From positions 124,001-188,000 of IMG/VR virus record IMGVR_UViG_3300029922_000001: a stretch of DNA of 64,000 nucleotides; one strand, 5' to 3'. A model generated the notes under the pieces. The model worked only from the letters and a program-made list of their open reading frames with translations, made no database searches and had not been told where the DNA came from. Below, one piece after another: positions 1 to 64,000 of this stretch. Each line of letters opens with the position of its first letter. Position 1 is the stretch's first letter. Made by a program: the position numbers and the translations under genes.

Positions 1-3000
1 TTATCTCAAGCTGGAGCAACCGCATATATGGCAATTAATGCAGGTCCATTGCCTGGATTAAAGCAATTGGCGTATAGCATGAACGCTACACTAGATAACA
101 CGAATATTAATCCAATTTATGGATATGCAGTTAATTTAGACGCGGATAAGTTAGTTAATGATATTATCAGTTTTGATATTCAGCGCGGAACTGGTACTAC
201 AACTACTCCACCTACTACTTGGTCAGAACTTCCGCAACCTAATAATCCAGTGTCAGAAAGTGATACAAATTATCAGTTTAATGGACCAATGGTTAGTCGA
301 TATTTATATTTAGATACGTTACCTTTTAATGGCAAAACGCTCAATGATACATTTCAAACTAAAACGCCAATGTGGTATCGCATCAATCAAACATATAGCC
401 TTGGTTCTGCGTCAGGATCAAGATTAAGCCCTGCTTTTCAGCCTTCACGATATTCTGAGGGTAGTCCTATGCAAATGGCTCCTGGGAGCGAAGTAGGTAA
501 TTTGCCAACTACTGTTATTGCAAGAAGAATTAAAGATTATGTCTTGAGTGACCCTACTCAAGTTATGAACAGTTCACCGGTTGCTATTTTCATTGCTGAT
601 GATCCAAATCCTCCTGCTGGTAGTGCTACATTTACCTCTGGTGTATTTAATTTTAGTTTTGCCGCTCATACTGATGATGCCAATAATGTTGCTGAAACTT
701 ATTTAGTTGCAAGATTTTGGTTTCACCCAGTTGGCGTTACTTTTAATGCCCAAAATCCTCATCAATATAGAAGTGTTTCAGAGTTGATTTTTATTACAAA
801 TAGTGCTGGAGAACAGGTTATTAGCAGACAAAACCCTGCTGATGTTTCGCAATTAATGATTTCCCCAGCGTTGGGTACGGATGATGCCAATTACTCTATT
901 AACAAATACATTACTTCTGCTCAAGGAACGGGTGTTTCTAATAATGTGTGGACTTTCCCATCATCGTTTTCTCAACCTGGTAACACTTATAACCAAGGAA
1001 GATTAGTAATAGGTTTATATATTGTTACCGTTCCAAATCCTGGTGATACGACATTAAATTCAGTGAATTCAGCAACTTCTTCTGATTCATCTCCTAAAGT
1101 TTATATTACTGTTGATCCCACACGTATGAGTGTTACAACTACTATTGGTCAAACTATTACTGGTAACTTATTTCCAACTCAACCTAATTTATTTGGAACC
1201 GCAAATTATGAGTCCGTACCAGAACCTTTATATCTAAATGCTACTACATTAGCTGGCGCGACTTTAAACGCTACAAATAATTGGTACATTTACAATAATT
1301 CAGTTGCCACTCCTACTGTTAACAGCCCAGACACTGCTTTGAATAATTTAATGATAATGACATCTACAAATAACAATATTCAAGTTGCAATTCCGTACAA
1401 AAGTGTTCCTCTAACCTTTAGTTCTAATACAAGGGTGTATGCAGATTTTGTAACAAATAACCTTGTTCTCACTGATGGTAAAATAACTAACGGAACATGG
1501 ACTTTTAGTTTCACAGCAGATCAAGGTGCTGATACCGGATCTATTAGTTATAAATATCAATTTGAAGCATTTTTGTGTACAGCAGATGGCGTTTTAATCA
1601 ATTATATCTTGAAATCTCCTATTCAAGATTCAGCATCATATACGGTAGACTTAACATTACCTTATGCAATTGAATCTAATAATGTACAAATGGTAGTTAG
1701 AGTTTCAGGCTATCCATATTCCACAAATGGTACACCGATTGATTTATCAGTAATACAAACAGAATTAGGAAGTAAACCAGTTGGATTGAGAATTACAAAA
1801 TTCACAGTCTCAGCACACACATTAACCACAATGGATGTTAGTCAAACAGATAGTTTGTTATTGAGTATAGCCTCTTTTGAAGGTTTGCCAATGGTGCCAT
1901 CAGTGACATTTGGTGGTGAAAATTTTTGGGTTGATTTAGATCCAGACATGAATCAGCAAGTAGTTGTCACGTCCATTGGACCTATGTTACTATCTGCTAC
2001 CTTATTTAGTCCAACTTGGTTAGTTAATTTGCCTCAAGGTTGCGAAATAGAATACAATTCTTCAGTTTACACTGGAGATGTTGCAATTAGAACCGCTATT
2101 GGTAGTTCATCCACCAATGATACCACAGTAACAGCAGGTTATAACACTGATAGTCAACAAATTCATGTGGCACACTCCGTTGAACAATCTGCAATAACAG
2201 CAAGCACATTAGTTCAAACCGGTAAAGTTATTCAACTTATAAATATGAATAATCCTAATTTACAGGCTACCTCTACTGTAAATAACTCAGGGGCTGCTAT
2301 CTCTAAACTATCTAATCAATTTGTATCTGGATATAGATTGGCTACAGGTGGGGGTTACTCTCCATATCAATTACAAGGTGATAATCCATCTATTGTGCTA
2401 AATAATGGTAATAAGTATATTCAAATCGTTACTGAGGTTGATGAAGTTACTGGACCATCTAGTAGCATTGTTAGAAATAGAAATCTTGGGAATGTCAATT
2501 CTTGGGACAATAATAGCCCAATTGCTGCTGGTCAATTTGGAGATATCGCCAGGGTTGCCATTGATCTACAATATCCAACTGTAGTGGATTTGAATAATGG
2601 TTTTTTCTGTATAATCGGTTGGTTAGATAGTGGGTTTGCCGCTGCAAAATTTGTAAGTCCATACACTTCGAATCCACAAGGAATTGTTCCTCAAGGAATC
2701 CAGCTTATTATTGATGGTAATGGAACAACTCCACCTAACTGGGTTTTTACAAAAGGAGCAATGAATATACCCGTAGTTCAAACACCTTTAGGTTGTGCTT
2801 TAGGATCATCACAAAATATCATGGTGGTTTATCCTTTACTTGGAAATAATGGAATTTTATATTGCAAAGAGCTACAAGGTATGCAATCTGTAAAGCCTTC
2901 TAGGGAAATTGTATCTTTTCCTAAAATTATAAATAACAATTCTGACAGCTTAGCCATAAGATGCCCAAGTGTAGTATATGATGATTTAAGTGGGACTTAT

Positions 3001-3351
3001 ATATGTGCATTTTGGTGCAGTGGTAAAATATTTATTACTAGATTCTTTGATTTTATTGATACTTCCTTAAATCAATTGACACTTGTTGCTGGCAATAATG
3101 ATTTTACCAAGACTACTAATCCAGGTAATGCTTTCTTTTCAGTCGCCAATAAGAATTCTTATATTGTTAATAATGTAACATCTCCAGATGTTAGTGATGT
3201 TCTTTCTCAACGAGTTGGAATTACAATTACACCAAACTTACAAGATAAGAAAAATTCAATATTTGTATTTTATAAAAATAATTTAGATCAAGTATTTTGT
3301 AGAGAAGTTAGGCTTGGTATATCAGTTGGTGCCGCGATTCAAATTAATTAA
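1..3351 (+). CDS. Large putative virion structural protein, 5'-truncated by the window edge
   Basis: Frame is open from base 1 (first ATG at 28). N/T/S/P-rich, beta-rich composition; first gene of a run of giant co-oriented structural-type genes. No specific family recognised. Confidence 0.6.
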   Translation, partial: LSQAGATAYMAINAGPLPGLKQLAYSMNATLDNTNINPIYGYAVNLDADKLVNDIISFDIQRGTGTTTTPPTTWSELPQPNNPVSESDTNYQFNGPMVSRYLYLDTLPFNGKTLNDTFQTKTPMWYRINQTYSLGSASGSRLSPAFQPSRYSEGSPMQMAPGSEVGNLPTTVIARRIKDYVLSDPTQVMNSSPVAIFIADDPNPPAGSATFTSGVFNFSFAAHTDDANNVAETYLVARFWFHPVGVTFNAQNPHQYRSVSELIFITNSAGEQVISRQNPADVSQLMISPALGTDDANYSINKYITSAQGTGVSNNVWTFPSSFSQPGNTYNQGRLVIGLYIVTVPNPGDTTLNSVNSATSSDSSPKVYITVDPTRMSVTTTIGQTITGNLFPTQPNLFGTANYESVPEPLYLNATTLAGATLNATNNWYIYNNSVATPTVNSPDTALNNLMIMTSTNNNIQVAIPYKSVPLTFSSNTRVYADFVTNNLVLTDGKITNGTWTFSFTADQGADTGSISYKYQFEAFLCTADGVLINYILKSPIQDSASYTVDLTLPYAIESNNVQMVVRVSGYPYSTNGTPIDLSVIQTELGSKPVGLRITKFTVSAHTLTTMDVSQTDSLLLSIASFEGLPMVPSVTFGGENFWVDLDPDMNQQVVVTSIGPMLLSATLFSPTWLVNLPQGCEIEYNSSVYTGDVAIRTAIGSSSTNDTTVTAGYNTDSQQIHVAHSVEQSAITASTLVQTGKVIQLINMNNPNLQATSTVNNSGAAISKLSNQFVSGYRLATGGGYSPYQLQGDNPSIVLNNGNKYIQIVTEVDEVTGPSSSIVRNRNLGNVNSWDNNSPIAAGQFGDIARVAIDLQYPTVVDLNNGFFCIIGWLDSGFAAAKFVSPYTSNPQGIVPQGIQLIIDGNGTTPPNWVFTKGAMNIPVVQTPLGCALGSSQNIMVVYPLLGNNGILYCKELQGMQSVKPSREIVSFPKIINNNSDSLAIRCPSVVYDDLSGTYICAFWCSGKIFITRFFDFIDTSLNQLTLVAGNNDFTKTTNPGNAFFSVANKNSYIVNNVTSPDVSDVLSQRVGITITPNLQDKKNSIFVFYKNNLDQVFCREVRLGISVGAAIQIN

Positions 3352-3369
3352 AATCTGTATAAAACAATT

Positions 3370-6300
3370 ATGGATATTTTTGGTGCTTCATCAGATGATA
3401 CTGGCTTAGGTAATCAATACGTAGGCGAACCTCGAATTGCACGAGGATTATGTGTTATAGGTGGTTTAAATCAAAAAAGTACAGGCGGCATTCGAGGAAC
3501 TTTTGCTAAACTCACACCAGATGCAAAGGACGATTCAAGTGGTCAACAAATGAGTTTGAACTATTATATAGATAATCAAAATCGCCACAAAAACTCTAAA
3601 GAGACTACAACAATGGGACCAGAAGGTGGATATGGTTTATATGTTAATAATGCTTGTGGTGCGCCAATGTCCACTTTTGTATTTGGTGGAATATCTCCAG
3701 CAAGCATGGAGGCGAATCATCCTGTATTAAATCTTATTCAAGGACCACCATCTTCACAAAAATGTACATTTTCTGATGGCTCTATTCCCTATTATGATTC
3801 ACCTTATATAAATTTTAGTTATCAACCACAACAATATGGATCTACAGAGCAAGACATTGTGGACGATAGCGGTTTAGTAAACTTTAATGCATATTACATT
3901 AATAATAATCCACTTATTCCAACAATGCACAGTAATGGAATAACTTCTAATGGTGCTGCATTCGATTTATATTCGGCTTCTAAACCTTTAATGACTTATA
4001 ATATATGGCAGATAAATTATCCGTCAAGATTTCGAACATCAACCTTTGATATTAAAAATTATATTGAATATTCTCAAGATTTTGGTCCAATCATTAATAC
4101 GGCTACTGCATCCGCTACGGCATTAGCATATGATGGACCGATAATAAATCAATTTATATCAGAGAGGGGCGCTAAAGTTTCAGTATCTACACCTAAAGAT
4201 TTTGTTACCGTTGAAAGATTATATCCTATTAGTAATGATTTATTGTATTCTAATTTTCAAACAAACCCAGTGTTATCATATTACAGTTTAGTTAATTGTG
4301 ATGATGGTACACTAGATGCGCCATCTGCGATACCTGTTAGCATGACTGGCGCACAGAATTGCGGCTTTCAAATACACTTTGAGTGTTCTGGTATAGATTC
4401 TTCATATTCAGCATCAACAGGATCAGTTGCACCAAGTATCTCAATAAACTGGGGAGATCAAAATGTTCAATCAGCTACTTCTATTAATCAATTCCAACTT
4501 ATAATAAGTAGCCAAGGTACAGAATTAAGATATTTTAATCCTACCAAACAAATATATAACGTTGCGACTAATGAAGGCACACCAACTCCTGTGGACGCAA
4601 GATGGGTAAAGATTAAACTTCCAAATGGTAAATCTTTACTGCCTAATTCAGTAAGTTTTTCAGTATATGTTCATTATGCTGGACCTTATATGTTTGTTGG
4701 ATTTGGTGATTTAGGAAACTCTAGCGATGTTCAATGGTACTCACTAGGTCCTGTAGACAATGATGCTCAACAAAAAGGACAAAAGCTTAATTTAATGATC
4801 AGTGATCAGGCGACTATAGTTATTGGTATAGGGTACATGACTGCCCTTTTTCAATATGGTCCAATGACATTTAAGAATTATAATAAACAAAATATTACCA
4901 ACGCTACATCTATTGTCAATAAAGAATATTTAAATTATTTTGATTTTACGTTTACAGCCCCTGGAGACAAACAACAATATTTAGACACTAAGTTAATACA
5001 AAAAAACTTTTATAGTTTGGCATATACTGGGTTAACAAATACTACGAATGCAAAAGACACAAATATGAGTTATGCTCCAGACTGGAGAAATGCGACAAAT
5101 AATCAATTTTCTTTTGTTTGGAGAACGCCAATTACATTACTCCCAACTGGAGCAAGCCAGGTTGATCAAGTAGACCCATTGTATTATATTCAAGGAACAC
5201 TTCAATATAATACAACTTTTGAGGGACCTGTGTTTTACGAAATAACAAATAATATTACCCCATCTATACAGCCATTGCCGCCTTATATACCTTTAAATAT
5301 CAATGCTGGTAATAGGGTTATTGGTAGCACAACCAATGGAACAGATCAATATAATCCAAATTCATTAATAAATAATTTTTCATGGGGAGATATAAGCACT
5401 TATCTTACAAGGTGGAACATGTCTTATGCTTGTGAAGATAATGCAAATAGTTCATATTTATCAATGAGTGGGTCTGCTACATTTAAAGATATGGGATTAG
5501 ACATCCTTGGTAGAAAAATACTTACTGCTCTTGATGGTAACAGGATGACTATTTCTTTAGGTGCTGGTTATACTACTGATTATCCAGTTATATTTGGTCA
5601 AGGAGTAATAACTAAAGTTTCCACAGAAAGAGATGGAACTGGAACAATAACAACAATATCATTTGAAGATATTGGTACTTATTTACTAAGACACTGTAAA
5701 TTTAAAGATCCTTATATTTTTAGTGGTATGAAATATTGCCGTATTATACAAAGTATCTTAACTATACTTGGTTTTGATAAATATTATTCACAAAGACCAA
5801 ATTCCGTAAACAGTGCTTGGTCACAGGCTATGACATTAAGAGCTAATGCTTCTGGTTTACCTACTTCAATTAAGGGAGGTTCCATTCGTGTGGATTCTAA
5901 CACGGTGCCCTATAGTGTAATGAAAACTTTTTTACAGCTTATTATTGAAAAAGGTGCAACTCCTATATTTTGGTGGGACTGCGTTGATCAACTTTTCCGT
6001 ACTGAATGGAGGCAAGCTCCTGAATTTTTGGAAACTTTATATTTTGCCGGTTATAATAGTGGAAATAATAATGCATTATTACCCAACACTCAAAACACTC
6101 CAGACGATATTGTAAACAATTTAAATAGAGATTGGCAACACGGTGTGCTTGTTAAATCTTGGAAGTCAGACGTACAATATCAAAACTATATATATAAGCT
6201 TACCATTTGGGCTAAGGATTGTATTGGTAAATTAATGTCTTATAATTATTATGCTCCAAATGCTATTTCTCAAGACGTTTGGAATAAACTAAATAATTTA

Positions 6301-6669
6301 AAAAATATTCAAATGCAAGATATACCAACGGGTTATGTAGGTTATGAACATATAACTTTTGATGATGGTGGTAATCTTCCTGTTTTTGAAGATAAAAATG
6401 CTTTATATAAATATGGAGATGCGTTAAGGGATAGTTATACAGGAAAACCTTATGAGACTATTAATTTTGAAGTATACGTTACTCGCCCACTTTTACATTG
6501 GGGAAGATTCTCATTACAGACATTTATAGGGGATGGAAGTCCACAAACAGAACCTTATTTTTATAAAAAAGTAAATTATACTTATGAAAAAAATAAAAAT
6601 ATTATTATAGCCGATATAGAGGGTGAGTACATTCAACCGTTGAAAGCTATTGGTGGTGGTGAAATGTAA
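3370..6669 (+). CDS. Putative baseplate hub-like tail protein
   Basis: 1099 aa. The C-terminal half (ISLGAGY...IFGQGVITKVSTERDG...TISFEDIGTYLL...IIQSILTILG) has the pattern of GpD/gp27/gp44-type hub proteins; structural context. Judged by eye. Confidence 0.5.
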   Translation: MDIFGASSDDTGLGNQYVGEPRIARGLCVIGGLNQKSTGGIRGTFAKLTPDAKDDSSGQQMSLNYYIDNQNRHKNSKETTTMGPEGGYGLYVNNACGAPMSTFVFGGISPASMEANHPVLNLIQGPPSSQKCTFSDGSIPYYDSPYINFSYQPQQYGSTEQDIVDDSGLVNFNAYYINNNPLIPTMHSNGITSNGAAFDLYSASKPLMTYNIWQINYPSRFRTSTFDIKNYIEYSQDFGPIINTATASATALAYDGPIINQFISERGAKVSVSTPKDFVTVERLYPISNDLLYSNFQTNPVLSYYSLVNCDDGTLDAPSAIPVSMTGAQNCGFQIHFECSGIDSSYSASTGSVAPSISINWGDQNVQSATSINQFQLIISSQGTELRYFNPTKQIYNVATNEGTPTPVDARWVKIKLPNGKSLLPNSVSFSVYVHYAGPYMFVGFGDLGNSSDVQWYSLGPVDNDAQQKGQKLNLMISDQATIVIGIGYMTALFQYGPMTFKNYNKQNITNATSIVNKEYLNYFDFTFTAPGDKQQYLDTKLIQKNFYSLAYTGLTNTTNAKDTNMSYAPDWRNATNNQFSFVWRTPITLLPTGASQVDQVDPLYYIQGTLQYNTTFEGPVFYEITNNITPSIQPLPPYIPLNINAGNRVIGSTTNGTDQYNPNSLINNFSWGDISTYLTRWNMSYACEDNANSSYLSMSGSATFKDMGLDILGRKILTALDGNRMTISLGAGYTTDYPVIFGQGVITKVSTERDGTGTITTISFEDIGTYLLRHCKFKDPYIFSGMKYCRIIQSILTILGFDKYYSQRPNSVNSAWSQAMTLRANASGLPTSIKGGSIRVDSNTVPYSVMKTFLQLIIEKGATPIFWWDCVDQLFRTEWRQAPEFLETLYFAGYNSGNNNALLPNTQNTPDDIVNNLNRDWQHGVLVKSWKSDVQYQNYIYKLTIWAKDCIGKLMSYNYYAPNAISQDVWNKLNNLKNIQMQDIPTGYVGYEHITFDDGGNLPVFEDKNALYKYGDALRDSYTGKPYETINFEVYVTRPLLHWGRFSLQTFIGDGSPQTEPYFYKKVNYTYEKNKNIIIADIEGEYIQPLKAIGGGEM

Positions 6670-6935
6670 TGCGTTTTAATACTTTTGCAGATTTAGTGGA
6701 TTCAAAAATAAATGATTCACAATTAGTGGATTTGGTATCAATACAGTCTAGGGGTTCGATGTCTATTCAGTTTTCTGATGATAGCCTTGCTCCTAATGAA
6801 CTTCTGCCAGTAACAGGTGTAATGGCTTGTGATAATAATTCATATTGGGGAATTACACCAATAATTGACCAGGATTTTCCTGATTCATCAGGAATGAATG
6901 CCACACCAAGTGGCGGCACAACTGTTAACACATAA
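6669..6935 (+). CDS. Small hypothetical protein, translationally coupled to the hub-like gene
   Basis: TAATG stop/start overlap at 6667-6671; 88 aa. Confidence 0.6.
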   Translation: MRFNTFADLVDSKINDSQLVDLVSIQSRGSMSIQFSDDSLAPNELLPVTGVMACDNNSYWGITPIIDQDFPDSSGMNATPSGGTTVNT

Positions 6936-6999
6936 ATCAGAGAAATTTAGAACGGTCACTTGATGTAATTGTGTATAAATTAAAATACAGGAATAATTA

Positions 7000-9900
7000 A
7001 TGTCAGGATATACCAGCATATACAATTTGTTTTATTTACAAGCGGGGGATACTGTAGGTTCCTTAGCGTCTAATGATCAAAATCGTTTTACTGCAATTGA
7101 AACACAATTATTGAATTTGTACCAAATCATGAATAATGGTATTATTAATAATGCAGATGGTACTATTTCTTGGCAATTACAACCTGTTCCTGGTGATACC
7201 GCAGGACAATATGTAAATATTACTGCTGGTAATGGAAATATAAACTTTATGGCTTGTACTACAACAAGTACATATCAACTTACTTTAACTCAACCACCTG
7301 GAATTACATCTGGACAAATGATAGAGTATATCATCTATGCAACTACTGATGCTACCACTTCTTATACTGAAGATACTGTATTTTTGGCATCTTTACAAAC
7401 AGAAGCTGATACTAATTTGTTTGTATGTTTAGGAACAGTACAGGTTACATATAGTAATCCAGTACAATATGTGATAACCACTAATGGTAGAGTTGAAATT
7501 GATTTATTTTCAACCATTAGTGCGGCTGTAAAAAACCACATTCATATTGGCGGTCAAAATCCTTCACCTATTGATTTAGGTAAGCACGTTAGAGGATTTT
7601 TGAGTGCGGCTAATTTGTCAGATTTAGATATTAGCAAAGTGACTCAAGGCACCTTAAATCCTGATAGATTACCACAGATCAGTCATAATTCCTTAGCGGA
7701 CATTGGTTTAGTTCCTCACCCTCAATTAGAGTCTTTGATTGCATCTATTCTTAATCAAACTCAAGGTGCAATGAGTAGATTGTCTGATATTGGCTTATTA
7801 AACCTTATAGTCCTTATTCTTTCATTAAAAAGACAACTATTTTCTGGTGCTGATACTGACATAATGTATGATATTGATAATAGACTATACAATTCTATCT
7901 ATTATTTGCCCCATAAATGGTCTTATCAGTTAGAAGCCAATAACCTTCCTGGTACTCAAAATTATGCCACGATAGATAGGGTTAATCGTCAGATTGTAGG
8001 TACTGGATCTCAATTTTTTGGCAGTAATACATATGTTTGGAATTCCATTGCGCAATATGAAGTATCAGAAGCCTTATTGAATAACATTTCTACACCACCA
8101 ATTAATAATATAACCTTTGGAACAGAAGAATCAACTCAACAGTACTTTACAATTGATACACCTTTAAACTTTACCGCAATTAATGAACTTAATAGTACAA
8201 CATGGGTAGACGCTATTGACACTCAAGCTTTAGGAAATGGTACAAACATGAAGTTATTCTTTAGACGTTTGTATTATCGTATGTTTAATAGTACGGAAAC
8301 TACTGATTGGACTAATTTATCGACCTTAGTGCATGGATTCGCACTTCAATATTTAAATTCAGTAGGAACAAGCGAAGCATTTCCAGATGATGTTTATATG
8401 TTCTTCATTTTATCTAGTTCCAACTTAACATTATCAGGTGCAAATGCAAATGGAGCGGTTCAATTACAGGTTTCTACACCGTTTAAAATATATGACCATA
8501 CAGTTGACACTTTCCCTCTTCCATTAGAAGAATATCAGTTTGATGGTGGATTGCAAATGAATGGAAAGATTGTAGTTACAGATATTTCAACTATTTTAAC
8601 TGCTAGTCAAGTTGGTGGAGTCTTAGGATTTGGATATTTCTATCAGAATTTCTCTGGAATATCTGAACCAACTGAATCAACTGAAGTTAACGAAGTCCAA
8701 TTAGATACAGCGGTTAGTATTAGGTTATATCCTGTTAGTTCTAGTTATGTAGCTAGTAATTCAGATTTTAGTACATTCTCAGATACTGTTTTATCAGGTA
8801 TAGAAGCTGATCTTCCATCAATTGGTACCGATAATGGACATGGTTTGATTATTCCACCAGGCTCACCTTCTCCTATTTCATTCTTTGGTTTTAACACTGT
8901 ATATTGTGCCGAATCCGCAGTAATGATCTTCAGATTGGGTAACAATTTTCCTTCAACAGAATGGCAACAAGTATTTATTCAACTTACGACTAGTTCGTTA
9001 GGTGCTTCTACGCCTTTTGCTGTTAGTGGAGATCCTAGATTGTTAATTAAAACCCGCATTGCAAATAGTGCTGGTAATCTCAATAGTGAATCACAATTTG
9101 TTACAATCAATACAACACCTGGACAAACAGTATTTCCAATTCCAGCCCCAGATACTGGATCTGTAATAGATGTTGCGTTCTACCTGTTCCGTGATCCTGT
9201 AGATGCTTCATTAGCACCTAGAATTGATAGTGTTGCTTTGACTTATTCCGGTCCTGGCATGGCTAACTTTAATACGTGGGCAACGCAGCAAGATTGGGGT
9301 ACTACTAATGTTCCATTCCTTAACAAATTAAGTTATGTATTAACTCAAACACCCAATATTTATAGTGGTGTAGGTGTTGGATCTATTTCAAATACTCAAT
9401 ATGGATTACAATTAAGTGATACTGAAAACCTTGGTGCCTATTTGTTCTTTGATTCTGCATCTAATTCGTTTAAACAAGGAATAATCAACGCTGGAACTCA
9501 AACAGAAACACAAATTTTCACTCCTAGTGCATTGTATTTATCGCCTAGACAACAATGGCAAAGTTTAAATTCTGGATTTTTAGGTGCTATGGATGTTTTC
9601 TATCCTGTTGATGGAAGTATTGTGGTTGCCGATACAGTGAATGATAGAATTATTCAAATAGATTCAGATGGTAGTTTAATAAAATCATTACAGGGTAATA
9701 TTCGTTTATCACAAACCGCTAGAGATTTGGCAGTATTAAGTGCTATTTATAATCCAATATTGGGTTGCATTTATGTATTGTTCAGCCAAAATGTTATAAT
9801 TAAAAATAGCACGTTAATTTCAATTGTTATAAATAATGAATATTATCAATGTGGTACAGCCACATTGCCAGTGGTTCTATTTAGTCCAATACAGTCTGTT

Positions 9901-10896
9901 TCTAGTACAATACAGATTCAAATATTAGATAGTACATTTAATACATTTTTAAGTAGTGTTGGAACAGCAAATAGCAGCAATATTCAGGTAAATATCAATC
10001 AAGGATCGGTAGAATGGGTAGCACCTGTTGTTTTTGGTCCTGGTGGAACAGGTAGTTCTGGTGGAACATCTGGCGGTGGTACTGGTGGTACTGGTGGTAC
10101 TGGTGGTACTGGTGGTACTGGTGGTGGAGGAAGTGGTGGAGGAAGTGGTGGTGGTCCATCTGGACAATCTATTGGACCTGTTAGAATAATGTCCGTCCCA
10201 CCATTTTTTGTCAATTCTTATCCTGGTGGCACAGGCAATGATATACCTGGCTTAAATATTATTACCCCACCTGTGGCAGACCCTGTTTACTTCCCTACAA
10301 ATACAACAGGATCTCTTATTGAAAACAGTTTACTTGCGTATCAGACAAATAATGGAGTTTGTACTGTTAATGTTGATTCTGGTAATATCGTTATGGCTAA
10401 TATTATGGCACCCACTAGCATACAAGTGCTTCAAGATGGTAGTTGGTATATTGCTAACAGTGCGCCATATAGTGTACAGCTATTTAATCAATTTTTATCA
10501 CAGACATCACAAATATCTAGTTCTGTTGCGCCATTTATTTTAGGTCATGGTGGTTCTGTTTATCAGGTTGATGATACAGCTAATACGATATTAATGGCGT
10601 TACCAGCCCCGTCTGGTGGACAAGGACAATTAAATATCATTAAGGGAACTAATGGCTTTACTTTGTATTTCCCACAAGGTGATTGTGTTAAAGCGTTACC
10701 AGACGTTAATAACACTGGCTATTTTGTATTAATTAACGATTTAGGCGTTAATGCGGTATCACAATCACAACTTATTTATATATCCATTAATGGTGACTAT
10801 CTATGGACTTGGGGAGCAGGACAGGGAAGTAATACGTTGGTAAAACCAACAAATATGTCCATACTAACTAATGGAAATATTATAATATCGGAATAA
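7000..10896 (+). CDS. Putative tail/baseplate-associated protein with NHL-type repeat and Gly/Thr linker
   Basis: 1298 aa. NHL-like DGSIVVADTVNDRIIQIDSDG; GGT repeat linker; N-terminal motifs shared with 26418..35954. Confidence 0.6.
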   Translation: MSGYTSIYNLFYLQAGDTVGSLASNDQNRFTAIETQLLNLYQIMNNGIINNADGTISWQLQPVPGDTAGQYVNITAGNGNINFMACTTTSTYQLTLTQPPGITSGQMIEYIIYATTDATTSYTEDTVFLASLQTEADTNLFVCLGTVQVTYSNPVQYVITTNGRVEIDLFSTISAAVKNHIHIGGQNPSPIDLGKHVRGFLSAANLSDLDISKVTQGTLNPDRLPQISHNSLADIGLVPHPQLESLIASILNQTQGAMSRLSDIGLLNLIVLILSLKRQLFSGADTDIMYDIDNRLYNSIYYLPHKWSYQLEANNLPGTQNYATIDRVNRQIVGTGSQFFGSNTYVWNSIAQYEVSEALLNNISTPPINNITFGTEESTQQYFTIDTPLNFTAINELNSTTWVDAIDTQALGNGTNMKLFFRRLYYRMFNSTETTDWTNLSTLVHGFALQYLNSVGTSEAFPDDVYMFFILSSSNLTLSGANANGAVQLQVSTPFKIYDHTVDTFPLPLEEYQFDGGLQMNGKIVVTDISTILTASQVGGVLGFGYFYQNFSGISEPTESTEVNEVQLDTAVSIRLYPVSSSYVASNSDFSTFSDTVLSGIEADLPSIGTDNGHGLIIPPGSPSPISFFGFNTVYCAESAVMIFRLGNNFPSTEWQQVFIQLTTSSLGASTPFAVSGDPRLLIKTRIANSAGNLNSESQFVTINTTPGQTVFPIPAPDTGSVIDVAFYLFRDPVDASLAPRIDSVALTYSGPGMANFNTWATQQDWGTTNVPFLNKLSYVLTQTPNIYSGVGVGSISNTQYGLQLSDTENLGAYLFFDSASNSFKQGIINAGTQTETQIFTPSALYLSPRQQWQSLNSGFLGAMDVFYPVDGSIVVADTVNDRIIQIDSDGSLIKSLQGNIRLSQTARDLAVLSAIYNPILGCIYVLFSQNVIIKNSTLISIVINNEYYQCGTATLPVVLFSPIQSVSSTIQIQILDSTFNTFLSSVGTANSSNIQVNINQGSVEWVAPVVFGPGGTGSSGGTSGGGTGGTGGTGGTGGTGGGGSGGGSGGGPSGQSIGPVRIMSVPPFFVNSYPGGTGNDIPGLNIITPPVADPVYFPTNTTGSLIENSLLAYQTNNGVCTVNVDSGNIVMANIMAPTSIQVLQDGSWYIANSAPYSVQLFNQFLSQTSQISSSVAPFILGHGGSVYQVDDTANTILMALPAPSGGQGQLNIIKGTNGFTLYFPQGDCVKALPDVNNTGYFVLINDLGVNAVSQSQLIYISINGDYLWTWGAGQGSNTLVKPTNMSILTNGNIIISE
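10075..10125 (+). repeat. In-frame tandem repeat (GGTGGTACT)x5+, encoding (GGT)n
   Basis: Five perfect 9-nt units at 10075-10119 plus GGTGGT. Confidence 0.95.
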
Positions 10897-10898
10897 TC

Positions 10899-11840
10899 AT
10901 GGTAATAAAAATTTTAAAAGATGAACAAGAAATAGTATTCAATAATATCAAGGCTAATATAGTTGGTTGGTCTGATTTAATGATAGATACACCTGACTTT
11001 TATTTAGTTAAGTGTAATTTTGGTGTTTTATCTCTTTCTGATATTGATGGAACACACGTTATTGTTGCATCTGCTTCTGAATCAAATGACATTAATTCTT
11101 TTATTTTGAAATTTAATGATAATGATATTGAAGAATCTAGTAAAAAGTTGATTAAGTTAAAAAATGGATTGTACTTATCAGTTGAAGATGGTTATTTTGA
11201 ATTCAATAAGTTTAATTCAGAAGTTACTGTACATTTTATCAATACGGAATTAAAAATCCAAATTTATGAAGCAATGTCAATGCAATCTTTCACTGCATCG
11301 ACATATACAGAATTTAATGTGCCATCAATCAGTGCAATTCCTTCGATATCATTAGGTGCTTTTGATTATCGCCCTTTGAGCGATCCACAGTGTTGTTTAC
11401 TACAAAGACCTGTACGTTTTGGTATACCTGTAGTTTCCACAGTTCCTGTACCAACAGCATTAGCGACAGATGATAATTTCAATATACCTCAATCTATTGA
11501 AATTCAATTTAGAATTATACTAAATGATTACATTCCACCATCTTTAGACACTGAAATATTATTTCAGATTTTTCTACCAGGTGGAGAAGACATGTTGCAA
11601 CCACCTGTCAATATTCCTGTTACAAGAGTAACAGCCCCATCGCAGGTTAATTTAGGTTCAGATATTGTTTTAACAAACACAGATACGTCATTGATTACTC
11701 ATACAATTTATGTTTGTAATTATATATTCAATCAGGAAAACTCCAATCAATTTATAGATGGCTATATGTATTTTAATGTTTTTATACCTATGGTAATCAA
11801 TACTTCAATTTCTGGATATTGTCAAACAAATACCACATAA
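10899..11840 (+). CDS. Hypothetical protein
   Basis: 313-aa ORF starting 2 nt after the previous stop; no family recognised. Confidence 0.7.
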   Translation: MVIKILKDEQEIVFNNIKANIVGWSDLMIDTPDFYLVKCNFGVLSLSDIDGTHVIVASASESNDINSFILKFNDNDIEESSKKLIKLKNGLYLSVEDGYFEFNKFNSEVTVHFINTELKIQIYEAMSMQSFTASTYTEFNVPSISAIPSISLGAFDYRPLSDPQCCLLQRPVRFGIPVVSTVPVPTALATDDNFNIPQSIEIQFRIILNDYIPPSLDTEILFQIFLPGGEDMLQPPVNIPVTRVTAPSQVNLGSDIVLTNTDTSLITHTIYVCNYIFNQENSNQFIDGYMYFNVFIPMVINTSISGYCQTNTT

Positions 11841-11848
11841 TTAAGTGT

Positions 11849-13190
11849 TTGAAGTTAGTCTATAAATAGACTTTATGATATTAGCTCTATTTCAACTATA
11901 CTGACTCATTAACATGTGGCATTAGCCACATGACCCACTTCCAGGGTTCTACTACGTCCTACTTTGGTAGGTCGTAGATACTTTATTGAATTCACTTTTA
12001 TTTTTGAATACTGACCATATCTACTCTTTGAGCAAATATTAGCTGATCCATTAGCATCTCTATGAATTTTATATTTACAATTAGAACAACAATAATTTCT
12101 ATTTATAACATTGTTAACATGTCCACAATTGGAACAGGTTTTACTAGAATAACTCTCGTTAATAATTTTAGTAGTCATACCGAACATTTTACCTTTTTCT
12201 TTAACATATTTAGAGAATTGTCCATGTGTCCATTGACTTATTTTTTGATTAACTTTCTTTCCTAAATTAACATTATCAGAAATATTTCTAACATCTCCAA
12301 TAGCTATGTTAGCCACTTTGTTTTCTTGGCAGAAGTTGATTACTTGTCTACTAGCTTTATGAAGTATATCTCTTTGTTGTCTTTTAAGTTTAGAAGAAGC
12401 TTTATTTTTAAGATCAGTTAATTTTTTATATCTTTTACTACCTGATTTACATCTGCTCAAGAGTTCTTCTAATGATTTATGTCTTTTATTTCTTAATTGT
12501 TTTACTGACCTTAGTTGTCTTCCTGATATTCCTATAGTTTTCCCGTCTTCGACGGTACAATAGGCAATATGAATTTCTCCCATGTCTATTCCTATCGTTT
12601 TAATCTGTCTCAATACATCTGATGGAATAATACCAGTATCCACAACTATATGAAGATAAAAGACGTTAGAATCTAAAACTAATTCAGCTATGTTAATATT
12701 TTTATTAATGAATTTACAAGGTAAATCTAATATTAAAGGTTCTGTAATTTTACCATTAGATAAATGTATTTTATTATTTTTAATTTTAATACCTAATTTT
12801 TTCCAGGTAATTGAAAATAGTTTTTTAGATTTATAAGGATATTCTGTTTTAATTTTATTATTTTCTTTTAATTCTTTTTCCCTATTTGATCTTGCAGACT
12901 CGATATTACTTTCTATTTTTTCCGCTATTGCCTGAATTGATTGACTATGGATATCATATTTTCCTTTAAATTCAAATTGTAATTCTCCTTTAGATAACCA
13001 TTTATCTTTTCTAGATTCAACATGAGCAGAGATCATATCAGAATAACATTGCCCAGCAATTTTTAATAAATGAGAACATTGTTTGATTTGTTTATTGTTT
13101 AGTGATAACTTAATAATATCAACCTTGCATGTTGTTTCTGAAAATTTTCGACCCATAATGGCACTTACTGTAAGTGCCTTATTAATTCCT
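11849..13190 (-). mobile_element. Solo-TnpB (IS1341-like) element without TnpA
   Basis: Inserted antisense in the structural operon. Right-end-like hairpin AGTCTA-TTTA-TAGACT followed by TTCAA (- strand, ending ~11849); palindrome GGCACTTAC-T-GTAAGTGCC at 13160-13178. Ends are approximate. Confidence 0.6.
11909..13156 (-). CDS. tnpB: TnpB RNA-guided endonuclease (IS200/IS605 OrfB family)
   Basis: RuvC-I IGIDMGE, RDILHKASR, RuvC-II region IAIGDV, Zn finger CSNC..CSNC, RuvC-III HRDANGSANI; 415 aa, K-rich. Confidence 0.9.
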   Translation of the reverse strand: MGRKFSETTCKVDIIKLSLNNKQIKQCSHLLKIAGQCYSDMISAHVESRKDKWLSKGELQFEFKGKYDIHSQSIQAIAEKIESNIESARSNREKELKENNKIKTEYPYKSKKLFSITWKKLGIKIKNNKIHLSNGKITEPLILDLPCKFINKNINIAELVLDSNVFYLHIVVDTGIIPSDVLRQIKTIGIDMGEIHIAYCTVEDGKTIGISGRQLRSVKQLRNKRHKSLEELLSRCKSGSKRYKKLTDLKNKASSKLKRQQRDILHKASRQVINFCQENKVANIAIGDVRNISDNVNLGKKVNQKISQWTHGQFSKYVKEKGKMFGMTTKIINESYSSKTCSNCGHVNNVINRNYCCSNCKYKIHRDANGSANICSKSRYGQYSKIKVNSIKYLRPTKVGRSRTLEVGHVANATC

Positions 13191-13245
13191 GCAAGATTTT
13201 AAATAAAAATGAAAAAACACTAAAACTCTTGTATAAAAATCAATA

Positions 13246-16200
13246 ATGGGTTATGCAATCAAGGTTCTATTTGCTGATAATATCGGCAATCAATATTTAA
13301 AGCACGATTATTTAATTGATGGTGGTTCTAACTATGTCAAAGGTGATACCACTTTCTTTGGCGAAATTCCAGTAGTTGCCCCTGCTTATACGAAAAACAG
13401 CAATTTATTGCTATTTCAATTTTTAGTTGTTGATGTTGACACCCGCAGCTATGTTCCATTTATTGGTGTAGGTTCTTTATCTATTTCTAATGATCCCAAT
13501 TTTGCAACCGCCCAAACATTAGTTATTCAACCAGCTTCAAGCGGACCTTTTTCAGCTTGGTATCCTACAAATCCAAATGACCCAAATGCACATTATAACA
13601 GTAACAATCTATATGTTGTTAATGTAGGTGGTGGTGGAGGTTCTGGAGATGCACTATTTGATTCTATAGCATATACAGGAACTAGTTATAGTGGTGATTT
13701 TGCTGGATATAATGAAACAACTTTGCCACCAGGCTACTTTGGTGTAGATAATTGGCAATTGTCAGCAAATGGTGGTGTTTCAACAGTCTATTTTAAGGTA
13801 ACCCTCACTTTAGATCCTACTGTTTACGCATCTGGTATTACTACTTATAATACAGCCAACTGGGTTACAGTTAATTATCCTGATAGTGTAGGTGGATTTA
13901 GCCAAATTTTATGGCAGTCTGAAAGAACTCCAACTCCTGGTGTTCCAGAAATATATTCACTATCTAAGAATTTATTAATTCCACCCTATTTAGTCAATAA
14001 CAGTGATCCTAGAACTTATACTTTGTATACTGGTGCCACTACTGCTTGGAGATTTAGAGCTTCATTAGATAATCAAACTGGCGTATACCAAAATGGTATT
14101 TCAAAATACATTGGTGATATGTATTCGTTTAATGCAGTTTATGCTTTACAAAGTTCAGGAATAAATCAGCAACCCAACAATTGGTCCAGCAAATTGGGAA
14201 CAATAGATAGATATCGTGGCGTTTCTGATCCATACGATAATACTCTTGTTAATTATGATGAAAATGTTGCTATTTCCAGTCTTGGTACGGTCTTGGCAGG
14301 TAGAGTGTCTTATAGAACCGTAGCTCCTTTGTTAAGCGCCACTCAAGTAGCTTTTAATAACTCTGTACAGGTTACAGGGTTTTCTGGTGGAGAACCTTCT
14401 TATGGTAGTACTATTAGTAGTCCACCTACACCAACTACACAATCTACAGAATATAGATTTAATAGCTCCGTGCCATTCCCTGTAACATCTACAAATAAAG
14501 ATGCTGTAGTTCAGGCTGCATTTAAGTTTACAAATCTCCCAATTTCTTTACCCATTGAAACTTGGTGTATTTTGTCTTTGGCTGATCCACAAACAACTAG
14601 CATTTACTTTAAGACAACTTTGAGTCTTAATTCTGATGGTAGTTTAAATGTTACTATTGAAAGAGTTTCAATCACAACAGTTACAGATAGTATTAATTTT
14701 AGAATTAATGAAAATCTAACCAGTAAGTTAGCAACTGGATTCTTATTAGAAATGTATGTGCAACAATTAGGTAATGGTGAAGTGATTATTAAATCATACG
14801 CCACAGAAATGACGGTAGAAACACCTATTGGATCAGTTCAATATTGCAGAGAAAGTGTTTATTTAGGTGCTTTTGTTTGTACTGGTTGGGGAACTAATTT
14901 GTATACCGGAAATCTATACGCAGAGACTGGATTTTATCTTAATGGTTCTAGTGGTTCCTTACTAGACTGTGCTGTAGCAACTGGTAGTTTCGTTTTAGAT
15001 GCAGATTTAGGTGATTGTAGAAAGTATAATTACGTACCACACTCCTTCCCAAGCACTATTACAGACGGCAATTCTTGGGGTACCCAGTTAAATGGATGGA
15101 ATTGGTTTACATATGATGATTTAGGTAATCCATCAACAACAGCTAATCAATATGAAATTTTAGGTACTGGTATTGTGTTGAATTCGTGTGAATTGGTGGC
15201 TACAAATAGCACGTTCTCTAAAAAGTTTGAAGTTAATGTGCAAGCAACTTTTGTTGACGGCATCAATCCTCCAGCGCAAAATTTCTACATTGGTGTCAGT
15301 AATCAAACACCTAATGTTTATGCTGTAAATGGTGGTTTAAATGCCCAAGAAGAAATAAAGTTTATTGAACGATTGAATTTAGCACCTGGTGGATTGGGTC
15401 TTACTGGTATACCAGACACATTAGCTGTTGTGTTTGATCAGGTTCAACAAATTATCTATATTCAACAGATGTTACCAACAGGTTATGTTGATACACAAAC
15501 TATTGCACCATTTAATCCTAAAAATGACGGTGAAACATGGTCTGTTGAATTTGATTTCTTAGATAATCAAGAAGCTGCCCCACAACTTCAAATCATTTTA
15601 AGAAGAAAACAAATACCACTATATGGTGGTTCTTCAGAAGTTGTTGAACAAGAGGGATTTAAATTTATTGGAAATTATATGACCCCAGCACCTGGTGGAT
15701 TGGGTTATTATGTTGCGGTTGGATCAACAACAAATGTCACTTTAAATTGCGTAAAAGTTCAAGGTTTACCACAAGTTGAACCTTATGGTACAGATTCATC
15801 TGCTTTATCCTGTCAATTCATTCAAGGTTCATACACTGAACAAGAATTCAAATCTATTGTAGGACAAGGTTGTTATTCTTCACTTAATGATGAAGATGAT
15901 TATTTATTTGCTAATCCGGTGGATCAAGATAATCCTTCTAACTGGTTAAGAATGACTCTAACAGATATAGTAGCCACTGATCCAACAGTTACAACAGCTA
16001 ATATTGGTGAAAAATTCTTTATTGGATCTGCTGGACCCACCAATTCTGGTACGTTAAAGGTGGTTGGACCATTGGGTACGTTGGTTATATTTACTATACC
16101 AGTAAATACTAATTATTATGTTCAAGTTCCAACTGGTTCGCATCAAGGTGTTTATAAACTATTTAACCAGAGTGGTACTGTTAGTATCTGTTCGGTTGAA

Positions 16201-19200
16201 GATTATCAATTGTCTAATTTACCAACATATGCAGTAGATCATAACATTGCTAATTTCACCATACCCGGATCTGGTGACCCACACCCAACATATACGGATG
16301 GAAGTGATACTTTTAATATTGGAGACGTTGTATTAGTCACCAATCAATCTGATAGTACTCAAAATGGAGTTTATACTTTGTCTTTGAAGTCATCCCATAC
16401 ATTTTATGTTAACAAACTAAGCGCCGTCAATGCAAAAGAGGCAATTCAAGTTACAAATGTTACTCAATTTGCACAAGATACCAATAGTAATGTTTGGGTT
16501 AATATTGCTTCATTTGCGGGTTATACAAATGGTGATACTGTTGTTATTACATCAATGGTATCAGGTGGATGGGCTGCTGACACAAGTGGACATACAGGTG
16601 GAATAACATATGCAGATGATGCTTTAACTCCTGGTATTTATGTTTACAATTCAACAGGATACGTTATTGACGCAGTTACGTATTATCTTCAAAAATTAGA
16701 TACTATGTTTGTTGAGTCAGCAACCTCAGCAGATAATGCTAATATCTTTGAATCAAATAACGTTCTATATTTACAAAATGCAACAAATAGTAGTGATAAC
16801 CCTAATTTAGATGGTTCAGCATTGACAATTGGAAGTACTTGTTTATTGTATGGTGGTACCGTCAACACTACAAGGCGCGGCGTTTATGTACTAATTGAAA
16901 CTAATGATTTTGAGACTCTAAATGCCTTAGTTCTCCAACCAGTTACTGTTTTTGAAGAATTAATACGTAATGACAATTTATCTACTGATTTATTGGTGGC
17001 TGACACTAGTGATAACGAATACTTCCAATTAAGTCTTAAAGATTCAAAAACAGCTAGTGTAAATTTTTATGGATACTATTCTCCTTATGTGGCTAGTACA
17101 GGTACGATTTCGCAAAGGGCACCCAGAACATTCAATTCTCTAAGTACAGTAACCACATGGATTAGTATTGCTGATCTTGCAACAACTACAGATATTGATA
17201 TTACCGCAAATATATCAACTGTTGATAACATGCCAGTGTATGACAAAATGATTATCTTGGTCAAAGATCAAACTAATTCCGCTGAAAATGATCTTTATCA
17301 AGTTACAGGATCGGAAAATGCATATACACTTAATAGATTAAATTATTTTGGTAGCAACAACTATACTGGACGCACTATTACAGTTAATCATCGTATGTTT
17401 AAGGCTGACATTAATGCCGGTGGATATATCAATAATATGAGTATGTGGTATTATAAACCATTAACCAATACTTTCAAGAGAAACGGTATAGTAATTTGTC
17501 AAAGAGTAGCATTAATACAAAATGCAATCAGTAGTGTACTTAATGTTGATTTACGTCTACTTGAAGTTAAGGCAAGATTTAATAATCCAATTCAAAGAGC
17601 GGGTGTTATTAAGGCAAGATTCTATTCCGATAACAATAACAATATTAATGCACCATTATCAGCTTGGTCTACTGCTGGAACATTAGAAATAGGTAGATTT
17701 AATTCCAATTTTAATCAAACTCAATATACCAGATCCAATACCGCTAACTTTAGACTTGGTTCATTAGTTGCTAATAATAATTTAATACAATTTAATTTTG
17801 ATAATCTAATTTACAATACAATTTCGAACTCTAATGACTATATTTGGGTTGCAATAGACGTACCGGAAGGTGCTGATTTACTATCCGCTTATGCAAATAT
17901 TGAAGGCATTTTAGGTCCAGCTTATCCAGATCCTGTTAATAGCTCAAACTTTAATAGCACACCATCACATTCTTGGTGCAACACTCAAAGCTTGTGGCAC
18001 AATCTTTATAGACATTATTCTGTTATGTCTTCAAACAGTGTTAATGGCGCAGATATTCAAACAAGAATTTTAGCCGAATCACAAGCTAGATATCGCTCAT
18101 TTGCATCTAATATTTCTAATGATGCTTTGGTTGATTTGAATGCTCCAGCAATAGTAGGTGACGCACCATTACTTCAAGAATGTAATGGTGAAGTCGAAAT
18201 AGCTATTAATGTTTCCGCAACTCAATTATTGATTACTGCGCAAAAGGCTACAGGTTCCCCAATATTAGCCTTTAGAGTAATCAAACAGATAGATGATGGT
18301 ATTAATATCACTGGACCTTGGATGCCTTGGGTAGACTATTTAACCACGGAATCAAATGTTGCCCAATATAGTGTTTTCCACAATGGGACATGGAATAAAA
18401 CCAAATTAGGTATAGAAGACACTTCTATCTTAAATCAAAATTTTGGATTCGATAATGCCAGAAGTGTTAAGGTTCAAATAATAGACTATGTTGGTAATGT
18501 AACCACAAGCAATAAAATCATCATTCACACTGGACATTATGCGTTATTAGATACTAATCCACCTGTGATTACTGGTGTTCAATTTATTGATCAAAACAGC
18601 GTATCCGTTCCATATTACAGCGGTAATTATAATCCTCATATGGTTTTGAATGCCTATGATGTAGTTAGTGATATTAAAGACTTCAGAATAAGACCTTACA
18701 ATAACGAAAACCCACCTTGGTCTAATTGGCAACCTATTGTTCAACTAGTAGCTTTAACAGAGGACTATTTAGCTCAAGATGGTATTTCAAGAGTGGAAAT
18801 ACAACTTAGAGATTATGGAAATAATATAACCCAAAAGACAACTAATGTTGATATGATTACCGACGCTGCACAACAGTCAAATGTTGTCAGTGGTACTAAC
18901 TTCATTAAATTGTTATTTAATAAACTAACCAGATACACTTATTTAAATAATGATTACGTGTATATTGCTGGTATTCAAAGTCAAACATATACTATTGCTA
19001 GTTTATTGTCTGCATCAACTAATAGTTTGGAATATACTGCATATGATATTAATAGCCAACCTGTACTATTCAGAACTACTGACTATTTTAATACAGTAAC
19101 ATTCAATAGTGTAGCTTGGACTAGATCCAGTAGTAGTACACTAGATCCATCTAGTACTACATTCTATATTGATAATACAACTGGTAATATTTTACTATCT

Positions 19201-21777
19201 CAAGCGTTAACTTCAGGAACTATTTTAACCGGTGGATTGTTAAACAACACTTCTACCATTAACTTAATTAGAGATTCAGCAGTTATTTATCAGTGGAATA
19301 ATCAACAATTAGTTAAGGTGATTGATTTAGGTTCACAAGGTGAAAGATGTGTGCTTTCATTGTTAGCTATTAATGGTACGCTGTTTATTGGTGGAAGCAC
19401 TGGATGTGTTTGGACATACGATACACGTAGACTTTCCGCTCCTGTCTTTATAGAACCTAATGGTTTACCTATTACAGTGTTGTGGTTACATCAATTCCAG
19501 CACGAACCTCAATCATATGTTTATATTGGAACCGCATGTGATACGCCAAATTCTATCAACGCAAGACTATATAGAAGCCCTATACAATTAGCTGCTTTCA
19601 ATTACGGTTGGACACCAGTCACGTTTGTTAATGGTAATGCTAGTTTACCAGCTAATGTTGATTACACCTGTGCTGTGTCTGCTTATAACTATTTATTCTT
19701 GGGAACAAGTAATCAATGGATTTTAAGATACGCAAGGAATCAAATTGGTTCTGCTGGTTTTGTGGAACAAGAATACTTATTTGGTTCACAAATAACAAAC
19801 GCAAACATTGGTTACAATATTTTCGCAGGAGACGCTGAAACACCTGATGCTACATTACCAATCTATGATATGAAAACTGCTGGTAATATGGTGTTGGCAA
19901 CTATTGAAAATAAGCCAGAAATATGGGCATATAGTCAAGAGTTTAGGAAAAATGTTCTATATAACGAATTATGGAGCAAGGTTAACTTTAATCGTGACTT
20001 TATTTATGATCCAGCCCCTTGGCAATTTTATGGTACTGCTGTTCCTTTGAACCTACCAGCCAACACACAAACGCTTTATTATCACTCTAATACACGTAAT
20101 AATGCTAATATTAATTGGGCAAGTATTAGTGATTCTAATGCTGTTAATGGATATAGAGAGGCTATGATTGTTAATGGTGTAGCTAATCAATATGCAATAT
20201 TTATTTTGGGTACAGGAAGTGATTGGGAGCAAGTTATGCGCCCTGTTAATAACGTTTCTCCTTCTAAATACACATTAGATTTAGAGATTATGCAAGTTAC
20301 TGGTAATGGATATCAAGGAATTGAAATTAGTGATGGTAATTATAATTACAATATTCAATTCTCAAGCAGTAACTTAGTATTAACAAGTGGTAGTAATGTT
20401 AGAACTATCAACTTAGATACACCTAATTTATTAGGTGGTGTATCTAACACTAATACTACTGTAAGTATGCTTTCTCTAGAACCTAATCTTCAGTATCCAC
20501 AGAATGGAACTCAATATCTTTGGAACTTCGCTAAGGGTACAGACAGAGAAGATAGAGGACCTTATTGGATAGGTGGACCTTCCACCACAGGAAATAGCAC
20601 CGATGTTTGGTTGGTCACTAATGAGGCTACTTTAGGTACTATTATTGAAACAGAAACTACAGACACAATGATAGAAGATAGTAATTCTTTGTTATTGAAT
20701 TATGCTTCTGCGACATTAGGAGTTAATCCTATTTTGTATACTGATTTTAATATAGCAAACTCAGCACTGAATACCACACAAAATCCACTACTTAATACAG
20801 TATTAGATCAGAGTATATTACAGTATGGTATGCAAATTGACACCCAATCTAAGGTTCTAATTAGAGTTAAGGTTCCACAAAATGTTGCAGGTAATCTTAA
20901 TAATCAACCGCAACTTAGAATGACTTGGAGCCATGAAGACACCGTAGACGTTCAAGGAATGTCTTGGGTTGAACAAGACTTAGAATTAGATGGTCAATAC
21001 CATACTTACGTATTTGCTCCTGCCTGGAGTCGTGGTGTTAAATTCCTCGCTTTTGAATTTGTTAACTGTCCACAAGGAACATTTGTAGACGCACAAGCAA
21101 ATCCTCATACCGGTTTTGCGGCTGTTGATTATATAGCTGTAACAAGTAGAGTTAATTTCTTAGCTAATCCTAATTTTGCAAGTGTTGATGGTCAAACTTT
21201 GAGAAATTATCATGAATCCTTGACTTCATTAAGAATTGCTAGAGACGGCGCAAGACTAAGAGTATGGCTTGGACAGTCAGAAAGACCATTAATAGATGAA
21301 AATAATTTACTAGTTAATCCGACTGCAAATATTGAAATCAAGATTGGAAAGACATATGTAGATCCAAATGAATCTAATGTGTCTTTGGCATCTAATTACA
21401 GTTCTGCTTGGATGTATGGTACTCTAAAATTCATCCAAGGTTATAGCATCCCACCTATCACAAGAGATATTTATGATTTCAAATTAGCTTGGAGACTACC
21501 ATCGGTTGCCGCTGCAAAATCATTTGCTTATCAAGGTGGAACCATATGCGTAATGACAGACGGAATGGGCATTACAAATGATAGATTTATGAATCCTGAC
21601 GACAATATGGTGAAAAGCTTCTTGTATCAAGCAGATAAACAAGCTTGGATACCACAGCCAGTTCCACAAAGTCGATTATTAGAGAATGGACTAAGTATAG
21701 TTGCTGTTTATGACGCTATTGGATATCAAAATAGTGTTATTTTCGTGGGTGAACAAGGCAATATTTCTTATGCTTAA
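13246..21777 (+). CDS. Giant virion structural / tail fibre-like protein (2843 aa)
   Basis: Repeated fibre-type motif GDVVLVTNQSDSTQNGVY / ILVKDQTNSAENDLY; beta-propeller-like LFIGGSTG and LFLGTSN segments; structural context. Confidence 0.65.
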   Translation: MGYAIKVLFADNIGNQYLKHDYLIDGGSNYVKGDTTFFGEIPVVAPAYTKNSNLLLFQFLVVDVDTRSYVPFIGVGSLSISNDPNFATAQTLVIQPASSGPFSAWYPTNPNDPNAHYNSNNLYVVNVGGGGGSGDALFDSIAYTGTSYSGDFAGYNETTLPPGYFGVDNWQLSANGGVSTVYFKVTLTLDPTVYASGITTYNTANWVTVNYPDSVGGFSQILWQSERTPTPGVPEIYSLSKNLLIPPYLVNNSDPRTYTLYTGATTAWRFRASLDNQTGVYQNGISKYIGDMYSFNAVYALQSSGINQQPNNWSSKLGTIDRYRGVSDPYDNTLVNYDENVAISSLGTVLAGRVSYRTVAPLLSATQVAFNNSVQVTGFSGGEPSYGSTISSPPTPTTQSTEYRFNSSVPFPVTSTNKDAVVQAAFKFTNLPISLPIETWCILSLADPQTTSIYFKTTLSLNSDGSLNVTIERVSITTVTDSINFRINENLTSKLATGFLLEMYVQQLGNGEVIIKSYATEMTVETPIGSVQYCRESVYLGAFVCTGWGTNLYTGNLYAETGFYLNGSSGSLLDCAVATGSFVLDADLGDCRKYNYVPHSFPSTITDGNSWGTQLNGWNWFTYDDLGNPSTTANQYEILGTGIVLNSCELVATNSTFSKKFEVNVQATFVDGINPPAQNFYIGVSNQTPNVYAVNGGLNAQEEIKFIERLNLAPGGLGLTGIPDTLAVVFDQVQQIIYIQQMLPTGYVDTQTIAPFNPKNDGETWSVEFDFLDNQEAAPQLQIILRRKQIPLYGGSSEVVEQEGFKFIGNYMTPAPGGLGYYVAVGSTTNVTLNCVKVQGLPQVEPYGTDSSALSCQFIQGSYTEQEFKSIVGQGCYSSLNDEDDYLFANPVDQDNPSNWLRMTLTDIVATDPTVTTANIGEKFFIGSAGPTNSGTLKVVGPLGTLVIFTIPVNTNYYVQVPTGSHQGVYKLFNQSGTVSICSVEDYQLSNLPTYAVDHNIANFTIPGSGDPHPTYTDGSDTFNIGDVVLVTNQSDSTQNGVYTLSLKSSHTFYVNKLSAVNAKEAIQVTNVTQFAQDTNSNVWVNIASFAGYTNGDTVVITSMVSGGWAADTSGHTGGITYADDALTPGIYVYNSTGYVIDAVTYYLQKLDTMFVESATSADNANIFESNNVLYLQNATNSSDNPNLDGSALTIGSTCLLYGGTVNTTRRGVYVLIETNDFETLNALVLQPVTVFEELIRNDNLSTDLLVADTSDNEYFQLSLKDSKTASVNFYGYYSPYVASTGTISQRAPRTFNSLSTVTTWISIADLATTTDIDITANISTVDNMPVYDKMIILVKDQTNSAENDLYQVTGSENAYTLNRLNYFGSNNYTGRTITVNHRMFKADINAGGYINNMSMWYYKPLTNTFKRNGIVICQRVALIQNAISSVLNVDLRLLEVKARFNNPIQRAGVIKARFYSDNNNNINAPLSAWSTAGTLEIGRFNSNFNQTQYTRSNTANFRLGSLVANNNLIQFNFDNLIYNTISNSNDYIWVAIDVPEGADLLSAYANIEGILGPAYPDPVNSSNFNSTPSHSWCNTQSLWHNLYRHYSVMSSNSVNGADIQTRILAESQARYRSFASNISNDALVDLNAPAIVGDAPLLQECNGEVEIAINVSATQLLITAQKATGSPILAFRVIKQIDDGINITGPWMPWVDYLTTESNVAQYSVFHNGTWNKTKLGIEDTSILNQNFGFDNARSVKVQIIDYVGNVTTSNKIIIHTGHYALLDTNPPVITGVQFIDQNSVSVPYYSGNYNPHMVLNAYDVVSDIKDFRIRPYNNENPPWSNWQPIVQLVALTEDYLAQDGISRVEIQLRDYGNNITQKTTNVDMITDAAQQSNVVSGTNFIKLLFNKLTRYTYLNNDYVYIAGIQSQTYTIASLLSASTNSLEYTAYDINSQPVLFRTTDYFNTVTFNSVAWTRSSSSTLDPSSTTFYIDNTTGNILLSQALTSGTILTGGLLNNTSTINLIRDSAVIYQWNNQQLVKVIDLGSQGERCVLSLLAINGTLFIGGSTGCVWTYDTRRLSAPVFIEPNGLPITVLWLHQFQHEPQSYVYIGTACDTPNSINARLYRSPIQLAAFNYGWTPVTFVNGNASLPANVDYTCAVSAYNYLFLGTSNQWILRYARNQIGSAGFVEQEYLFGSQITNANIGYNIFAGDAETPDATLPIYDMKTAGNMVLATIENKPEIWAYSQEFRKNVLYNELWSKVNFNRDFIYDPAPWQFYGTAVPLNLPANTQTLYYHSNTRNNANINWASISDSNAVNGYREAMIVNGVANQYAIFILGTGSDWEQVMRPVNNVSPSKYTLDLEIMQVTGNGYQGIEISDGNYNYNIQFSSSNLVLTSGSNVRTINLDTPNLLGGVSNTNTTVSMLSLEPNLQYPQNGTQYLWNFAKGTDREDRGPYWIGGPSTTGNSTDVWLVTNEATLGTIIETETTDTMIEDSNSLLLNYASATLGVNPILYTDFNIANSALNTTQNPLLNTVLDQSILQYGMQIDTQSKVLIRVKVPQNVAGNLNNQPQLRMTWSHEDTVDVQGMSWVEQDLELDGQYHTYVFAPAWSRGVKFLAFEFVNCPQGTFVDAQANPHTGFAAVDYIAVTSRVNFLANPNFASVDGQTLRNYHESLTSLRIARDGARLRVWLGQSERPLIDENNLLVNPTANIEIKIGKTYVDPNESNVSLASNYSSAWMYGTLKFIQGYSIPPITRDIYDFKLAWRLPSVAAAKSFAYQGGTICVMTDGMGITNDRFMNPDDNMVKSFLYQADKQAWIPQPVPQSRLLENGLSIVAVYDAIGYQNSVIFVGEQGNISYA

Positions 21778-21822
21778 TGATAAGCTAGGTTTTCACTTCA
21801 ATCAATCTGTATAAAGAAATAT

Positions 21823-24800
21823 ATGAGCGTTTTTTACCCCCTTAAATGGATTAAAAGCATTAAAGCTGGCAGTTATTCAACCATAACTACAGGTAATGCA
21901 TATGAAATTATTTACGGGGTGCCAACTTATGGTTTTACCGTTGATAACACTCCACCACAAGGCGAATGTATTATCAACGCAAGCTTAGGAAAGGGCGGTA
22001 TTGAAATTCATGCATTTGACGTATTTAGTGATTCAACTATCACCAATACGACTGACATTCCACATATTGACTCTGTTACTGCTTATACTCCGTATATTGG
22101 TTCTCAATTTTCCGTCCTAAATAATATCAATATCAATACAGTTACTCTTTCTTTTGATGTGTTGTCAGCCGCAATTGATAATGGTGTAGATTGTAATTTA
22201 CAATTATTTATTTATGATGATTTGAATTTTCTTCCAAATAATAGACTCAGTGAATCTACCAATAATGAACCAGTTGCTTCTTTATCAACATCCAAGGTAA
22301 CTAATTTTACTTTTAACTTTCCAACATTAACTCTTAATGCAAATCAATTATATTGGTTTGTACTCTATCAAACTGAAGAGTCTACTGATGTTAATGGAAA
22401 TCCTGTTATCGTGCAAGTAGTCTCGGTTCTTAATGCCAATAGTTTACATGCTTATTCTAGTGTTGCGGCAACTTTGCAACCATCTAATTCAACCTGGTCT
22501 GCTAAGACAGGATCATCGTTCATTTATTCATTGAGTGCGGCTGTACCTGGTGCTGATGCCCTTCCTGGTGTTAATGAATTAGCAGATGATTTAGGTAATT
22601 ATCTGAGAGATGCAGCAACATTAGGTGGAGCAAGTAATGAATTTGAATATGAAGTTATTGGTGATAATCAAGCCTTAATTTTCCAAAAATATTTAATGCA
22701 ATCATCCCCAGCATTACCTGTGAAAACAATTATTGTGGGATGTACATCAACTCAGCCAAAAGGTTATGTCATTGAAGTGTTACCAACAGGAAACAGCACT
22801 TGGATTGCGGCATTTACTATGCAATCTAGTTCTATCTATAGAGATTATGTTGAATATACATTTGGTACATCTTTATTGTTAGACGCAGTAAGAATTAGAT
22901 ATCTAGGTGATTATTACGCCAAGGTAAATGCTGGTACTATTACTATTTTTGCTCAAGATTCAGTAAGTGGTTGTTCCGCATTACAAGCGTCTCATTTTTC
23001 AGACTATAGAGATGTTAATGATATGCCAGGTTCAGATATTAATGGTTGGGTAACATTCTTTGGTGGTACTTATTTTAATAATTGGAATATGGTTAATGAA
23101 CAGTGGTATTGGGAGACTATTCCAGGTATTGCTAATGGATTTTTTACCCCCGATCCTCTTTTATCTATTGTGAATGCCCCTACTACGTTAGTCGCTGTTG
23201 GTACATCAAGTTTATCATCTCCAGGTACTAGAATTTACCAAATAAATACAGTTAGTGGTGACTTAATTCAAGCTAATACTGTAGTGGGATTTGATAGTAG
23301 TAGTCCAATACCAACTGTCAATTGTTCTGTTGTACATAATGGATATTTATATTTTGGTATGTCAGATGGAAGTGTTTATAGTACACTTGATGGCACCGCT
23401 TTGAATCTAGTGTGTACATTACCACAAGTTAACAGCACTAATACACCAGTCACAGTATTGGGTTCCTATTTAAACTATTTATATATTGGAACTTCAAGAG
23501 TTGGTAACCAAAGTTACATTTATAAATACAATACGAATCCAAACATTTTATCTCCATTGTCTTTTCAAAATACATTCCAAAATGTTGATTTATCGAACAT
23601 GTCAGTAGTTGGTAATAACATATATATAGGTACAAGTGGCGATATTGGTCAGAAAAATGGTACTATTGAAGTATATTCTGGTGGTGCTTGGAGTCAAAGT
23701 TATATCACTAATAGAGATGGTGTAGATTTCCTTGTATATTCTAGTTCTGTTAATCAGTTAGTTGCAGGTTTATCTTCTGGTCAATTAGTTTCTTTGCCAT
23801 TTAGTTCCAGTTTAGTTCCTGCATCTTGGGGCGCTCAATCTGCTCAGCCTTATACTGGATATACATCTTGTGTTGTAAATAATACAGGTGATAGATTGTT
23901 TATAGTAGCAACTACAGGGTCAGAAAATCAACTAGCATCCTATAAAATAGCTACGGGTCAGATGACATCTTTGGCTATACCTTACTTCTATAAATATGGC
24001 TTACAAAAACTAAGATTTACTGGTTCTACTAATCCTCTGGATTCAAATTACTATAGGAATCTAGCCTATGTTGGAACACCAGATGATTTAAATGTGCAAC
24101 CAACTGCTGAGCAAAGTTTATTTACATATGTTTCTGGTGATATTAACAACATAACTAGTGTTCAGCAATACTTTATGTGGAAAGGATGGATTAGATCCAA
24201 TTATAGTGATACATTTACATTTGATTTAACCAATAACGGTGGAGCTATTCTAACAATTGGTGAACAAATGGTTATTGATAATAGGGTTGATTCAGTTATT
24301 GCAAGTACTAAATCTTACAGTATGCCAATGGTTGCTGGTCAGTGGATTCCATTCCAATTAGCACAATATGCTGCGAATCCAAGCACTGAAGATCAAACAC
24401 AAATCATCCTCTCATTACAATGGTCTAGTTCTTCATTAGCTTTACAAAATATTCTAGTTGATAATACTGCTCCATTTATTTTAACTAACACTGCTGCAAC
24501 GACTCCAGCCTTATCTAATACCACTTATGAACCTACCAGTGTTCAAAATGATGGTAATTTAATATATACTTCCTTTACAGATGGAAAAGTTTATAGTTTT
24601 GATTATGCACACTTAGACACAACACAAAGAATTGCATACGTAAGATTTAAAGACAATGCTAATAATATATCTGCTGCAACTCAGTGTATTGATGACATTA
24701 TTCAAGATCCAACACAAGGTGGTAATACGCTAACTACTGGAGGTACTTTATTTCATATTGAAGCATATAACAACACTCCGTTGAACGTATATGATACTGC

Positions 24801-26400
24801 TGATAATTCTCCCGCTTTAACTGGCACAAGACTTATTAGAAACACAGCTAATTATGATTCCTTACCATATTATGTAGCTAATCTAACTCAGTGGGATTGT
24901 ATTGGTGTTCAGGCTGTCACTCCAACTGGAGTAGCTATTTCTGGATCTGGATTAGAATATGGTACTGAAATAGAAATTTACATCCGTAACGCAGATAATC
25001 AAGCCGATCTCAATGCTGCCCCCTGGACATTATTAACCCCAACGTTTAACGCGCTTAATACGTCAGATGTAACCACTCCTTCTTCAGTAACTATTGCGTA
25101 TTACGATACTGATACTAGTGAAGATGTTACCGTAGAAACACTACCGGGATATGACTTAACGGTATATAATCAGTTGTGGATGCAATATCGTATTGTATTC
25201 ATTTCTGCAACCGATAATTTAACTCCAACGGCTTATAGAGTTAGATTAAGTTATAAAGAAACTTCATCGTCATATTTCTTCACAGAGATGTTTAATTTTG
25301 CTGACTATATAACTAGTGGAACTGTACCATCAGCAGTTAGAGGATTTGTTAGTGCGGATTACTTATCTAACAACGGTAGAGTCGAATTTGGATATACTAC
25401 AGATGATAGTTATTTAAACACATTTGACTTTACGCAGTATATACCAATCAACCTTAATACAACATTCAATATACCATCTGGTACAAATCAAATTAGAATT
25501 GGTGCAATGTTATCATCTACAACAAGTACACCAGCCGAAATAGATGACTTTGGATTTATGCTTGATTTTGGTAATACAGATATTAAGATGATGAATTTCT
25601 GGAAACCATTTGACGTGTTACCTACAGGATCATTTACCCTTTGGTTAGATGCTACTCGTATTAATAGTAATGTAGTTTATATAACCCAAAGCGCAACTAA
25701 CTATTGGGTTGATCAATCACAGCCAGCATCTACAATTTCAGCAACTGACGTTTATGGAAATATTTATCTAAACAGACCAGGATATGACAGTGTTTCTAAT
25801 GTGGTTGATAATGGTAATTTTGGAATTAAGTTATTAGACGAACCTAATGTAAGACCTAATGCTAATAGACAAAAAGTGAATTTACCAGCATTGTCAACAC
25901 TGAACGGAAGTGCATTTACATATTCATTCGTGTTTTCACCTGATAATCTAGATAATGATAAATTCTATACATTGTTATGTAATGATACTGGAAATGATAT
26001 AATAATTGCTCTTAAAGTTTCTGACACGAATTCTTCCAACATTCTCAGAGTCGTTTCTAATGGTGTGAATTACGATACCGTCCTTATAGGAACTGGATAC
26101 AACTATGCATTCTTACCAAACACTCTTTATCAACTTACTATTACCTTGAGTAGCAGTGGAGTGTTAACAATTTATCAAAATGGTAGTCAAATTGGCTCAG
26201 CAACTGGAGTTGAATTGTACACAGGTAATCCAATCTTACATATCGGAACTGTTAATGACACCTTATATACCGCTGGAACAAGTGTATATTATAATTTCTT
26301 TGGTAGAATTCAGGAAGTTTTGGTCTTTGATACGGTTCTTGGAACTAATGATTTAAATAGCATGACAAATTATGCTTTACAAAAATATAATCTAACTTAA
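21823..26400 (+). CDS. Virion protein with beta-propeller, PA14 and C-terminal LamG/ConA-like domains
   Basis: PA14 signature WKGWIRSNYSDTFTFDLTNNGGAILTIGEQMVIDN (~24180-24280); LamG-like end FFGRIQEVLVFDTVL; repeated LY(F/I)G(M/T)S blades. Confidence 0.7.
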   Translation: MSVFYPLKWIKSIKAGSYSTITTGNAYEIIYGVPTYGFTVDNTPPQGECIINASLGKGGIEIHAFDVFSDSTITNTTDIPHIDSVTAYTPYIGSQFSVLNNININTVTLSFDVLSAAIDNGVDCNLQLFIYDDLNFLPNNRLSESTNNEPVASLSTSKVTNFTFNFPTLTLNANQLYWFVLYQTEESTDVNGNPVIVQVVSVLNANSLHAYSSVAATLQPSNSTWSAKTGSSFIYSLSAAVPGADALPGVNELADDLGNYLRDAATLGGASNEFEYEVIGDNQALIFQKYLMQSSPALPVKTIIVGCTSTQPKGYVIEVLPTGNSTWIAAFTMQSSSIYRDYVEYTFGTSLLLDAVRIRYLGDYYAKVNAGTITIFAQDSVSGCSALQASHFSDYRDVNDMPGSDINGWVTFFGGTYFNNWNMVNEQWYWETIPGIANGFFTPDPLLSIVNAPTTLVAVGTSSLSSPGTRIYQINTVSGDLIQANTVVGFDSSSPIPTVNCSVVHNGYLYFGMSDGSVYSTLDGTALNLVCTLPQVNSTNTPVTVLGSYLNYLYIGTSRVGNQSYIYKYNTNPNILSPLSFQNTFQNVDLSNMSVVGNNIYIGTSGDIGQKNGTIEVYSGGAWSQSYITNRDGVDFLVYSSSVNQLVAGLSSGQLVSLPFSSSLVPASWGAQSAQPYTGYTSCVVNNTGDRLFIVATTGSENQLASYKIATGQMTSLAIPYFYKYGLQKLRFTGSTNPLDSNYYRNLAYVGTPDDLNVQPTAEQSLFTYVSGDINNITSVQQYFMWKGWIRSNYSDTFTFDLTNNGGAILTIGEQMVIDNRVDSVIASTKSYSMPMVAGQWIPFQLAQYAANPSTEDQTQIILSLQWSSSSLALQNILVDNTAPFILTNTAATTPALSNTTYEPTSVQNDGNLIYTSFTDGKVYSFDYAHLDTTQRIAYVRFKDNANNISAATQCIDDIIQDPTQGGNTLTTGGTLFHIEAYNNTPLNVYDTADNSPALTGTRLIRNTANYDSLPYYVANLTQWDCIGVQAVTPTGVAISGSGLEYGTEIEIYIRNADNQADLNAAPWTLLTPTFNALNTSDVTTPSSVTIAYYDTDTSEDVTVETLPGYDLTVYNQLWMQYRIVFISATDNLTPTAYRVRLSYKETSSSYFFTEMFNFADYITSGTVPSAVRGFVSADYLSNNGRVEFGYTTDDSYLNTFDFTQYIPINLNTTFNIPSGTNQIRIGAMLSSTTSTPAEIDDFGFMLDFGNTDIKMMNFWKPFDVLPTGSFTLWLDATRINSNVVYITQSATNYWVDQSQPASTISATDVYGNIYLNRPGYDSVSNVVDNGNFGIKLLDEPNVRPNANRQKVNLPALSTLNGSAFTYSFVFSPDNLDNDKFYTLLCNDTGNDIIIALKVSDTNSSNILRVVSNGVNYDTVLIGTGYNYAFLPNTLYQLTITLSSSGVLTIYQNGSQIGSATGVELYTGNPILHIGTVNDTLYTAGTSVYYNFFGRIQEVLVFDTVLGTNDLNSMTNYALQKYNLT

Positions 26401-26417
26401 TTGTATAATTATCATTA

Positions 26418-29400
26418 ATGAATTCCACGGAACACTACCAGTATACATACGTAGAAGCCAATGACATCCTATATCCGGGTTATGATCAAAGAAATATGCA
26501 AATAACTGAAAATCAGCTTGCACAGCTTGCTTATTTTATTGGTTCAGGTGTTTTAACAGGGTGGGTAGTGACACCAATTGTATCAACCGATCCTCAACAA
26601 GAAGTAATTTATCAGGGTGAAAGATTAAGTCTTTATAGCAGTTACTTAACAAAATCTAATATAAACTTGGCGCAACAATATCTAAATATGGGTAAGCCAG
26701 CGGATACTTATGCACCTTGTTTAGTTTGTGTTACTGCAAATATATCTAATTTTAGCAGTGTTAATATTTCTTATTTTGATGGCTTAGGAAGTTCTGATTT
26801 AGTGGCTAATTCTAGAGTTTTAGTTACCAATCAAACAATTATAGCTCATAATGGTATTTACACCACAACTGTCAATTTAGATGGAACATATACCTTAACC
26901 CCATCAACGGTATCTAATGAGGTTGTAGGGCAGACCATTCTAAATCCAAGCAAGATTCAAATATTAAAGGGTGTTAATTATGGTAATACCATTTTTACCT
27001 TCATGAAGCCAACAGGTTATACTTACACTTTTGGCGGTTCATTACCAAGTGGTTTATCTAATGTGCTTTATAGTATGAATTGGATTTTAGACTCACAAGC
27101 TACCAATGTGAGTTGGAATCAAGTTATCAGAGTAACACCAGGTACAGGAATTTTAGGTTCTTATAGAGCATATACCGAAGATACAGCTTATTTTGCTTAC
27201 ACTCAAGGTGGAACTTACTATGTGTGGCTTCAAGCTGGTCCATGTTTAATAACTCAAGGTATTGCTCAAGTTGTTGCACCATTAGACCAAGACTATAATT
27301 ATGATCAAACTAATTTAGCTACATTTTTAGCTACAGTAGATGTTTTGCCCAATACAGAAGCTGGTTATGGTTTTTATATTGATCCAATACGAATTACACC
27401 AGATAAAAGAGTAACTATTGCTGGATTTGCTACAGCACTTCAAAATGCACTTAAAATCTTATTACGTGGTCACGTTCATACTGGCGTAGGTCAAATGCCT
27501 ACTAAGATCAATTTAAGCACAGTTATTGTGTATTTTGCTTATCCAAGTACAACATATCCCGATGCCACTAGTTTCCAAATAGGTACAGGTAGTGGGTCTA
27601 GTTTTGTGCCAGCAACTAATTTACCTACCACATTAGGTAAACCAGTAGTAACGCTTAATGATGTAGTATTATTAGCCGATCAATATTATTTAAATTATAG
27701 TACTGGAATTATTTATTTGCAAAATAGTATTCCAGCTAATTCAGTTATAGAACTAGAATTTCCAGCAGCACCACAAATTAACTTGACTCCAACAAACACT
27801 ACTGCATATGGATTAGATGTTCCTATTTATTTAACTGATGGAACAACAGACTTAGGTGGCAGTGGTAATCAGGGAACATTTAGGTGGAATCCTGACAATT
27901 ACATGACTCCACAAGTGTACTTTAATGGTAACTTAATTGTTTTAAATGTAACACAACCTCAATATTTGGTTGATCCTACTAATGGATGTATCACGGTTTA
28001 TAGTAGCTCTGGATTAACACTACCAACAACAGAATCTCAATTGGTTGTTGTATTAGTGGAACGTGTATATCAAATTACCAATACATTATCTTCTAAGAGA
28101 ATTGGAAGCATAGATGCTAGTACATTTATTACTGGAACAATAGATCCAACTAGATTAGGGCAGATTAGTCACGTTGGAGAAACTAGATTAAATGAGATTG
28201 CATTATTACAACCAACTCAAAGAGTATTTGCTGAAGATGATCATGTAACATTCTTGCCAGAAATACCAAATTCTCCATTCCAATATGGAACTGAAGTTTA
28301 TTTCACCTATAAATCTATTAATTTACCATCTAATTCCACATTATTAGGTACTAAAAGAGGTTTAATGGCAACTGATGATATGATTAATATCATTAATCAA
28401 TCTAGTTGGAATGTTGATTATGGTCAACCGGTACAAGCAATTGATAATTTGATGCCAGAAACTCCGTTAGATCCTAATGCCGTACAACCAAATAATAATG
28501 TATTCAAAACATTGTATGTAAGAACTGAACAAGGGCAAATCTTTGAAACAACAAATGAAGGTGCTTCATGGAAAACATTAAGAATGCCTCAGTTTACAAA
28601 TTTTGAAGGTATTACCTCCCCATTATCTGCCACTGCGTTTTGGTGTTACACAGATATGGAGTTGACATCAGGTGATTTACAGACTACCACTTATAGTTAT
28701 TTTACTAGATTGTATGTAGGTACAGCACAAGGTTTATTTACAACAGTAATTTATCCCGCCGCGCCCACTGATTGGGCATGGACACCAAGCTCAAATCAAG
28801 GTGAGTCGATTAATGATGTAGTCGTTATTGCAACTTTAAATAGCACTATCACTTATAGTGGTTCTTCATTAGCTATTACTAATCAATCTTATGACGCTAC
28901 AGTATATACAGCAACAGATAATGGAATTTTTGTTAATGGAGCGCAATTTAATTATCCAGGCATGGATTTAAGTATTAATGGTGTTAAGTGGGTTAATTTT
29001 GGAACTGAAAATGTCAATAAAAACAGCTTACTATATTACAGTGATCAAAAACTATGTCTAACGCACTCCGCAGTATGTACAGATTACACTGTATCTGGTG
29101 ATAACGATACGGTAACTGCTTATTATTCATGGGTACATCCTCTAACACAAGTTCCAAATATTTTTGAGTACCCAAATGGTCAACCAGGTGTTAAAGCCGC
29201 TACCACTACTAACATTAGTATTACTCCAAGCAGTTCCAACTTTATATTACCAATACAGATAGATACTGTATCTATGACATGGGCGGTAAATGATTTAATT
29301 TTAGTTAAACAACAAAATAATTCTTATGAAAATGGAATTTATAAAGTTATAACTGTTAATAACGATATTATAGACGGTATAAATACAGGAACTTTAGTAT

Positions 29401-32400
29401 GTTCTCAACTTGCAGTCACTAACAATGTTCAGGTTCAAGTTATTCAAAATTCTCCAGCAACAGAAGTTACAAATAGTCAACAGTATGGTTCACAATGGTT
29501 CTTGCCAAATGGTCCAGATCCAACCAACCCTAATACAACTTCTTGGAATTTATATTTTTATCTATATGATCGTACTGATAATCCTAATTATGGTCAAGAA
29601 GATTTTCAATATACTAATGCCTCTTTGATTCAATTAACTCAACAGTACTTTTTAGGTTGTTTACCGGCACCTTTGATTATTACTGATCAAAATATTGGTA
29701 TAATGCCAATATTTACTCCAATAATATATTGGAATAATAGACAATATTTACCACAAAGTGCTTTTTACCTTGATATTTCCATAAATAATGTATCTACTAA
29801 TGTTTTTATTGCCCTTGGCACTCGTGGAGCGTGGTATACTGAGGATTTTGTAGGCTGGGGTAGTTGGATGCGCTTAAATCCACAATTTACAGTATTAGAT
29901 ACTGTGAGAGTTCCAACCTTATGGGTTGGTGAAAAGTATTATTTATCTCAAGCAATGCCTGTAAGTGTTTTTGAAGCAGTTCCAACAGCGTATCCTTCTA
30001 CAAGTAATATTCCATTGGTTTTATATTACAATGAAGATTTACAAATATTTGAATTTTCTAATCAACAGCCAATATATGATAATTACCTATATCTAGATAG
30101 CTATACTGAATACTTTGTAAAACCTTGGAATCCTTTAGCAACTGTTATTGTTAAAGTTAACAACGTTTTAGCCGCTCCTACTTACGTACCTCAAAATGGA
30201 CAAATTATATTTAGTAATTCATTAGGTCCAAATGATATTGTGACATTTACGGCTATTCTTGCTGGTGCATTTATTAGCAATGTTGGTACAATACCACACG
30301 AAGAACAACCTAGTGTTTTTGTAGTACAAAATGGTCCAACTTCACCAAATATTACATTAGCGGCACAATTCCCATCTGCAAATGCTAGTTTAGCAAATCA
30401 AATTCAGGTAACTACACCTTCTTTGATTCCTAGTGGTTATTCTTTGATAGAAGTTAGCCAATCAATAGGTAGTACAGTTAACGAAGTTCTCTATATTTAT
30501 AAAGATCCTATTACTTCCAATATAGAATTGGCAAAACCAAGAGTTCAACAAACGGTTATGCCAACCTACGCTGCTGGATCACCTGTTTATCTAGTTGTTC
30601 TGCAAAGCGTACCAGGATTACAAGATTATGTATCTCAATTCATGTCAGGTCAAATGTATAATCAAAATTCTTCTTTCTTAAATAACATAATTTCACTTAA
30701 TCTTAGTTGTTTAGAATTGACAAAATCAGATTCCACATTAATGTTCCCTAACTTATTACATAATTATGCGACAATGCCATTAGAAGGTACTCTTGACACT
30801 CGTGGTCCTCAAAATGCCGCATACTACACTAATGAGAACCAATTTGAAGATGTTTCTTCAGCTAACTCTTTAGCTATTGAATATAATCCACCAATATCAC
30901 AGTTACCAACCGCACCACAAGCTGTTTACAACTTAGATTTAAGTTCATCAACTTCCATTGTTGGTACTGATCAAGGAATTTGGCAATTTAGCTCTGGAGA
31001 TAATATGTGGACGCAAATAAGCCAATTAAATTCTTCCAGAAGAACATATTTCATCTACCCAGTTGATAACCCAAGTGGCGCACAATTGGTAGGTACTGAA
31101 CTTGGTTTATTTGAAGTTGAAGGTAATAATTGGGTAGCAAATCCTACATTTTATGAAGCTGTATTTGATTACTGGAGTGGTTCATGGAATACTTCATACA
31201 CAGGAACTTTTTATGCTAAAAATGACGGTTTAAGCTTTACTCAATTTGATCCATCAACTAACACCTTTGTATCTGATAATTTTGATCCACTTTACGGTGA
31301 AAAACTTTATACTCTTTATAAAGATCAATGGTTAAGGGCTGGCACAGATACTCCACCTACTTTTACTGCTGTAGACGCAATGTATATTGGTTCGGCATTA
31401 GGATTATGGGCGGTTACACCAGGTGGTAGAGTTGGAATTAATCACCCTACATATTTGGCAGGTAGAAATATGATTCCAGCATCTGAATTAACCAGGGTTG
31501 GTATCAATAATCCATTATGGGTTTATAAGATTGCTTTAATGCCAAATAATAGCACGGCAAATCCTCCTAGCGCACCAATGATGGTTTTAAGTAATCAAGG
31601 AATATTAATCATTCAAAATTGGAGATATTGTGATCCAGATCCAACAGATACTAGTGCTTTAAATTTCTATATTGAGAAGGTTGTACTTCCTGGTTATACT
31701 TGTAATTGTGTTACTAGTTTAGTAACATCTACTTCACCTTATGCTTCTGTGGTTTACGCTGGTACCAACGTTGGAGTGTTTAAATCTATAAATAATGGTT
31801 GGGACTTCCAAAGATGCGAATGGATTAATGATGAACCTACTCCTGTTTATGATTTACAAATAATGGATTCAGCAGGTTTAGTTGTTATCGCTGCTACAGA
31901 AACTGGATTATGGATGACTACTGATGGTGGTTATACTTGGATTAGACCTTCTTTGTCAAGTGGATTGTCACCTAATAATTTCTTCCCAGGAGAAATTACT
32001 AGTTCATATTCATTCTCTTATCCAAAATTAGGACAAACTTTTACAACTCCAAGCACACCAAGTACAATTGATATTACTAAATTTGGTGCTTATCTTACAA
32101 GAAGAACCTTAGTAAATCCAAATACGGGAGTTGTTGATGATGCTATGAATCAAGCCGCTGCTAACAATAAATTAATGTTGGCACTATACGCCACAGATGG
32201 TAGTGGTAATCCTACTGGTTCTGCATTAAGCTTAACAAGTTTTGAAAGTTATATAAACTGGGGTGTTGGTTATGAAGTTACACCTTCTGGAACGAATTTG
32301 TTTGATGGTTCTCAAGTTATGGATAACGAACCTAATGATATTAGCACATATTATCAAGTGGTTGGTGGCAGTACAAATAATTCAGCTATGACGTTGTTAT

Positions 32401-35400
32401 ATAAATTTGATAATGCAGTTGAAGTTGATGCAGTTGATTTTACAGTTATGAGTACTCAAGTGTTAAATGTCAATATTGAGCATTCAAGCGATGGTTCTAC
32501 ATGGACAACTGCTATTGCCACTAGTCCAACCGTATATGCCCCACAAAATGCAGGTGGTGTACCATTGTGGCGTACTGCTGAATTGTTAACTAATACATCA
32601 ACACCATATCAATATTGGAGAATATCCTTTACTGATATTCATTCTTCATATCCAACATTATTAAGAGTAGGTGACTGTAGATTATACGCTATTAATGGTG
32701 GAACTTATACATTACAAACTCTATATTCCGCAATTAATGCATATGAAGTTAATTACCCATCTTTCTGGTACATGGATGCCGTTCCAAGTTCTTCAGGATC
32801 TTTAACGCTAACAGCAAATACCCAATATATTTTAGTTGGATCTGAATTACTCAGTGAACAAATTATATCAGTTATGAATGGTTATAGCGTTAGTTCTGGT
32901 AACTATTTAGAATACGGTTCTGTATTTGAATGGGCGATTTCTTCTGATGATGAATTTGTAGGGGGAGACGCAGAATATTCAAGTGATGGTTCTACTTGGA
33001 CCGCATTACCACAAGACTTTTTGTTTGCGGTATTTTACGCTTCTCCACCAGTGCCAACTAATACTATTGTTGTTGTTGGACAATATGATGGAACCAGTGA
33101 ATTTGATCAAGGTGATATGTATGGTGCAATTATCAATGATGCTGGTGGACTTACTACTGACTTTAAGGTTGCTACTTCTATTGTTGTAGATGATTCTAAA
33201 TCTATTTCTTGGGCTGATGATCTTAAACAACGTGGACCTATGATTTACGATCTATATTCTAAGATTTATTCTCAGTGTAATGGAAGATCACAGTTGGACT
33301 ACTGGCAATTTGGTGTTAACGAACTTGAATTAACACCTGGGTTTGTTTATGATAATAGTATTGTTGACCTAGAAAATACAATTAATAATTTCATAACAAG
33401 AGGTACAAATAGTAACTTAGTAGACACTTGTTTTATTGCGTTTATGGGATTAAGTCCACAATCTATCATAGATTCTATTTTGCCTGTTCCTAATTTACCA
33501 AACCAAGTTTATAATCAAGCTCTTGTTGAACCAATCATTACTTACATGGAAAGTAAAGGATTATTGAGATTATCTTGGTTACAAACACAATATGCAACAG
33601 AATTAGGAGCGCATACGCTAGTTGCTTCCGATTTATATACTCCTAATGGGTCTGATCAATTACCTTACCTAGATATAACTACTGCTGTTATAACAGCGTG
33701 GGCTAATAGCTTTGTTCCTTTGGCAATTGTTCTAGCAGATGGTGATGATAGTAATAGTCTAAACGCTCCTACAGATGTTGCTTCTGTGGCACTTACTGGT
33801 TGGAATAATTATGGTTTTAGTATATATAGTGGTGGTTTAGGAACTGGAAGTAATCAACCAAATCTAAGAAGTATGTCTGAATTATCCAATGGTAATCATT
33901 CGATTTTGGTTACAGGAATGGATGAAAATGGATTATTAATACCAGGTTCAGATTGGGATAATTTCGGTAATTCATTCTTGCCACAAGGTACAAATAATAT
34001 TTTCCAATCCACTTGGGCTAGGGAGTACGATTTTGAAACACCTACATTTATAAGTAATATTATTGCTACTGTTAATGTAATACCAAATGGTCAGGCTTTT
34101 GGTCCAAATTCAGCAAAATGTAATATTGAGTTCATGTACACCTTAGATAGAACCAATTGGACTTCATGGATTAATATTGCTTCACAATTAAACGATAATA
34201 GCGGAACATATACTTATCAATTGAATATGCAAGTTTTAGCTATTAAATATAACATTGTCATGTCAGAAGCTTTAGCCGGGGGTCAACAACCTGTAATCTC
34301 TGAACTATATCATATAGTGGTTACTCCAGCAGTTAAATATTTAGTTACTCCTAAAACACAAGTAAATGGATTATTATTTGAATATTTGTTAGATGCAGAC
34401 ATTACAGTTCCACAATCTTGCCAAGTCAATTGGGGAATTGCTAGAGGTGATTCAATCAATTGGAACGATTTTGAAAGTATTTACACAAGGAGAAAAGGTG
34501 CTTTATCTAATAGACAAAACAGCATTACCTTCTCTCAGCCTGTTAATTTACGTGACTTACCACACACAATTAATGCAGCTAATGACTATGTTCAAGTATA
34601 CACCGATCAGGCAGAAACCATAACAGCTTCATGGTCACTATTAGATACAGTTCAAATTTGGATTCAAATTACAACGTCTCTAAATGGAAACTATGAAACA
34701 GACGGTAGTGCTATTCTTATGCAACAAAATGTAGGTGGTGTCCAAGTTTATCAGCTTGATGGAGTAAATGGAACTATAGCATTTAGTCCTCCACTACCTA
34801 CAGGTACTATATTTCATATAGATATTAATGCGCCATCCCAGGTTTCAAACAGTGTTGGTGAAAGCACCATAACCAAAGACAATAGAACGTATTTTTCTGT
34901 TAATGGTAGTTGGGTATATGATTCTACAGTTTATGTCATCTTACAAACATCTTTTGGTGGTACACCACAATTAATTCGTGGAGGTTATTGGTTGAACCCA
35001 TCTGAAGGTTCTGTTACTTTTAGTCAAGAAAGGCTAGTTACTGATATAATAAAACTGTTTATTGTTTCAGATGGTTATTTTAGAATAGGCGCACAAGTTT
35101 TAAATTACACATCTCAAGATGTGTCTATTAATGATTTTGGTATGTATTATAGTGTGGCTCAAAATGAATCTATTGGCGCATTATTATCCACTAATTCATC
35201 TATTTCTTTAATGAACAATCAAGTTGTATTAAGTCCTCAGCCAGCTAGTGTTGGACAAAATATTTTAGATATTAATTACGTTGTAGTTACTAATGATGGT
35301 AGCACAGAGCAAGGGTCTATTATTACATGGTGGGTTGGAAGACCTGGTTTTACTGGTTCAAGTACTACACCTTATTCTGAGTTTGATGCAGCTAACCAAT

Positions 35401-35954
35401 TATGGTTTAAGAGGATACATGTTAATAATATTGCGTCTTTCACTGGTACTACTTATAATTCTGGTACATTCCCAGTGTATGATGGCAGAATATTGTCATT
35501 GCCAGCAGATCAAACTTCTGGATTATTCCAAAATGGGGACATTGTATATGTCAAAGTAGTTCCAAGTAATGGTATAGTTTATGGTACATTAACAAAATCA
35601 AATATTATTAAATTCTTAGGATATTCAATTCCTGTGATTACAAACTTAGCTATTAATAATGTGGTTATTAAGACAGTTAATAACACAACGCAATATCAAA
35701 TTCTAAAAACACAAGATTTGGTACCAACTATCACGATGTCACCATCTTATAGTCCACCAAATGTCACATATTCTATTAATTGGTATTTAACTACAAATAA
35801 TACGCCAGTAAATACTAATGGTAATGCAATTCTACCATCTAGCCAAACAGTGCTTGGTTCAACATACTATTGTGTAGCGCAACCTTTTAACAATGGTGTG
35901 CCTGGTCCAATGGTATTTAGCGAACCAATTACAATTGTGACATTAACTTCATAA
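26418..35954 (+). CDS. Giant (3178 aa) virion protein with BNR/Asp-box propellers, discoidin-like and VWA domains
   Basis: Asp-box-like FETTNEGASW, FKSINNGWDF and MTTDGGYTW; F5/8-like IEHSSDGSTWT..YQYWRI; VWA MIDAS IVVDDSKS plus IVLADG. Confidence 0.7.
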   Translation: MNSTEHYQYTYVEANDILYPGYDQRNMQITENQLAQLAYFIGSGVLTGWVVTPIVSTDPQQEVIYQGERLSLYSSYLTKSNINLAQQYLNMGKPADTYAPCLVCVTANISNFSSVNISYFDGLGSSDLVANSRVLVTNQTIIAHNGIYTTTVNLDGTYTLTPSTVSNEVVGQTILNPSKIQILKGVNYGNTIFTFMKPTGYTYTFGGSLPSGLSNVLYSMNWILDSQATNVSWNQVIRVTPGTGILGSYRAYTEDTAYFAYTQGGTYYVWLQAGPCLITQGIAQVVAPLDQDYNYDQTNLATFLATVDVLPNTEAGYGFYIDPIRITPDKRVTIAGFATALQNALKILLRGHVHTGVGQMPTKINLSTVIVYFAYPSTTYPDATSFQIGTGSGSSFVPATNLPTTLGKPVVTLNDVVLLADQYYLNYSTGIIYLQNSIPANSVIELEFPAAPQINLTPTNTTAYGLDVPIYLTDGTTDLGGSGNQGTFRWNPDNYMTPQVYFNGNLIVLNVTQPQYLVDPTNGCITVYSSSGLTLPTTESQLVVVLVERVYQITNTLSSKRIGSIDASTFITGTIDPTRLGQISHVGETRLNEIALLQPTQRVFAEDDHVTFLPEIPNSPFQYGTEVYFTYKSINLPSNSTLLGTKRGLMATDDMINIINQSSWNVDYGQPVQAIDNLMPETPLDPNAVQPNNNVFKTLYVRTEQGQIFETTNEGASWKTLRMPQFTNFEGITSPLSATAFWCYTDMELTSGDLQTTTYSYFTRLYVGTAQGLFTTVIYPAAPTDWAWTPSSNQGESINDVVVIATLNSTITYSGSSLAITNQSYDATVYTATDNGIFVNGAQFNYPGMDLSINGVKWVNFGTENVNKNSLLYYSDQKLCLTHSAVCTDYTVSGDNDTVTAYYSWVHPLTQVPNIFEYPNGQPGVKAATTTNISITPSSSNFILPIQIDTVSMTWAVNDLILVKQQNNSYENGIYKVITVNNDIIDGINTGTLVCSQLAVTNNVQVQVIQNSPATEVTNSQQYGSQWFLPNGPDPTNPNTTSWNLYFYLYDRTDNPNYGQEDFQYTNASLIQLTQQYFLGCLPAPLIITDQNIGIMPIFTPIIYWNNRQYLPQSAFYLDISINNVSTNVFIALGTRGAWYTEDFVGWGSWMRLNPQFTVLDTVRVPTLWVGEKYYLSQAMPVSVFEAVPTAYPSTSNIPLVLYYNEDLQIFEFSNQQPIYDNYLYLDSYTEYFVKPWNPLATVIVKVNNVLAAPTYVPQNGQIIFSNSLGPNDIVTFTAILAGAFISNVGTIPHEEQPSVFVVQNGPTSPNITLAAQFPSANASLANQIQVTTPSLIPSGYSLIEVSQSIGSTVNEVLYIYKDPITSNIELAKPRVQQTVMPTYAAGSPVYLVVLQSVPGLQDYVSQFMSGQMYNQNSSFLNNIISLNLSCLELTKSDSTLMFPNLLHNYATMPLEGTLDTRGPQNAAYYTNENQFEDVSSANSLAIEYNPPISQLPTAPQAVYNLDLSSSTSIVGTDQGIWQFSSGDNMWTQISQLNSSRRTYFIYPVDNPSGAQLVGTELGLFEVEGNNWVANPTFYEAVFDYWSGSWNTSYTGTFYAKNDGLSFTQFDPSTNTFVSDNFDPLYGEKLYTLYKDQWLRAGTDTPPTFTAVDAMYIGSALGLWAVTPGGRVGINHPTYLAGRNMIPASELTRVGINNPLWVYKIALMPNNSTANPPSAPMMVLSNQGILIIQNWRYCDPDPTDTSALNFYIEKVVLPGYTCNCVTSLVTSTSPYASVVYAGTNVGVFKSINNGWDFQRCEWINDEPTPVYDLQIMDSAGLVVIAATETGLWMTTDGGYTWIRPSLSSGLSPNNFFPGEITSSYSFSYPKLGQTFTTPSTPSTIDITKFGAYLTRRTLVNPNTGVVDDAMNQAAANNKLMLALYATDGSGNPTGSALSLTSFESYINWGVGYEVTPSGTNLFDGSQVMDNEPNDISTYYQVVGGSTNNSAMTLLYKFDNAVEVDAVDFTVMSTQVLNVNIEHSSDGSTWTTAIATSPTVYAPQNAGGVPLWRTAELLTNTSTPYQYWRISFTDIHSSYPTLLRVGDCRLYAINGGTYTLQTLYSAINAYEVNYPSFWYMDAVPSSSGSLTLTANTQYILVGSELLSEQIISVMNGYSVSSGNYLEYGSVFEWAISSDDEFVGGDAEYSSDGSTWTALPQDFLFAVFYASPPVPTNTIVVVGQYDGTSEFDQGDMYGAIINDAGGLTTDFKVATSIVVDDSKSISWADDLKQRGPMIYDLYSKIYSQCNGRSQLDYWQFGVNELELTPGFVYDNSIVDLENTINNFITRGTNSNLVDTCFIAFMGLSPQSIIDSILPVPNLPNQVYNQALVEPIITYMESKGLLRLSWLQTQYATELGAHTLVASDLYTPNGSDQLPYLDITTAVITAWANSFVPLAIVLADGDDSNSLNAPTDVASVALTGWNNYGFSIYSGGLGTGSNQPNLRSMSELSNGNHSILVTGMDENGLLIPGSDWDNFGNSFLPQGTNNIFQSTWAREYDFETPTFISNIIATVNVIPNGQAFGPNSAKCNIEFMYTLDRTNWTSWINIASQLNDNSGTYTYQLNMQVLAIKYNIVMSEALAGGQQPVISELYHIVVTPAVKYLVTPKTQVNGLLFEYLLDADITVPQSCQVNWGIARGDSINWNDFESIYTRRKGALSNRQNSITFSQPVNLRDLPHTINAANDYVQVYTDQAETITASWSLLDTVQIWIQITTSLNGNYETDGSAILMQQNVGGVQVYQLDGVNGTIAFSPPLPTGTIFHIDINAPSQVSNSVGESTITKDNRTYFSVNGSWVYDSTVYVILQTSFGGTPQLIRGGYWLNPSEGSVTFSQERLVTDIIKLFIVSDGYFRIGAQVLNYTSQDVSINDFGMYYSVAQNESIGALLSTNSSISLMNNQVVLSPQPASVGQNILDINYVVVTNDGSTEQGSIITWWVGRPGFTGSSTTPYSEFDAANQLWFKRIHVNNIASFTGTTYNSGTFPVYDGRILSLPADQTSGLFQNGDIVYVKVVPSNGIVYGTLTKSNIIKFLGYSIPVITNLAINNVVIKTVNNTTQYQILKTQDLVPTITMSPSYSPPNVTYSINWYLTTNNTPVNTNGNAILPSSQTVLGSTYYCVAQPFNNGVPGPMVFSEPITIVTLTS

Positions 35955-35987
35955 TTATAGAGGAATTACGGTTTTTAATTTGAACGA

Positions 35988-37022
35988 ATGAATATGGAAG
36001 AGTTAATTCAATTTTTGCCACCTGAAGCTTTAATGGCTGAATATATTGTATCTGCTTTATCTGAGGTAGTTGATTGGGGACATACGTTTTTAAACGTAGA
36101 AATCGCCCAAAAGCATTCAGAGGGCGAAGACATTGTTGTTGCTGTACTTGATACAGGAATGCCTAATCACATTGACTTAAATGGTAATTTGTTACCAGGT
36201 TTAAGTACTATAGGAACAGACATCTATGATCATCAGGGACATGGAACCCACGTTTCTGGAACCATTGCTGCTTTGCAGAACGGTTTTGGTGTTATTGGTG
36301 TTGCTCCTAAGTGTAAAATCTTAGCTATTAAGGTTTTAGATGATAGTGGAAGTGGTAGCTACCAAAGTATTACCGATGGTATTAATTTAGCCGTAGAAAA
36401 CAAGGTAGATATCATCAGCATGAGCTTAGGGTGTCCCCAGCCCAGCCAACAGCTTCAAGATGCTATTCAAAGAGCTTTTAATGCTGGAGTTATCATCGTT
36501 GCTGCTGCTGGAAACAGTCATGGTGCTGTTGACTATCCTGCTGCTTATCCTGAAGTTATTGCAGTATCTGCTATTGACAAAAATGGTCAAATTGCGGATT
36601 TTTCTTGTCGTGGTGATGCTATTAAAGCGGCTGCTCCTGGTGTGGATTGTTATTCAACCTATACCAATAATCAATATGCCTTACTATCAGGAACATCACA
36701 AGCTACACCTTATATTTCTGGTGTATGTGCTTTGTTATTAGCTTGGGCTAGAAAAACTCCTACAGCAGAACAAATTCACAATTGTCAAGATATGCTTAAA
36801 GTTCTTTCTGAAGTATGTAATTCTAATAATGTTTTAGTTAAACAGGATTACGGTTTTGGAATCCCTGATTTTGCCAACTATATGCCTTGGAAGACAGTTA
36901 TATCAACAACTACAGTAATTACTACCACACCAACGTCTTCCTCTACTACCACAACTACAGTAACTACTACTGTACCACCATTAACATCAACAACACCTGT
37001 AATACCAACAACAAATGCTTAA
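35988..37022 (+). CDS. Subtilisin-family (S8) serine protease with Thr-rich tail
   Basis: Catalytic motifs VAVLDTG, HGTHVSG, AAAGN and GTSQATP. The start may be the ATG at 35994. Confidence 0.95.
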   Translation: MNMEELIQFLPPEALMAEYIVSALSEVVDWGHTFLNVEIAQKHSEGEDIVVAVLDTGMPNHIDLNGNLLPGLSTIGTDIYDHQGHGTHVSGTIAALQNGFGVIGVAPKCKILAIKVLDDSGSGSYQSITDGINLAVENKVDIISMSLGCPQPSQQLQDAIQRAFNAGVIIVAAAGNSHGAVDYPAAYPEVIAVSAIDKNGQIADFSCRGDAIKAAAPGVDCYSTYTNNQYALLSGTSQATPYISGVCALLLAWARKTPTAEQIHNCQDMLKVLSEVCNSNNVLVKQDYGFGIPDFANYMPWKTVISTTTVITTTPTSSSTTTTTVTTTVPPLTSTTPVIPTTNA

Positions 37023-37695
37023 TCAAAATCCATATCCTTTAAATCTAGGATATATAGAGGCAGAATTGAATCGTCTTGCTCAGAAAAAAGACGATTCAAT
37101 GAAAATTATAGTGCAAAAAGCAATTAAATCTTCTTGCACTATAATTGTTTTTGCTGATAATACAAAATGGACAGGATCAGGATATCATGTTGGTAATGGA
37201 TACGTTATAACTGATAGTCACGTTGCACCACCTGAATTAAATAACAAACCTCATGAATTAAACATAACTTTTGATGGTGTTAACTTAATAAAAGCTGTTG
37301 TTAAAAAATCAATACAAGATATTGATGGAGCGTTATTATTTTGTCAGAACATGCCAAAAAACATACCATTTGTACAAATGGCAAATAGTGATACTGTTGA
37401 AATTGGAGATCAAATTGCAGTTATTGGCTCTCCTGAAGGTTGGCATGATACGGTAACTTTTGGAAGGGTTAGTAATGTTGAACAGGATTTAGGGCAATTT
37501 GCCCCAAATAAAGCTTGGCATAATGTAATCTTCATAGATGCGGATATTTTAGAAGGTAGTTCTGGGGGAATGGTTATTAATGAAGATGGCTTAGTAATAG
37601 GTAGTGTTATTGGAGTGACAGGTAAACATGCAGAATTAGGAATTGGTCAGAGAGCAATTGAGCCTTCTAATAAATTGTTAAAACTGTTATCCTGA
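37015..37695 (+). CDS. Trypsin-like (S1, HtrA-type without PDZ) serine protease
   Basis: TGSG, VITDSHV (His), DGALL (Asp), GSSGG (Ser), VIGSPEG. Confidence 0.9.
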   Translation: MLNQNPYPLNLGYIEAELNRLAQKKDDSMKIIVQKAIKSSCTIIVFADNTKWTGSGYHVGNGYVITDSHVAPPELNNKPHELNITFDGVNLIKAVVKKSIQDIDGALLFCQNMPKNIPFVQMANSDTVEIGDQIAVIGSPEGWHDTVTFGRVSNVEQDLGQFAPNKAWHNVIFIDADILEGSSGGMVINEDGLVIGSVIGVTGKHAELGIGQRAIEPSNKLLKLLS

Positions 37696-37715
37696 TTTTC
37701 AGTATAATAACAGAT

Positions 37716-38657
37716 ATGTTGGATTATTATACAATACTGGGTGTGGATAAAAAAGCCTCACAACAAGAAATCAAAAAAGCATACCGAAGCTTAGCAAAAG
37801 AAAAACATCCTGATGTCAATCCAGCGACTGGAGAAGAATTTAAAAACATAACAGCGGCTTATAGTGTACTTTCCGATCCTACTACTAGACAAGAATATGA
37901 CAACCCGCAATTAGCTCAACAAAATGCTAGACCAAATACCGACATTTTAATAAGGGTGAGTTTAAGACCACAAGATACTTTTAAGGCAACCAAAATCACA
38001 CAAACAATTCAGCGTAGTGTTTGTTGTTCAACGTGTTTTGGTATTGGTGGAGAAGGTAACACTTTGTGTGATAAATGTATGGGTCATGGATTAGTTCAAA
38101 GTTTTGTCAATCAAAATGGACGTTTAGTAATTACTGCTCAACATTGTAGTCAATGCTTTGGAAGAGGTCAATGCTTTGTAAATCCATGTAAGACCTGTCA
38201 TGGTCAAGGTGGTAGCACCATTACAGAAAAATTAATAATTGATATTCCACTAGGCTCAATGGGTAAAAAAGTACGTGTTGCAAGTAAGGGTAATCAAGAA
38301 AATTTAAGTAAGCCACCTGGTGATCTTTATGTTCAATTACAATATGATATGTCAAATTGCCCTAATTTTAAGATAGATCAAAACATGAATTTACATCATA
38401 GTATTGATATTTCTGTAATTGATGCAATATTAGGTGCAGAAAAGAAGGTTTTTCTACTGGATGGTTCCGAAATAAATATTAATATACCAGAAGGCACAGA
38501 TTTAAATGATATTATAACTGTGAAAGGAAAAGGTATGTATAAAAATGTTATAGACAAGTCGAACTTATTAATTCACGTTAATCAGTTTAATGTCCCTAAG
38601 AATTTAACTGAAGGACAAAAGGCATGTTTGAATGCATTCAAAAGAGAGGAAAAATAA
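37716..38657 (+). CDS. dnaJ: DnaJ chaperone (J domain, Zn-finger, C-terminal domain)
   Basis: DYYTILGV, HPD, four CxxCxGxG motifs, PGDLYV, DAILG. Confidence 0.93.
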   Translation: MLDYYTILGVDKKASQQEIKKAYRSLAKEKHPDVNPATGEEFKNITAAYSVLSDPTTRQEYDNPQLAQQNARPNTDILIRVSLRPQDTFKATKITQTIQRSVCCSTCFGIGGEGNTLCDKCMGHGLVQSFVNQNGRLVITAQHCSQCFGRGQCFVNPCKTCHGQGGSTITEKLIIDIPLGSMGKKVRVASKGNQENLSKPPGDLYVQLQYDMSNCPNFKIDQNMNLHHSIDISVIDAILGAEKKVFLLDGSEININIPEGTDLNDIITVKGKGMYKNVIDKSNLLIHVNQFNVPKNLTEGQKACLNAFKREEK

Positions 38658-38658
38658 A

Positions 38659-38820
38659 ATGATGATTCGTAGAGGTACAACAACTGGCAAAATCGTTGAT
38701 AAAACAGAGGACGAAAAAGAACCTAAGAGATTAGGCGACATTCCCCGTTCTGTAGCTGATTTACTCAATGATGATGAAGATACCAAAAACCAATTTGGCA
38801 ATTCTCACAAAGAAAAATAA
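38659..38820 (+). CDS. Small hypothetical protein
   Basis: ATG at 38659 right after the dnaJ stop, with GAGGA upstream; charged 53-aa product. Confidence 0.55.
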   Translation: MMIRRGTTTGKIVDKTEDEKEPKRLGDIPRSVADLLNDDEDTKNQFGNSHKEK

Positions 38821-38830
38821 TTAGACTATT

Positions 38831-39256
38831 ATGGATACTAAAACTTTTTTAATAGAAACTAGTCCCACTTGGATTCCTTGGTTAGTAGGAATTGCAAGTG
38901 TGATTGGTGCTGTATTTGCTCAGAAATTGAACAAACAAAAAATAGCACAAGTGGAAGCTTGTGTTAAATTTGTTGAAGAAAAATTTGGTAAAAATTTAGG
39001 AACAAAAGCTGATGCACTTTTACTAGTTTGGGTTGCTGCATTAGATGAAATCAATACTAACGGCAAAATGACTCCAGGGCAGATGTATGATATGTTCATG
39101 GAAATTGTCAATAAAAAATTAGCCTTAAAATCCATTACACTCAGTTCTACAGAACAATCTGTAGTTCACGAAGCTGCATCTGAAACAGTAAAAATGCTCA
39201 GTGTAGATCCAAAGAGAACAGTAAAGGCTTTTCAGGTGTCTAGCATACAAAGATAA
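38831..39256 (+). CDS. Membrane protein with one N-terminal TM helix (holin-like possible)
   Basis: Hydrophobic WIPWLVGIASVIGAVFA followed by a basic helical region. Confidence 0.55.
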   Translation: MDTKTFLIETSPTWIPWLVGIASVIGAVFAQKLNKQKIAQVEACVKFVEEKFGKNLGTKADALLLVWVAALDEINTNGKMTPGQMYDMFMEIVNKKLALKSITLSSTEQSVVHEAASETVKMLSVDPKRTVKAFQVSSIQR

Positions 39257-39267
39257 GGAGAAAAATT

Positions 39268-39810
39268 ATGGCAAAAAATGTAAAAGAAGGCGTAGTTGCT
39301 GAAGTTGAAGGTGTGGTTGAAGAAGGTGTAAAAGCCGTTGAAACTGAAGTTAAAGACCTAAAAACAGAACTAGTTGCTGATGTTGAAAAACTTAAAGAAG
39401 AATTAGGTTCTGATGTTGCCCAAGTTGAGGGTGATGTTAAAACTGGAGACGTAACTAAGGTTAAAGGCGATGTTAAAACTGACGTTGCTCAAGTTGAAGC
39501 TAATGTCAAAACCGATGTTGCTCAAGTTGAAACACAGGTTGATGCTGATGTTAAAAGTGAAGAAGGCGTAGTGACTAAATCTGATTTAAATGAAGTTGAA
39601 TCTGCTAAATTAGCCGCAGAAAAAACCGCCGCAGAAGCTGAAGCAAATAAAAACGTTGCTGATGCTGCCGCAGCCAAAGCTGAAGCAAAGAGAATTGCCG
39701 CTGAAAAGGCTGCTGCTGACGCTGAAACCGCTGCACAATTAGCTGCTGCTGAAGAAGCTAAAAAGAAAACAGTACATTCTGAATGGAATGCCCGTATGGG
39801 ATTTTTTTAA
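39268..39810 (+). CDS. Low-complexity V/E/K/A-rich repeat and coiled-coil protein
   Basis: SD AGGAG; 11-aa repeats DVAQVE(G/A)(D/N)VKT; Ala-rich helical tail. Confidence 0.75.
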   Translation: MAKNVKEGVVAEVEGVVEEGVKAVETEVKDLKTELVADVEKLKEELGSDVAQVEGDVKTGDVTKVKGDVKTDVAQVEANVKTDVAQVETQVDADVKSEEGVVTKSDLNEVESAKLAAEKTAAEAEANKNVADAAAAKAEAKRIAAEKAAADAETAAQLAAAEEAKKKTVHSEWNARMGFF

Positions 39811-39815
39811 GAATT

Positions 39816-39853
39816 AATAAAATAGCGATGATTAATGTCATCGCTATTTTATT
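39816..39853. terminator. Rho-independent terminator (symmetric)
   Basis: AATAAAATAGCGATGA-TTAATG-TCATCGCTATTTTATT, a perfect 16-bp inverted repeat. Confidence 0.85.
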
Positions 39854-39892
39854 TTAACCTTGATATTTAGTTTGAACTATAATAAAAGGCGC

Positions 39893-41647
39893 ATGTTAAC
39901 TATTGAATACGATAACGCAACGGCTTATATTAAAGGTGATTTTACTCAAACCAAACCAGGTTATGAGTTGCATAATATATTACGAGAACGCTTAGGCTAT
40001 CATAATACCGCTGCTGAATGGAGTGATAAATTTAAAACAGGTATGTGGGATGGTGTTGTTAGCTTGTATTCTAAGAGAACACAAAGTTTTCCAACTGGTT
40101 TAGTTGTTAGGTGTGGTGAAATTTTTGATGAATTAGATATTGATTATATCATTAAGGATATAAGACCTAAACCTAAAAAGAACTTTAAAGTTGTTAATAA
40201 TCAAGAGAAGCATAATAGAGAAATTAGAGATTATCAAGAACATGCTGTTGTGAAAGCTCTTGAAATTAAGAGTGAGGAAGAATTAGAAGGTAGAGGAATT
40301 ATAGCTTCATCTGTTGGTTCTGGCAAAACTACAATTGCTTGTGAGATATTTGCCAGAACCCAATGTGCCCCTGTTATATTCGTTGTTCCCACTAAATCAT
40401 TACTTAAACAAGCTAAAAGAGAATTTGAGAAATTCTTAGAACTTAATAATTTACCTATTGAGGTTGGAATGGTTGGTGATGGTGTGTGCGATGTCAAGTT
40501 AGACGGTATTACTGTTATTACATGGCAATCTTGTCTATCTGCTTTTAATGAAAAATTCGTCCCATCTAAAAATAAGATTGTTGAAGAAGATTTTATTGGT
40601 GAACGTGTTAAAAAGACTAATAAACAGCTTCAAAATGAATATAATGAGGCTAAAACTAAGTTAGAACAAGCTGAATTTCTCTTAGGTAATCAATATAAAG
40701 AATTAGATACTAAAGCCAAAGAAAAGAAAATTAAAACAGAATGCAAGGTTTTGCAACAGAATTTTGTTAAGGCTAAAAATGCGCTCAAAAGACGTATTGA
40801 TAACTTAAATAATAAGAAGGTCATCAAAGAACTTATTGAAAACGCACAATTGCTTATGGTTGACGAAGCACATATTGCAGCCATTGTTATTGAACAGGTT
40901 TCAAAACATGCTAAGAACGCATATTATAAGCTAGGACTCTCAGCGACCCCATATCGAGAAGATAATCAAGAAATTAGAATTGAGGGTGCATTTGGACGTA
41001 TTCTAGTTTACATAAGTGCTTCAGATTTAATTGAAATGGGTTATCTAAGTGATACTTATGTTTATTTCATTAAATTGTCTGAAAGTGAAGAAGGTGAAGA
41101 TTATGCAGATGATTATTCGTTGAATATTGTTAATCACTGGGAAAAGAATTATCGCACTAAACAGTTTGCGGAAGGTTTTAAGGAAATGGGTAAACCTGTT
41201 TTGATCTTAGTGGAGCAAATAGAACATGGTAAACTATTAGAAAGCCTTATTAAAGATGCTGTATTTGTTGCGGGTAGTGATAAGGGCGATGATGTAGATG
41301 AAGAATCAGACGAACATGAAGATTATCGTTTCAGAATGTTAGATGCTTGTCAAAGAAATGAAATTGTTCTCATAGCAACTTCATGGGCGTATACCGGTGT
41401 TGATGCTCCTGATTTGGGCGTATTAATCTTGGCTGGCTCTAATTCTTCGGCATCAACAACTATGCAGCAAATTGGTAGAGTGCTTCGTAAAACAAAGATT
41501 AAAACAGAAGCAATTGTTATAGACTTCTTCCATCCACACGCAACTTTCAGAAAACACTCCAATGCTAGACTTAAAGTTTCAAAAAATGAGAGAGCTTTTA
41601 AAATATTAAATATTTCTACAGGAAACAAGGCTAAGAAAGTTCAATAA
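39893..41647 (+). CDS. SF2 DExH helicase (UvsW/ResIII-like)
   Basis: Q-motif IRDYQ, Walker A GSGKT, DEAH, SAT, QQIGRVLR. Start moved to the ATG at 39893 downstream of TATAAT. Confidence 0.9.
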   Translation: MLTIEYDNATAYIKGDFTQTKPGYELHNILRERLGYHNTAAEWSDKFKTGMWDGVVSLYSKRTQSFPTGLVVRCGEIFDELDIDYIIKDIRPKPKKNFKVVNNQEKHNREIRDYQEHAVVKALEIKSEEELEGRGIIASSVGSGKTTIACEIFARTQCAPVIFVVPTKSLLKQAKREFEKFLELNNLPIEVGMVGDGVCDVKLDGITVITWQSCLSAFNEKFVPSKNKIVEEDFIGERVKKTNKQLQNEYNEAKTKLEQAEFLLGNQYKELDTKAKEKKIKTECKVLQQNFVKAKNALKRRIDNLNNKKVIKELIENAQLLMVDEAHIAAIVIEQVSKHAKNAYYKLGLSATPYREDNQEIRIEGAFGRILVYISASDLIEMGYLSDTYVYFIKLSESEEGEDYADDYSLNIVNHWEKNYRTKQFAEGFKEMGKPVLILVEQIEHGKLLESLIKDAVFVAGSDKGDDVDEESDEHEDYRFRMLDACQRNEIVLIATSWAYTGVDAPDLGVLILAGSNSSASTTMQQIGRVLRKTKIKTEAIVIDFFHPHATFRKHSNARLKVSKNERAFKILNISTGNKAKKVQ

Positions 41648-41654
41648 TAAAGTG

Positions 41655-41981
41655 ATGTACAATCAAACATTACACGGAATCCATACTTATTGCGGTAATC
41701 GTCAATGTAAACATCCGTTTACAAAAGATAGTTTTTTGGGTTATCTACCCAAAAGCGAAACCACAGTGTATGTTGTTATGAAATGTGCTAAATGTAATGA
41801 TGTTTTCGCTATCAGTATGGCAACCTCATATGCAAAAACTTATTATATGCACCTACCCAGACGTAATAAGTCCGATAATGGACCAATTACACTACAAGAA
41901 ATTTATAACGTCAAAAAGAAATTGCATAGTTTAAACGGTTTCGATGATTTTAATGGTATTAGCGTCAAAGACGCAGTTTAA
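41655..41981 (+). CDS. Small Zn-ribbon protein
   Basis: CGNRQC ... CAKC. Confidence 0.65.
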   Translation: MYNQTLHGIHTYCGNRQCKHPFTKDSFLGYLPKSETTVYVVMKCAKCNDVFAISMATSYAKTYYMHLPRRNKSDNGPITLQEIYNVKKKLHSLNGFDDFNGISVKDAV

Positions 41982-43405
41982 AGATGTAATCTCAATTGGC
42001 TTACAGGAACCTCAATGGCAATTGGGGTTCTTTCCCCTACAACATAATAATCGAACTTTACCTTTTTGAAATTATTCCAAAAAGGTCCTTTTACTTTTAC
42101 TTGAAAACCGTTTTTTTGTTTTTTGTCAATGTAAAGACTGTAATTGCCATATTCAGTTAATCCACAAACACTATATTGATTACATAGTTTATGCCAATAG
42201 TCAGGTAACTCAACAAATACACAACCTGTACCTTCAGCAGTACCACGATGATATATTCCGTGTTCTGGACCTTCAAGACATCCATAAATAAGATAGTAAT
42301 CTTCTTTAGTGGGGTGAGGTATACAGAAAGACTTATATGGAGATAGGAAAGAACCGTTTACGTAAATATATTCCCCATTGATTTCTTCTAAAATTGAATC
42401 AACTAATGCGGTTCCATTACTTGAAAATTTTGCTAAGTAGTTAGGCGTACCATTTGAACCGCTTAATCCTTGAGAAAAGATGATTTCGCCAGTAACACCA
42501 GAAGCATTAAGAGTGGTAAAACCATAATTACTCATACACCAAATACTATTTGCATTTGCTGTACCTTGTTCTATGAAAATAATGGCATCTGGATATATTA
42601 AAGAACTTGAATTGTAATCATTATCTCTGGTAAGTTTCCAAGTACCAGACGTGCTACCATCTTGAGTAACAACATAAATACCATTTTGAGATAAGTCGCT
42701 GCTAGTATAATCTTTGATTAAAATTCTATCAGCTACTAGATTAAAATTCGGTGTACCAGTTGGATTGATATTACCATTAATATTTACACCGTCAATAGTT
42801 AAAGTAGTTGTACTGACTATTGTTATAGTTCCTGAATTTGTACTACTCCAAGACCAATTGCTATTAAATGTAGAAGATGTAGTTGCAGCACGACAAGGTT
42901 TTTTGATTACATTAGTGTCTGCTCCTTTCCTTCCAACATAACGATATCCAGTAATGGTAATTGCGCCACCAGAGTAATATGAACTTGGTGGATTAGTTGC
43001 AAAAGTTAAAATGCCTGTTTCGTAATCAAATAACCAATTGCAGCCATCATCACCAACGGGAATAATCGTTCCATCATACCCTTTAACCACAACTTGATAT
43101 GCAGAAAGAGATACGTTATCGTATTTATCAGGAATCCAATCTTTTAATCTATTTCCACCAGTTTCCGCGTACCAAGTGTTATTGCTAGGAACAGTAGTAT
43201 CTATAGTTAAAGCAAAATTAGTATATAATTCAATTGAGCCAAAAGTTCCATTGGGTTGAACAGGAATAGGATCTATCCACACTTCGCCTATGTGAATATT
43301 TTGTGTTAAATCAGAAACTTCATTAAAATAATACTTATTTGCACTATCTGTTAATCTCTTGTATACACTCTTATTAAAACTTCTACTTTCTTGTGTCCAA
43401 CTCAT
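41978..43405 (-). CDS. Tail fibre-like protein
   Basis: DRILIKD..SQNGIYVV fibre motif; C-terminal KSFCIPHP..YGCLEGPE.GIYHRG..VELPDYW domain typical of phage fibre C-termini. Confidence 0.75.
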   Translation of the reverse strand: MSWTQESRSFNKSVYKRLTDSANKYYFNEVSDLTQNIHIGEVWIDPIPVQPNGTFGSIELYTNFALTIDTTVPSNNTWYAETGGNRLKDWIPDKYDNVSLSAYQVVVKGYDGTIIPVGDDGCNWLFDYETGILTFATNPPSSYYSGGAITITGYRYVGRKGADTNVIKKPCRAATTSSTFNSNWSWSSTNSGTITIVSTTTLTIDGVNINGNINPTGTPNFNLVADRILIKDYTSSDLSQNGIYVVTQDGSTSGTWKLTRDNDYNSSSLIYPDAIIFIEQGTANANSIWCMSNYGFTTLNASGVTGEIIFSQGLSGSNGTPNYLAKFSSNGTALVDSILEEINGEYIYVNGSFLSPYKSFCIPHPTKEDYYLIYGCLEGPEHGIYHRGTAEGTGCVFVELPDYWHKLCNQYSVCGLTEYGNYSLYIDKKQKNGFQVKVKGPFWNNFKKVKFDYYVVGERTPIAIEVPVSQLRLHL

Positions 43406-43416
43406 TTATTTATCCA

Positions 43417-46203
43417 TTAAGATATGCTTCTATCACTTTGTATTGATGTAATACCAATATTTGCTGTATTAAAAAATAATATTACATAAAATACACCAGA
43501 ACTTCCAGTGCTATTAGTTCCAATCGACCAATGAACTACATTATTGTTTATACTGATTCTTGCACCATATGCTGTAGACAAAGTAGTACCATCTGTACCT
43601 GATTCATTAAAATTTTTCGCCAAATCATAATAAACACCGTTAACATATAACATAGCATTGTAATCACCGCTACTGTATGTGCTAATTGTTGTTTGTAATT
43701 CAGTAGCTAAATTAGTGGTGATATTAAATGGTGAAATTGTGAGATATCCAGTTGAGGCGCTAACCAAAGTAAAACTACGGCAATATGTTTTAGATCCACT
43801 AGCTCCACTATATGCAGAATAATCTGAAGAAACTGGATATCTTACAATGCCATTACGAACTTGTGCTTCTGTAGCACCTATACCAGCTATTAAACTAGTC
43901 AAACTTGAAGTCCATGCACTAGTATAAGGGGAAGTGGCAATAACCCTATAATATTCATCAGTAAAGTTTTCATATCCCCTTTCTGAATACAATGTACCCG
44001 TTAAAGCGATTGGATTGGCATATGTATTTGATTGAGTGCTAATACATGCTATTGCATCAGTTGGTGTACTGCCAAATGTACAAAAAGCTAATGCATTAGT
44101 ATTCGTCAAGTCTAGAGCAGTGGCTGTTGATGGTGTGGTGGCTCCTGTAGCCTTATATATGCTTGTGGTGATATAATTAAGCATAGAGCTTTGATTAGGG
44201 ACGCTAAGGCGAATTCTGACCTTTTGTGTGCCACCTGAACCAGTTCTTGTATATGGTGCATTATAATTAGGTGGTGTTACTGGTGGTAGACATATATTTT
44301 CACTAGCATCTAGATTAACACCTTGATTTGGAATACTTACATTGTCCAAGCCAGCAGGAGCAAACATTTTTGCTATAAATTGACTATTGTAGCATCTATT
44401 AAAAATAGCTGATGCTCCAGTACCACCAGATGCTTCAAAAGCAACATCAAATACGCTTTGGTATCCGTGATACTCTAATCCGCTAAGAAATTTTTGCATT
44501 GCCCCATTTCTAATTTTAACAATACTAGAAGCTATTGAAAATGTAGGTGTAGAACTTGCAGCAGTAACTGGATCACGCCAAAGTGGTAAGTAATTAGAAG
44601 TTCCAGCTTCTGGATGTATGAATTGATAAGCACTATAACCATCTAAGCTAGAACTATTAATACTAGCTACCGCAGATCCTTCTGCCCAAGCTAATCCATA
44701 TTTATTAACACTTGGCACGTTAAGAGTGTAAATGCCAGTTGATATAGGGCTATTCAAAGTAGAAGTCATGTCATAATCTAATTGAACTGTAGAAGTAAGT
44801 GTATTATCCTGTGTTTTAAGCTGAAGATCACCGTAGGTATATGGTCTAAAAGCTTTACCACAACGGAATGTATTAACTGGTGAATTCAAGTTAAAGCTTG
44901 TAACATCAGATGTATAGTAAGTGTTTATAATTGTTCCAGCGGGATATGATGTATTAGTCCAAGTACTTGATAAACCAGCCGATAATGTAGCGGTAAACAT
45001 GTAACTTGGGTTGATATTGTCAGTTAAGTTATTACCAGTTAATAAACCAGCTTGAGATCCAGATAATAACCATAAAGTTTGGTTGACATCATCAAAAGCG
45101 TTTGCTGCTAATGTACTAGATATCCATTCATTACCTACTCCATTAGCCCATTGATTACTTCCATCTGGATTTATTGGATATCCACCAAAATATCCATCAT
45201 CATAGTTGCTAGATCCAATATGTGGACTGCTTGGTGAGCCAATGGTTACTACATCACCGCTTGAATTAGTCCAAGCTGGAATACCACTAACAACAACAAG
45301 TGATTGACCGTTAGTGCCTATTGCTAATCGTTTATAAGTTGAAGTACCACTATCAAAATAGATAATATCGCCAGGTTGATCAAGTGAGGAACTTAAACTC
45401 GTTACAAGGTCTGCAATTAATAGCTTTTGACTACTACTAAATACAATTGGTTGGGTAAAAGTGTGGACACCAGTCCACGTTGGACTATAAGTTAAATCTA
45501 GTGATATAGTTCCAGTAGTGCTAATTGGTCCACCTGTAATACCATTACTAGTATTAATTAATGTTACAGACCCGCTACCTGTTCCAACCCATGATGTACC
45601 ATTGTAATATTGAAGCTGTTTAACTCCAGTATTACTGTTAAAATAAACACTACCTGGTGCTGTTGTAGCTGGTGGAGTAGTACTATTATATAGTGTTATA
45701 ACACTTGAACTAGACATAATAATAGATCCAGTCATAGTTCCACCAGATAATTGCAAATATCTAGCGTCTCCTGTGGTTTGAGTTAAAGAATCTAAATTGA
45801 TATTGTGCCATCCAGATCCATTAAAAATTCTAATAGAATCAGTAGATGTATTAAAGTATATTGCTCCAGTAATTTGATTTGATATAGAGGATTCATTAAG
45901 AGTGTTGGTAGACCATAATCCTAAACCAAATTCATTAGTGGTTAATCCTTGAAAAATCAAGTTGCCGCTCATGTAATCGCCAGATTTTAGAACGTAAAGA
46001 CCACCTGATATTGTCGCCAATGAAATTGTGATTTGATTAGTATCGGAATTTACTGCAACAACAATTCCGTCACCTTCTGCAACATTAACAGCACCAGTTA
46101 GTCCATTTAAAGATGCAACATACCCACCAGAAGACATTCCTCCAATATTGGCAACTATTCTTCTTTCTGGAACAATATATGCACCATCGTTAAAATTACT
46201 CAT
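43417..46203 (-). CDS. Tail fibre / virion structural protein
   Basis: YVLKSGDYMSGNL and YLQLSGGTMTGSI fibre repeats; GAIYFNTST..YNGTSW repeats; S/T/G-rich. Confidence 0.7.
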   Translation of the reverse strand: MSNFNDGAYIVPERRIVANIGGMSSGGYVASLNGLTGAVNVAEGDGIVVAVNSDTNQITISLATISGGLYVLKSGDYMSGNLIFQGLTTNEFGLGLWSTNTLNESSISNQITGAIYFNTSTDSIRIFNGSGWHNINLDSLTQTTGDARYLQLSGGTMTGSIIMSSSSVITLYNSTTPPATTAPGSVYFNSNTGVKQLQYYNGTSWVGTGSGSVTLINTSNGITGGPISTTGTISLDLTYSPTWTGVHTFTQPIVFSSSQKLLIADLVTSLSSSLDQPGDIIYFDSGTSTYKRLAIGTNGQSLVVVSGIPAWTNSSGDVVTIGSPSSPHIGSSNYDDGYFGGYPINPDGSNQWANGVGNEWISSTLAANAFDDVNQTLWLLSGSQAGLLTGNNLTDNINPSYMFTATLSAGLSSTWTNTSYPAGTIINTYYTSDVTSFNLNSPVNTFRCGKAFRPYTYGDLQLKTQDNTLTSTVQLDYDMTSTLNSPISTGIYTLNVPSVNKYGLAWAEGSAVASINSSSLDGYSAYQFIHPEAGTSNYLPLWRDPVTAASSTPTFSIASSIVKIRNGAMQKFLSGLEYHGYQSVFDVAFEASGGTGASAIFNRCYNSQFIAKMFAPAGLDNVSIPNQGVNLDASENICLPPVTPPNYNAPYTRTGSGGTQKVRIRLSVPNQSSMLNYITTSIYKATGATTPSTATALDLTNTNALAFCTFGSTPTDAIACISTQSNTYANPIALTGTLYSERGYENFTDEYYRVIATSPYTSAWTSSLTSLIAGIGATEAQVRNGIVRYPVSSDYSAYSGASGSKTYCRSFTLVSASTGYLTISPFNITTNLATELQTTISTYSSGDYNAMLYVNGVYYDLAKNFNESGTDGTTLSTAYGARISINNNVVHWSIGTNSTGSSGVFYVILFFNTANIGITSIQSDRSIS

Positions 46204-46344
46204 TATCTACTAATTCCAAATCATTAAGCTATAAACCTTAACCCAGTGTTTTGTACATTTTTTTTATAATAAGCAGGAAAAAAAATGCCAATACTGGAAC
46301 ATATTAACAGTGCTTGAGAAACAGCATAATAAACAGGAGTTACA

Positions 46345-46824
46345 ATGTCAAGATACCCAGAAAATTATTACGATACCGAATCAGGTTTACCTACTACAGT
46401 AAATAACGTTACAACCGATAAAATTTGGTTTAACGACTTGAAAGCACCAGTACAAGATATGTATGGTGATTTTCATATCGACCAAAATGTTGCAGAAAAC
46501 TTCTCCAACTGGCAAGCTTTATCAGCAGTTTTAACTACAACCGACTCTCTTATCAACAACTCAACTGGTATTTTAAGCCAAATGACTAATGGTGAATTCA
46601 CTGTTCCTAATCAAGAATGGTTCCTTTCAGTTAATCATATTACAGTTAATAGACTAGTGCGTAGACTTGGATTTATCAATAAATTATTATATAGATTCCA
46701 ACAACAAACTACAGCTTACATTGCCGACAGTATCAATGCTCCTGCAATTGGTCGTTACCCAGAAGGTTACAACGAACTTTGGGATACTCAACAGAAGTTT
46801 GGTACTCCAGAAAACGCAGAATAA
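46345..46824 (+). CDS. Hypothetical protein
   Basis: SD AGGAG; 159 aa; RYPE(N/G)Y motif near both termini. Confidence 0.75.
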   Translation: MSRYPENYYDTESGLPTTVNNVTTDKIWFNDLKAPVQDMYGDFHIDQNVAENFSNWQALSAVLTTTDSLINNSTGILSQMTNGEFTVPNQEWFLSVNHITVNRLVRRLGFINKLLYRFQQQTTAYIADSINAPAIGRYPEGYNELWDTQQKFGTPENAE

Positions 46825-46843
46825 TAACTATCGTTTCTCAAGC

Positions 46844-46880
46844 AACAAAAAAGAGGGATTCTATTCCCTCTTTTTTTGTT
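46844..46880. terminator. Bidirectional terminator between convergent genes
   Basis: AACAAAAAAGAGGGA...TCCCTCTTTTTTTGTT inverted repeat with A and T tails. Confidence 0.85.
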
Positions 46881-47287
46881 TATTTATTTTTCTTCTTAGT
46901 TTTCTTTTCTTCTTTTGGAGTTTCGTATCCCAAAGCTGCCATTTCCTTTTCAGTATTACGATTAATTGCTGCTTCAACTGAGAACTTCTCACCGTATCTA
47001 GCTTTTAGCTTGGCAATATTCGCATCTAAGATTTTATCAAAATCAAAATTAGAAGCATCGCATAAAATAGCGGTATACCACATTAAGTCTCCGACTTCCT
47101 CAAAAAGATTTTCGTAATCTAGTGGTTTTTTGTAATAAATATGCTTTTTCATTTGATCTAAGAGTTCCGCAGATTCGGTACATAGACCAATGACAGCATG
47201 AAGTTGACGAATAGATGTTTTGTCATCAATCAAATCAGGTACACTTTCTGTACGCTTACAATTTTCGATATAGGTTTTAAATTCCAT
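46880..47287 (-). CDS. MazG-like all-alpha NTP pyrophosphohydrolase
   Basis: GLCTESAELLD..KK, EEVGDLMWY, NIAKLKARY. Confidence 0.88.
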   Translation of the reverse strand: MEFKTYIENCKRTESVPDLIDDKTSIRQLHAVIGLCTESAELLDQMKKHIYYKKPLDYENLFEEVGDLMWYTAILCDASNFDFDKILDANIAKLKARYGEKFSVEAAINRNTEKEMAALGYETPKEEKKTKKKNK

Positions 47288-47320
47288 AGCTTATTGTAGG
47301 TTTTTTTGTATAAAAAGAGC

Positions 47321-47839
47321 ATGAGTGTGTATTTTGTTGATTCGGAATTTTACGAAGACGGAGAAATAATAGATTTATTATCCATTGCTATCGTGGCAAA
47401 TGATAATAAACAATATTACGCTGTGAATTCTGATTTTAACTTCACTAGAGCCAATAAAAATAAATGGCTCAAGGAAAACGTCTTGAAACATATTGATTTG
47501 GAGGATAAAACAAATCAAAGAAGTAAAAAACAAATTAAATCAGATATTTTAAAATTTATTGGTGATGATAAATCCCCGAAATTTGTGTCAGATTATTGCA
47601 GCTATGATTATATTGTGTTATGTCAAATATTTGGTAAAATGATTGATCTGCCTGATAATTTTCCTATGTATTGTAATGATCTACAAATGTTAAAGAAGAT
47701 AGTTGGTGCTAAGGATTCTGAATTGCCAACTTTGCCAAACGAACATCATGCACTTAATGATGCCTGTCAAGTACGCGAACAATGGTTATTCTTAGAAAAG
47801 CGTTTTCAGGAAAAATTCAAACAAAAACTGGTTTTTTAA
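47321..47839 (+). CDS. DEDDh 3'-5' exoribonuclease (Rv2179c/RNase AS-like)
   Basis: YFVDSEFYEDG, WLKENVL, YDYIVLCQIFGKMIDLP, HHALNDA. Start at ATG 47321, 6 nt after TATAAA. Confidence 0.85.
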   Translation: MSVYFVDSEFYEDGEIIDLLSIAIVANDNKQYYAVNSDFNFTRANKNKWLKENVLKHIDLEDKTNQRSKKQIKSDILKFIGDDKSPKFVSDYCSYDYIVLCQIFGKMIDLPDNFPMYCNDLQMLKKIVGAKDSELPTLPNEHHALNDACQVREQWLFLEKRFQEKFKQKLVF

Positions 47840-47847
47840 GAATACCC

Positions 47848-47877
47848 TTGACAAACTTCAGAGATTGTGGATATAAT
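47848..47877 (+). promoter_or_regulatory. Consensus sigma70 promoter of the RNA array
   Basis: TTGACA (47848-47853), 18-nt spacer, TATAAT (47872-47877). Confidence 0.8.
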
Positions 47878-47886
47878 ATCAGTGTT

Positions 47887-47925
47887 ATGAAAACTATGGA
47901 CTTGAAACTTAAACGTAAGCGTTAA
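47887..47925 (+). CDS. Putative leader peptide MKTMDLKLKRKR
   Basis: 12 codons starting 9 nt after the -10 box; 4 Lys codons (3 AAA, 1 AAG); followed by alternative hairpins. Confidence 0.5.
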   Translation: MKTMDLKLKRKR

Positions 47926-48039
47926 TTTCTTCTCTCCCAAATTTTGCGGAGTGGAAGAATTCCTCTGCAAAAAGTCCATAATATTTTCCATCTTATTTAC
48001 TTATGTAGAGGTCATCGTGTGTAGTGATCTTTAATTTTT
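47895..48039 (+). promoter_or_regulatory. Attenuator-like structured leader
   Basis: TATGGACTT(47895)/AAGTCCATA(47972). TTTTGCGGAG(47942)/CTCTGCAAAA(47963) competes with CTTCTCTCC/GGAGTGGAAG. Hairpin TAGAGGTCAT/GTGATCTTTA plus ATTTTT at 48006-48039. Confidence 0.45.
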
Positions 48040-48046
48040 AGTATAT

Positions 48047-48117
48047 GGGGATGTAGCTCGACGGTCGAGTTAGAGCCTTTTAAGCTCAAGGCGTGGGTTC
48101 GATTCCCTCCGTCCTCA
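48047..48117 (+). tRNA. tRNA-Lys(TTT), atypical D arm
   Basis: Acceptor GGGGATG/CGTCCTC; anticodon arm GAGC-CTTTTAA-GCTC; T loop TTCGATT; no encoded CCA. Confidence 0.85.
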
Positions 48118-48127
48118 CCGAGAATAT

Positions 48128-48198
48128 GGGAAGTTAGTTCAATGGTAGAGCGGGAGAATCTAAATCTCCTAATGAGGGTTCGATTCCCTCACTTCCCA
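48128..48198 (+). tRNA. Amber suppressor-type tRNA (anticodon CTA)
   Basis: Acceptor GGGAAGT/ACTTCCC; D arm GTTC/GAGC; anticodon arm GGAGA-ATCTAAA-TCTCC; T arm GAGGG-TTCGATT-CCCTC. Confidence 0.88.
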
Positions 48199-48211
48199 CC
48201 GAGATAAATAT

Positions 48212-48284
48212 GGGAATAAAGCATAAAGGGTGATGCAGTTGGCTCTTAACCTTCAGAACCTGGGCTCGACCCCCGGTGTTCCCA
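48212..48284 (+). tRNA. Degenerate tRNA-Lys(CTT)
   Basis: Acceptor GGGAATA/TGTTCCC; loop CTCTTAA; anticodon stem with two T-T mismatches, A8 and T loop CTCGACC. Confidence 0.65.
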
Positions 48285-48294
48285 CGAGAAATAT

Positions 48295-48367
48295 GGGGAT
48301 ATAACTCAATTGGTAGAGTGGCAGACTCTTAATCTGTAAGTTTGGGGTTCAAGTCCCCATGTCCCTA
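48295..48367 (+). tRNA. tRNA-Lys(CTT)
   Basis: GGGGATA/TGTCCCT; ACTC/GAGT; GCAGA-CTCTTAA-TCTGT; TGGGG-TTCAAGT-CCCCA. Confidence 0.92.
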
Positions 48368-48376
48368 CGAGAGCAA

Positions 48377-48701
48377 TTTGAATTTTGGGAAGTTGGCTTA
48401 GAAACAGCTATCTTATAATGAGTGTCAAGTGGAATGCATCAGGACGAATATAGGTATGAGAAATCTGAATAATCTATCGTGCGCGGTAGATTAATACTGA
48501 AATTCGGTTGGTACTGATGTCGTGTCTCAGCTATCCCAGCATGAGGACGTAGAACCACAGGGGAAGGACAAGTGCAGTATTAATAATATGTTTGGTAGGC
48601 GAAGCTACCGAACTAAGTAGAGGAAGGTAAGGGATAGGATATTCTACAATGTTATTAATGACCCTTAGAGACTTTGGCGTAGTAGCACACCAAAATTCAA
48701 A
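48377..48701 (+). ncRNA. ~325-nt structured RNA containing a split mimic of 23S rRNA H43/H44 (GTPase-associated centre)
   Basis: Perfect 12-bp terminal helix TTTGAATTTTGG/CCAAAATTCAAA. 48387-48423 joined to 48677-48691 aligns without gaps to 23S nt 1054-1105 (reference recalled from memory). Several internal helices; same CGAGA trailer as the tRNAs. Confidence 0.8.
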
Positions 48702-48712
48702 ACGAGATGTAA

Positions 48713-48808
48713 GGGGGTATAGCTTAGTGGTTAAAGCTGGAGACTTTTGGAGTATTTCATGGAATATTGCAAAATCTCTAGACTAGGGTTCGATTCCCTG
48801 TGCCCCTA
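48713..48808 (+). tRNA. tRNA-Lys(TTT)-like with a 24-nt insert in the anticodon loop
   Basis: GGGGGTA/TGCCCCT; GCTT/AAGC; GGAGA-CTTTT-[48749-48772]-AA-TCTCT; TAGGG-TTCGATT-CCCTG. Confidence 0.75.
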
Positions 48809-48846
48809 CCGAGATTAAGACAAGTTTTATATGTATAAACACAAGT

Positions 48847-49176
48847 ATGTGCTGTAATAATTTTGAATATAATATACATCTAGGTCACCCTGTAGACTTA
48901 GAAATTGCCAAATACAAAACAATTAAACTTCTTCCTCGTCACCGAAAAATAAGTCCCTTAATTACGTGGATTATTAGAGATGATGATGGAACAGTACTGG
49001 GCACTACAGAAACTCATGGTTTAGAAATGAATGATCCAGAAATTAAGGGGATTTTACAAGAAGCTAAAGAAGCTTATCAATATAGAAATAGACTTTATGT
49101 TAAGTATGATACATGTAAAGATGAGTACGATAAGCTTGCCGTATTAACTACAATAAGATATGATTATCATACTTGA
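48847..49176 (+). CDS. Hypothetical protein
   Basis: 109 aa; TGTATAAA-7nt-ATG start. Confidence 0.65.
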   Translation: MCCNNFEYNIHLGHPVDLEIAKYKTIKLLPRHRKISPLITWIIRDDDGTVLGTTETHGLEMNDPEIKGILQEAKEAYQYRNRLYVKYDTCKDEYDKLAVLTTIRYDYHT

Positions 49177-50020
49177 CGATGCTGCAAACCAAGATATTAA
49201 TGATACAGTATCAATGATCGCTAGTAGAATGGGAATGAATAACGTATATCATATTCCAGATCGTGACGATTTAACATACGATGAACTTCTATGGCATATT
49301 CCCACAAAAGATGATCCTGAAAAGGCAATTTGGATCGGTTACATTCCTTTACAAGACAAATACGATGATCTTTATCAAGAATTGAAGAATAAAAACATTT
49401 ATTTAGTTAATGATCCTAAACAACATCAAAAAGCTATGGAATTTGACTTGTTTTATCCTATTATCAGAGAATACACACCACAAAGCGTAACTATAACTAA
49501 TATTGTGTCTTGTAAAACTGTTGCTAAAATTTTAGGATTTCCCATATTTGTAAAAGGTGCAATAAAATCAGAAAAAGAAAAAGGTATTAAAGCTTGTAAA
49601 GCAGACAATTTAGAAGAACTCAAAACTTTAGTAGATCCAATTTTGAAACAAACTTATAGGTCTAGAAATAAAGCTGTTTGCCGTAAATATGTCCCATTAA
49701 AATATGTTAAAAAAACTCCTGGTGATTTTCCTATAGGTAGAGAATATCGTTATTTGATGTATTGTAATAAAATTATAACAAGTGGCTATTATTGGGGCGT
49801 AGAAGATGAGTTATCTAAATTAAGTCATTCTGAAAAACAAGAAGTTGATAATTTAGCTATTATGATTTCTAAAAAATTACAAATACCTTTAATTGCTATA
49901 GATATTGGACAGCTTGATTCTGGAGAATGGATTGTAATTGAAGTTGGCGATCCCCAATGTTGTGGAGTATCACATTCGATGGCTTTTGAATTTTGGAATA
50001 AAATAGTTGTATATGAATAA
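49160..50020 (+). CDS. ATP-grasp domain protein (R2K/DUF4343-like)
   Basis: FPIFVKGAIKS, REYRY, IAIDIGQLDSGEWIVIEVGDPQCCG. Confidence 0.8.
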   Translation: MIIILDDAANQDINDTVSMIASRMGMNNVYHIPDRDDLTYDELLWHIPTKDDPEKAIWIGYIPLQDKYDDLYQELKNKNIYLVNDPKQHQKAMEFDLFYPIIREYTPQSVTITNIVSCKTVAKILGFPIFVKGAIKSEKEKGIKACKADNLEELKTLVDPILKQTYRSRNKAVCRKYVPLKYVKKTPGDFPIGREYRYLMYCNKIITSGYYWGVEDELSKLSHSEKQEVDNLAIMISKKLQIPLIAIDIGQLDSGEWIVIEVGDPQCCGVSHSMAFEFWNKIVVYE

Positions 50021-50021
50021 C

Positions 50022-50369
50022 ATGTCTAAAAAGAAAACCAATACAGAAAAATATAAAGAATTTCATAAAAAGCTTTCTAAAGTTAATAAAATTGAATTAT
50101 GGTCTTTAGATTACACTATTGGTGTTTTCTTATATCATAGGATCAAAGCATATCGTCAATTAGCCATTGTAAGATGGGGCGGTATTACTGAAGATAAGCA
50201 TTACTACGAAAGATACAGTAAGCTTCTTAAAGATTTGGAAAAAATGGAAGAAGGATTTGGAATTATAGCTAATGAAGAAACTTATTTTAATGATAGACCT
50301 GAAGATGTTAAAAAAGTTGATAAAGCATTAAAGTTATTAAAGAAGAATTTTAGGCAATTATGGTATTAA
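50022..50369 (+). CDS. Phage hypothetical protein
   Basis: ELWSLDYTI...KALKLLKKNFRQLWY; start may be 50013 or 50022. Confidence 0.7.
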   Translation: MSKKKTNTEKYKEFHKKLSKVNKIELWSLDYTIGVFLYHRIKAYRQLAIVRWGGITEDKHYYERYSKLLKDLEKMEEGFGIIANEETYFNDRPEDVKKVDKALKLLKKNFRQLWY

Positions 50370-50531
50370 TCACATGCAGTGGATTTTTAACTTTGTAAAA
50401 TAAAATAGTTACTGTATAAATAAAACTGAGTACTATCCAAGCAAAATATTATCAAAAACAATGTCGTAGATCCTACGCGGAATCGGTTGTTTTTAAATAA
50501 TATTAGTCAACGCAGAAAACTCAGGAAATAT

Positions 50532-51458
50532 ATGAGTAAAAACTTAAATATAATTAAAACAAGCATTCCTTATATACCAATTGGAAGGAAATTACTATTT
50601 GTTGATCATACAACAAAAGGGGACACGAAATATTATTCTCGGGATATATCTTGTAAAGCCTGGAGAAAAAAATGTAGGGAGGGAGTCCCTACTATGATAG
50701 TCGAACATGAATCTTTATTTATACAAACTATAACAATAGGAACTGTTGCAACAGCGACTAGGCAAGAAGTTTATAGTTGTGAATATGATTTAGAAGAAAG
50801 AATAGATGCGCAAGCTCGCCAAGGTATCAATATAGAAGAAGATACGCTAATATTTGAAGTACTAGAAACTGGTGCTAGAAAAACATTAACAAGAGAAACA
50901 TTAACTTGTTCTGATTTAATGACTGCTATTGGTCTTTTATGGAATCATTTAGTTCCGCCAAATAAAATAGTAATGTCACCTAAAAAGTTTTATGAACTAT
51001 TAGATGATCCACGTCTTAGATTCTTTACGGAAATATCCGAAGAAGAAAAGAAAACTAATCCAGTATGGGGAACTTTTAAAGAATTCCCTATATATGTATC
51101 TGCTCTTTTGGGTAATAAAGTTTTTGTGTTAAGCAATCCTGAATTAGTTGGTGTTATACCAATTGACAAAGATGTTGATGTAATAACCGAATTTGAAATT
51201 AGAAAAATTCGTGATGAAAATCTTTATTATGAAATTCTTGGGGCAGGAGTAATTAATGATTACTCTATTGTTGTGATTAATGTTATTGGTGCAGACAAAG
51301 ATATAGAAACTGTTAATACTTTTGGCGCAACTCTTACTCCTTTAGGTGCTGCTAAGACATTATCAGGAGACACAAAGAAAAAACAAATAATCTCTGATCA
51401 AACATGTACTAAGGACACGCAAGAAGGAGAATCACTAGATAAAATAAAGGGAAATTAA
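50532..51458 (+). CDS. HK97-fold major-capsid-like paralog
   Basis: YDLEERIDAQARQGINIEEDTLIF (spine-helix-like), KIVMSPKKFYEL, GTFKEFPIYVS, NPELVGVIPIDKDVDV and YEILGAGVIN resemble large-phage MCP/encapsulin-fold motifs. Judged by eye. Confidence 0.6.
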   Translation: MSKNLNIIKTSIPYIPIGRKLLFVDHTTKGDTKYYSRDISCKAWRKKCREGVPTMIVEHESLFIQTITIGTVATATRQEVYSCEYDLEERIDAQARQGINIEEDTLIFEVLETGARKTLTRETLTCSDLMTAIGLLWNHLVPPNKIVMSPKKFYELLDDPRLRFFTEISEEEKKTNPVWGTFKEFPIYVSALLGNKVFVLSNPELVGVIPIDKDVDVITEFEIRKIRDENLYYEILGAGVINDYSIVVINVIGADKDIETVNTFGATLTPLGAAKTLSGDTKKKQIISDQTCTKDTQEGESLDKIKGN

Positions 51459-51501
51459 TCTATCTCGACACTATTCCCATTATTTTATTGGGAACCGAGT
51501 A

Positions 51502-51882
51502 TTAAATGTCATCCAACGTCATTTGCCTTGTTTTAGGCGTTATTTTGGCTTTTCTGACGCTCTTATGTACTTTTACGGGTAATTCATCACCTTCGTACTT
51601 TAAGTCCTCTATAGCGATATAATATTTATCGGGAAGATACTCAGCATACCCAACATACTTCTTTTGCCAGTAGATTTTTAAATAATCAGGCGTGGTTCTG
51701 TATTCAATATAATAAACCTTATCAATCCAATCCGAAGTGAGTCTATATTTTTGTTCATCAGGGATATAAATTAAATCCCAGTTCAAATGTTTTTTATCAA
51801 ACTCATAATATGCTCCACGTCCACCATGAACTATGCAATTTGCAGCGGTAGCTATAGCAACTCCTGAATGAGATTGAAACAT
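51502..51882 (-). CDS. Hypothetical protein
   Basis: 126 aa; IVHGGRGAYYEF; TATAAT-5nt-ATG start. Confidence 0.7.
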   Translation of the reverse strand: MFQSHSGVAIATAANCIVHGGRGAYYEFDKKHLNWDLIYIPDEQKYRLTSDWIDKVYYIEYRTTPDYLKIYWQKKYVGYAEYLPDKYYIAIEDLKYEGDELPVKVHKSVRKAKITPKTRQMTLDDI

Positions 51883-51908
51883 AACTTATTATATGCTATA
51901 ATAATCCC

Positions 51909-52703
51909 ATGAAACAAGATAAAGATGCTTTAGGCAACAGAATGAAGGATCATGAACACCGAACACGGATTTTACTTCCGCGTAGAACAAATACAATGAT
52001 TAGGCTTGATGGAAAAGCTTTTCATACCTTTACAAAAGGATTCAAACGTCCTTTTGATACGGATTTAATGAATATCATGAATCAAACAGCATTAGAAACA
52101 TGTTCTACAATTCAAGGTGCCAAGTTTGCTTATGTTCAATCTGATGAAATTACTATTTTGGTTACAGATTACGAAACTGATGCATGGTTTGATGGTAATA
52201 TCCAGAAGATGACATCAATTTCAGCTTCTTATGCAACATCTGCGTTCAATGCTCATTATGGTAAATACATTTACGATCAAAATCCTAGCGAGTTTGACCC
52301 CTTAAAGGTTAAAAAAGCTAATTTTGATAGCCGTGTATGGACTTTAGCTGATCCTAATGAAGTTATTAATGTTTTAATTTGGAGACAACAAGATTGTGTA
52401 AAAAATAGTATTTCTATGGCAGCACAATCAATGTTCTCTCAGAAAGAATTGCAAAATAAGCATTCTGACGACATGCAAGAGATGATGTGGCAAAAAGGCG
52501 TCAATTGGAATGATTATACTGTTGGCGAAAAGCGTGGTCGTTTTATCGAAAAGATTTCCACACAAAAGGATATCGAATACATAGATAAGCGAACTGGTGA
52601 AAAACATATCAAAGAAGGTGTTATTCGATCTAAATGGAAAGTCGTAGAACCACCAACTTTTTCAACAGACAAAGACTTTATTCGTCGTTTCATGCCCATT
52701 TAA
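51909..52703 (+). CDS. Thg1-like tRNA(His) guanylyltransferase / 3'-5' polymerase
   Basis: IRLDGKAFHTFT, AYVQSDEIT, WFDGNIQKM, FDSRV, WRQQDCVKNSI. Confidence 0.93.
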   Translation: MKQDKDALGNRMKDHEHRTRILLPRRTNTMIRLDGKAFHTFTKGFKRPFDTDLMNIMNQTALETCSTIQGAKFAYVQSDEITILVTDYETDAWFDGNIQKMTSISASYATSAFNAHYGKYIYDQNPSEFDPLKVKKANFDSRVWTLADPNEVINVLIWRQQDCVKNSISMAAQSMFSQKELQNKHSDDMQEMMWQKGVNWNDYTVGEKRGRFIEKISTQKDIEYIDKRTGEKHIKEGVIRSKWKVVEPPTFSTDKDFIRRFMPI

Positions 52704-53065
52704 TGGTAAAATGGCTTATTGAATGCAGTATTGTAGTTAGTAAGATCCTTTAAGTGCTTGATGGCTATTTTATCTAGATCATAGTAATTTATTTTACCAG
52801 TATGTTCGATTAAAATAGCCTTCATAAGCTTAGTCACTGGACAATATATGTTAGAAAATATAATATAGTGACATAAATCGGAATATTTTTTAGCCAACGC
52901 GATAGCTTCATTAGCATTATAGAATGCTTTACTATTACACCAACAATAACAAGATTCGGTAGGTGGTTGTGTGTCACAGTAATATACTAAATCTTGAGTA
53001 GAAGAAATTGTAAAATTATCTTCTTGGAATAAATGTTTTGCTATATGATCGTCACCGATAATCAT
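52700..53065 (-). CDS. Hypothetical protein
   Basis: Start moved to the ATG at 53065 (TGTATAAT-6nt-ATG). Confidence 0.6.
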   Translation of the reverse strand: MIIGDDHIAKHLFQEDNFTISSTQDLVYYCDTQPPTESCYCWCNSKAFYNANEAIALAKKYSDLCHYIIFSNIYCPVTKLMKAILIEHTGKINYYDLDKIAIKHLKDLTNYNTAFNKPFYH

Positions 53066-53099
53066 ATAGCAATTATACAAAATATTTTTAAATTAATGC

Positions 53100-54268
53100 A
53101 GGAATCTTAATATATACATAAGAATTTATATTTATGCTTATAAATAGATCTATTCAATATAGATTATATCCTAACAATAAACAAATTAAATTATTATCTA
53201 ATAATTTGGAAGGTTGTAGACTACTTTATAATCAAATGTTGAATCAAAGAAAAGAAGGATGGGAACAAGATAAGCAATCCTTTTCTTGTTATGATCAGCA
53301 AAAATATTTTAAAGATTATCTAGATAAACTAGAATATAATATTCATGCTCAAGTTAAACAAAATGTTGCCGTTAGAGTTGACTTAGCTTTTAAGGCTTTC
53401 TTTCGTAGAATTAAAAATAAAGAAAATCCAGGTTATCCTAGATTTAAATCTTTTGGTAGATATGATTCATTCACTTATCCTCAAACTGATTACGGATATA
53501 AAATTAAAGATAAACAAATATATTTATGTAAGATAGGTAATGTTAAAGTTGTTATTCATAAACAAATCACTGGATTTATCAAAACATGTACTATCAAGAA
53601 AGAAAGTGATAGATGGTTTGTTATTTTTACTTATGAAGCAGAATCAACATCTTATGAATCTTCTACTAATTTAGAGATTGGTATTGATGTAGGTTTAAAA
53701 TCTTTTGCAGTGTTCTCAGATAATACAACTATTGATAATCCTAGATTCTTTAAACAAGAAGAAAAGAATATTGGAAGATTACAAAGACGAAAAGAAAAAG
53801 CTAATGGTAATCAAAAACAAAAATTAAAGAAAGCTATTCAAAAACGTCATGCTAAAGTTAAAAATAAGAGAAAAGATTTTTGTCATAAGCTTTCGAGATC
53901 AATCGTCAATAAATATAAAATTATTTGCATTGAAGATTTAAACATTAATCAAATGAAAGAAAACATGAGATATTTATCAAAAAGTATTCATGATGCTTCT
54001 TGGAAACTATTCTTGAACTATCTAATCTATAAAGCGGAAGAAGCTGGTAGATTATTAATTCAAGTCAATCCTGCGTATACTACCCAGGATTGTAGTAAAT
54101 GTGGTTATAGAGTTAAAAAGAAGCTTTCAGATCGTATTCATAATTGTCCTAATTGTGGACTCTCTATGGATCGTGATCTAAATGCTTCCCTAAACATTTT
54201 GAGAATAGGATTATATTCTCTTGGTATTAAATCCATAGAAGATTCTTTTAATTAAGAATAGTAATCAC
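53100..54268 (+). mobile_element. Solo-TnpB (IS1341-like) element
   Basis: No TnpA. The 3' end AGAAG-ATTCTT-TTAATT-AAGAAT-AGTAATCAC resembles an IS605 right-end hairpin ending in TCAC (54265-54268). Left end not defined. Confidence 0.6.
53134..54255 (+). CDS. tnpB: TnpB RNA-guided endonuclease (IS200/IS605 OrfB), intact D-E-D triad
   Basis: HTH YRLYPN, GYPRFKS, IGIDVGL, ICIEDL, CSKC..CPNC, DRDLNASLNI. Confidence 0.95.
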   Translation: MLINRSIQYRLYPNNKQIKLLSNNLEGCRLLYNQMLNQRKEGWEQDKQSFSCYDQQKYFKDYLDKLEYNIHAQVKQNVAVRVDLAFKAFFRRIKNKENPGYPRFKSFGRYDSFTYPQTDYGYKIKDKQIYLCKIGNVKVVIHKQITGFIKTCTIKKESDRWFVIFTYEAESTSYESSTNLEIGIDVGLKSFAVFSDNTTIDNPRFFKQEEKNIGRLQRRKEKANGNQKQKLKKAIQKRHAKVKNKRKDFCHKLSRSIVNKYKIICIEDLNINQMKENMRYLSKSIHDASWKLFLNYLIYKAEEAGRLLIQVNPAYTTQDCSKCGYRVKKKLSDRIHNCPNCGLSMDRDLNASLNILRIGLYSLGIKSIEDSFN

Positions 54269-54271
54269 ATT

Positions 54272-54937
54272 TTAATGACCAAAGAAGCTCATTTTGAGAA
54301 CACCAAACTGAGACAGACCTTCGAGTACTAAGATTAAGAAGAGAATTCCACCACCCCAAACTGCAATATTCTTAAATACTTTTTGAAAATGAGGTAATTT
54401 TTCATTAATAGCATTAATATTACTAATCATAGGTTTCAATGTAGCAATTTCTTGAAAAATCTTCTTTTGATTTTCGTCTATTTCTTCAAATAAAGTTGCA
54501 TGATATTTGTCGCTTGAATCATTGTAATCTTCCAATAGTCTTTCGTTGGTTTGGCTAAGGTGCAATACCTTTTCCATTTTTTCTTCAACTTTAGCCATAA
54601 TAGATACATTAGAATCAAGTTTACTTGCGCTAACATGCAATAAACCTTCTGTTTTATCTTGTTTTTGCAAAATTTGCTTAACAGTATCAAACATGTCTGT
54701 AAGAATTTTATTAGAAACTTCCCTATAAACAGATAGCTCAGTATTTATATCATTTAACTCATTTGTAAGATGGAAAAATTGTTCTTTTTCATCACCGTGG
54801 TTTTCTTTAATAAGAACCTGTAATCTGTTTAGGATTTCAAGCACCTTGGTTAATGCTTCAGCGAATTTTTCGTGAGCCTCAATTTGTGCGGCTATCTTCT
54901 CATATGTAATTAAATTAAGATTTTCTTCATTATTCAT
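54272..54937 (-). CDS. Coiled-coil protein with C-terminal TM helix
   Basis: Long heptad-rich region, then IAVWGGGILFLILVLEGL; overlaps the stop of the upstream gene. Confidence 0.7.
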   Translation of the reverse strand: MNNEENLNLITYEKIAAQIEAHEKFAEALTKVLEILNRLQVLIKENHGDEKEQFFHLTNELNDINTELSVYREVSNKILTDMFDTVKQILQKQDKTEGLLHVSASKLDSNVSIMAKVEEKMEKVLHLSQTNERLLEDYNDSSDKYHATLFEEIDENQKKIFQEIATLKPMISNINAINEKLPHFQKVFKNIAVWGGGILFLILVLEGLSQFGVLKMSFFGH

Positions 54938-55283
54938 TAACCTTTCCCCCAATCTTTTGCAGCATCTGTTCTAGTTTTTGTGTACTAGTTTTAAGTCTAT
55001 CTATGGACTCGTCATAAGGAATGAGTTCAATCATTAAACACTTAGTACCGTGATTGAGGTATTGTCTGTTTACTTTATATTTTTGATTATTTATGGTAAT
55101 GGGTCTATCTGAATATATAGTGTCTAAATTCTTAAATTTTTGAATATGTTCACTCCATTTGTCATTGAATAAACATTCGCGTGATTGTACATCAATAACA
55201 GCGGCTGGATGTTGCTTTACGTCAAGTAAGCCTCTAATGATTTCCACTGTTTGTTTAGTAAATTCGATTTCTTTTGTTAGCAT
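54930..55283 (-). CDS. Small protein, possible PAS-like fold
   Basis: LLDVKQHPAAVIDVQSRECLFNDKW resembles a PAS N-terminus; SD AGAGG before the ATG at 55283. Confidence 0.5.
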   Translation of the reverse strand: MLTKEIEFTKQTVEIIRGLLDVKQHPAAVIDVQSRECLFNDKWSEHIQKFKNLDTIYSDRPITINNQKYKVNRQYLNHGTKCLMIELIPYDESIDRLKTSTQKLEQMLQKIGGKVNE

Positions 55284-55337
55284 GGTTCCTCTGATGGTCA
55301 ATAGTTTTATTCAACTATTAGAGGAACCATACCTCTT

Positions 55338-56279
55338 TTACTCTTCGTCGGTAACATATTTTTTATGAGCAGGGTTCTCTTTTTTAAAGATTCTAGCGTA
55401 ATATTCTTCATAAGTATTAAAAACTTCTCTTGTAGTTACAACAAAGTAAATCTTTTCAATTTGAGATTCTTGGTTTTCTTCAAAATATCTTAATACAGCA
55501 GAAATTTGAGCTAAAGCACCTTGATAAACATTAAGAGTTCCGCAATCCATAGGGGTAATAACTAAACTCTTGCATTGTATACTGTCAGCTAACAATAATG
55601 AACGGTTAGTTGCAGTAGAAATGTATTTTTCTTCTGTTAATCCTCCACCACCTGATACAATAGCGTGGGCAACACTCTTGAAAGGTAATTCTGGAATATT
55701 AGATGCATCAGTGTTGTAAACATGACCCATTTTAATAGGAACACCATTTTCATTAATTCTATTAAGTTGATTTTGTAGTTTAAAACCACTTAAAGTTTGC
55801 AATACTGGATCAAGAATTTCTAATAGGTTGTTATTTGGATATACAAGCATATCAGCTTTAACCTTATAGGGAGAAGGGACTAAATGAACAGAAATTTTCA
55901 CATTGTCAATACTAGGCTTGTAGGCTTGTGGTTTTTCATCATCATTTTTACGATAAGGTTGATAATCTTCAACGACTTCATTACCAATCACAACGTCTTC
56001 TTCGGAATTCCAATCGTACATGCTGTGTAAGAAAACACAGTTCTCATATTTACCGCGACAATTTTCATCCCACTTTTCATTATTGATATAATGTTGTTTA
56101 TTTGGGACAATATCATTAAAAACACCAATTAGAGGATTGACAAACTTTTTATTGTCTTCATCAAATTCTTCTTCCACCATGTTTTTAAAAACACAATCAT
56201 ATTGTGAATTGTCAAATATTACATAAAATGGACATTCTGCACATGCCTGTTGTATAGAAAGTATTTTTATTTTTTTCAT
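55338..56279 (-). CDS. Protein with C-terminal divergent macrodomain
   Basis: KADMLVYPNNNL, GHVYNTDA, KSVAHAIV, KSLVITPMDCG and IEKIYFVV follow macrodomain motif order; the canonical NAAN and GGG are altered. Confidence 0.75.
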   Translation of the reverse strand: MKKIKILSIQQACAECPFYVIFDNSQYDCVFKNMVEEEFDEDNKKFVNPLIGVFNDIVPNKQHYINNEKWDENCRGKYENCVFLHSMYDWNSEEDVVIGNEVVEDYQPYRKNDDEKPQAYKPSIDNVKISVHLVPSPYKVKADMLVYPNNNLLEILDPVLQTLSGFKLQNQLNRINENGVPIKMGHVYNTDASNIPELPFKSVAHAIVSGGGGLTEEKYISTATNRSLLLADSIQCKSLVITPMDCGTLNVYQGALAQISAVLRYFEENQESQIEKIYFVVTTREVFNTYEEYYARIFKKENPAHKKYVTDEE

Positions 56280-56327
56280 ATTAAAATTATACAGTAAAAA
56301 CGGTTGATCTTAAACCGTTCAAGGTGT

Positions 56328-57023
56328 TTAATAATTGTAATTATTTGTCAACCATGTATTTGGTGAATTAATTTCATCGTTTATGTTTTCTTGATATGCC
56401 TCATTAGATGTATTTTGTGTGGATTTTGTGAATTTATCATATTGAGCTTGATAACTGCTAACAAGATACTGAACTATATCATTTCTAGAGTCAGTTTCTG
56501 CTTTTATAATAGCCTGTTGTTTAGTAATTGGCTTAGTGGTGTCAGTAAGTAAATCTTGATAATATGTAATTCTAAGTGAGTTCTCAGGCATATTGTTATA
56601 TTTTTGTTTTGCGGCATTTAGAGTGTATTGTAACTGATAGGCTTTTTCTTGCTTAGCTCTTTCTAGCATTGGGCTACCTTGTTCCATCGCTTGATTTCTT
56701 AAAGCAACTTCCTGTGGAGTCATACCTTCCATATATTTTTGTTGTTTAATGGGACCATAATCAGGTGTACTATTATCATGATAACCACCACCTGGAATAT
56801 GATCAGTTTTATCAACCATTAATTGAGAACCATAGCTAGTATCATATGCATTTTGGAATGGATTAACAGGGGCTTTTAGTCCATTTTCGCCTTGCCATAA
56901 ATTATCAAAAATAGCTAATCTTTCCATTACTCTAGTTATTCCATCAGCTTCAACGTCTAGATTTTTACGATCTAATTTATATGCAAATCTTTCTAAAAAT
57001 TCTAATGATTCTTTTTTATCCAT
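56328..57023 (-). CDS. Hypothetical protein
   Basis: 231 aa; coupled to the upstream gene; SD-like GGTGG. Confidence 0.7.
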   Translation of the reverse strand: MDKKESLEFLERFAYKLDRKNLDVEADGITRVMERLAIFDNLWQGENGLKAPVNPFQNAYDTSYGSQLMVDKTDHIPGGGYHDNSTPDYGPIKQQKYMEGMTPQEVALRNQAMEQGSPMLERAKQEKAYQLQYTLNAAKQKYNNMPENSLRITYYQDLLTDTTKPITKQQAIIKAETDSRNDIVQYLVSSYQAQYDKFTKSTQNTSNEAYQENINDEINSPNTWLTNNYNY

Positions 57024-59079
57024 TCATACCACCCTGTTCCATCTTGGACGCAAAACCTTGTTGACTTCTCATTTCGTCAATTAAATTAGGAGACATATCT
57101 GTAATAGAAGATTTTTCTCTTATTTGATTGTAAATAGGTTGAATTTGAGATAATACTTTTTGGTTTAATTGAGCCATAGCCTGTTGAAGTGCCTGTGGAT
57201 TTTTACCATATTGTTGTAAAATCTGTTGAATTTCTTGTGTTGTTTGTTGTTCCAATGAATTTAATGGATCAAGTTGACTAACACGCACATTTTCCTTCTT
57301 TTTAGATGCACCAGTAAATGGAGCAGTTGAAACAGGAGGAACAGGTGGTGTTGGTGGGGCTGGAATTGTATTTACAGGCTGAAACATACCAGGTGAGTGT
57401 AAATTAGGCTGTACGCCCATTCCAGCGGCATGAGCGCCAGCAGCAATACCTAAACTACCTAAAATAAACATTCCAACCTTACCCATCGTTTTAAGTTTAT
57501 CAGTAGCCAATTTAGCGTAATGGTGTGAAAGACTATTAACATCAGAAAGATGATTAATGTGCTTTTTAGCTCTAAATCCTAATCTTTCAATCATGAAAGC
57601 AATTGTTTGATATTTAGAATTCTCAATAACGCCTTGGAAATTTTTAGTGTAAGAACCACGAGGGAAAGTTTTTCTAGTTTCCACTGTTCTGTCAGCAATA
57701 TACGCTTGCTTGAGAGCATTTAAATAATCTCTAAATTTACCTTCAATAGCCAACATAATACTTTGAGCCATACCAGCATGTCTTTTACCTTCGTTTGCTA
57801 AAGCAAATTTAGTGTAAAGGTGGTGTCCAGCAAATTCATTCAAAGCATTCTCAACCAATATGTCTCTACCAACACGAGTGGCTTCGTCTAAACCTACTCC
57901 AAAAAGACTATAAAAATCTTCACTAGCATTAGCATCAGCAATGATATTATTTTTACTAGCTTCTCTAATAAAAGCGTTATTTTCACTCATGATTTTCTTT
58001 AACGCTTCGTCCCCTTGTTGTTTGATGTAAGTGGCGGGATAAGGATGTTCTGTTAAAGTAGCAGGTAAACCTTCGGATGGGTTTTCATAAATGCTTCTTG
58101 CAACACTTCTTGCTACTGAAGGTCCGTGTTGTGGATGGGTGTCTATAAAGTGCTGAAAGGCTCTATAGTAATCATGAATATAAGGTGTTCCGGTTTCAGT
58201 CATATTGCCCACAAAAGGTCTAGATAAAGGTTTCACTACTTCTTGTACTGATAATGGTTGTGTTTTTTTATCAGAAGGTGCAACTTTTTCTATATATTTA
58301 ATTGCGGTAGTTTTATTGAATAAACCTGTAGAAACAAGTTCGTTTATAAATTTATTTTTGATAAAAAGTTTTTCTTCTGGATTTTTGTTAGCTAATTCTG
58401 GTAACATTTGATTCAAAGCCTCTTCTAACGCAATCATTTTTGATTTAGCTTTTTCCATCTTTGCTTCTACTTGTTCATCTTGGTATTTAGGAACAAAGGT
58501 AGGAGTAATGTTGTTTAACATACGAATAGCATCATTAACAGTCATCATTTGATTTTTTGTAGGATCAAAACGACTAGCCATTTGATTAGCTTCGTTAGCA
58601 GGGATTCCAACTTGTGTAAATGTGCTTGCTAATGAAGCGGTATCTGCAAATTTGCCCTTACTACCAATAAAACTATTTAATGTTTTAGTTAAAACACTGC
58701 GGACATTAGGATCAGACAATAAATTAGTATGACCATTTAGCATTTTAGACAAAAACCAATAAGGTGCTTTATTACCATCTTGATCGGTCAGAACTTCATT
58801 GAGAATTTCAGAAGATTCAACGTCTTGAGACTTTCCAAATGTGGAAAACAAAGAATAAACTAAGCTTCTGAATTTAGGAGATTTGTGGAATAACTCTCTC
58901 CACATTTTATAATCAAGTGGTCCTTTTGCAAAACGATATATTGTATCGTTATGTTTATAGCCAACAATAACCCTACCACTGTCTGTAACAATGGTAGGTC
59001 TTGCCAATTTAATAAATTCTTCTAATTGATTTTCTGGTAAATCGCATAAATTTTGTGTATTAGCTACAACATACTTCAT
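57016..59079 (-). CDS. Hypothetical protein with hydrophobic, Pro-rich and Gln-rich C-terminal segments
   Basis: 687 aa helical; VGMFILGSLGIAAGAHAAG, PAPPTPPVPP, Q-rich tail. Confidence 0.7.
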   Translation of the reverse strand: MKYVVANTQNLCDLPENQLEEFIKLARPTIVTDSGRVIVGYKHNDTIYRFAKGPLDYKMWRELFHKSPKFRSLVYSLFSTFGKSQDVESSEILNEVLTDQDGNKAPYWFLSKMLNGHTNLLSDPNVRSVLTKTLNSFIGSKGKFADTASLASTFTQVGIPANEANQMASRFDPTKNQMMTVNDAIRMLNNITPTFVPKYQDEQVEAKMEKAKSKMIALEEALNQMLPELANKNPEEKLFIKNKFINELVSTGLFNKTTAIKYIEKVAPSDKKTQPLSVQEVVKPLSRPFVGNMTETGTPYIHDYYRAFQHFIDTHPQHGPSVARSVARSIYENPSEGLPATLTEHPYPATYIKQQGDEALKKIMSENNAFIREASKNNIIADANASEDFYSLFGVGLDEATRVGRDILVENALNEFAGHHLYTKFALANEGKRHAGMAQSIMLAIEGKFRDYLNALKQAYIADRTVETRKTFPRGSYTKNFQGVIENSKYQTIAFMIERLGFRAKKHINHLSDVNSLSHHYAKLATDKLKTMGKVGMFILGSLGIAAGAHAAGMGVQPNLHSPGMFQPVNTIPAPPTPPVPPVSTAPFTGASKKKENVRVSQLDPLNSLEQQTTQEIQQILQQYGKNPQALQQAMAQLNQKVLSQIQPIYNQIREKSSITDMSPNLIDEMRSQQGFASKMEQGGMNG

Positions 59080-59102
59080 GCTTTTATTTTCAAATAATCT
59101 GG

Positions 59103-59435
59103 TTAAATATCCTTTGCGTTTGTGAAGGCAATTGCTTCCTTTCTTCTTCTATTAACATCCTTGCGGTGTAATAGATAACCATACACGAGGAAAAACAACA
59201 CAGGCAAAGCATAAAGTGCATTAGGACTATGAGTGATTAAAGCATTGTCACTAGCAAAAAGAACCCAAATCGTACTCCAACAGCCGCACAAGGTGATCAT
59301 GAAAAACATGAACTTGCCAAAACCGTTGATAATCGTATCTAAAAGACCGAATGTAATGACCTTGCCGCTCTTGTAGGCGTTGTCGAAGTCCTGTACGATT
59401 TCCAATCTTTGATTGTTCTGATTATAGTTGCTCAT
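59103..59435 (-). CDS. Two-TM membrane protein
   Basis: Two hydrophobic stretches; TGGTACAAT-6nt-ATG start. Confidence 0.7.
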   Translation of the reverse strand: MSNYNQNNQRLEIVQDFDNAYKSGKVITFGLLDTIINGFGKFMFFMITLCGCWSTIWVLFASDNALITHSPNALYALPVLFFLVYGYLLHRKDVNRRRKEAIAFTNAKDI

Positions 59436-59466
59436 GTTTTAATTGTACCAGCATTAAAGCTATTTG

Positions 59467-61689
59467 TCAAGTCTTGAATGGTAAATTTTTAAAAACTGGA
59501 ACTTCATTATACATTTCGTACATGAGAGCATTCAAATTAGTAGAACGTTGTTGTTGTCTATCATTGGTTACAGCCGCATCAATAGCAGATTGTGTGCCCA
59601 TGACAATGCAAAGTTTTTTAGCTCTAGTGACACCAGTATAAAACAAATTTCTCTGTAACATATTAGCATGAGAAGGATGTAAAATCATAATTACAGCGTT
59701 ATATTCACTACCTTGAACTTTGTGTACAGTACAACAGAATGAGTGAACAATATCTATGACATCACTTTTATCATAGGAAATTGGGTGTGGAATATCAGGG
59801 TATTGGACCTTGATATCTACATTATCATTACCTACTTTAACAATATCTGCAATTACACCAGTGTCGCCATTAAAAATTTCTTTATTATAGTCATTTCTGA
59901 TTTGCATAACACGATCCCCAACCCTAAGAACCCTAAAATCATTCTTGTATTCATTTTTGGATATGCTGGGTGGATTTAATGCTTGCTGTAAGACTGGATT
60001 TAAGTCTTCTACGCCTAATCCTCTCTTGTTCATGGGGCTAAGAATTTGAATTTCCGACGTTGGAATACCAAGCTTAGGAATTTGTTCAGTAATCATAGTT
60101 ATTAAATATTTTTTAAGTAATTCCATGTCGGAAACAGATACGAACATACAACTTTGCCCCTTGCTTTCTTTAGGTGAAGGCAAAGTTGGGACTCTTCCAT
60201 GAATAATATCGTGTGCAACGCTAATAATAGACGAACCAGCTTCTTGACGGTAAATTCGTTCTAATTTAGTCTTAGAAATAAAACCACCATCAATAAGATC
60301 CTTAAAAACATTACCAGGACCAACAGGAGGTAACTGATCTGAGTCACCAATAAAAATAATACGAGTATTAGTTTGTAGTGCCTCAAATAATTTAGCAGCT
60401 AAGACAACATCAATCATAGAGGATTCATCAATGATTAAACATTGAGTTGGCAATGGATTAAATTTATTAAACTCTGCCTTACCACTCTTGTCATATTTCA
60501 AAAGTCTATGAATTGTACTAGCGGGATAGCCTGAAGCACTACGTAGCTTTTTGGCAGCTTTACCAGTTGGTGAACATAGACTAAAACTCACACCATAATG
60601 TTCAAAAGCACGGCATAGTGTTCTTGTGATTGTTGATTTACCCGTACCTGGTCCTCCACGTAGAATTTTAACACGCTCAACCATTGCTTCAAAAAGTGCT
60701 TGAAACTGTTCATCATCCAATGTAATTCCCTCAGTAACTAATTGGTATTTTTCAACTGCTGCTTTAAATTCCTCAACAGAATTGACCAATGGAACATTAG
60801 GATAGTGATCATTTTCAAAAATACGTTCAGCAATAGTTTTTTCAGCGTAGTACAATTCAGCTAAGAAAATCTTATATTTGTCAAAGACGAAATCGCCTTT
60901 ATCAATACCTTTAGTAAGAGCAGAGCTAAACTCAGACACCGTAATATCGTAATCTAGAAGTTTTATAACGCTATCTGCAAGAGCATCTTGCATCATATAA
61001 CAGTGTCCTTGCTTACTGTGAGCCTCTAGCGTGTGTTCTGTAGCGGCAACGATTCTTTCTAGGGAATTATATTTTACACCCCGCGATAAGGCAAATTTAT
61101 CAACCCTATCAAAACCCAACATTCTAACCTTGATAAGATCGTAAGGGAAATTTTCAATTGTAGAAATAGGATCAGGGAATCGTTCAATAATACGCTTAGC
61201 GATAGTTGCAGACCATCCTAATGCCATAATTTTACCAAGTATTTGATTTTCATTACGCTTGTCTTCCCAATTTTCAGCAACAGAATCGGCACGATGCTTT
61301 TGGATGTCAGGAACCTCATAGACTCGTTTAGGGTCATGGTCCAAAACTTCCAACGTTTTATCGCCAAAATGGGCAACAATAGCATTTGCTGTAACAATTC
61401 CAACATCTGCAAACAGGTGAACTAGATAGTTGGTAATACCTTCTAGTGTGGAAAAACCATTTTCTTGATACGATAATGATTTGTATTGCTTTCCATATTT
61501 AGGGTGTTGAACTTCTTCAACCTGAAAAGTGATTTGTGCGCCATTGGTTAGGTTCGATAATTCGCCAACAACTTTAACAGTGCCTTTTTTGGTTTGTAAA
61601 GTTACGATAGCGTATCCGCTATCAAATCGAATTACATTGATAACTTCACCTTTAACGGTCTTAGATGGAGATTGTGTTTCTACACTCAT
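59467..61689 (-). CDS. recD2: RecD2-like SF1B helicase
   Basis: HPKYGKQY, HhH region, GGPGTGKS, IIDESSM, GDSDQLPPVGPG, IFNGDTG, TVHKVQGSEY, YTGVTRAK. Likely start 61689. Confidence 0.93.
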   Translation of the reverse strand: MSVETQSPSKTVKGEVINVIRFDSGYAIVTLQTKKGTVKVVGELSNLTNGAQITFQVEEVQHPKYGKQYKSLSYQENGFSTLEGITNYLVHLFADVGIVTANAIVAHFGDKTLEVLDHDPKRVYEVPDIQKHRADSVAENWEDKRNENQILGKIMALGWSATIAKRIIERFPDPISTIENFPYDLIKVRMLGFDRVDKFALSRGVKYNSLERIVAATEHTLEAHSKQGHCYMMQDALADSVIKLLDYDITVSEFSSALTKGIDKGDFVFDKYKIFLAELYYAEKTIAERIFENDHYPNVPLVNSVEEFKAAVEKYQLVTEGITLDDEQFQALFEAMVERVKILRGGPGTGKSTITRTLCRAFEHYGVSFSLCSPTGKAAKKLRSASGYPASTIHRLLKYDKSGKAEFNKFNPLPTQCLIIDESSMIDVVLAAKLFEALQTNTRIIFIGDSDQLPPVGPGNVFKDLIDGGFISKTKLERIYRQEAGSSIISVAHDIIHGRVPTLPSPKESKGQSCMFVSVSDMELLKKYLITMITEQIPKLGIPTSEIQILSPMNKRGLGVEDLNPVLQQALNPPSISKNEYKNDFRVLRVGDRVMQIRNDYNKEIFNGDTGVIADIVKVGNDNVDIKVQYPDIPHPISYDKSDVIDIVHSFCCTVHKVQGSEYNAVIMILHPSHANMLQRNLFYTGVTRAKKLCIVMGTQSAIDAAVTNDRQQQRSTNLNALMYEMYNEVPVFKNLPFKT

Positions 61690-61860
61690 TAGGTTCATTA
61701 TAAACGATTTGAAGCCTCTAAGTCAACCTAAAAGACATTCTCTTTTTTGGCGTACATAATAAGGCATATAATAAATTAAGCTAGATTTAATATCTAAGAG
61801 GAATTTAAAAAACATTTTTGAATGAAATATTGTATTCTAAAAAACAAAAAGGAGAATAAA

Positions 61861-62145
61861 ATGCAAAAAGAATTCAATAATAATAATGTAGACGAAAGTG
61901 CCGGTCAAGGTCATTGGAAATTCATACTTTATAAGCCCGAAGATGGTAATGCGCTTCCAAATTTCATTGGCTATTTAAGAACAAACACTAATTTCCACAC
62001 AGTAGGTGTTAAACTCGAAAATGGTAGTCTTAAAACGATTGCCAGTATACCTAGTGGAAATGTTGCCGCTGTTTATGACGTAAATATTGTCGAAAGGATA
62101 GACGAAAAATTAAAGGAAAAAGCCACAGCATCCAGTAAAAAATAA
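61861..62145 (+). CDS. Hypothetical protein
   Basis: SD AAGGAG before the ATG at 61861. Confidence 0.7.
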   Translation: MQKEFNNNNVDESAGQGHWKFILYKPEDGNALPNFIGYLRTNTNFHTVGVKLENGSLKTIASIPSGNVAAVYDVNIVERIDEKLKEKATASSKK

Positions 62146-62147
62146 TT

Positions 62148-62429
62148 ATGTGGTATTCGCCTGATGAAACTAATAAGATAAAGAAAGTAGAGGAACAAAA
62201 AGGACCCAATGGGACTTTACTTTCTTTATTAACTAAAAAAATTGTTAAAAGAATTTTGTTTAGTAAGGGTGAGTATCGTATCTATGACGAAGACGTAGAA
62301 GTTTTCACACGTAAAATCTTGAATCAAATTCAGAAAAGCTATGGTGACATTGAGAAAATTCGATATAAAATTCCTAATACCGAATTGTTACCCATTATAG
62401 AAAAGATAGCCAAACAAATTGTAAAGTAA
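62148..62429 (+). CDS. Hypothetical protein
   Basis: 93 aa, 2 nt after the previous stop. Confidence 0.65.
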   Translation: MWYSPDETNKIKKVEEQKGPNGTLLSLLTKKIVKRILFSKGEYRIYDEDVEVFTRKILNQIQKSYGDIEKIRYKIPNTELLPIIEKIAKQIVK

Positions 62430-62445
62430 ATTGTATAATTTAAGT

Positions 62446-63456
62446 ATGCAAAATAGAAAATTTGATCCAGATAGAATTATTGATTATAATGTAGACTATT
62501 ACACTATATTAGGCTTGAAGAGAGATGACTTTCCTAAAGACACAAGCCCAAATTCTAAGAGAAAAATTGCCGATTTGCTTGATCGTGCCTACAGAGAAAG
62601 TGCAATCATTTGTCATCCTGATAATGGTGGCACAGAAGAAGACTTTAAGAGACTTATTAGGGCACACACCGTTCTTAGTGACCATTTAATGCGTAAAATG
62701 TATGATAGTGGCGGTACATATAGACCAAGAACGATAGAAGATGGTACCAGTGATTGGGAAATTGACTGGGATAAGTTAGGAAACTATAGAAAAGGTACTA
62801 CAGCAGATACTATTGGATATGGTTTATTTGCCATCGTATGTGACATCATTGACGAATTGAATTTAATTCCAGCATTTTACCCATCTGAGCCTTATCACTC
62901 TTATAATTGGGATTTTGTTATTCTTAAAAAAGAAATTAAAGCAATTATCAATGGTAATCTCGTTAAATCTCCTGAAATTCCCAAATTAGCTATTGCTGTC
63001 GTACCAGATGAAGAAGAAGTTTTACGACTTACAGATAGTAGTAAAATTGCAACATCATTGCCATTTAAAATTTATATATATATCCCTCGTAAAAGTATTC
63101 AGCCATTGAGAGCAAATGACGAAGAAATTAAAGGAAATAGTCGCTCATACACTATGAAAGGTCATATGAAAGCTATTACATATTCTGATATAGATTTAGT
63201 AGAAACAACGCAACTTTCAGTTGCTGAAGATTATCTTCGTAATAATTTGATTCATGATTTGGAAAAGTATCGTAATGGAACGCTTGAAAAAGAACAACAA
63301 AAGAAAGATACTGAAGCTAAACGTACCACTTGGATGGACACTGAGCAAATCAAACAAATGGATCAGAACTTATTGAAGGCAATTTTACAGACAAAGGTTT
63401 ACACATTTAAACCTGATCCTACTAAATCTGAGTTTTTACAAAAAATTCCAGATTAA
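62446..63456 (+). CDS. J-domain protein with unknown C-terminal domain
   Basis: DYYTILGL, AYRESAIICHPDNGG, FKRLIRAHTVLSD..RKMYD; start at ATG 62446 (TGTATAAT-6nt). Confidence 0.85.
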   Translation: MQNRKFDPDRIIDYNVDYYTILGLKRDDFPKDTSPNSKRKIADLLDRAYRESAIICHPDNGGTEEDFKRLIRAHTVLSDHLMRKMYDSGGTYRPRTIEDGTSDWEIDWDKLGNYRKGTTADTIGYGLFAIVCDIIDELNLIPAFYPSEPYHSYNWDFVILKKEIKAIINGNLVKSPEIPKLAIAVVPDEEEVLRLTDSSKIATSLPFKIYIYIPRKSIQPLRANDEEIKGNSRSYTMKGHMKAITYSDIDLVETTQLSVAEDYLRNNLIHDLEKYRNGTLEKEQQKKDTEAKRTTWMDTEQIKQMDQNLLKAILQTKVYTFKPDPTKSEFLQKIPD

Positions 63457-63538
63457 TCATCATGTGGTTGTTAAAAGGGATAAAAAACATATTCTTATTA
63501 ATGACTGGTAATCGTCCCGTCCACCAGGAGGAATTATA

Positions 63539-64000
63539 TTGGCACAACGACATATATATATTTTAGACACTTGTGTATTGCTACACGATCCTAAATCTTT
63601 ATTCAAATTCCAGAACAATGATGTTTATTTACCTTTAGCCGTCATTGATGATCTTGACGACCAAAAGGCTCGTAAAGAAGCTGTTGCTGCGTCCGCAAGA
63701 GAGGTTTTTAGACAACTAAAACCTTTGAATTTGGATCAAATAGGAGATGAAGGCATACCCCTTAATAAAGAAGGTGGTAAATTGTTTATCTATAATCATG
63801 ATAAACAAAGCGAAACCCCTAACATTACACGCATGAATTCAGATAATGCATTAATTGTCTGCTGTCTTGTGTTGCAAGCTAAATTCCCAGATCAAAAGGT
63901 AACTATTGTTACAAAAGATACAGGATTGAGAGTCAGAGCAGCAGCTTATGGTTGTCTTACTGAAAACTATCGTTCCGATCTAATTGAAGATGGAATATAT
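63539..64000 (+). CDS. PIN-domain protein of the PIN-PhoH (PhoH2/YlaK) type, 3'-truncated; not in the ORF track
   Basis: SD AGGAGG, TTG start; MAQRHIYILDTCVLLHDP...VIDDLD...SDNALI...IVTKDTGLRVRA; open to the window end. The PhoH domain is inferred, not seen. Confidence 0.85.
   Translation, partial: MAQRHIYILDTCVLLHDPKSLFKFQNNDVYLPLAVIDDLDDQKARKEAVAASAREVFRQLKPLNLDQIGDEGIPLNKEGGKLFIYNHDKQSETPNITRMNSDNALIVCCLVLQAKFPDQKVTIVTKDTGLRVRAAAYGCLTENYRSDLIEDGIY

What the first reader, a model, noticed from the sequence alone, without database searches (positions are those of the whole stretch)
48713..48808. tRNA whose anticodon is masked by a 24-nt hairpin insert
Seen: insert 48749-48772 extends the anticodon arm (TTTTG/CAAAA, then AGTATTT/GAATATT around CATG) and sequesters the TTT anticodon. 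It is far too short for a self-splicing intron and sits at or near the archaeal/eukaryal 37/38 position. Inference: a pre-tRNA needing a protein endonuclease and ligase, a latent tRNA activated by cleavage, or a nuclease-proof aminoacylatable mimic.
Basis: partly seen in the sequence, partly recalled or inferred. Interest (0 to 1): 0.65.

Follow-up and report, generated by a model that had tools for sequence, protein, structure and literature searches.

The report
Phage lysine tRNA with hairpin insert
A giant peat-soil phage carries a spare lysine tRNA gene whose anticodon loop is interrupted by a unique 24-base hairpin, so the RNA cannot read codons as made; it is most likely a disabled copy, less likely an unusual protein-spliced intron.

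Summary
Positions 48713-48808(+) are a tRNA (Rfam 55.4 bits), and 24 extra bases (48749-48772) turn the anticodon loop into a rod of about 17 bp. Deleting exactly those 24 bases gives a canonical 72-nt tRNA-Lys(UUU) with loop CUUUUAA. That sequence is 83% identical to 13 uninterrupted phage tRNA-Lys sequences from 46 other IMG/VR contigs.

By homology the insert lies between nucleotides 36 and 37, not 37/38. No bulge-helix-bulge motif forms in any register. The hairpin is not random: only 0.4% of random 24-mers fold as stably, and the antisense strand folds at -6.4 against -13.2 kcal/mol.

The insert is a singleton. I found no other insert-bearing copy in IMG/VR, JGI metagenomes or GTDB genomes, and it is not a repeat. 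It is fixed in the one known strain, a 441-kb megaphage from peat. Expression could not be tested. The 97 kb of genome I could read holds no RNase III, RNA ligase or splicing endonuclease. An intact tRNA-Lys(UUU) lies 666 bp upstream.

- **Most likely (0.45):** an insertion-disabled, non-decoding paralogue.
- **Main rival (0.25):** a real intron. The excised piece would be a hairpin with a 2-nt 3' overhang, the geometry of an RNase III cut followed by 3'-OH/5'-P ligation.
- **Precedent:** the 'enigmatic' tRNA introns of Lak megaphages.

The parts
47848..47877 (+). Sigma-70-type promoter (TTGACA-18-TATAAT, 12 of 12 matches), about 170 nt upstream of the first tRNA; the likely promoter of the tRNA array
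48047..48119 (+). Intact tRNA-Lys(UUU) with loop CUUUUAA; it makes the target redundant for decoding
   Evidence: 54.5 bits
48128..48200 (+). Amber-suppressor tRNA with anticodon CUA (ARAGORN labels it 'Pyl')
   Evidence: 66.7 bits
48212..48284 (+). Atypical tRNA with anticodon CUU: two U.U mismatches in the anticodon stem and C54 in the T loop. Rfam calls it; ARAGORN does not
   Evidence: 45 bits; no call
48295..48368 (+). tRNA-Lys(CUU)
   Evidence: 68.9 bits
48713..48748 (+). 5' part of the target tRNA: acceptor strand, D arm, the 5' strand of the anticodon stem, then C32 U33 U34 U35 U36
48749..48772 (+). 24-nt insert GGAGUAUUUCAUGGAAUAUUGCAA. It forms a hairpin closed by G48749-C48770, plus a 2-nt 3' tail (AA) that pairs with U35 and U36
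   Evidence: unique in the window and in the collections
48773..48808 (+). 3' part of the target tRNA: A37, A38, the 3' strand of the anticodon stem, variable loop, T arm, acceptor strand and A73. It is followed by CC (48809-48810) and the GAGA trailer shared with the other tRNAs
48739..48779 (+). Extended anticodon arm (5 bp, bulged C, 5 bp, G.G mismatch, 7 bp, CAUG loop), -13.2 kcal/mol
47306..47839 (+). Context gene: Rv2179c-like 3'-5' exoribonuclease just upstream of the array
   Evidence: PF16473; PDB 4hec and 4oke, about 1e-22
51909..52703 (+). Context gene: bacterial-type Thg1-like protein, the family that repairs tRNA 5' ends
   Evidence: PF04446, 1e-30; PDB 4kgk, 1.8e-51

Best explanation
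**What it is.** This is a paralogous tRNA-Lys(UUU) gene in a five-gene tRNA array of a 441-kb bacterial megaphage from peat. The array holds Lys-UUU, a CUA suppressor, an odd CUU tRNA, Lys-CUU and this gene. The gene has acquired a lineage-specific 24-nt insertion between nucleotides 36 and 37.

**What the RNA looks like.** It is probably transcribed from the array's promoter and trimmed at its ends like its neighbours. That is inferred from the same A-CC-GAGA trailer and the intact acceptor, D and T arms. In this RNA the insert folds back on U33-U36. The 7-nt anticodon loop becomes a nearly continuous 17-bp rod capped by a CAUG tetraloop.

**What it can and cannot do.**
- As made, it cannot pair with a codon.
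- By established knowledge of bacterial LysRS identity elements (the anticodon bases and A73), it should not be charged.
- It has no ribozyme and no bulge-helix-bulge motif.
- AAA decoding is covered by the intact copy at 48047.

**Most likely reading.** It is an insertion-disabled, non-decoding copy that is tolerated because it is redundant. It is not an archaeal-type intron.

**Shown:** the identity of the gene, the position of the insert, the fold, the uniqueness and the redundancy. **Inferred:** that the RNA is made, and that it is not matured.
For: - **Identity.** Removing 48749-48772 gives a canonical 72-nt tRNA-Lys(UUU) that is 60/72 identical to uninterrupted phage tRNA-Lys genes. The acceptor and T arms are identical, and the D-stem and anticodon-stem differences are compensated.
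- **Uniqueness.** None of the 46 other IMG/VR contigs holding this tRNA family has an insert. Searches aimed at insert-bearing copies found only the source contig in IMG/VR and JGI metagenomes, and nothing in GTDB genomes.
- **No BHB.** Manual enumeration on the fold finds no bulge-helix-bulge motif.
- **No machinery seen.** Pfam, PHROGs and NCBIfam scans of the window ORFs, plus precomputed Pfam calls on the flanking loci, show no RNase III, RNA ligase, RtcB, Pnkp or EndA. Together these cover contig positions 117,370-214,387.
- **Redundancy.** A second, intact tRNA-Lys(UUU) sits in the same array.
- **A second atypical gene.** The tRNA at 48212 is also atypical, so the array tolerates deviant copies.
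Against: - The hairpin is far more stable than a random insertion would give (p about 0.004). It is also strand-specific: it has G.U pairs and no A.C mismatches, and folds at -13.2 against -6.4 kcal/mol for the antisense strand. This suggests RNA-level selection, or an origin as a structured element.
- The rest of the gene shows no decay (55.4 bits despite the insert) and keeps the array's processing trailer.
- The excised piece would have exact RNase III-product geometry.
- Lak megaphages show that interrupted tRNA genes can be conserved (PMC6784885).
- Only 22% of the genome was inspected for enzymes.
Confidence: 0.45

Rival explanations
1. **A genuine protein-spliced intron of a new, bacterial type.** A dsRNA-specific RNase III-type enzyme (host or phage) would cut the rod with the usual 2-bp stagger: after U36 on the 5' strand and after A48772 on the 3' strand. 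That would release a 24-nt hairpin with a 2-nt 3' overhang. It would leave U36-3'OH and 5'P-A37 held together by the tRNA body. An ATP-dependent RNA ligase of the T4 Rnl1/Rnl2 type would then seal them into the loop CUUUUAA. Until then the anticodon would be shielded, giving a latent tRNA-Lys.
For: - The homology-defined insert boundaries, laid on the fold, give exactly a hairpin closed by G48749-C48770 with a 3' AA overhang. The exon side has a U35U36 3' overhang. This is the RNase III signature, and the argument is geometric.
- The hairpin is non-random and sense-strand-specific, and the tRNA body is intact.
- tRNA-Lys(UUU) is the classic target of anticodon nucleases and of phage ligase repair: PrrC with T4 Rnl1 (PMC10264068), and PARIS AriB with T5 tRNA-Lys (PMC11464382).
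- Lak megaphages carry conserved, non-ribozyme tRNA introns whose mechanism is unknown (PMC6784885).
- The locus is flanked by tRNA-maintenance genes, a Thg1-like protein and a 3'-5' exoribonuclease.
Against: - No spliced RNA was seen; the RNA run does not cover the locus.
- No RNase III or ligase gene lies in the 97 kb inspected.
- No second example occurs in this genome region or in any collection.
- A 2-bp stagger would arise by chance in roughly one case in seven (my estimate, not computed).
- No such pathway is known in bacteria or phages.
- An intact copy already supplies tRNA-Lys(UUU).
Confidence: 0.25
2. **A functional tRNA-shaped RNA that is never spliced.** The L-shaped body (acceptor, D and T arms, CCA end) would be kept for binding tRNA-handling proteins, and the anticodon loop would be replaced by a rod. 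It could act as a decoy or sponge for a host tRNA-directed defence nuclease or sensor. It could also be a scaffold for the phage's own tRNA enzymes.
For: - The tRNA body is intact and the hairpin is stable and strand-specific.
- The array looks specialised for lysine tRNAs plus a suppressor, and tRNA repair genes sit beside it.
- Elsewhere in IMG/VR, a family of ~120-nt tRNA-like RNAs in phage tRNA arrays keeps acceptor, D and T arms with compensatory changes, but has a hairpin in place of the anticodon loop. The loci are L022, L032, L027 and L029. Non-decoding tRNA-shaped RNAs in phage tRNA arrays therefore exist.
Against: - From established knowledge, the known anticodon nucleases against tRNA-Lys (PrrC, AriB) read the anticodon loop. 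A rod would not mimic their substrate.
- There is no conservation to show selection.
- The insert has no homology to the L022-type family.
Confidence: 0.15
3. **An archaeal or eukaryal-type intron.** It would be cut at a bulge-helix-bulge motif by a splicing endonuclease and joined by RtcB.
For: - It is short and sits in the anticodon loop, and the anticodon pairs with the insert.
- A viral tRNA with a relaxed BHB does exist in IMG/VR for comparison: L116, tRNA-Ser(UGA), with a 33-nt insert at 37/38.
Against: - The position is 36/37 by homology.
- No 3-nt bulges separated by 4 bp can be drawn in either the 36/37 or the 37/38 register. The arm has only a 1-nt bulge on the wrong strand and a G.G mismatch.
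- The phage looks bacterial. It has a perfect sigma-70 promoter. Its Thg1-like protein is closest to the Thg1-like protein of PDB entry 4kgk, which from memory is from Bacillus thuringiensis. It also carries DnaK, DnaJ, GyrA/B and TnpB.
- No EndA or RtcB was seen.
Confidence: 0.02
4. **A small mobile or repeat element (MITE, REP or IS-end hairpin), or an assembly artefact, landed in the gene.**
For: The insert is palindromic, and two TnpB (IS605 OrfB) genes are in the window.
Against: - There is no other copy within 3 mismatches in the 64-kb window.
- The 18-mer core occurs elsewhere in IMG/VR only inside unrelated coding sequences.
- The same sequence is present in an independent peat sample with no differences.
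- The source contig is recorded under two JGI scaffold names, Ga0302280_1000004 and Ga0311363_10000008.
Confidence: 0.05

Closest known systems
'Enigmatic' tRNA introns of Lak megaphages (Devoto et al. 2019, Nat Microbiol, PMC6784885)
   Same: Both are tRNA genes of a very large phage interrupted in the anticodon loop by a non-ribozyme insert. Neither has an Rfam match, and the removal mechanism is unknown in both. [quoted passage not shown]
   Different: - Lak inserts are 79-114 nt, are predicted at 37/38 and contain tRNA-like T-arm motifs. They are identical across many genomes.
- This insert is a bare 24-nt hairpin at 36/37 and is known from one strain only.
Archaeal and eukaryal BHB tRNA introns (splicing endonuclease plus RtcB or Trl1)
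   Same: Both are short, sit in the anticodon loop, are protein-dependent by necessity and have the anticodon paired with the insert.
   Different: Here there is no bulge-helix-bulge, the position is one nucleotide off the canonical site, and the context is a bacterial virus.
Group I introns in bacterial and phage tRNA anticodon loops (e.g. cyanobacterial tRNA-Leu(UAA); Azoarcus tRNA-Ile)
   Same: Both interrupt a bacterial-type tRNA in the anticodon loop.
   Different: Those are self-splicing ribozymes of about 200 nt or more. 24 nt cannot hold a catalytic core, and there is no Rfam match.
T4 PrrC / Pnkp / Rnl1 break-and-repair of tRNA-Lys(UUU), and nuclease-resistant phage tRNA-Lys (T5 against PARIS AriB)
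   Same: The tRNA species and the site of conflict (the anticodon loop of tRNA-Lys) are the same. Phage-encoded spare lysine tRNAs and tRNA repair enzymes occur in both (PMC10264068, PMC11464382).
   Different: Those systems use ordinary 7-nt loops with point differences. None has an inserted hairpin.
RNase III processing hairpins (T7 R1.1-type sites, pre-rRNA stems)
   Same: Both are an irregular helix of about 17-20 bp with a tetraloop. The homology-defined excision product is a hairpin with a 2-nt 3' overhang.
   Different: No RNase III site is known to sit inside a tRNA and be followed by religation. Cleavage was not tested here.

Membership tests
tRNA (Rfam RF00005) | Cloverleaf with acceptor, D, anticodon and T arms, scoring above the gathering threshold | tested here: met
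   55.4 bits against a threshold of 29, model positions 1-71, with a 27-nt stretch in place of 3 loop positions
tRNA-Lys(UUU), phage family with acceptor GGGGGUA/UGCCCCU-A73 | Homology over the whole body and a CUUUUAA anticodon loop once the insert is removed | tested here: met
   60/72 identical to the nearest of 13 distinct uninterrupted sequences in 46 other IMG/VR contigs. Removing 48749-48772 is the only contiguous deletion that restores CUUUUAA
tRNA-Lys(UUU), functional decoder | Free 7-nt anticodon loop; charged by LysRS | tested here: not met
   U33-U36 are paired in the minimum-energy and centroid folds. Charging cannot be tested with these tools
Archaeal/eukaryal BHB intron | Two 3-nt bulges separated by a 4-bp helix, each carrying a splice site | tested here: not met
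   The fold shows a 1-nt 5' bulge and a 1x1 G.G mismatch only. Manual enumeration of the 36/37 and 37/38 registers gives C-A or U-C clashes in the would-be central helix
Archaeal/eukaryal BHB intron | Canonical position 37/38 | tested here: not met
   Homology places the insert at 36/37. A 37/38 cut would give the loop CUUUUGA with G37, which no family member has
Archaeal/eukaryal BHB intron | Splicing endonuclease and RtcB/Trl1 ligase available | tested here: inconclusive
   None in contig 117,370-214,387. The other 78% of the genome and the host were not seen
Group I self-splicing intron | Conserved catalytic core of about 200 nt or more | tested here: not met
   The insert is 24 nt, and there is no Rfam intron match
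Lak-type megaphage tRNA intron | Non-ribozyme insert in the anticodon loop of a huge-phage tRNA gene | tested here: met
   441,498-bp phage contig; insert in the anticodon loop
Lak-type megaphage tRNA intron | 79-114 nt insert containing a tRNA-like T arm, conserved across genomes | tested here: not met
   The insert is 24 nt with no T-arm motif, and no second genome carries it
Repeat or mobile hairpin element (REP/MITE) | Multiple copies in the genome | tested here: not met
   A single copy in the 64-kb window at up to 3 mismatches. The exact 18-mer occurs once in the 441-kb contig
RNase III substrate | Cleavage of both strands with a 2-nt 3' overhang | not testable with these tools
   Only the geometry fits. 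No cleavage data exist

The most novel reading that the evidence does not exclude
A bacterial-virus tRNA splicing pathway that uses neither a ribozyme nor a BHB endonuclease. The 24-nt hairpin would be excised by an RNase III-type staggered cut, and the nick between U36 and A37 would be sealed by a phage or host 3'-OH/5'-P RNA ligase. This would yield a tRNA-Lys(UUU) that is kept latent, with its anticodon shielded from anticodon nucleases, until it is processed.
Probability: 0.2. Interest if true: 0.8.

Novelty: new variant of a known kind. Interest (0 to 1): 0.4.

Why it matters
If the hairpin is removed in vivo, this would be the simplest example yet of the unexplained tRNA introns of megaphages. 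Its geometry immediately suggests the enzymes involved, RNase III and an Rnl-type ligase, and that makes a seven-year-old open question directly testable in vitro.

It would also add 'masked' lysine tRNAs to the phage-host conflict over tRNA-Lys (PrrC, PARIS). If the hairpin is not removed, the gene is an ordinary casualty of redundancy in a phage tRNA array. It then matters mainly as a warning that tRNA finders mislabel such genes; ARAGORN called this one tRNA-Gln.

Tried and rejected
1. **Conservation.**
   - An exact-flank search with a variable gap in IMG/VR found only the source contig.
   - A 3'-half search gave 46 other contigs, all uninterrupted.
   - A family-specific search for any 8-38-nt insert found only the source contig in JGI metagenomes and nothing in GTDB genomes.
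   - A generic CUUUUG...CAAAA + T-loop pattern in IMG/VR gave only chance hits.
   - blastn against cultured phages gave nothing useful.
2. **Repeat or mobile element.** The 24-mer is unique in the window. The other IMG/VR hits to its 18-mer core lie in unrelated coding DNA.
3. **Expression and splicing.** One RNA run holds contigs of a related strain, but only at 45979-46817 and 50799-51010. Nothing covers the tRNA, and no joints were found.
5. **A divergent strain.** The 521,591-bp ENA contig is identical to the window where I could read it, apart from one 18-nt gap. It is therefore uninformative.
6. **Genome walk for enzymes and further tRNAs.**
   - Two look-ups failed because the called start codons differ.
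   - The walk covered contig positions 117,370-214,387. It found no ligase, RNase III or EndA and no further tRNA.
   - I stopped with four look-ups left because the walk had run into giant structural-type ORFs.
7. **Unknown neighbouring ORFs.** PHROGs, NCBIfam, PDB sequence search and the ESM Atlas gave no RNA enzyme.
8. **Is the 327-nt spacer decayed tRNA copies?** Local alignments scored no better than shuffles.
9. **BHB.** Rejected by enumerating the registers.
10. **ARAGORN's Gln(UUG) call.** Rejected on homology.

Full report
**1. What the window is**

The window is part of a 441,498-bp viral contig from a peat metagenome, IMGVR_UViG_3300029922_000001 = Ga0302280_1000004. Window position 1 is about contig position 124,001.

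Several features point to a bacterial host:
- giant ORFs of 2,843, 3,178 and 1,525 aa;
- helicases and an HK97-fold capsid-like gene;
- DnaJ and two TnpB genes in the window, and DnaK and gyrase A/B just beyond it;
- a perfect sigma-70 promoter.

No cultured phage resembles it.

**2. Checking the observation**

Five tRNA genes lie at 48047-48810 on the + strand:
- tRNA-Lys(UUU), 48047-48119
- a CUA amber suppressor, 48128-48200
- an atypical CUU tRNA that only Rfam calls, 48212-48284
- tRNA-Lys(CUU), 48295-48368
- the target, 48713-48808, after a 327-nt ORF-free stretch

The target scores 55.4 bits against Rfam tRNA, with 27 nt where the model has 3.

The arm 48739-48779 folds as follows:
- a 5-bp anticodon stem
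- a bulged C32
- UUUUG/CAAAA
- a G.G mismatch
- AGUAUUU/GAAUAUU
- a CAUG loop

Its energy is -13.2 kcal/mol, z = -3.8.

I tested the insert itself. Only 0.4% of shuffled or genome-composition random 24-mers placed at that site give an arm as stable. The antisense strand folds at only -6.4 kcal/mol, because two pairs are G.U.

Mere pairing of the anticodon is not remarkable. It happens with 33-44% of random inserts.

**3. What gene it is and where the insert sits**

The 3' half of the gene (23 nt) occurs exactly in 46 other IMG/VR contigs besides the source contig. In all but one truncated case the gene there is an uninterrupted tRNA-Lys(UUU). It has the same acceptor stem (GGGGGUA/UGCCCCU, A73) and the loop CUUUUAA.

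Deleting 48749-48772 from the target gives a 72-nt sequence that is 60/72 identical to the nearest of these. The differences in the D stem and anticodon stem are compensated. This is the only contiguous 24-nt deletion that restores CUUUUAA.

The insert therefore lies between U36 and A37. That is one position 5' of the canonical archaeal/eukaryal site. ARAGORN's label 'tRNA-Gln (ttg)' is an artefact of the insert.

**4. What it is not**

- **Not a ribozyme intron.** It is 24 nt and has no Rfam match.
- **Not a BHB intron.**
  - The motif needs a 3-nt bulge on the 3' strand next to the anticodon stem, then a 4-bp helix, then a 3-nt bulge on the 5' strand.
  - In both the 36/37 and the 37/38 registers the would-be central helix starts with C-A or U-C clashes.
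  - The real fold has only a 1-nt bulge on the 5' strand and a G.G mismatch.
  - For contrast, tRNA-Ser(UGA) at L116:5436-5555 in another IMG/VR contig has a 33-nt insert at 37/38. It shows a 4-bp CUUG/CAAG helix and a 3-nt 3' bulge, which is a relaxed BHB.
- **Not a repeat element.** The 24-mer is unique in the window at up to 3 mismatches. The exact 18-mer core occurs once in the 441-kb contig, and elsewhere only inside unrelated coding DNA.
- **Not an assembly error.**
  - The source run has the insert.
  - A contig from an independent peat sample (X2, 48569-48778) has it with no difference.
  - No deletion variant or joint was seen.

**5. Conservation**

There is none to measure. The searches for insert-bearing relatives are listed under Tried and rejected; in brief:
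- Searches that would find any family member with an 8-38-nt insert returned only the source contig in IMG/VR and JGI metagenomes, and nothing in 185,579 species genomes.
- A looser pattern gave only chance hits.
- The 521,591-bp ENA contig that carries the same genes is identical to the window where I could read it, apart from one 18-nt gap. It is the same strain.

**6. Expression**

Expression could not be tested. The one RNA run that holds this phage (a 97.6%-identical strain) has contigs only at 45979-46817 and 50799-51010. Contigs cannot show small RNAs in any case.

Indirect points in favour of transcription and end-processing:
- a 12/12 sigma-70 promoter 170 nt upstream of the array;
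- the trailer A-C(C)-GAGA, which follows all five tRNAs including the target.

**7. Machinery**

I scanned the window ORFs against Pfam, PHROGs and NCBIfam. I then walked the contig, so that positions 117,370-214,387 were covered.

No RNase III, RNA ligase, RtcB, Pnkp or splicing endonuclease appeared, and there was no further tRNA.

RNA-related genes that are present:
- an Rv2179c-like 3'-5' exoribonuclease directly upstream of the array;
- a bacterial-type Thg1-like protein 3 kb downstream (PDB 4kgk, 1.8e-51);
- a Macro-domain protein;
- just beyond the window, a PIN_4 nuclease next to PhoH and an RNase HII.

The phage clearly invests in tRNA maintenance, but nothing seen is a splicing enzyme. 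78% of the genome and the host remain unseen.

**8. How it most likely works**

- **As transcribed.** The RNA is a tRNA-shaped molecule whose anticodon loop is a rod. It cannot pair with a codon. Bacterial LysRS depends on the anticodon bases (established knowledge, not tested here), so it should not be charged. This makes the 'aminoacylatable mimic' idea unlikely.
- **Best explanation (0.45).** An intact tRNA-Lys(UUU) sits 666 bp upstream, so the parsimonious reading is an insertion-disabled copy tolerated by redundancy.
- **What argues against simple decay.** The hairpin is non-random and strand-specific, and the rest of the gene is pristine.
- **A geometric coincidence.** With the homology-defined boundaries, the excised piece is a hairpin closed by G48749-C48770 with a 2-nt 3' overhang (AA). 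The exon side has a U35U36 3' overhang. That is the signature of an RNase III cut. It would leave 3'-OH and 5'-P ends in the anticodon loop, the kind of substrate T4 Rnl1 seals in tRNA-Lys (PMC10264068).
- **Main rival (0.25).** I therefore rank 'RNase III-type excision plus Rnl-type ligation' as the main rival. The stagger alone would arise by chance in roughly one case in seven, which is my estimate and was not computed.
- **Third reading (0.15).** The RNA is functional without splicing.
  - For: I found a family of ~120-nt tRNA-like RNAs in other phage tRNA arrays (L022, L032, L027, L029). They have covarying acceptor and T stems and a hairpin where the anticodon loop should be.
  - Against: the known tRNA-Lys nucleases read the loop.

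**9. Comparison with what is known**

- **Closest precedent.** Devoto et al. (2019) reported 'enigmatic', highly conserved introns in Lak megaphage tRNAs (PMC6784885). Their preprint suggested that such introns may be common in large phage genomes (10.1101/356790).
- **How those differ.** Those inserts are 79-114 nt, are predicted at 37/38 and contain T-arm-like motifs. The present insert is a bare 24-nt hairpin at 36/37 in a single strain.
- **Verdict on novelty.** It is at most a new variant of a known but unexplained kind.
- **Literature.** I found no paper describing a short hairpin insert in a phage tRNA anticodon loop.

**10. Verdict**

| Question | Answer |
|---|---|
| Observation | Confirmed |
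| Interest | 0.4 |
| Most novel reading not excluded | A new protein-dependent splicing route that gives a latent tRNA-Lys; probability about 0.2 |

Noticed in passing
window 48377-48703 (+): A 327-nt ORF-free stretch lies between tRNA-Lys(CUU) and the target. Its ends pair perfectly over 12 bp (UUUGAAUUUUGG/CCAAAAUUCAAA) and are followed by the same A-C-GAGA trailer as the tRNAs. It folds at -86.8 kcal/mol (z = -3.1) and has UNCG- and GNRA-type hairpins. It has no Rfam match at E<1 and is not decayed tRNA copies. It may be a structured RNA that is processed like a tRNA.
   Followed up: partly
window 48128-48200 (+) and whole window: The phage encodes an amber-suppressor tRNA (CUA). None of the 37 stop-to-stop frames of 120 codons or more in the window ends in TAG (TAA 33, TGA 4, TAG 0). 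Reading TAG through does not lengthen them meaningfully. TAG may be recoded elsewhere in the genome, or simply avoided.
   Followed up: partly
window 48212-48284 (+): An atypical tRNA with anticodon CUU has two U.U mismatches in the anticodon stem and C54 in place of U54. Rfam calls it at 45 bits and ARAGORN misses it. Each lysine anticodon in the array thus has one ordinary copy and one deviant copy.
   Followed up: no
window 48117-48130, 48198-48215, 48284-48298, 48367-48380, 48808-48820: All five tRNAs are followed by A73-C(C)-GAGA, and most are preceded by AUAU. The CCA end is not fully encoded. This looks like a shared processing signal specific to this phage.
   Followed up: no
window 46880-47287 (-), 47306-47839 (+), 49160-50020 (+), 51909-52703 (+), 55338-56279 (-): Around the tRNA array lie a MazG-like pyrophosphohydrolase, an Rv2179c-like 3'-5' exoribonuclease, an R2K-clade ATP-grasp enzyme, a bacterial-type Thg1-like protein and a Macro-domain protein. 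Together they may form a tRNA and nucleotide maintenance neighbourhood.
   Followed up: partly
window 11909-13156 (-) and 53134-54255 (+): Two TnpB (IS605 OrfB / Cas12f-like) genes lie in the 64-kb window.
   Followed up: no
window 50487-51458 (+): An HK97-fold major-capsid-like protein (PHROG 2522, 3e-13) sits among non-structural genes, next to the tRNA and repair genes.
   Followed up: no
L022:2314-2435(-), L032:4482-4602(-), L027:854-976(+), L029:1023-1141(+): Four other IMG/VR phage tRNA arrays hold a ~120-nt tRNA-like RNA. Its acceptor and T stems covary (11 pairs with compensatory changes). It has a hairpin where the anticodon loop should be, a conserved CAGCAA, a second hairpin TTCCAT..AAGGA and an encoded CCA. 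Rfam does not call it a tRNA at the gathering score.
   Followed up: partly
L116:5436-5555 (+): A tRNA-Ser(UGA) in a 76.7-kb viral contig has a 33-nt insert at 37/38. It forms a 4-bp CUUG/CAAG helix with a 3-nt 3' bulge (a relaxed BHB) and a perfect 9-bp inner hairpin. The arm folds at -20.3 kcal/mol, z = -6.2.
   Followed up: partly
L040:~4560-4600 (-): Only the 3' half of the tRNA-Lys(UUU) family gene is present, joined to unrelated sequence. It may be an integration (att) remnant.
   Followed up: no
L091 / L207 (ENA ERZ27248709 k141_1408874): The same phage strain is assembled as a 521,591-bp contig in ENA. The 441,498-bp JGI contig may therefore be incomplete, or the ENA contig may carry a terminal repeat.
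   Followed up: no
L207:11757-14114 (+), just beyond the window's right end: A PIN_4-domain nuclease lies next to a PhoH ATPase. The PhoH protein also has a faint LAGLIDADG hit, so it may contain an intein. RNase HII, DnaK, a NUMOD3 endonuclease and gyrase A/B follow.
   Followed up: no
window 46350-46817: A 2025 peat metatranscriptome run holds a contig 97.6% identical to this stretch (11 differences in 468 nt). A related strain therefore exists and may be transcribed, although DNA carry-over is not excluded.
   Followed up: no
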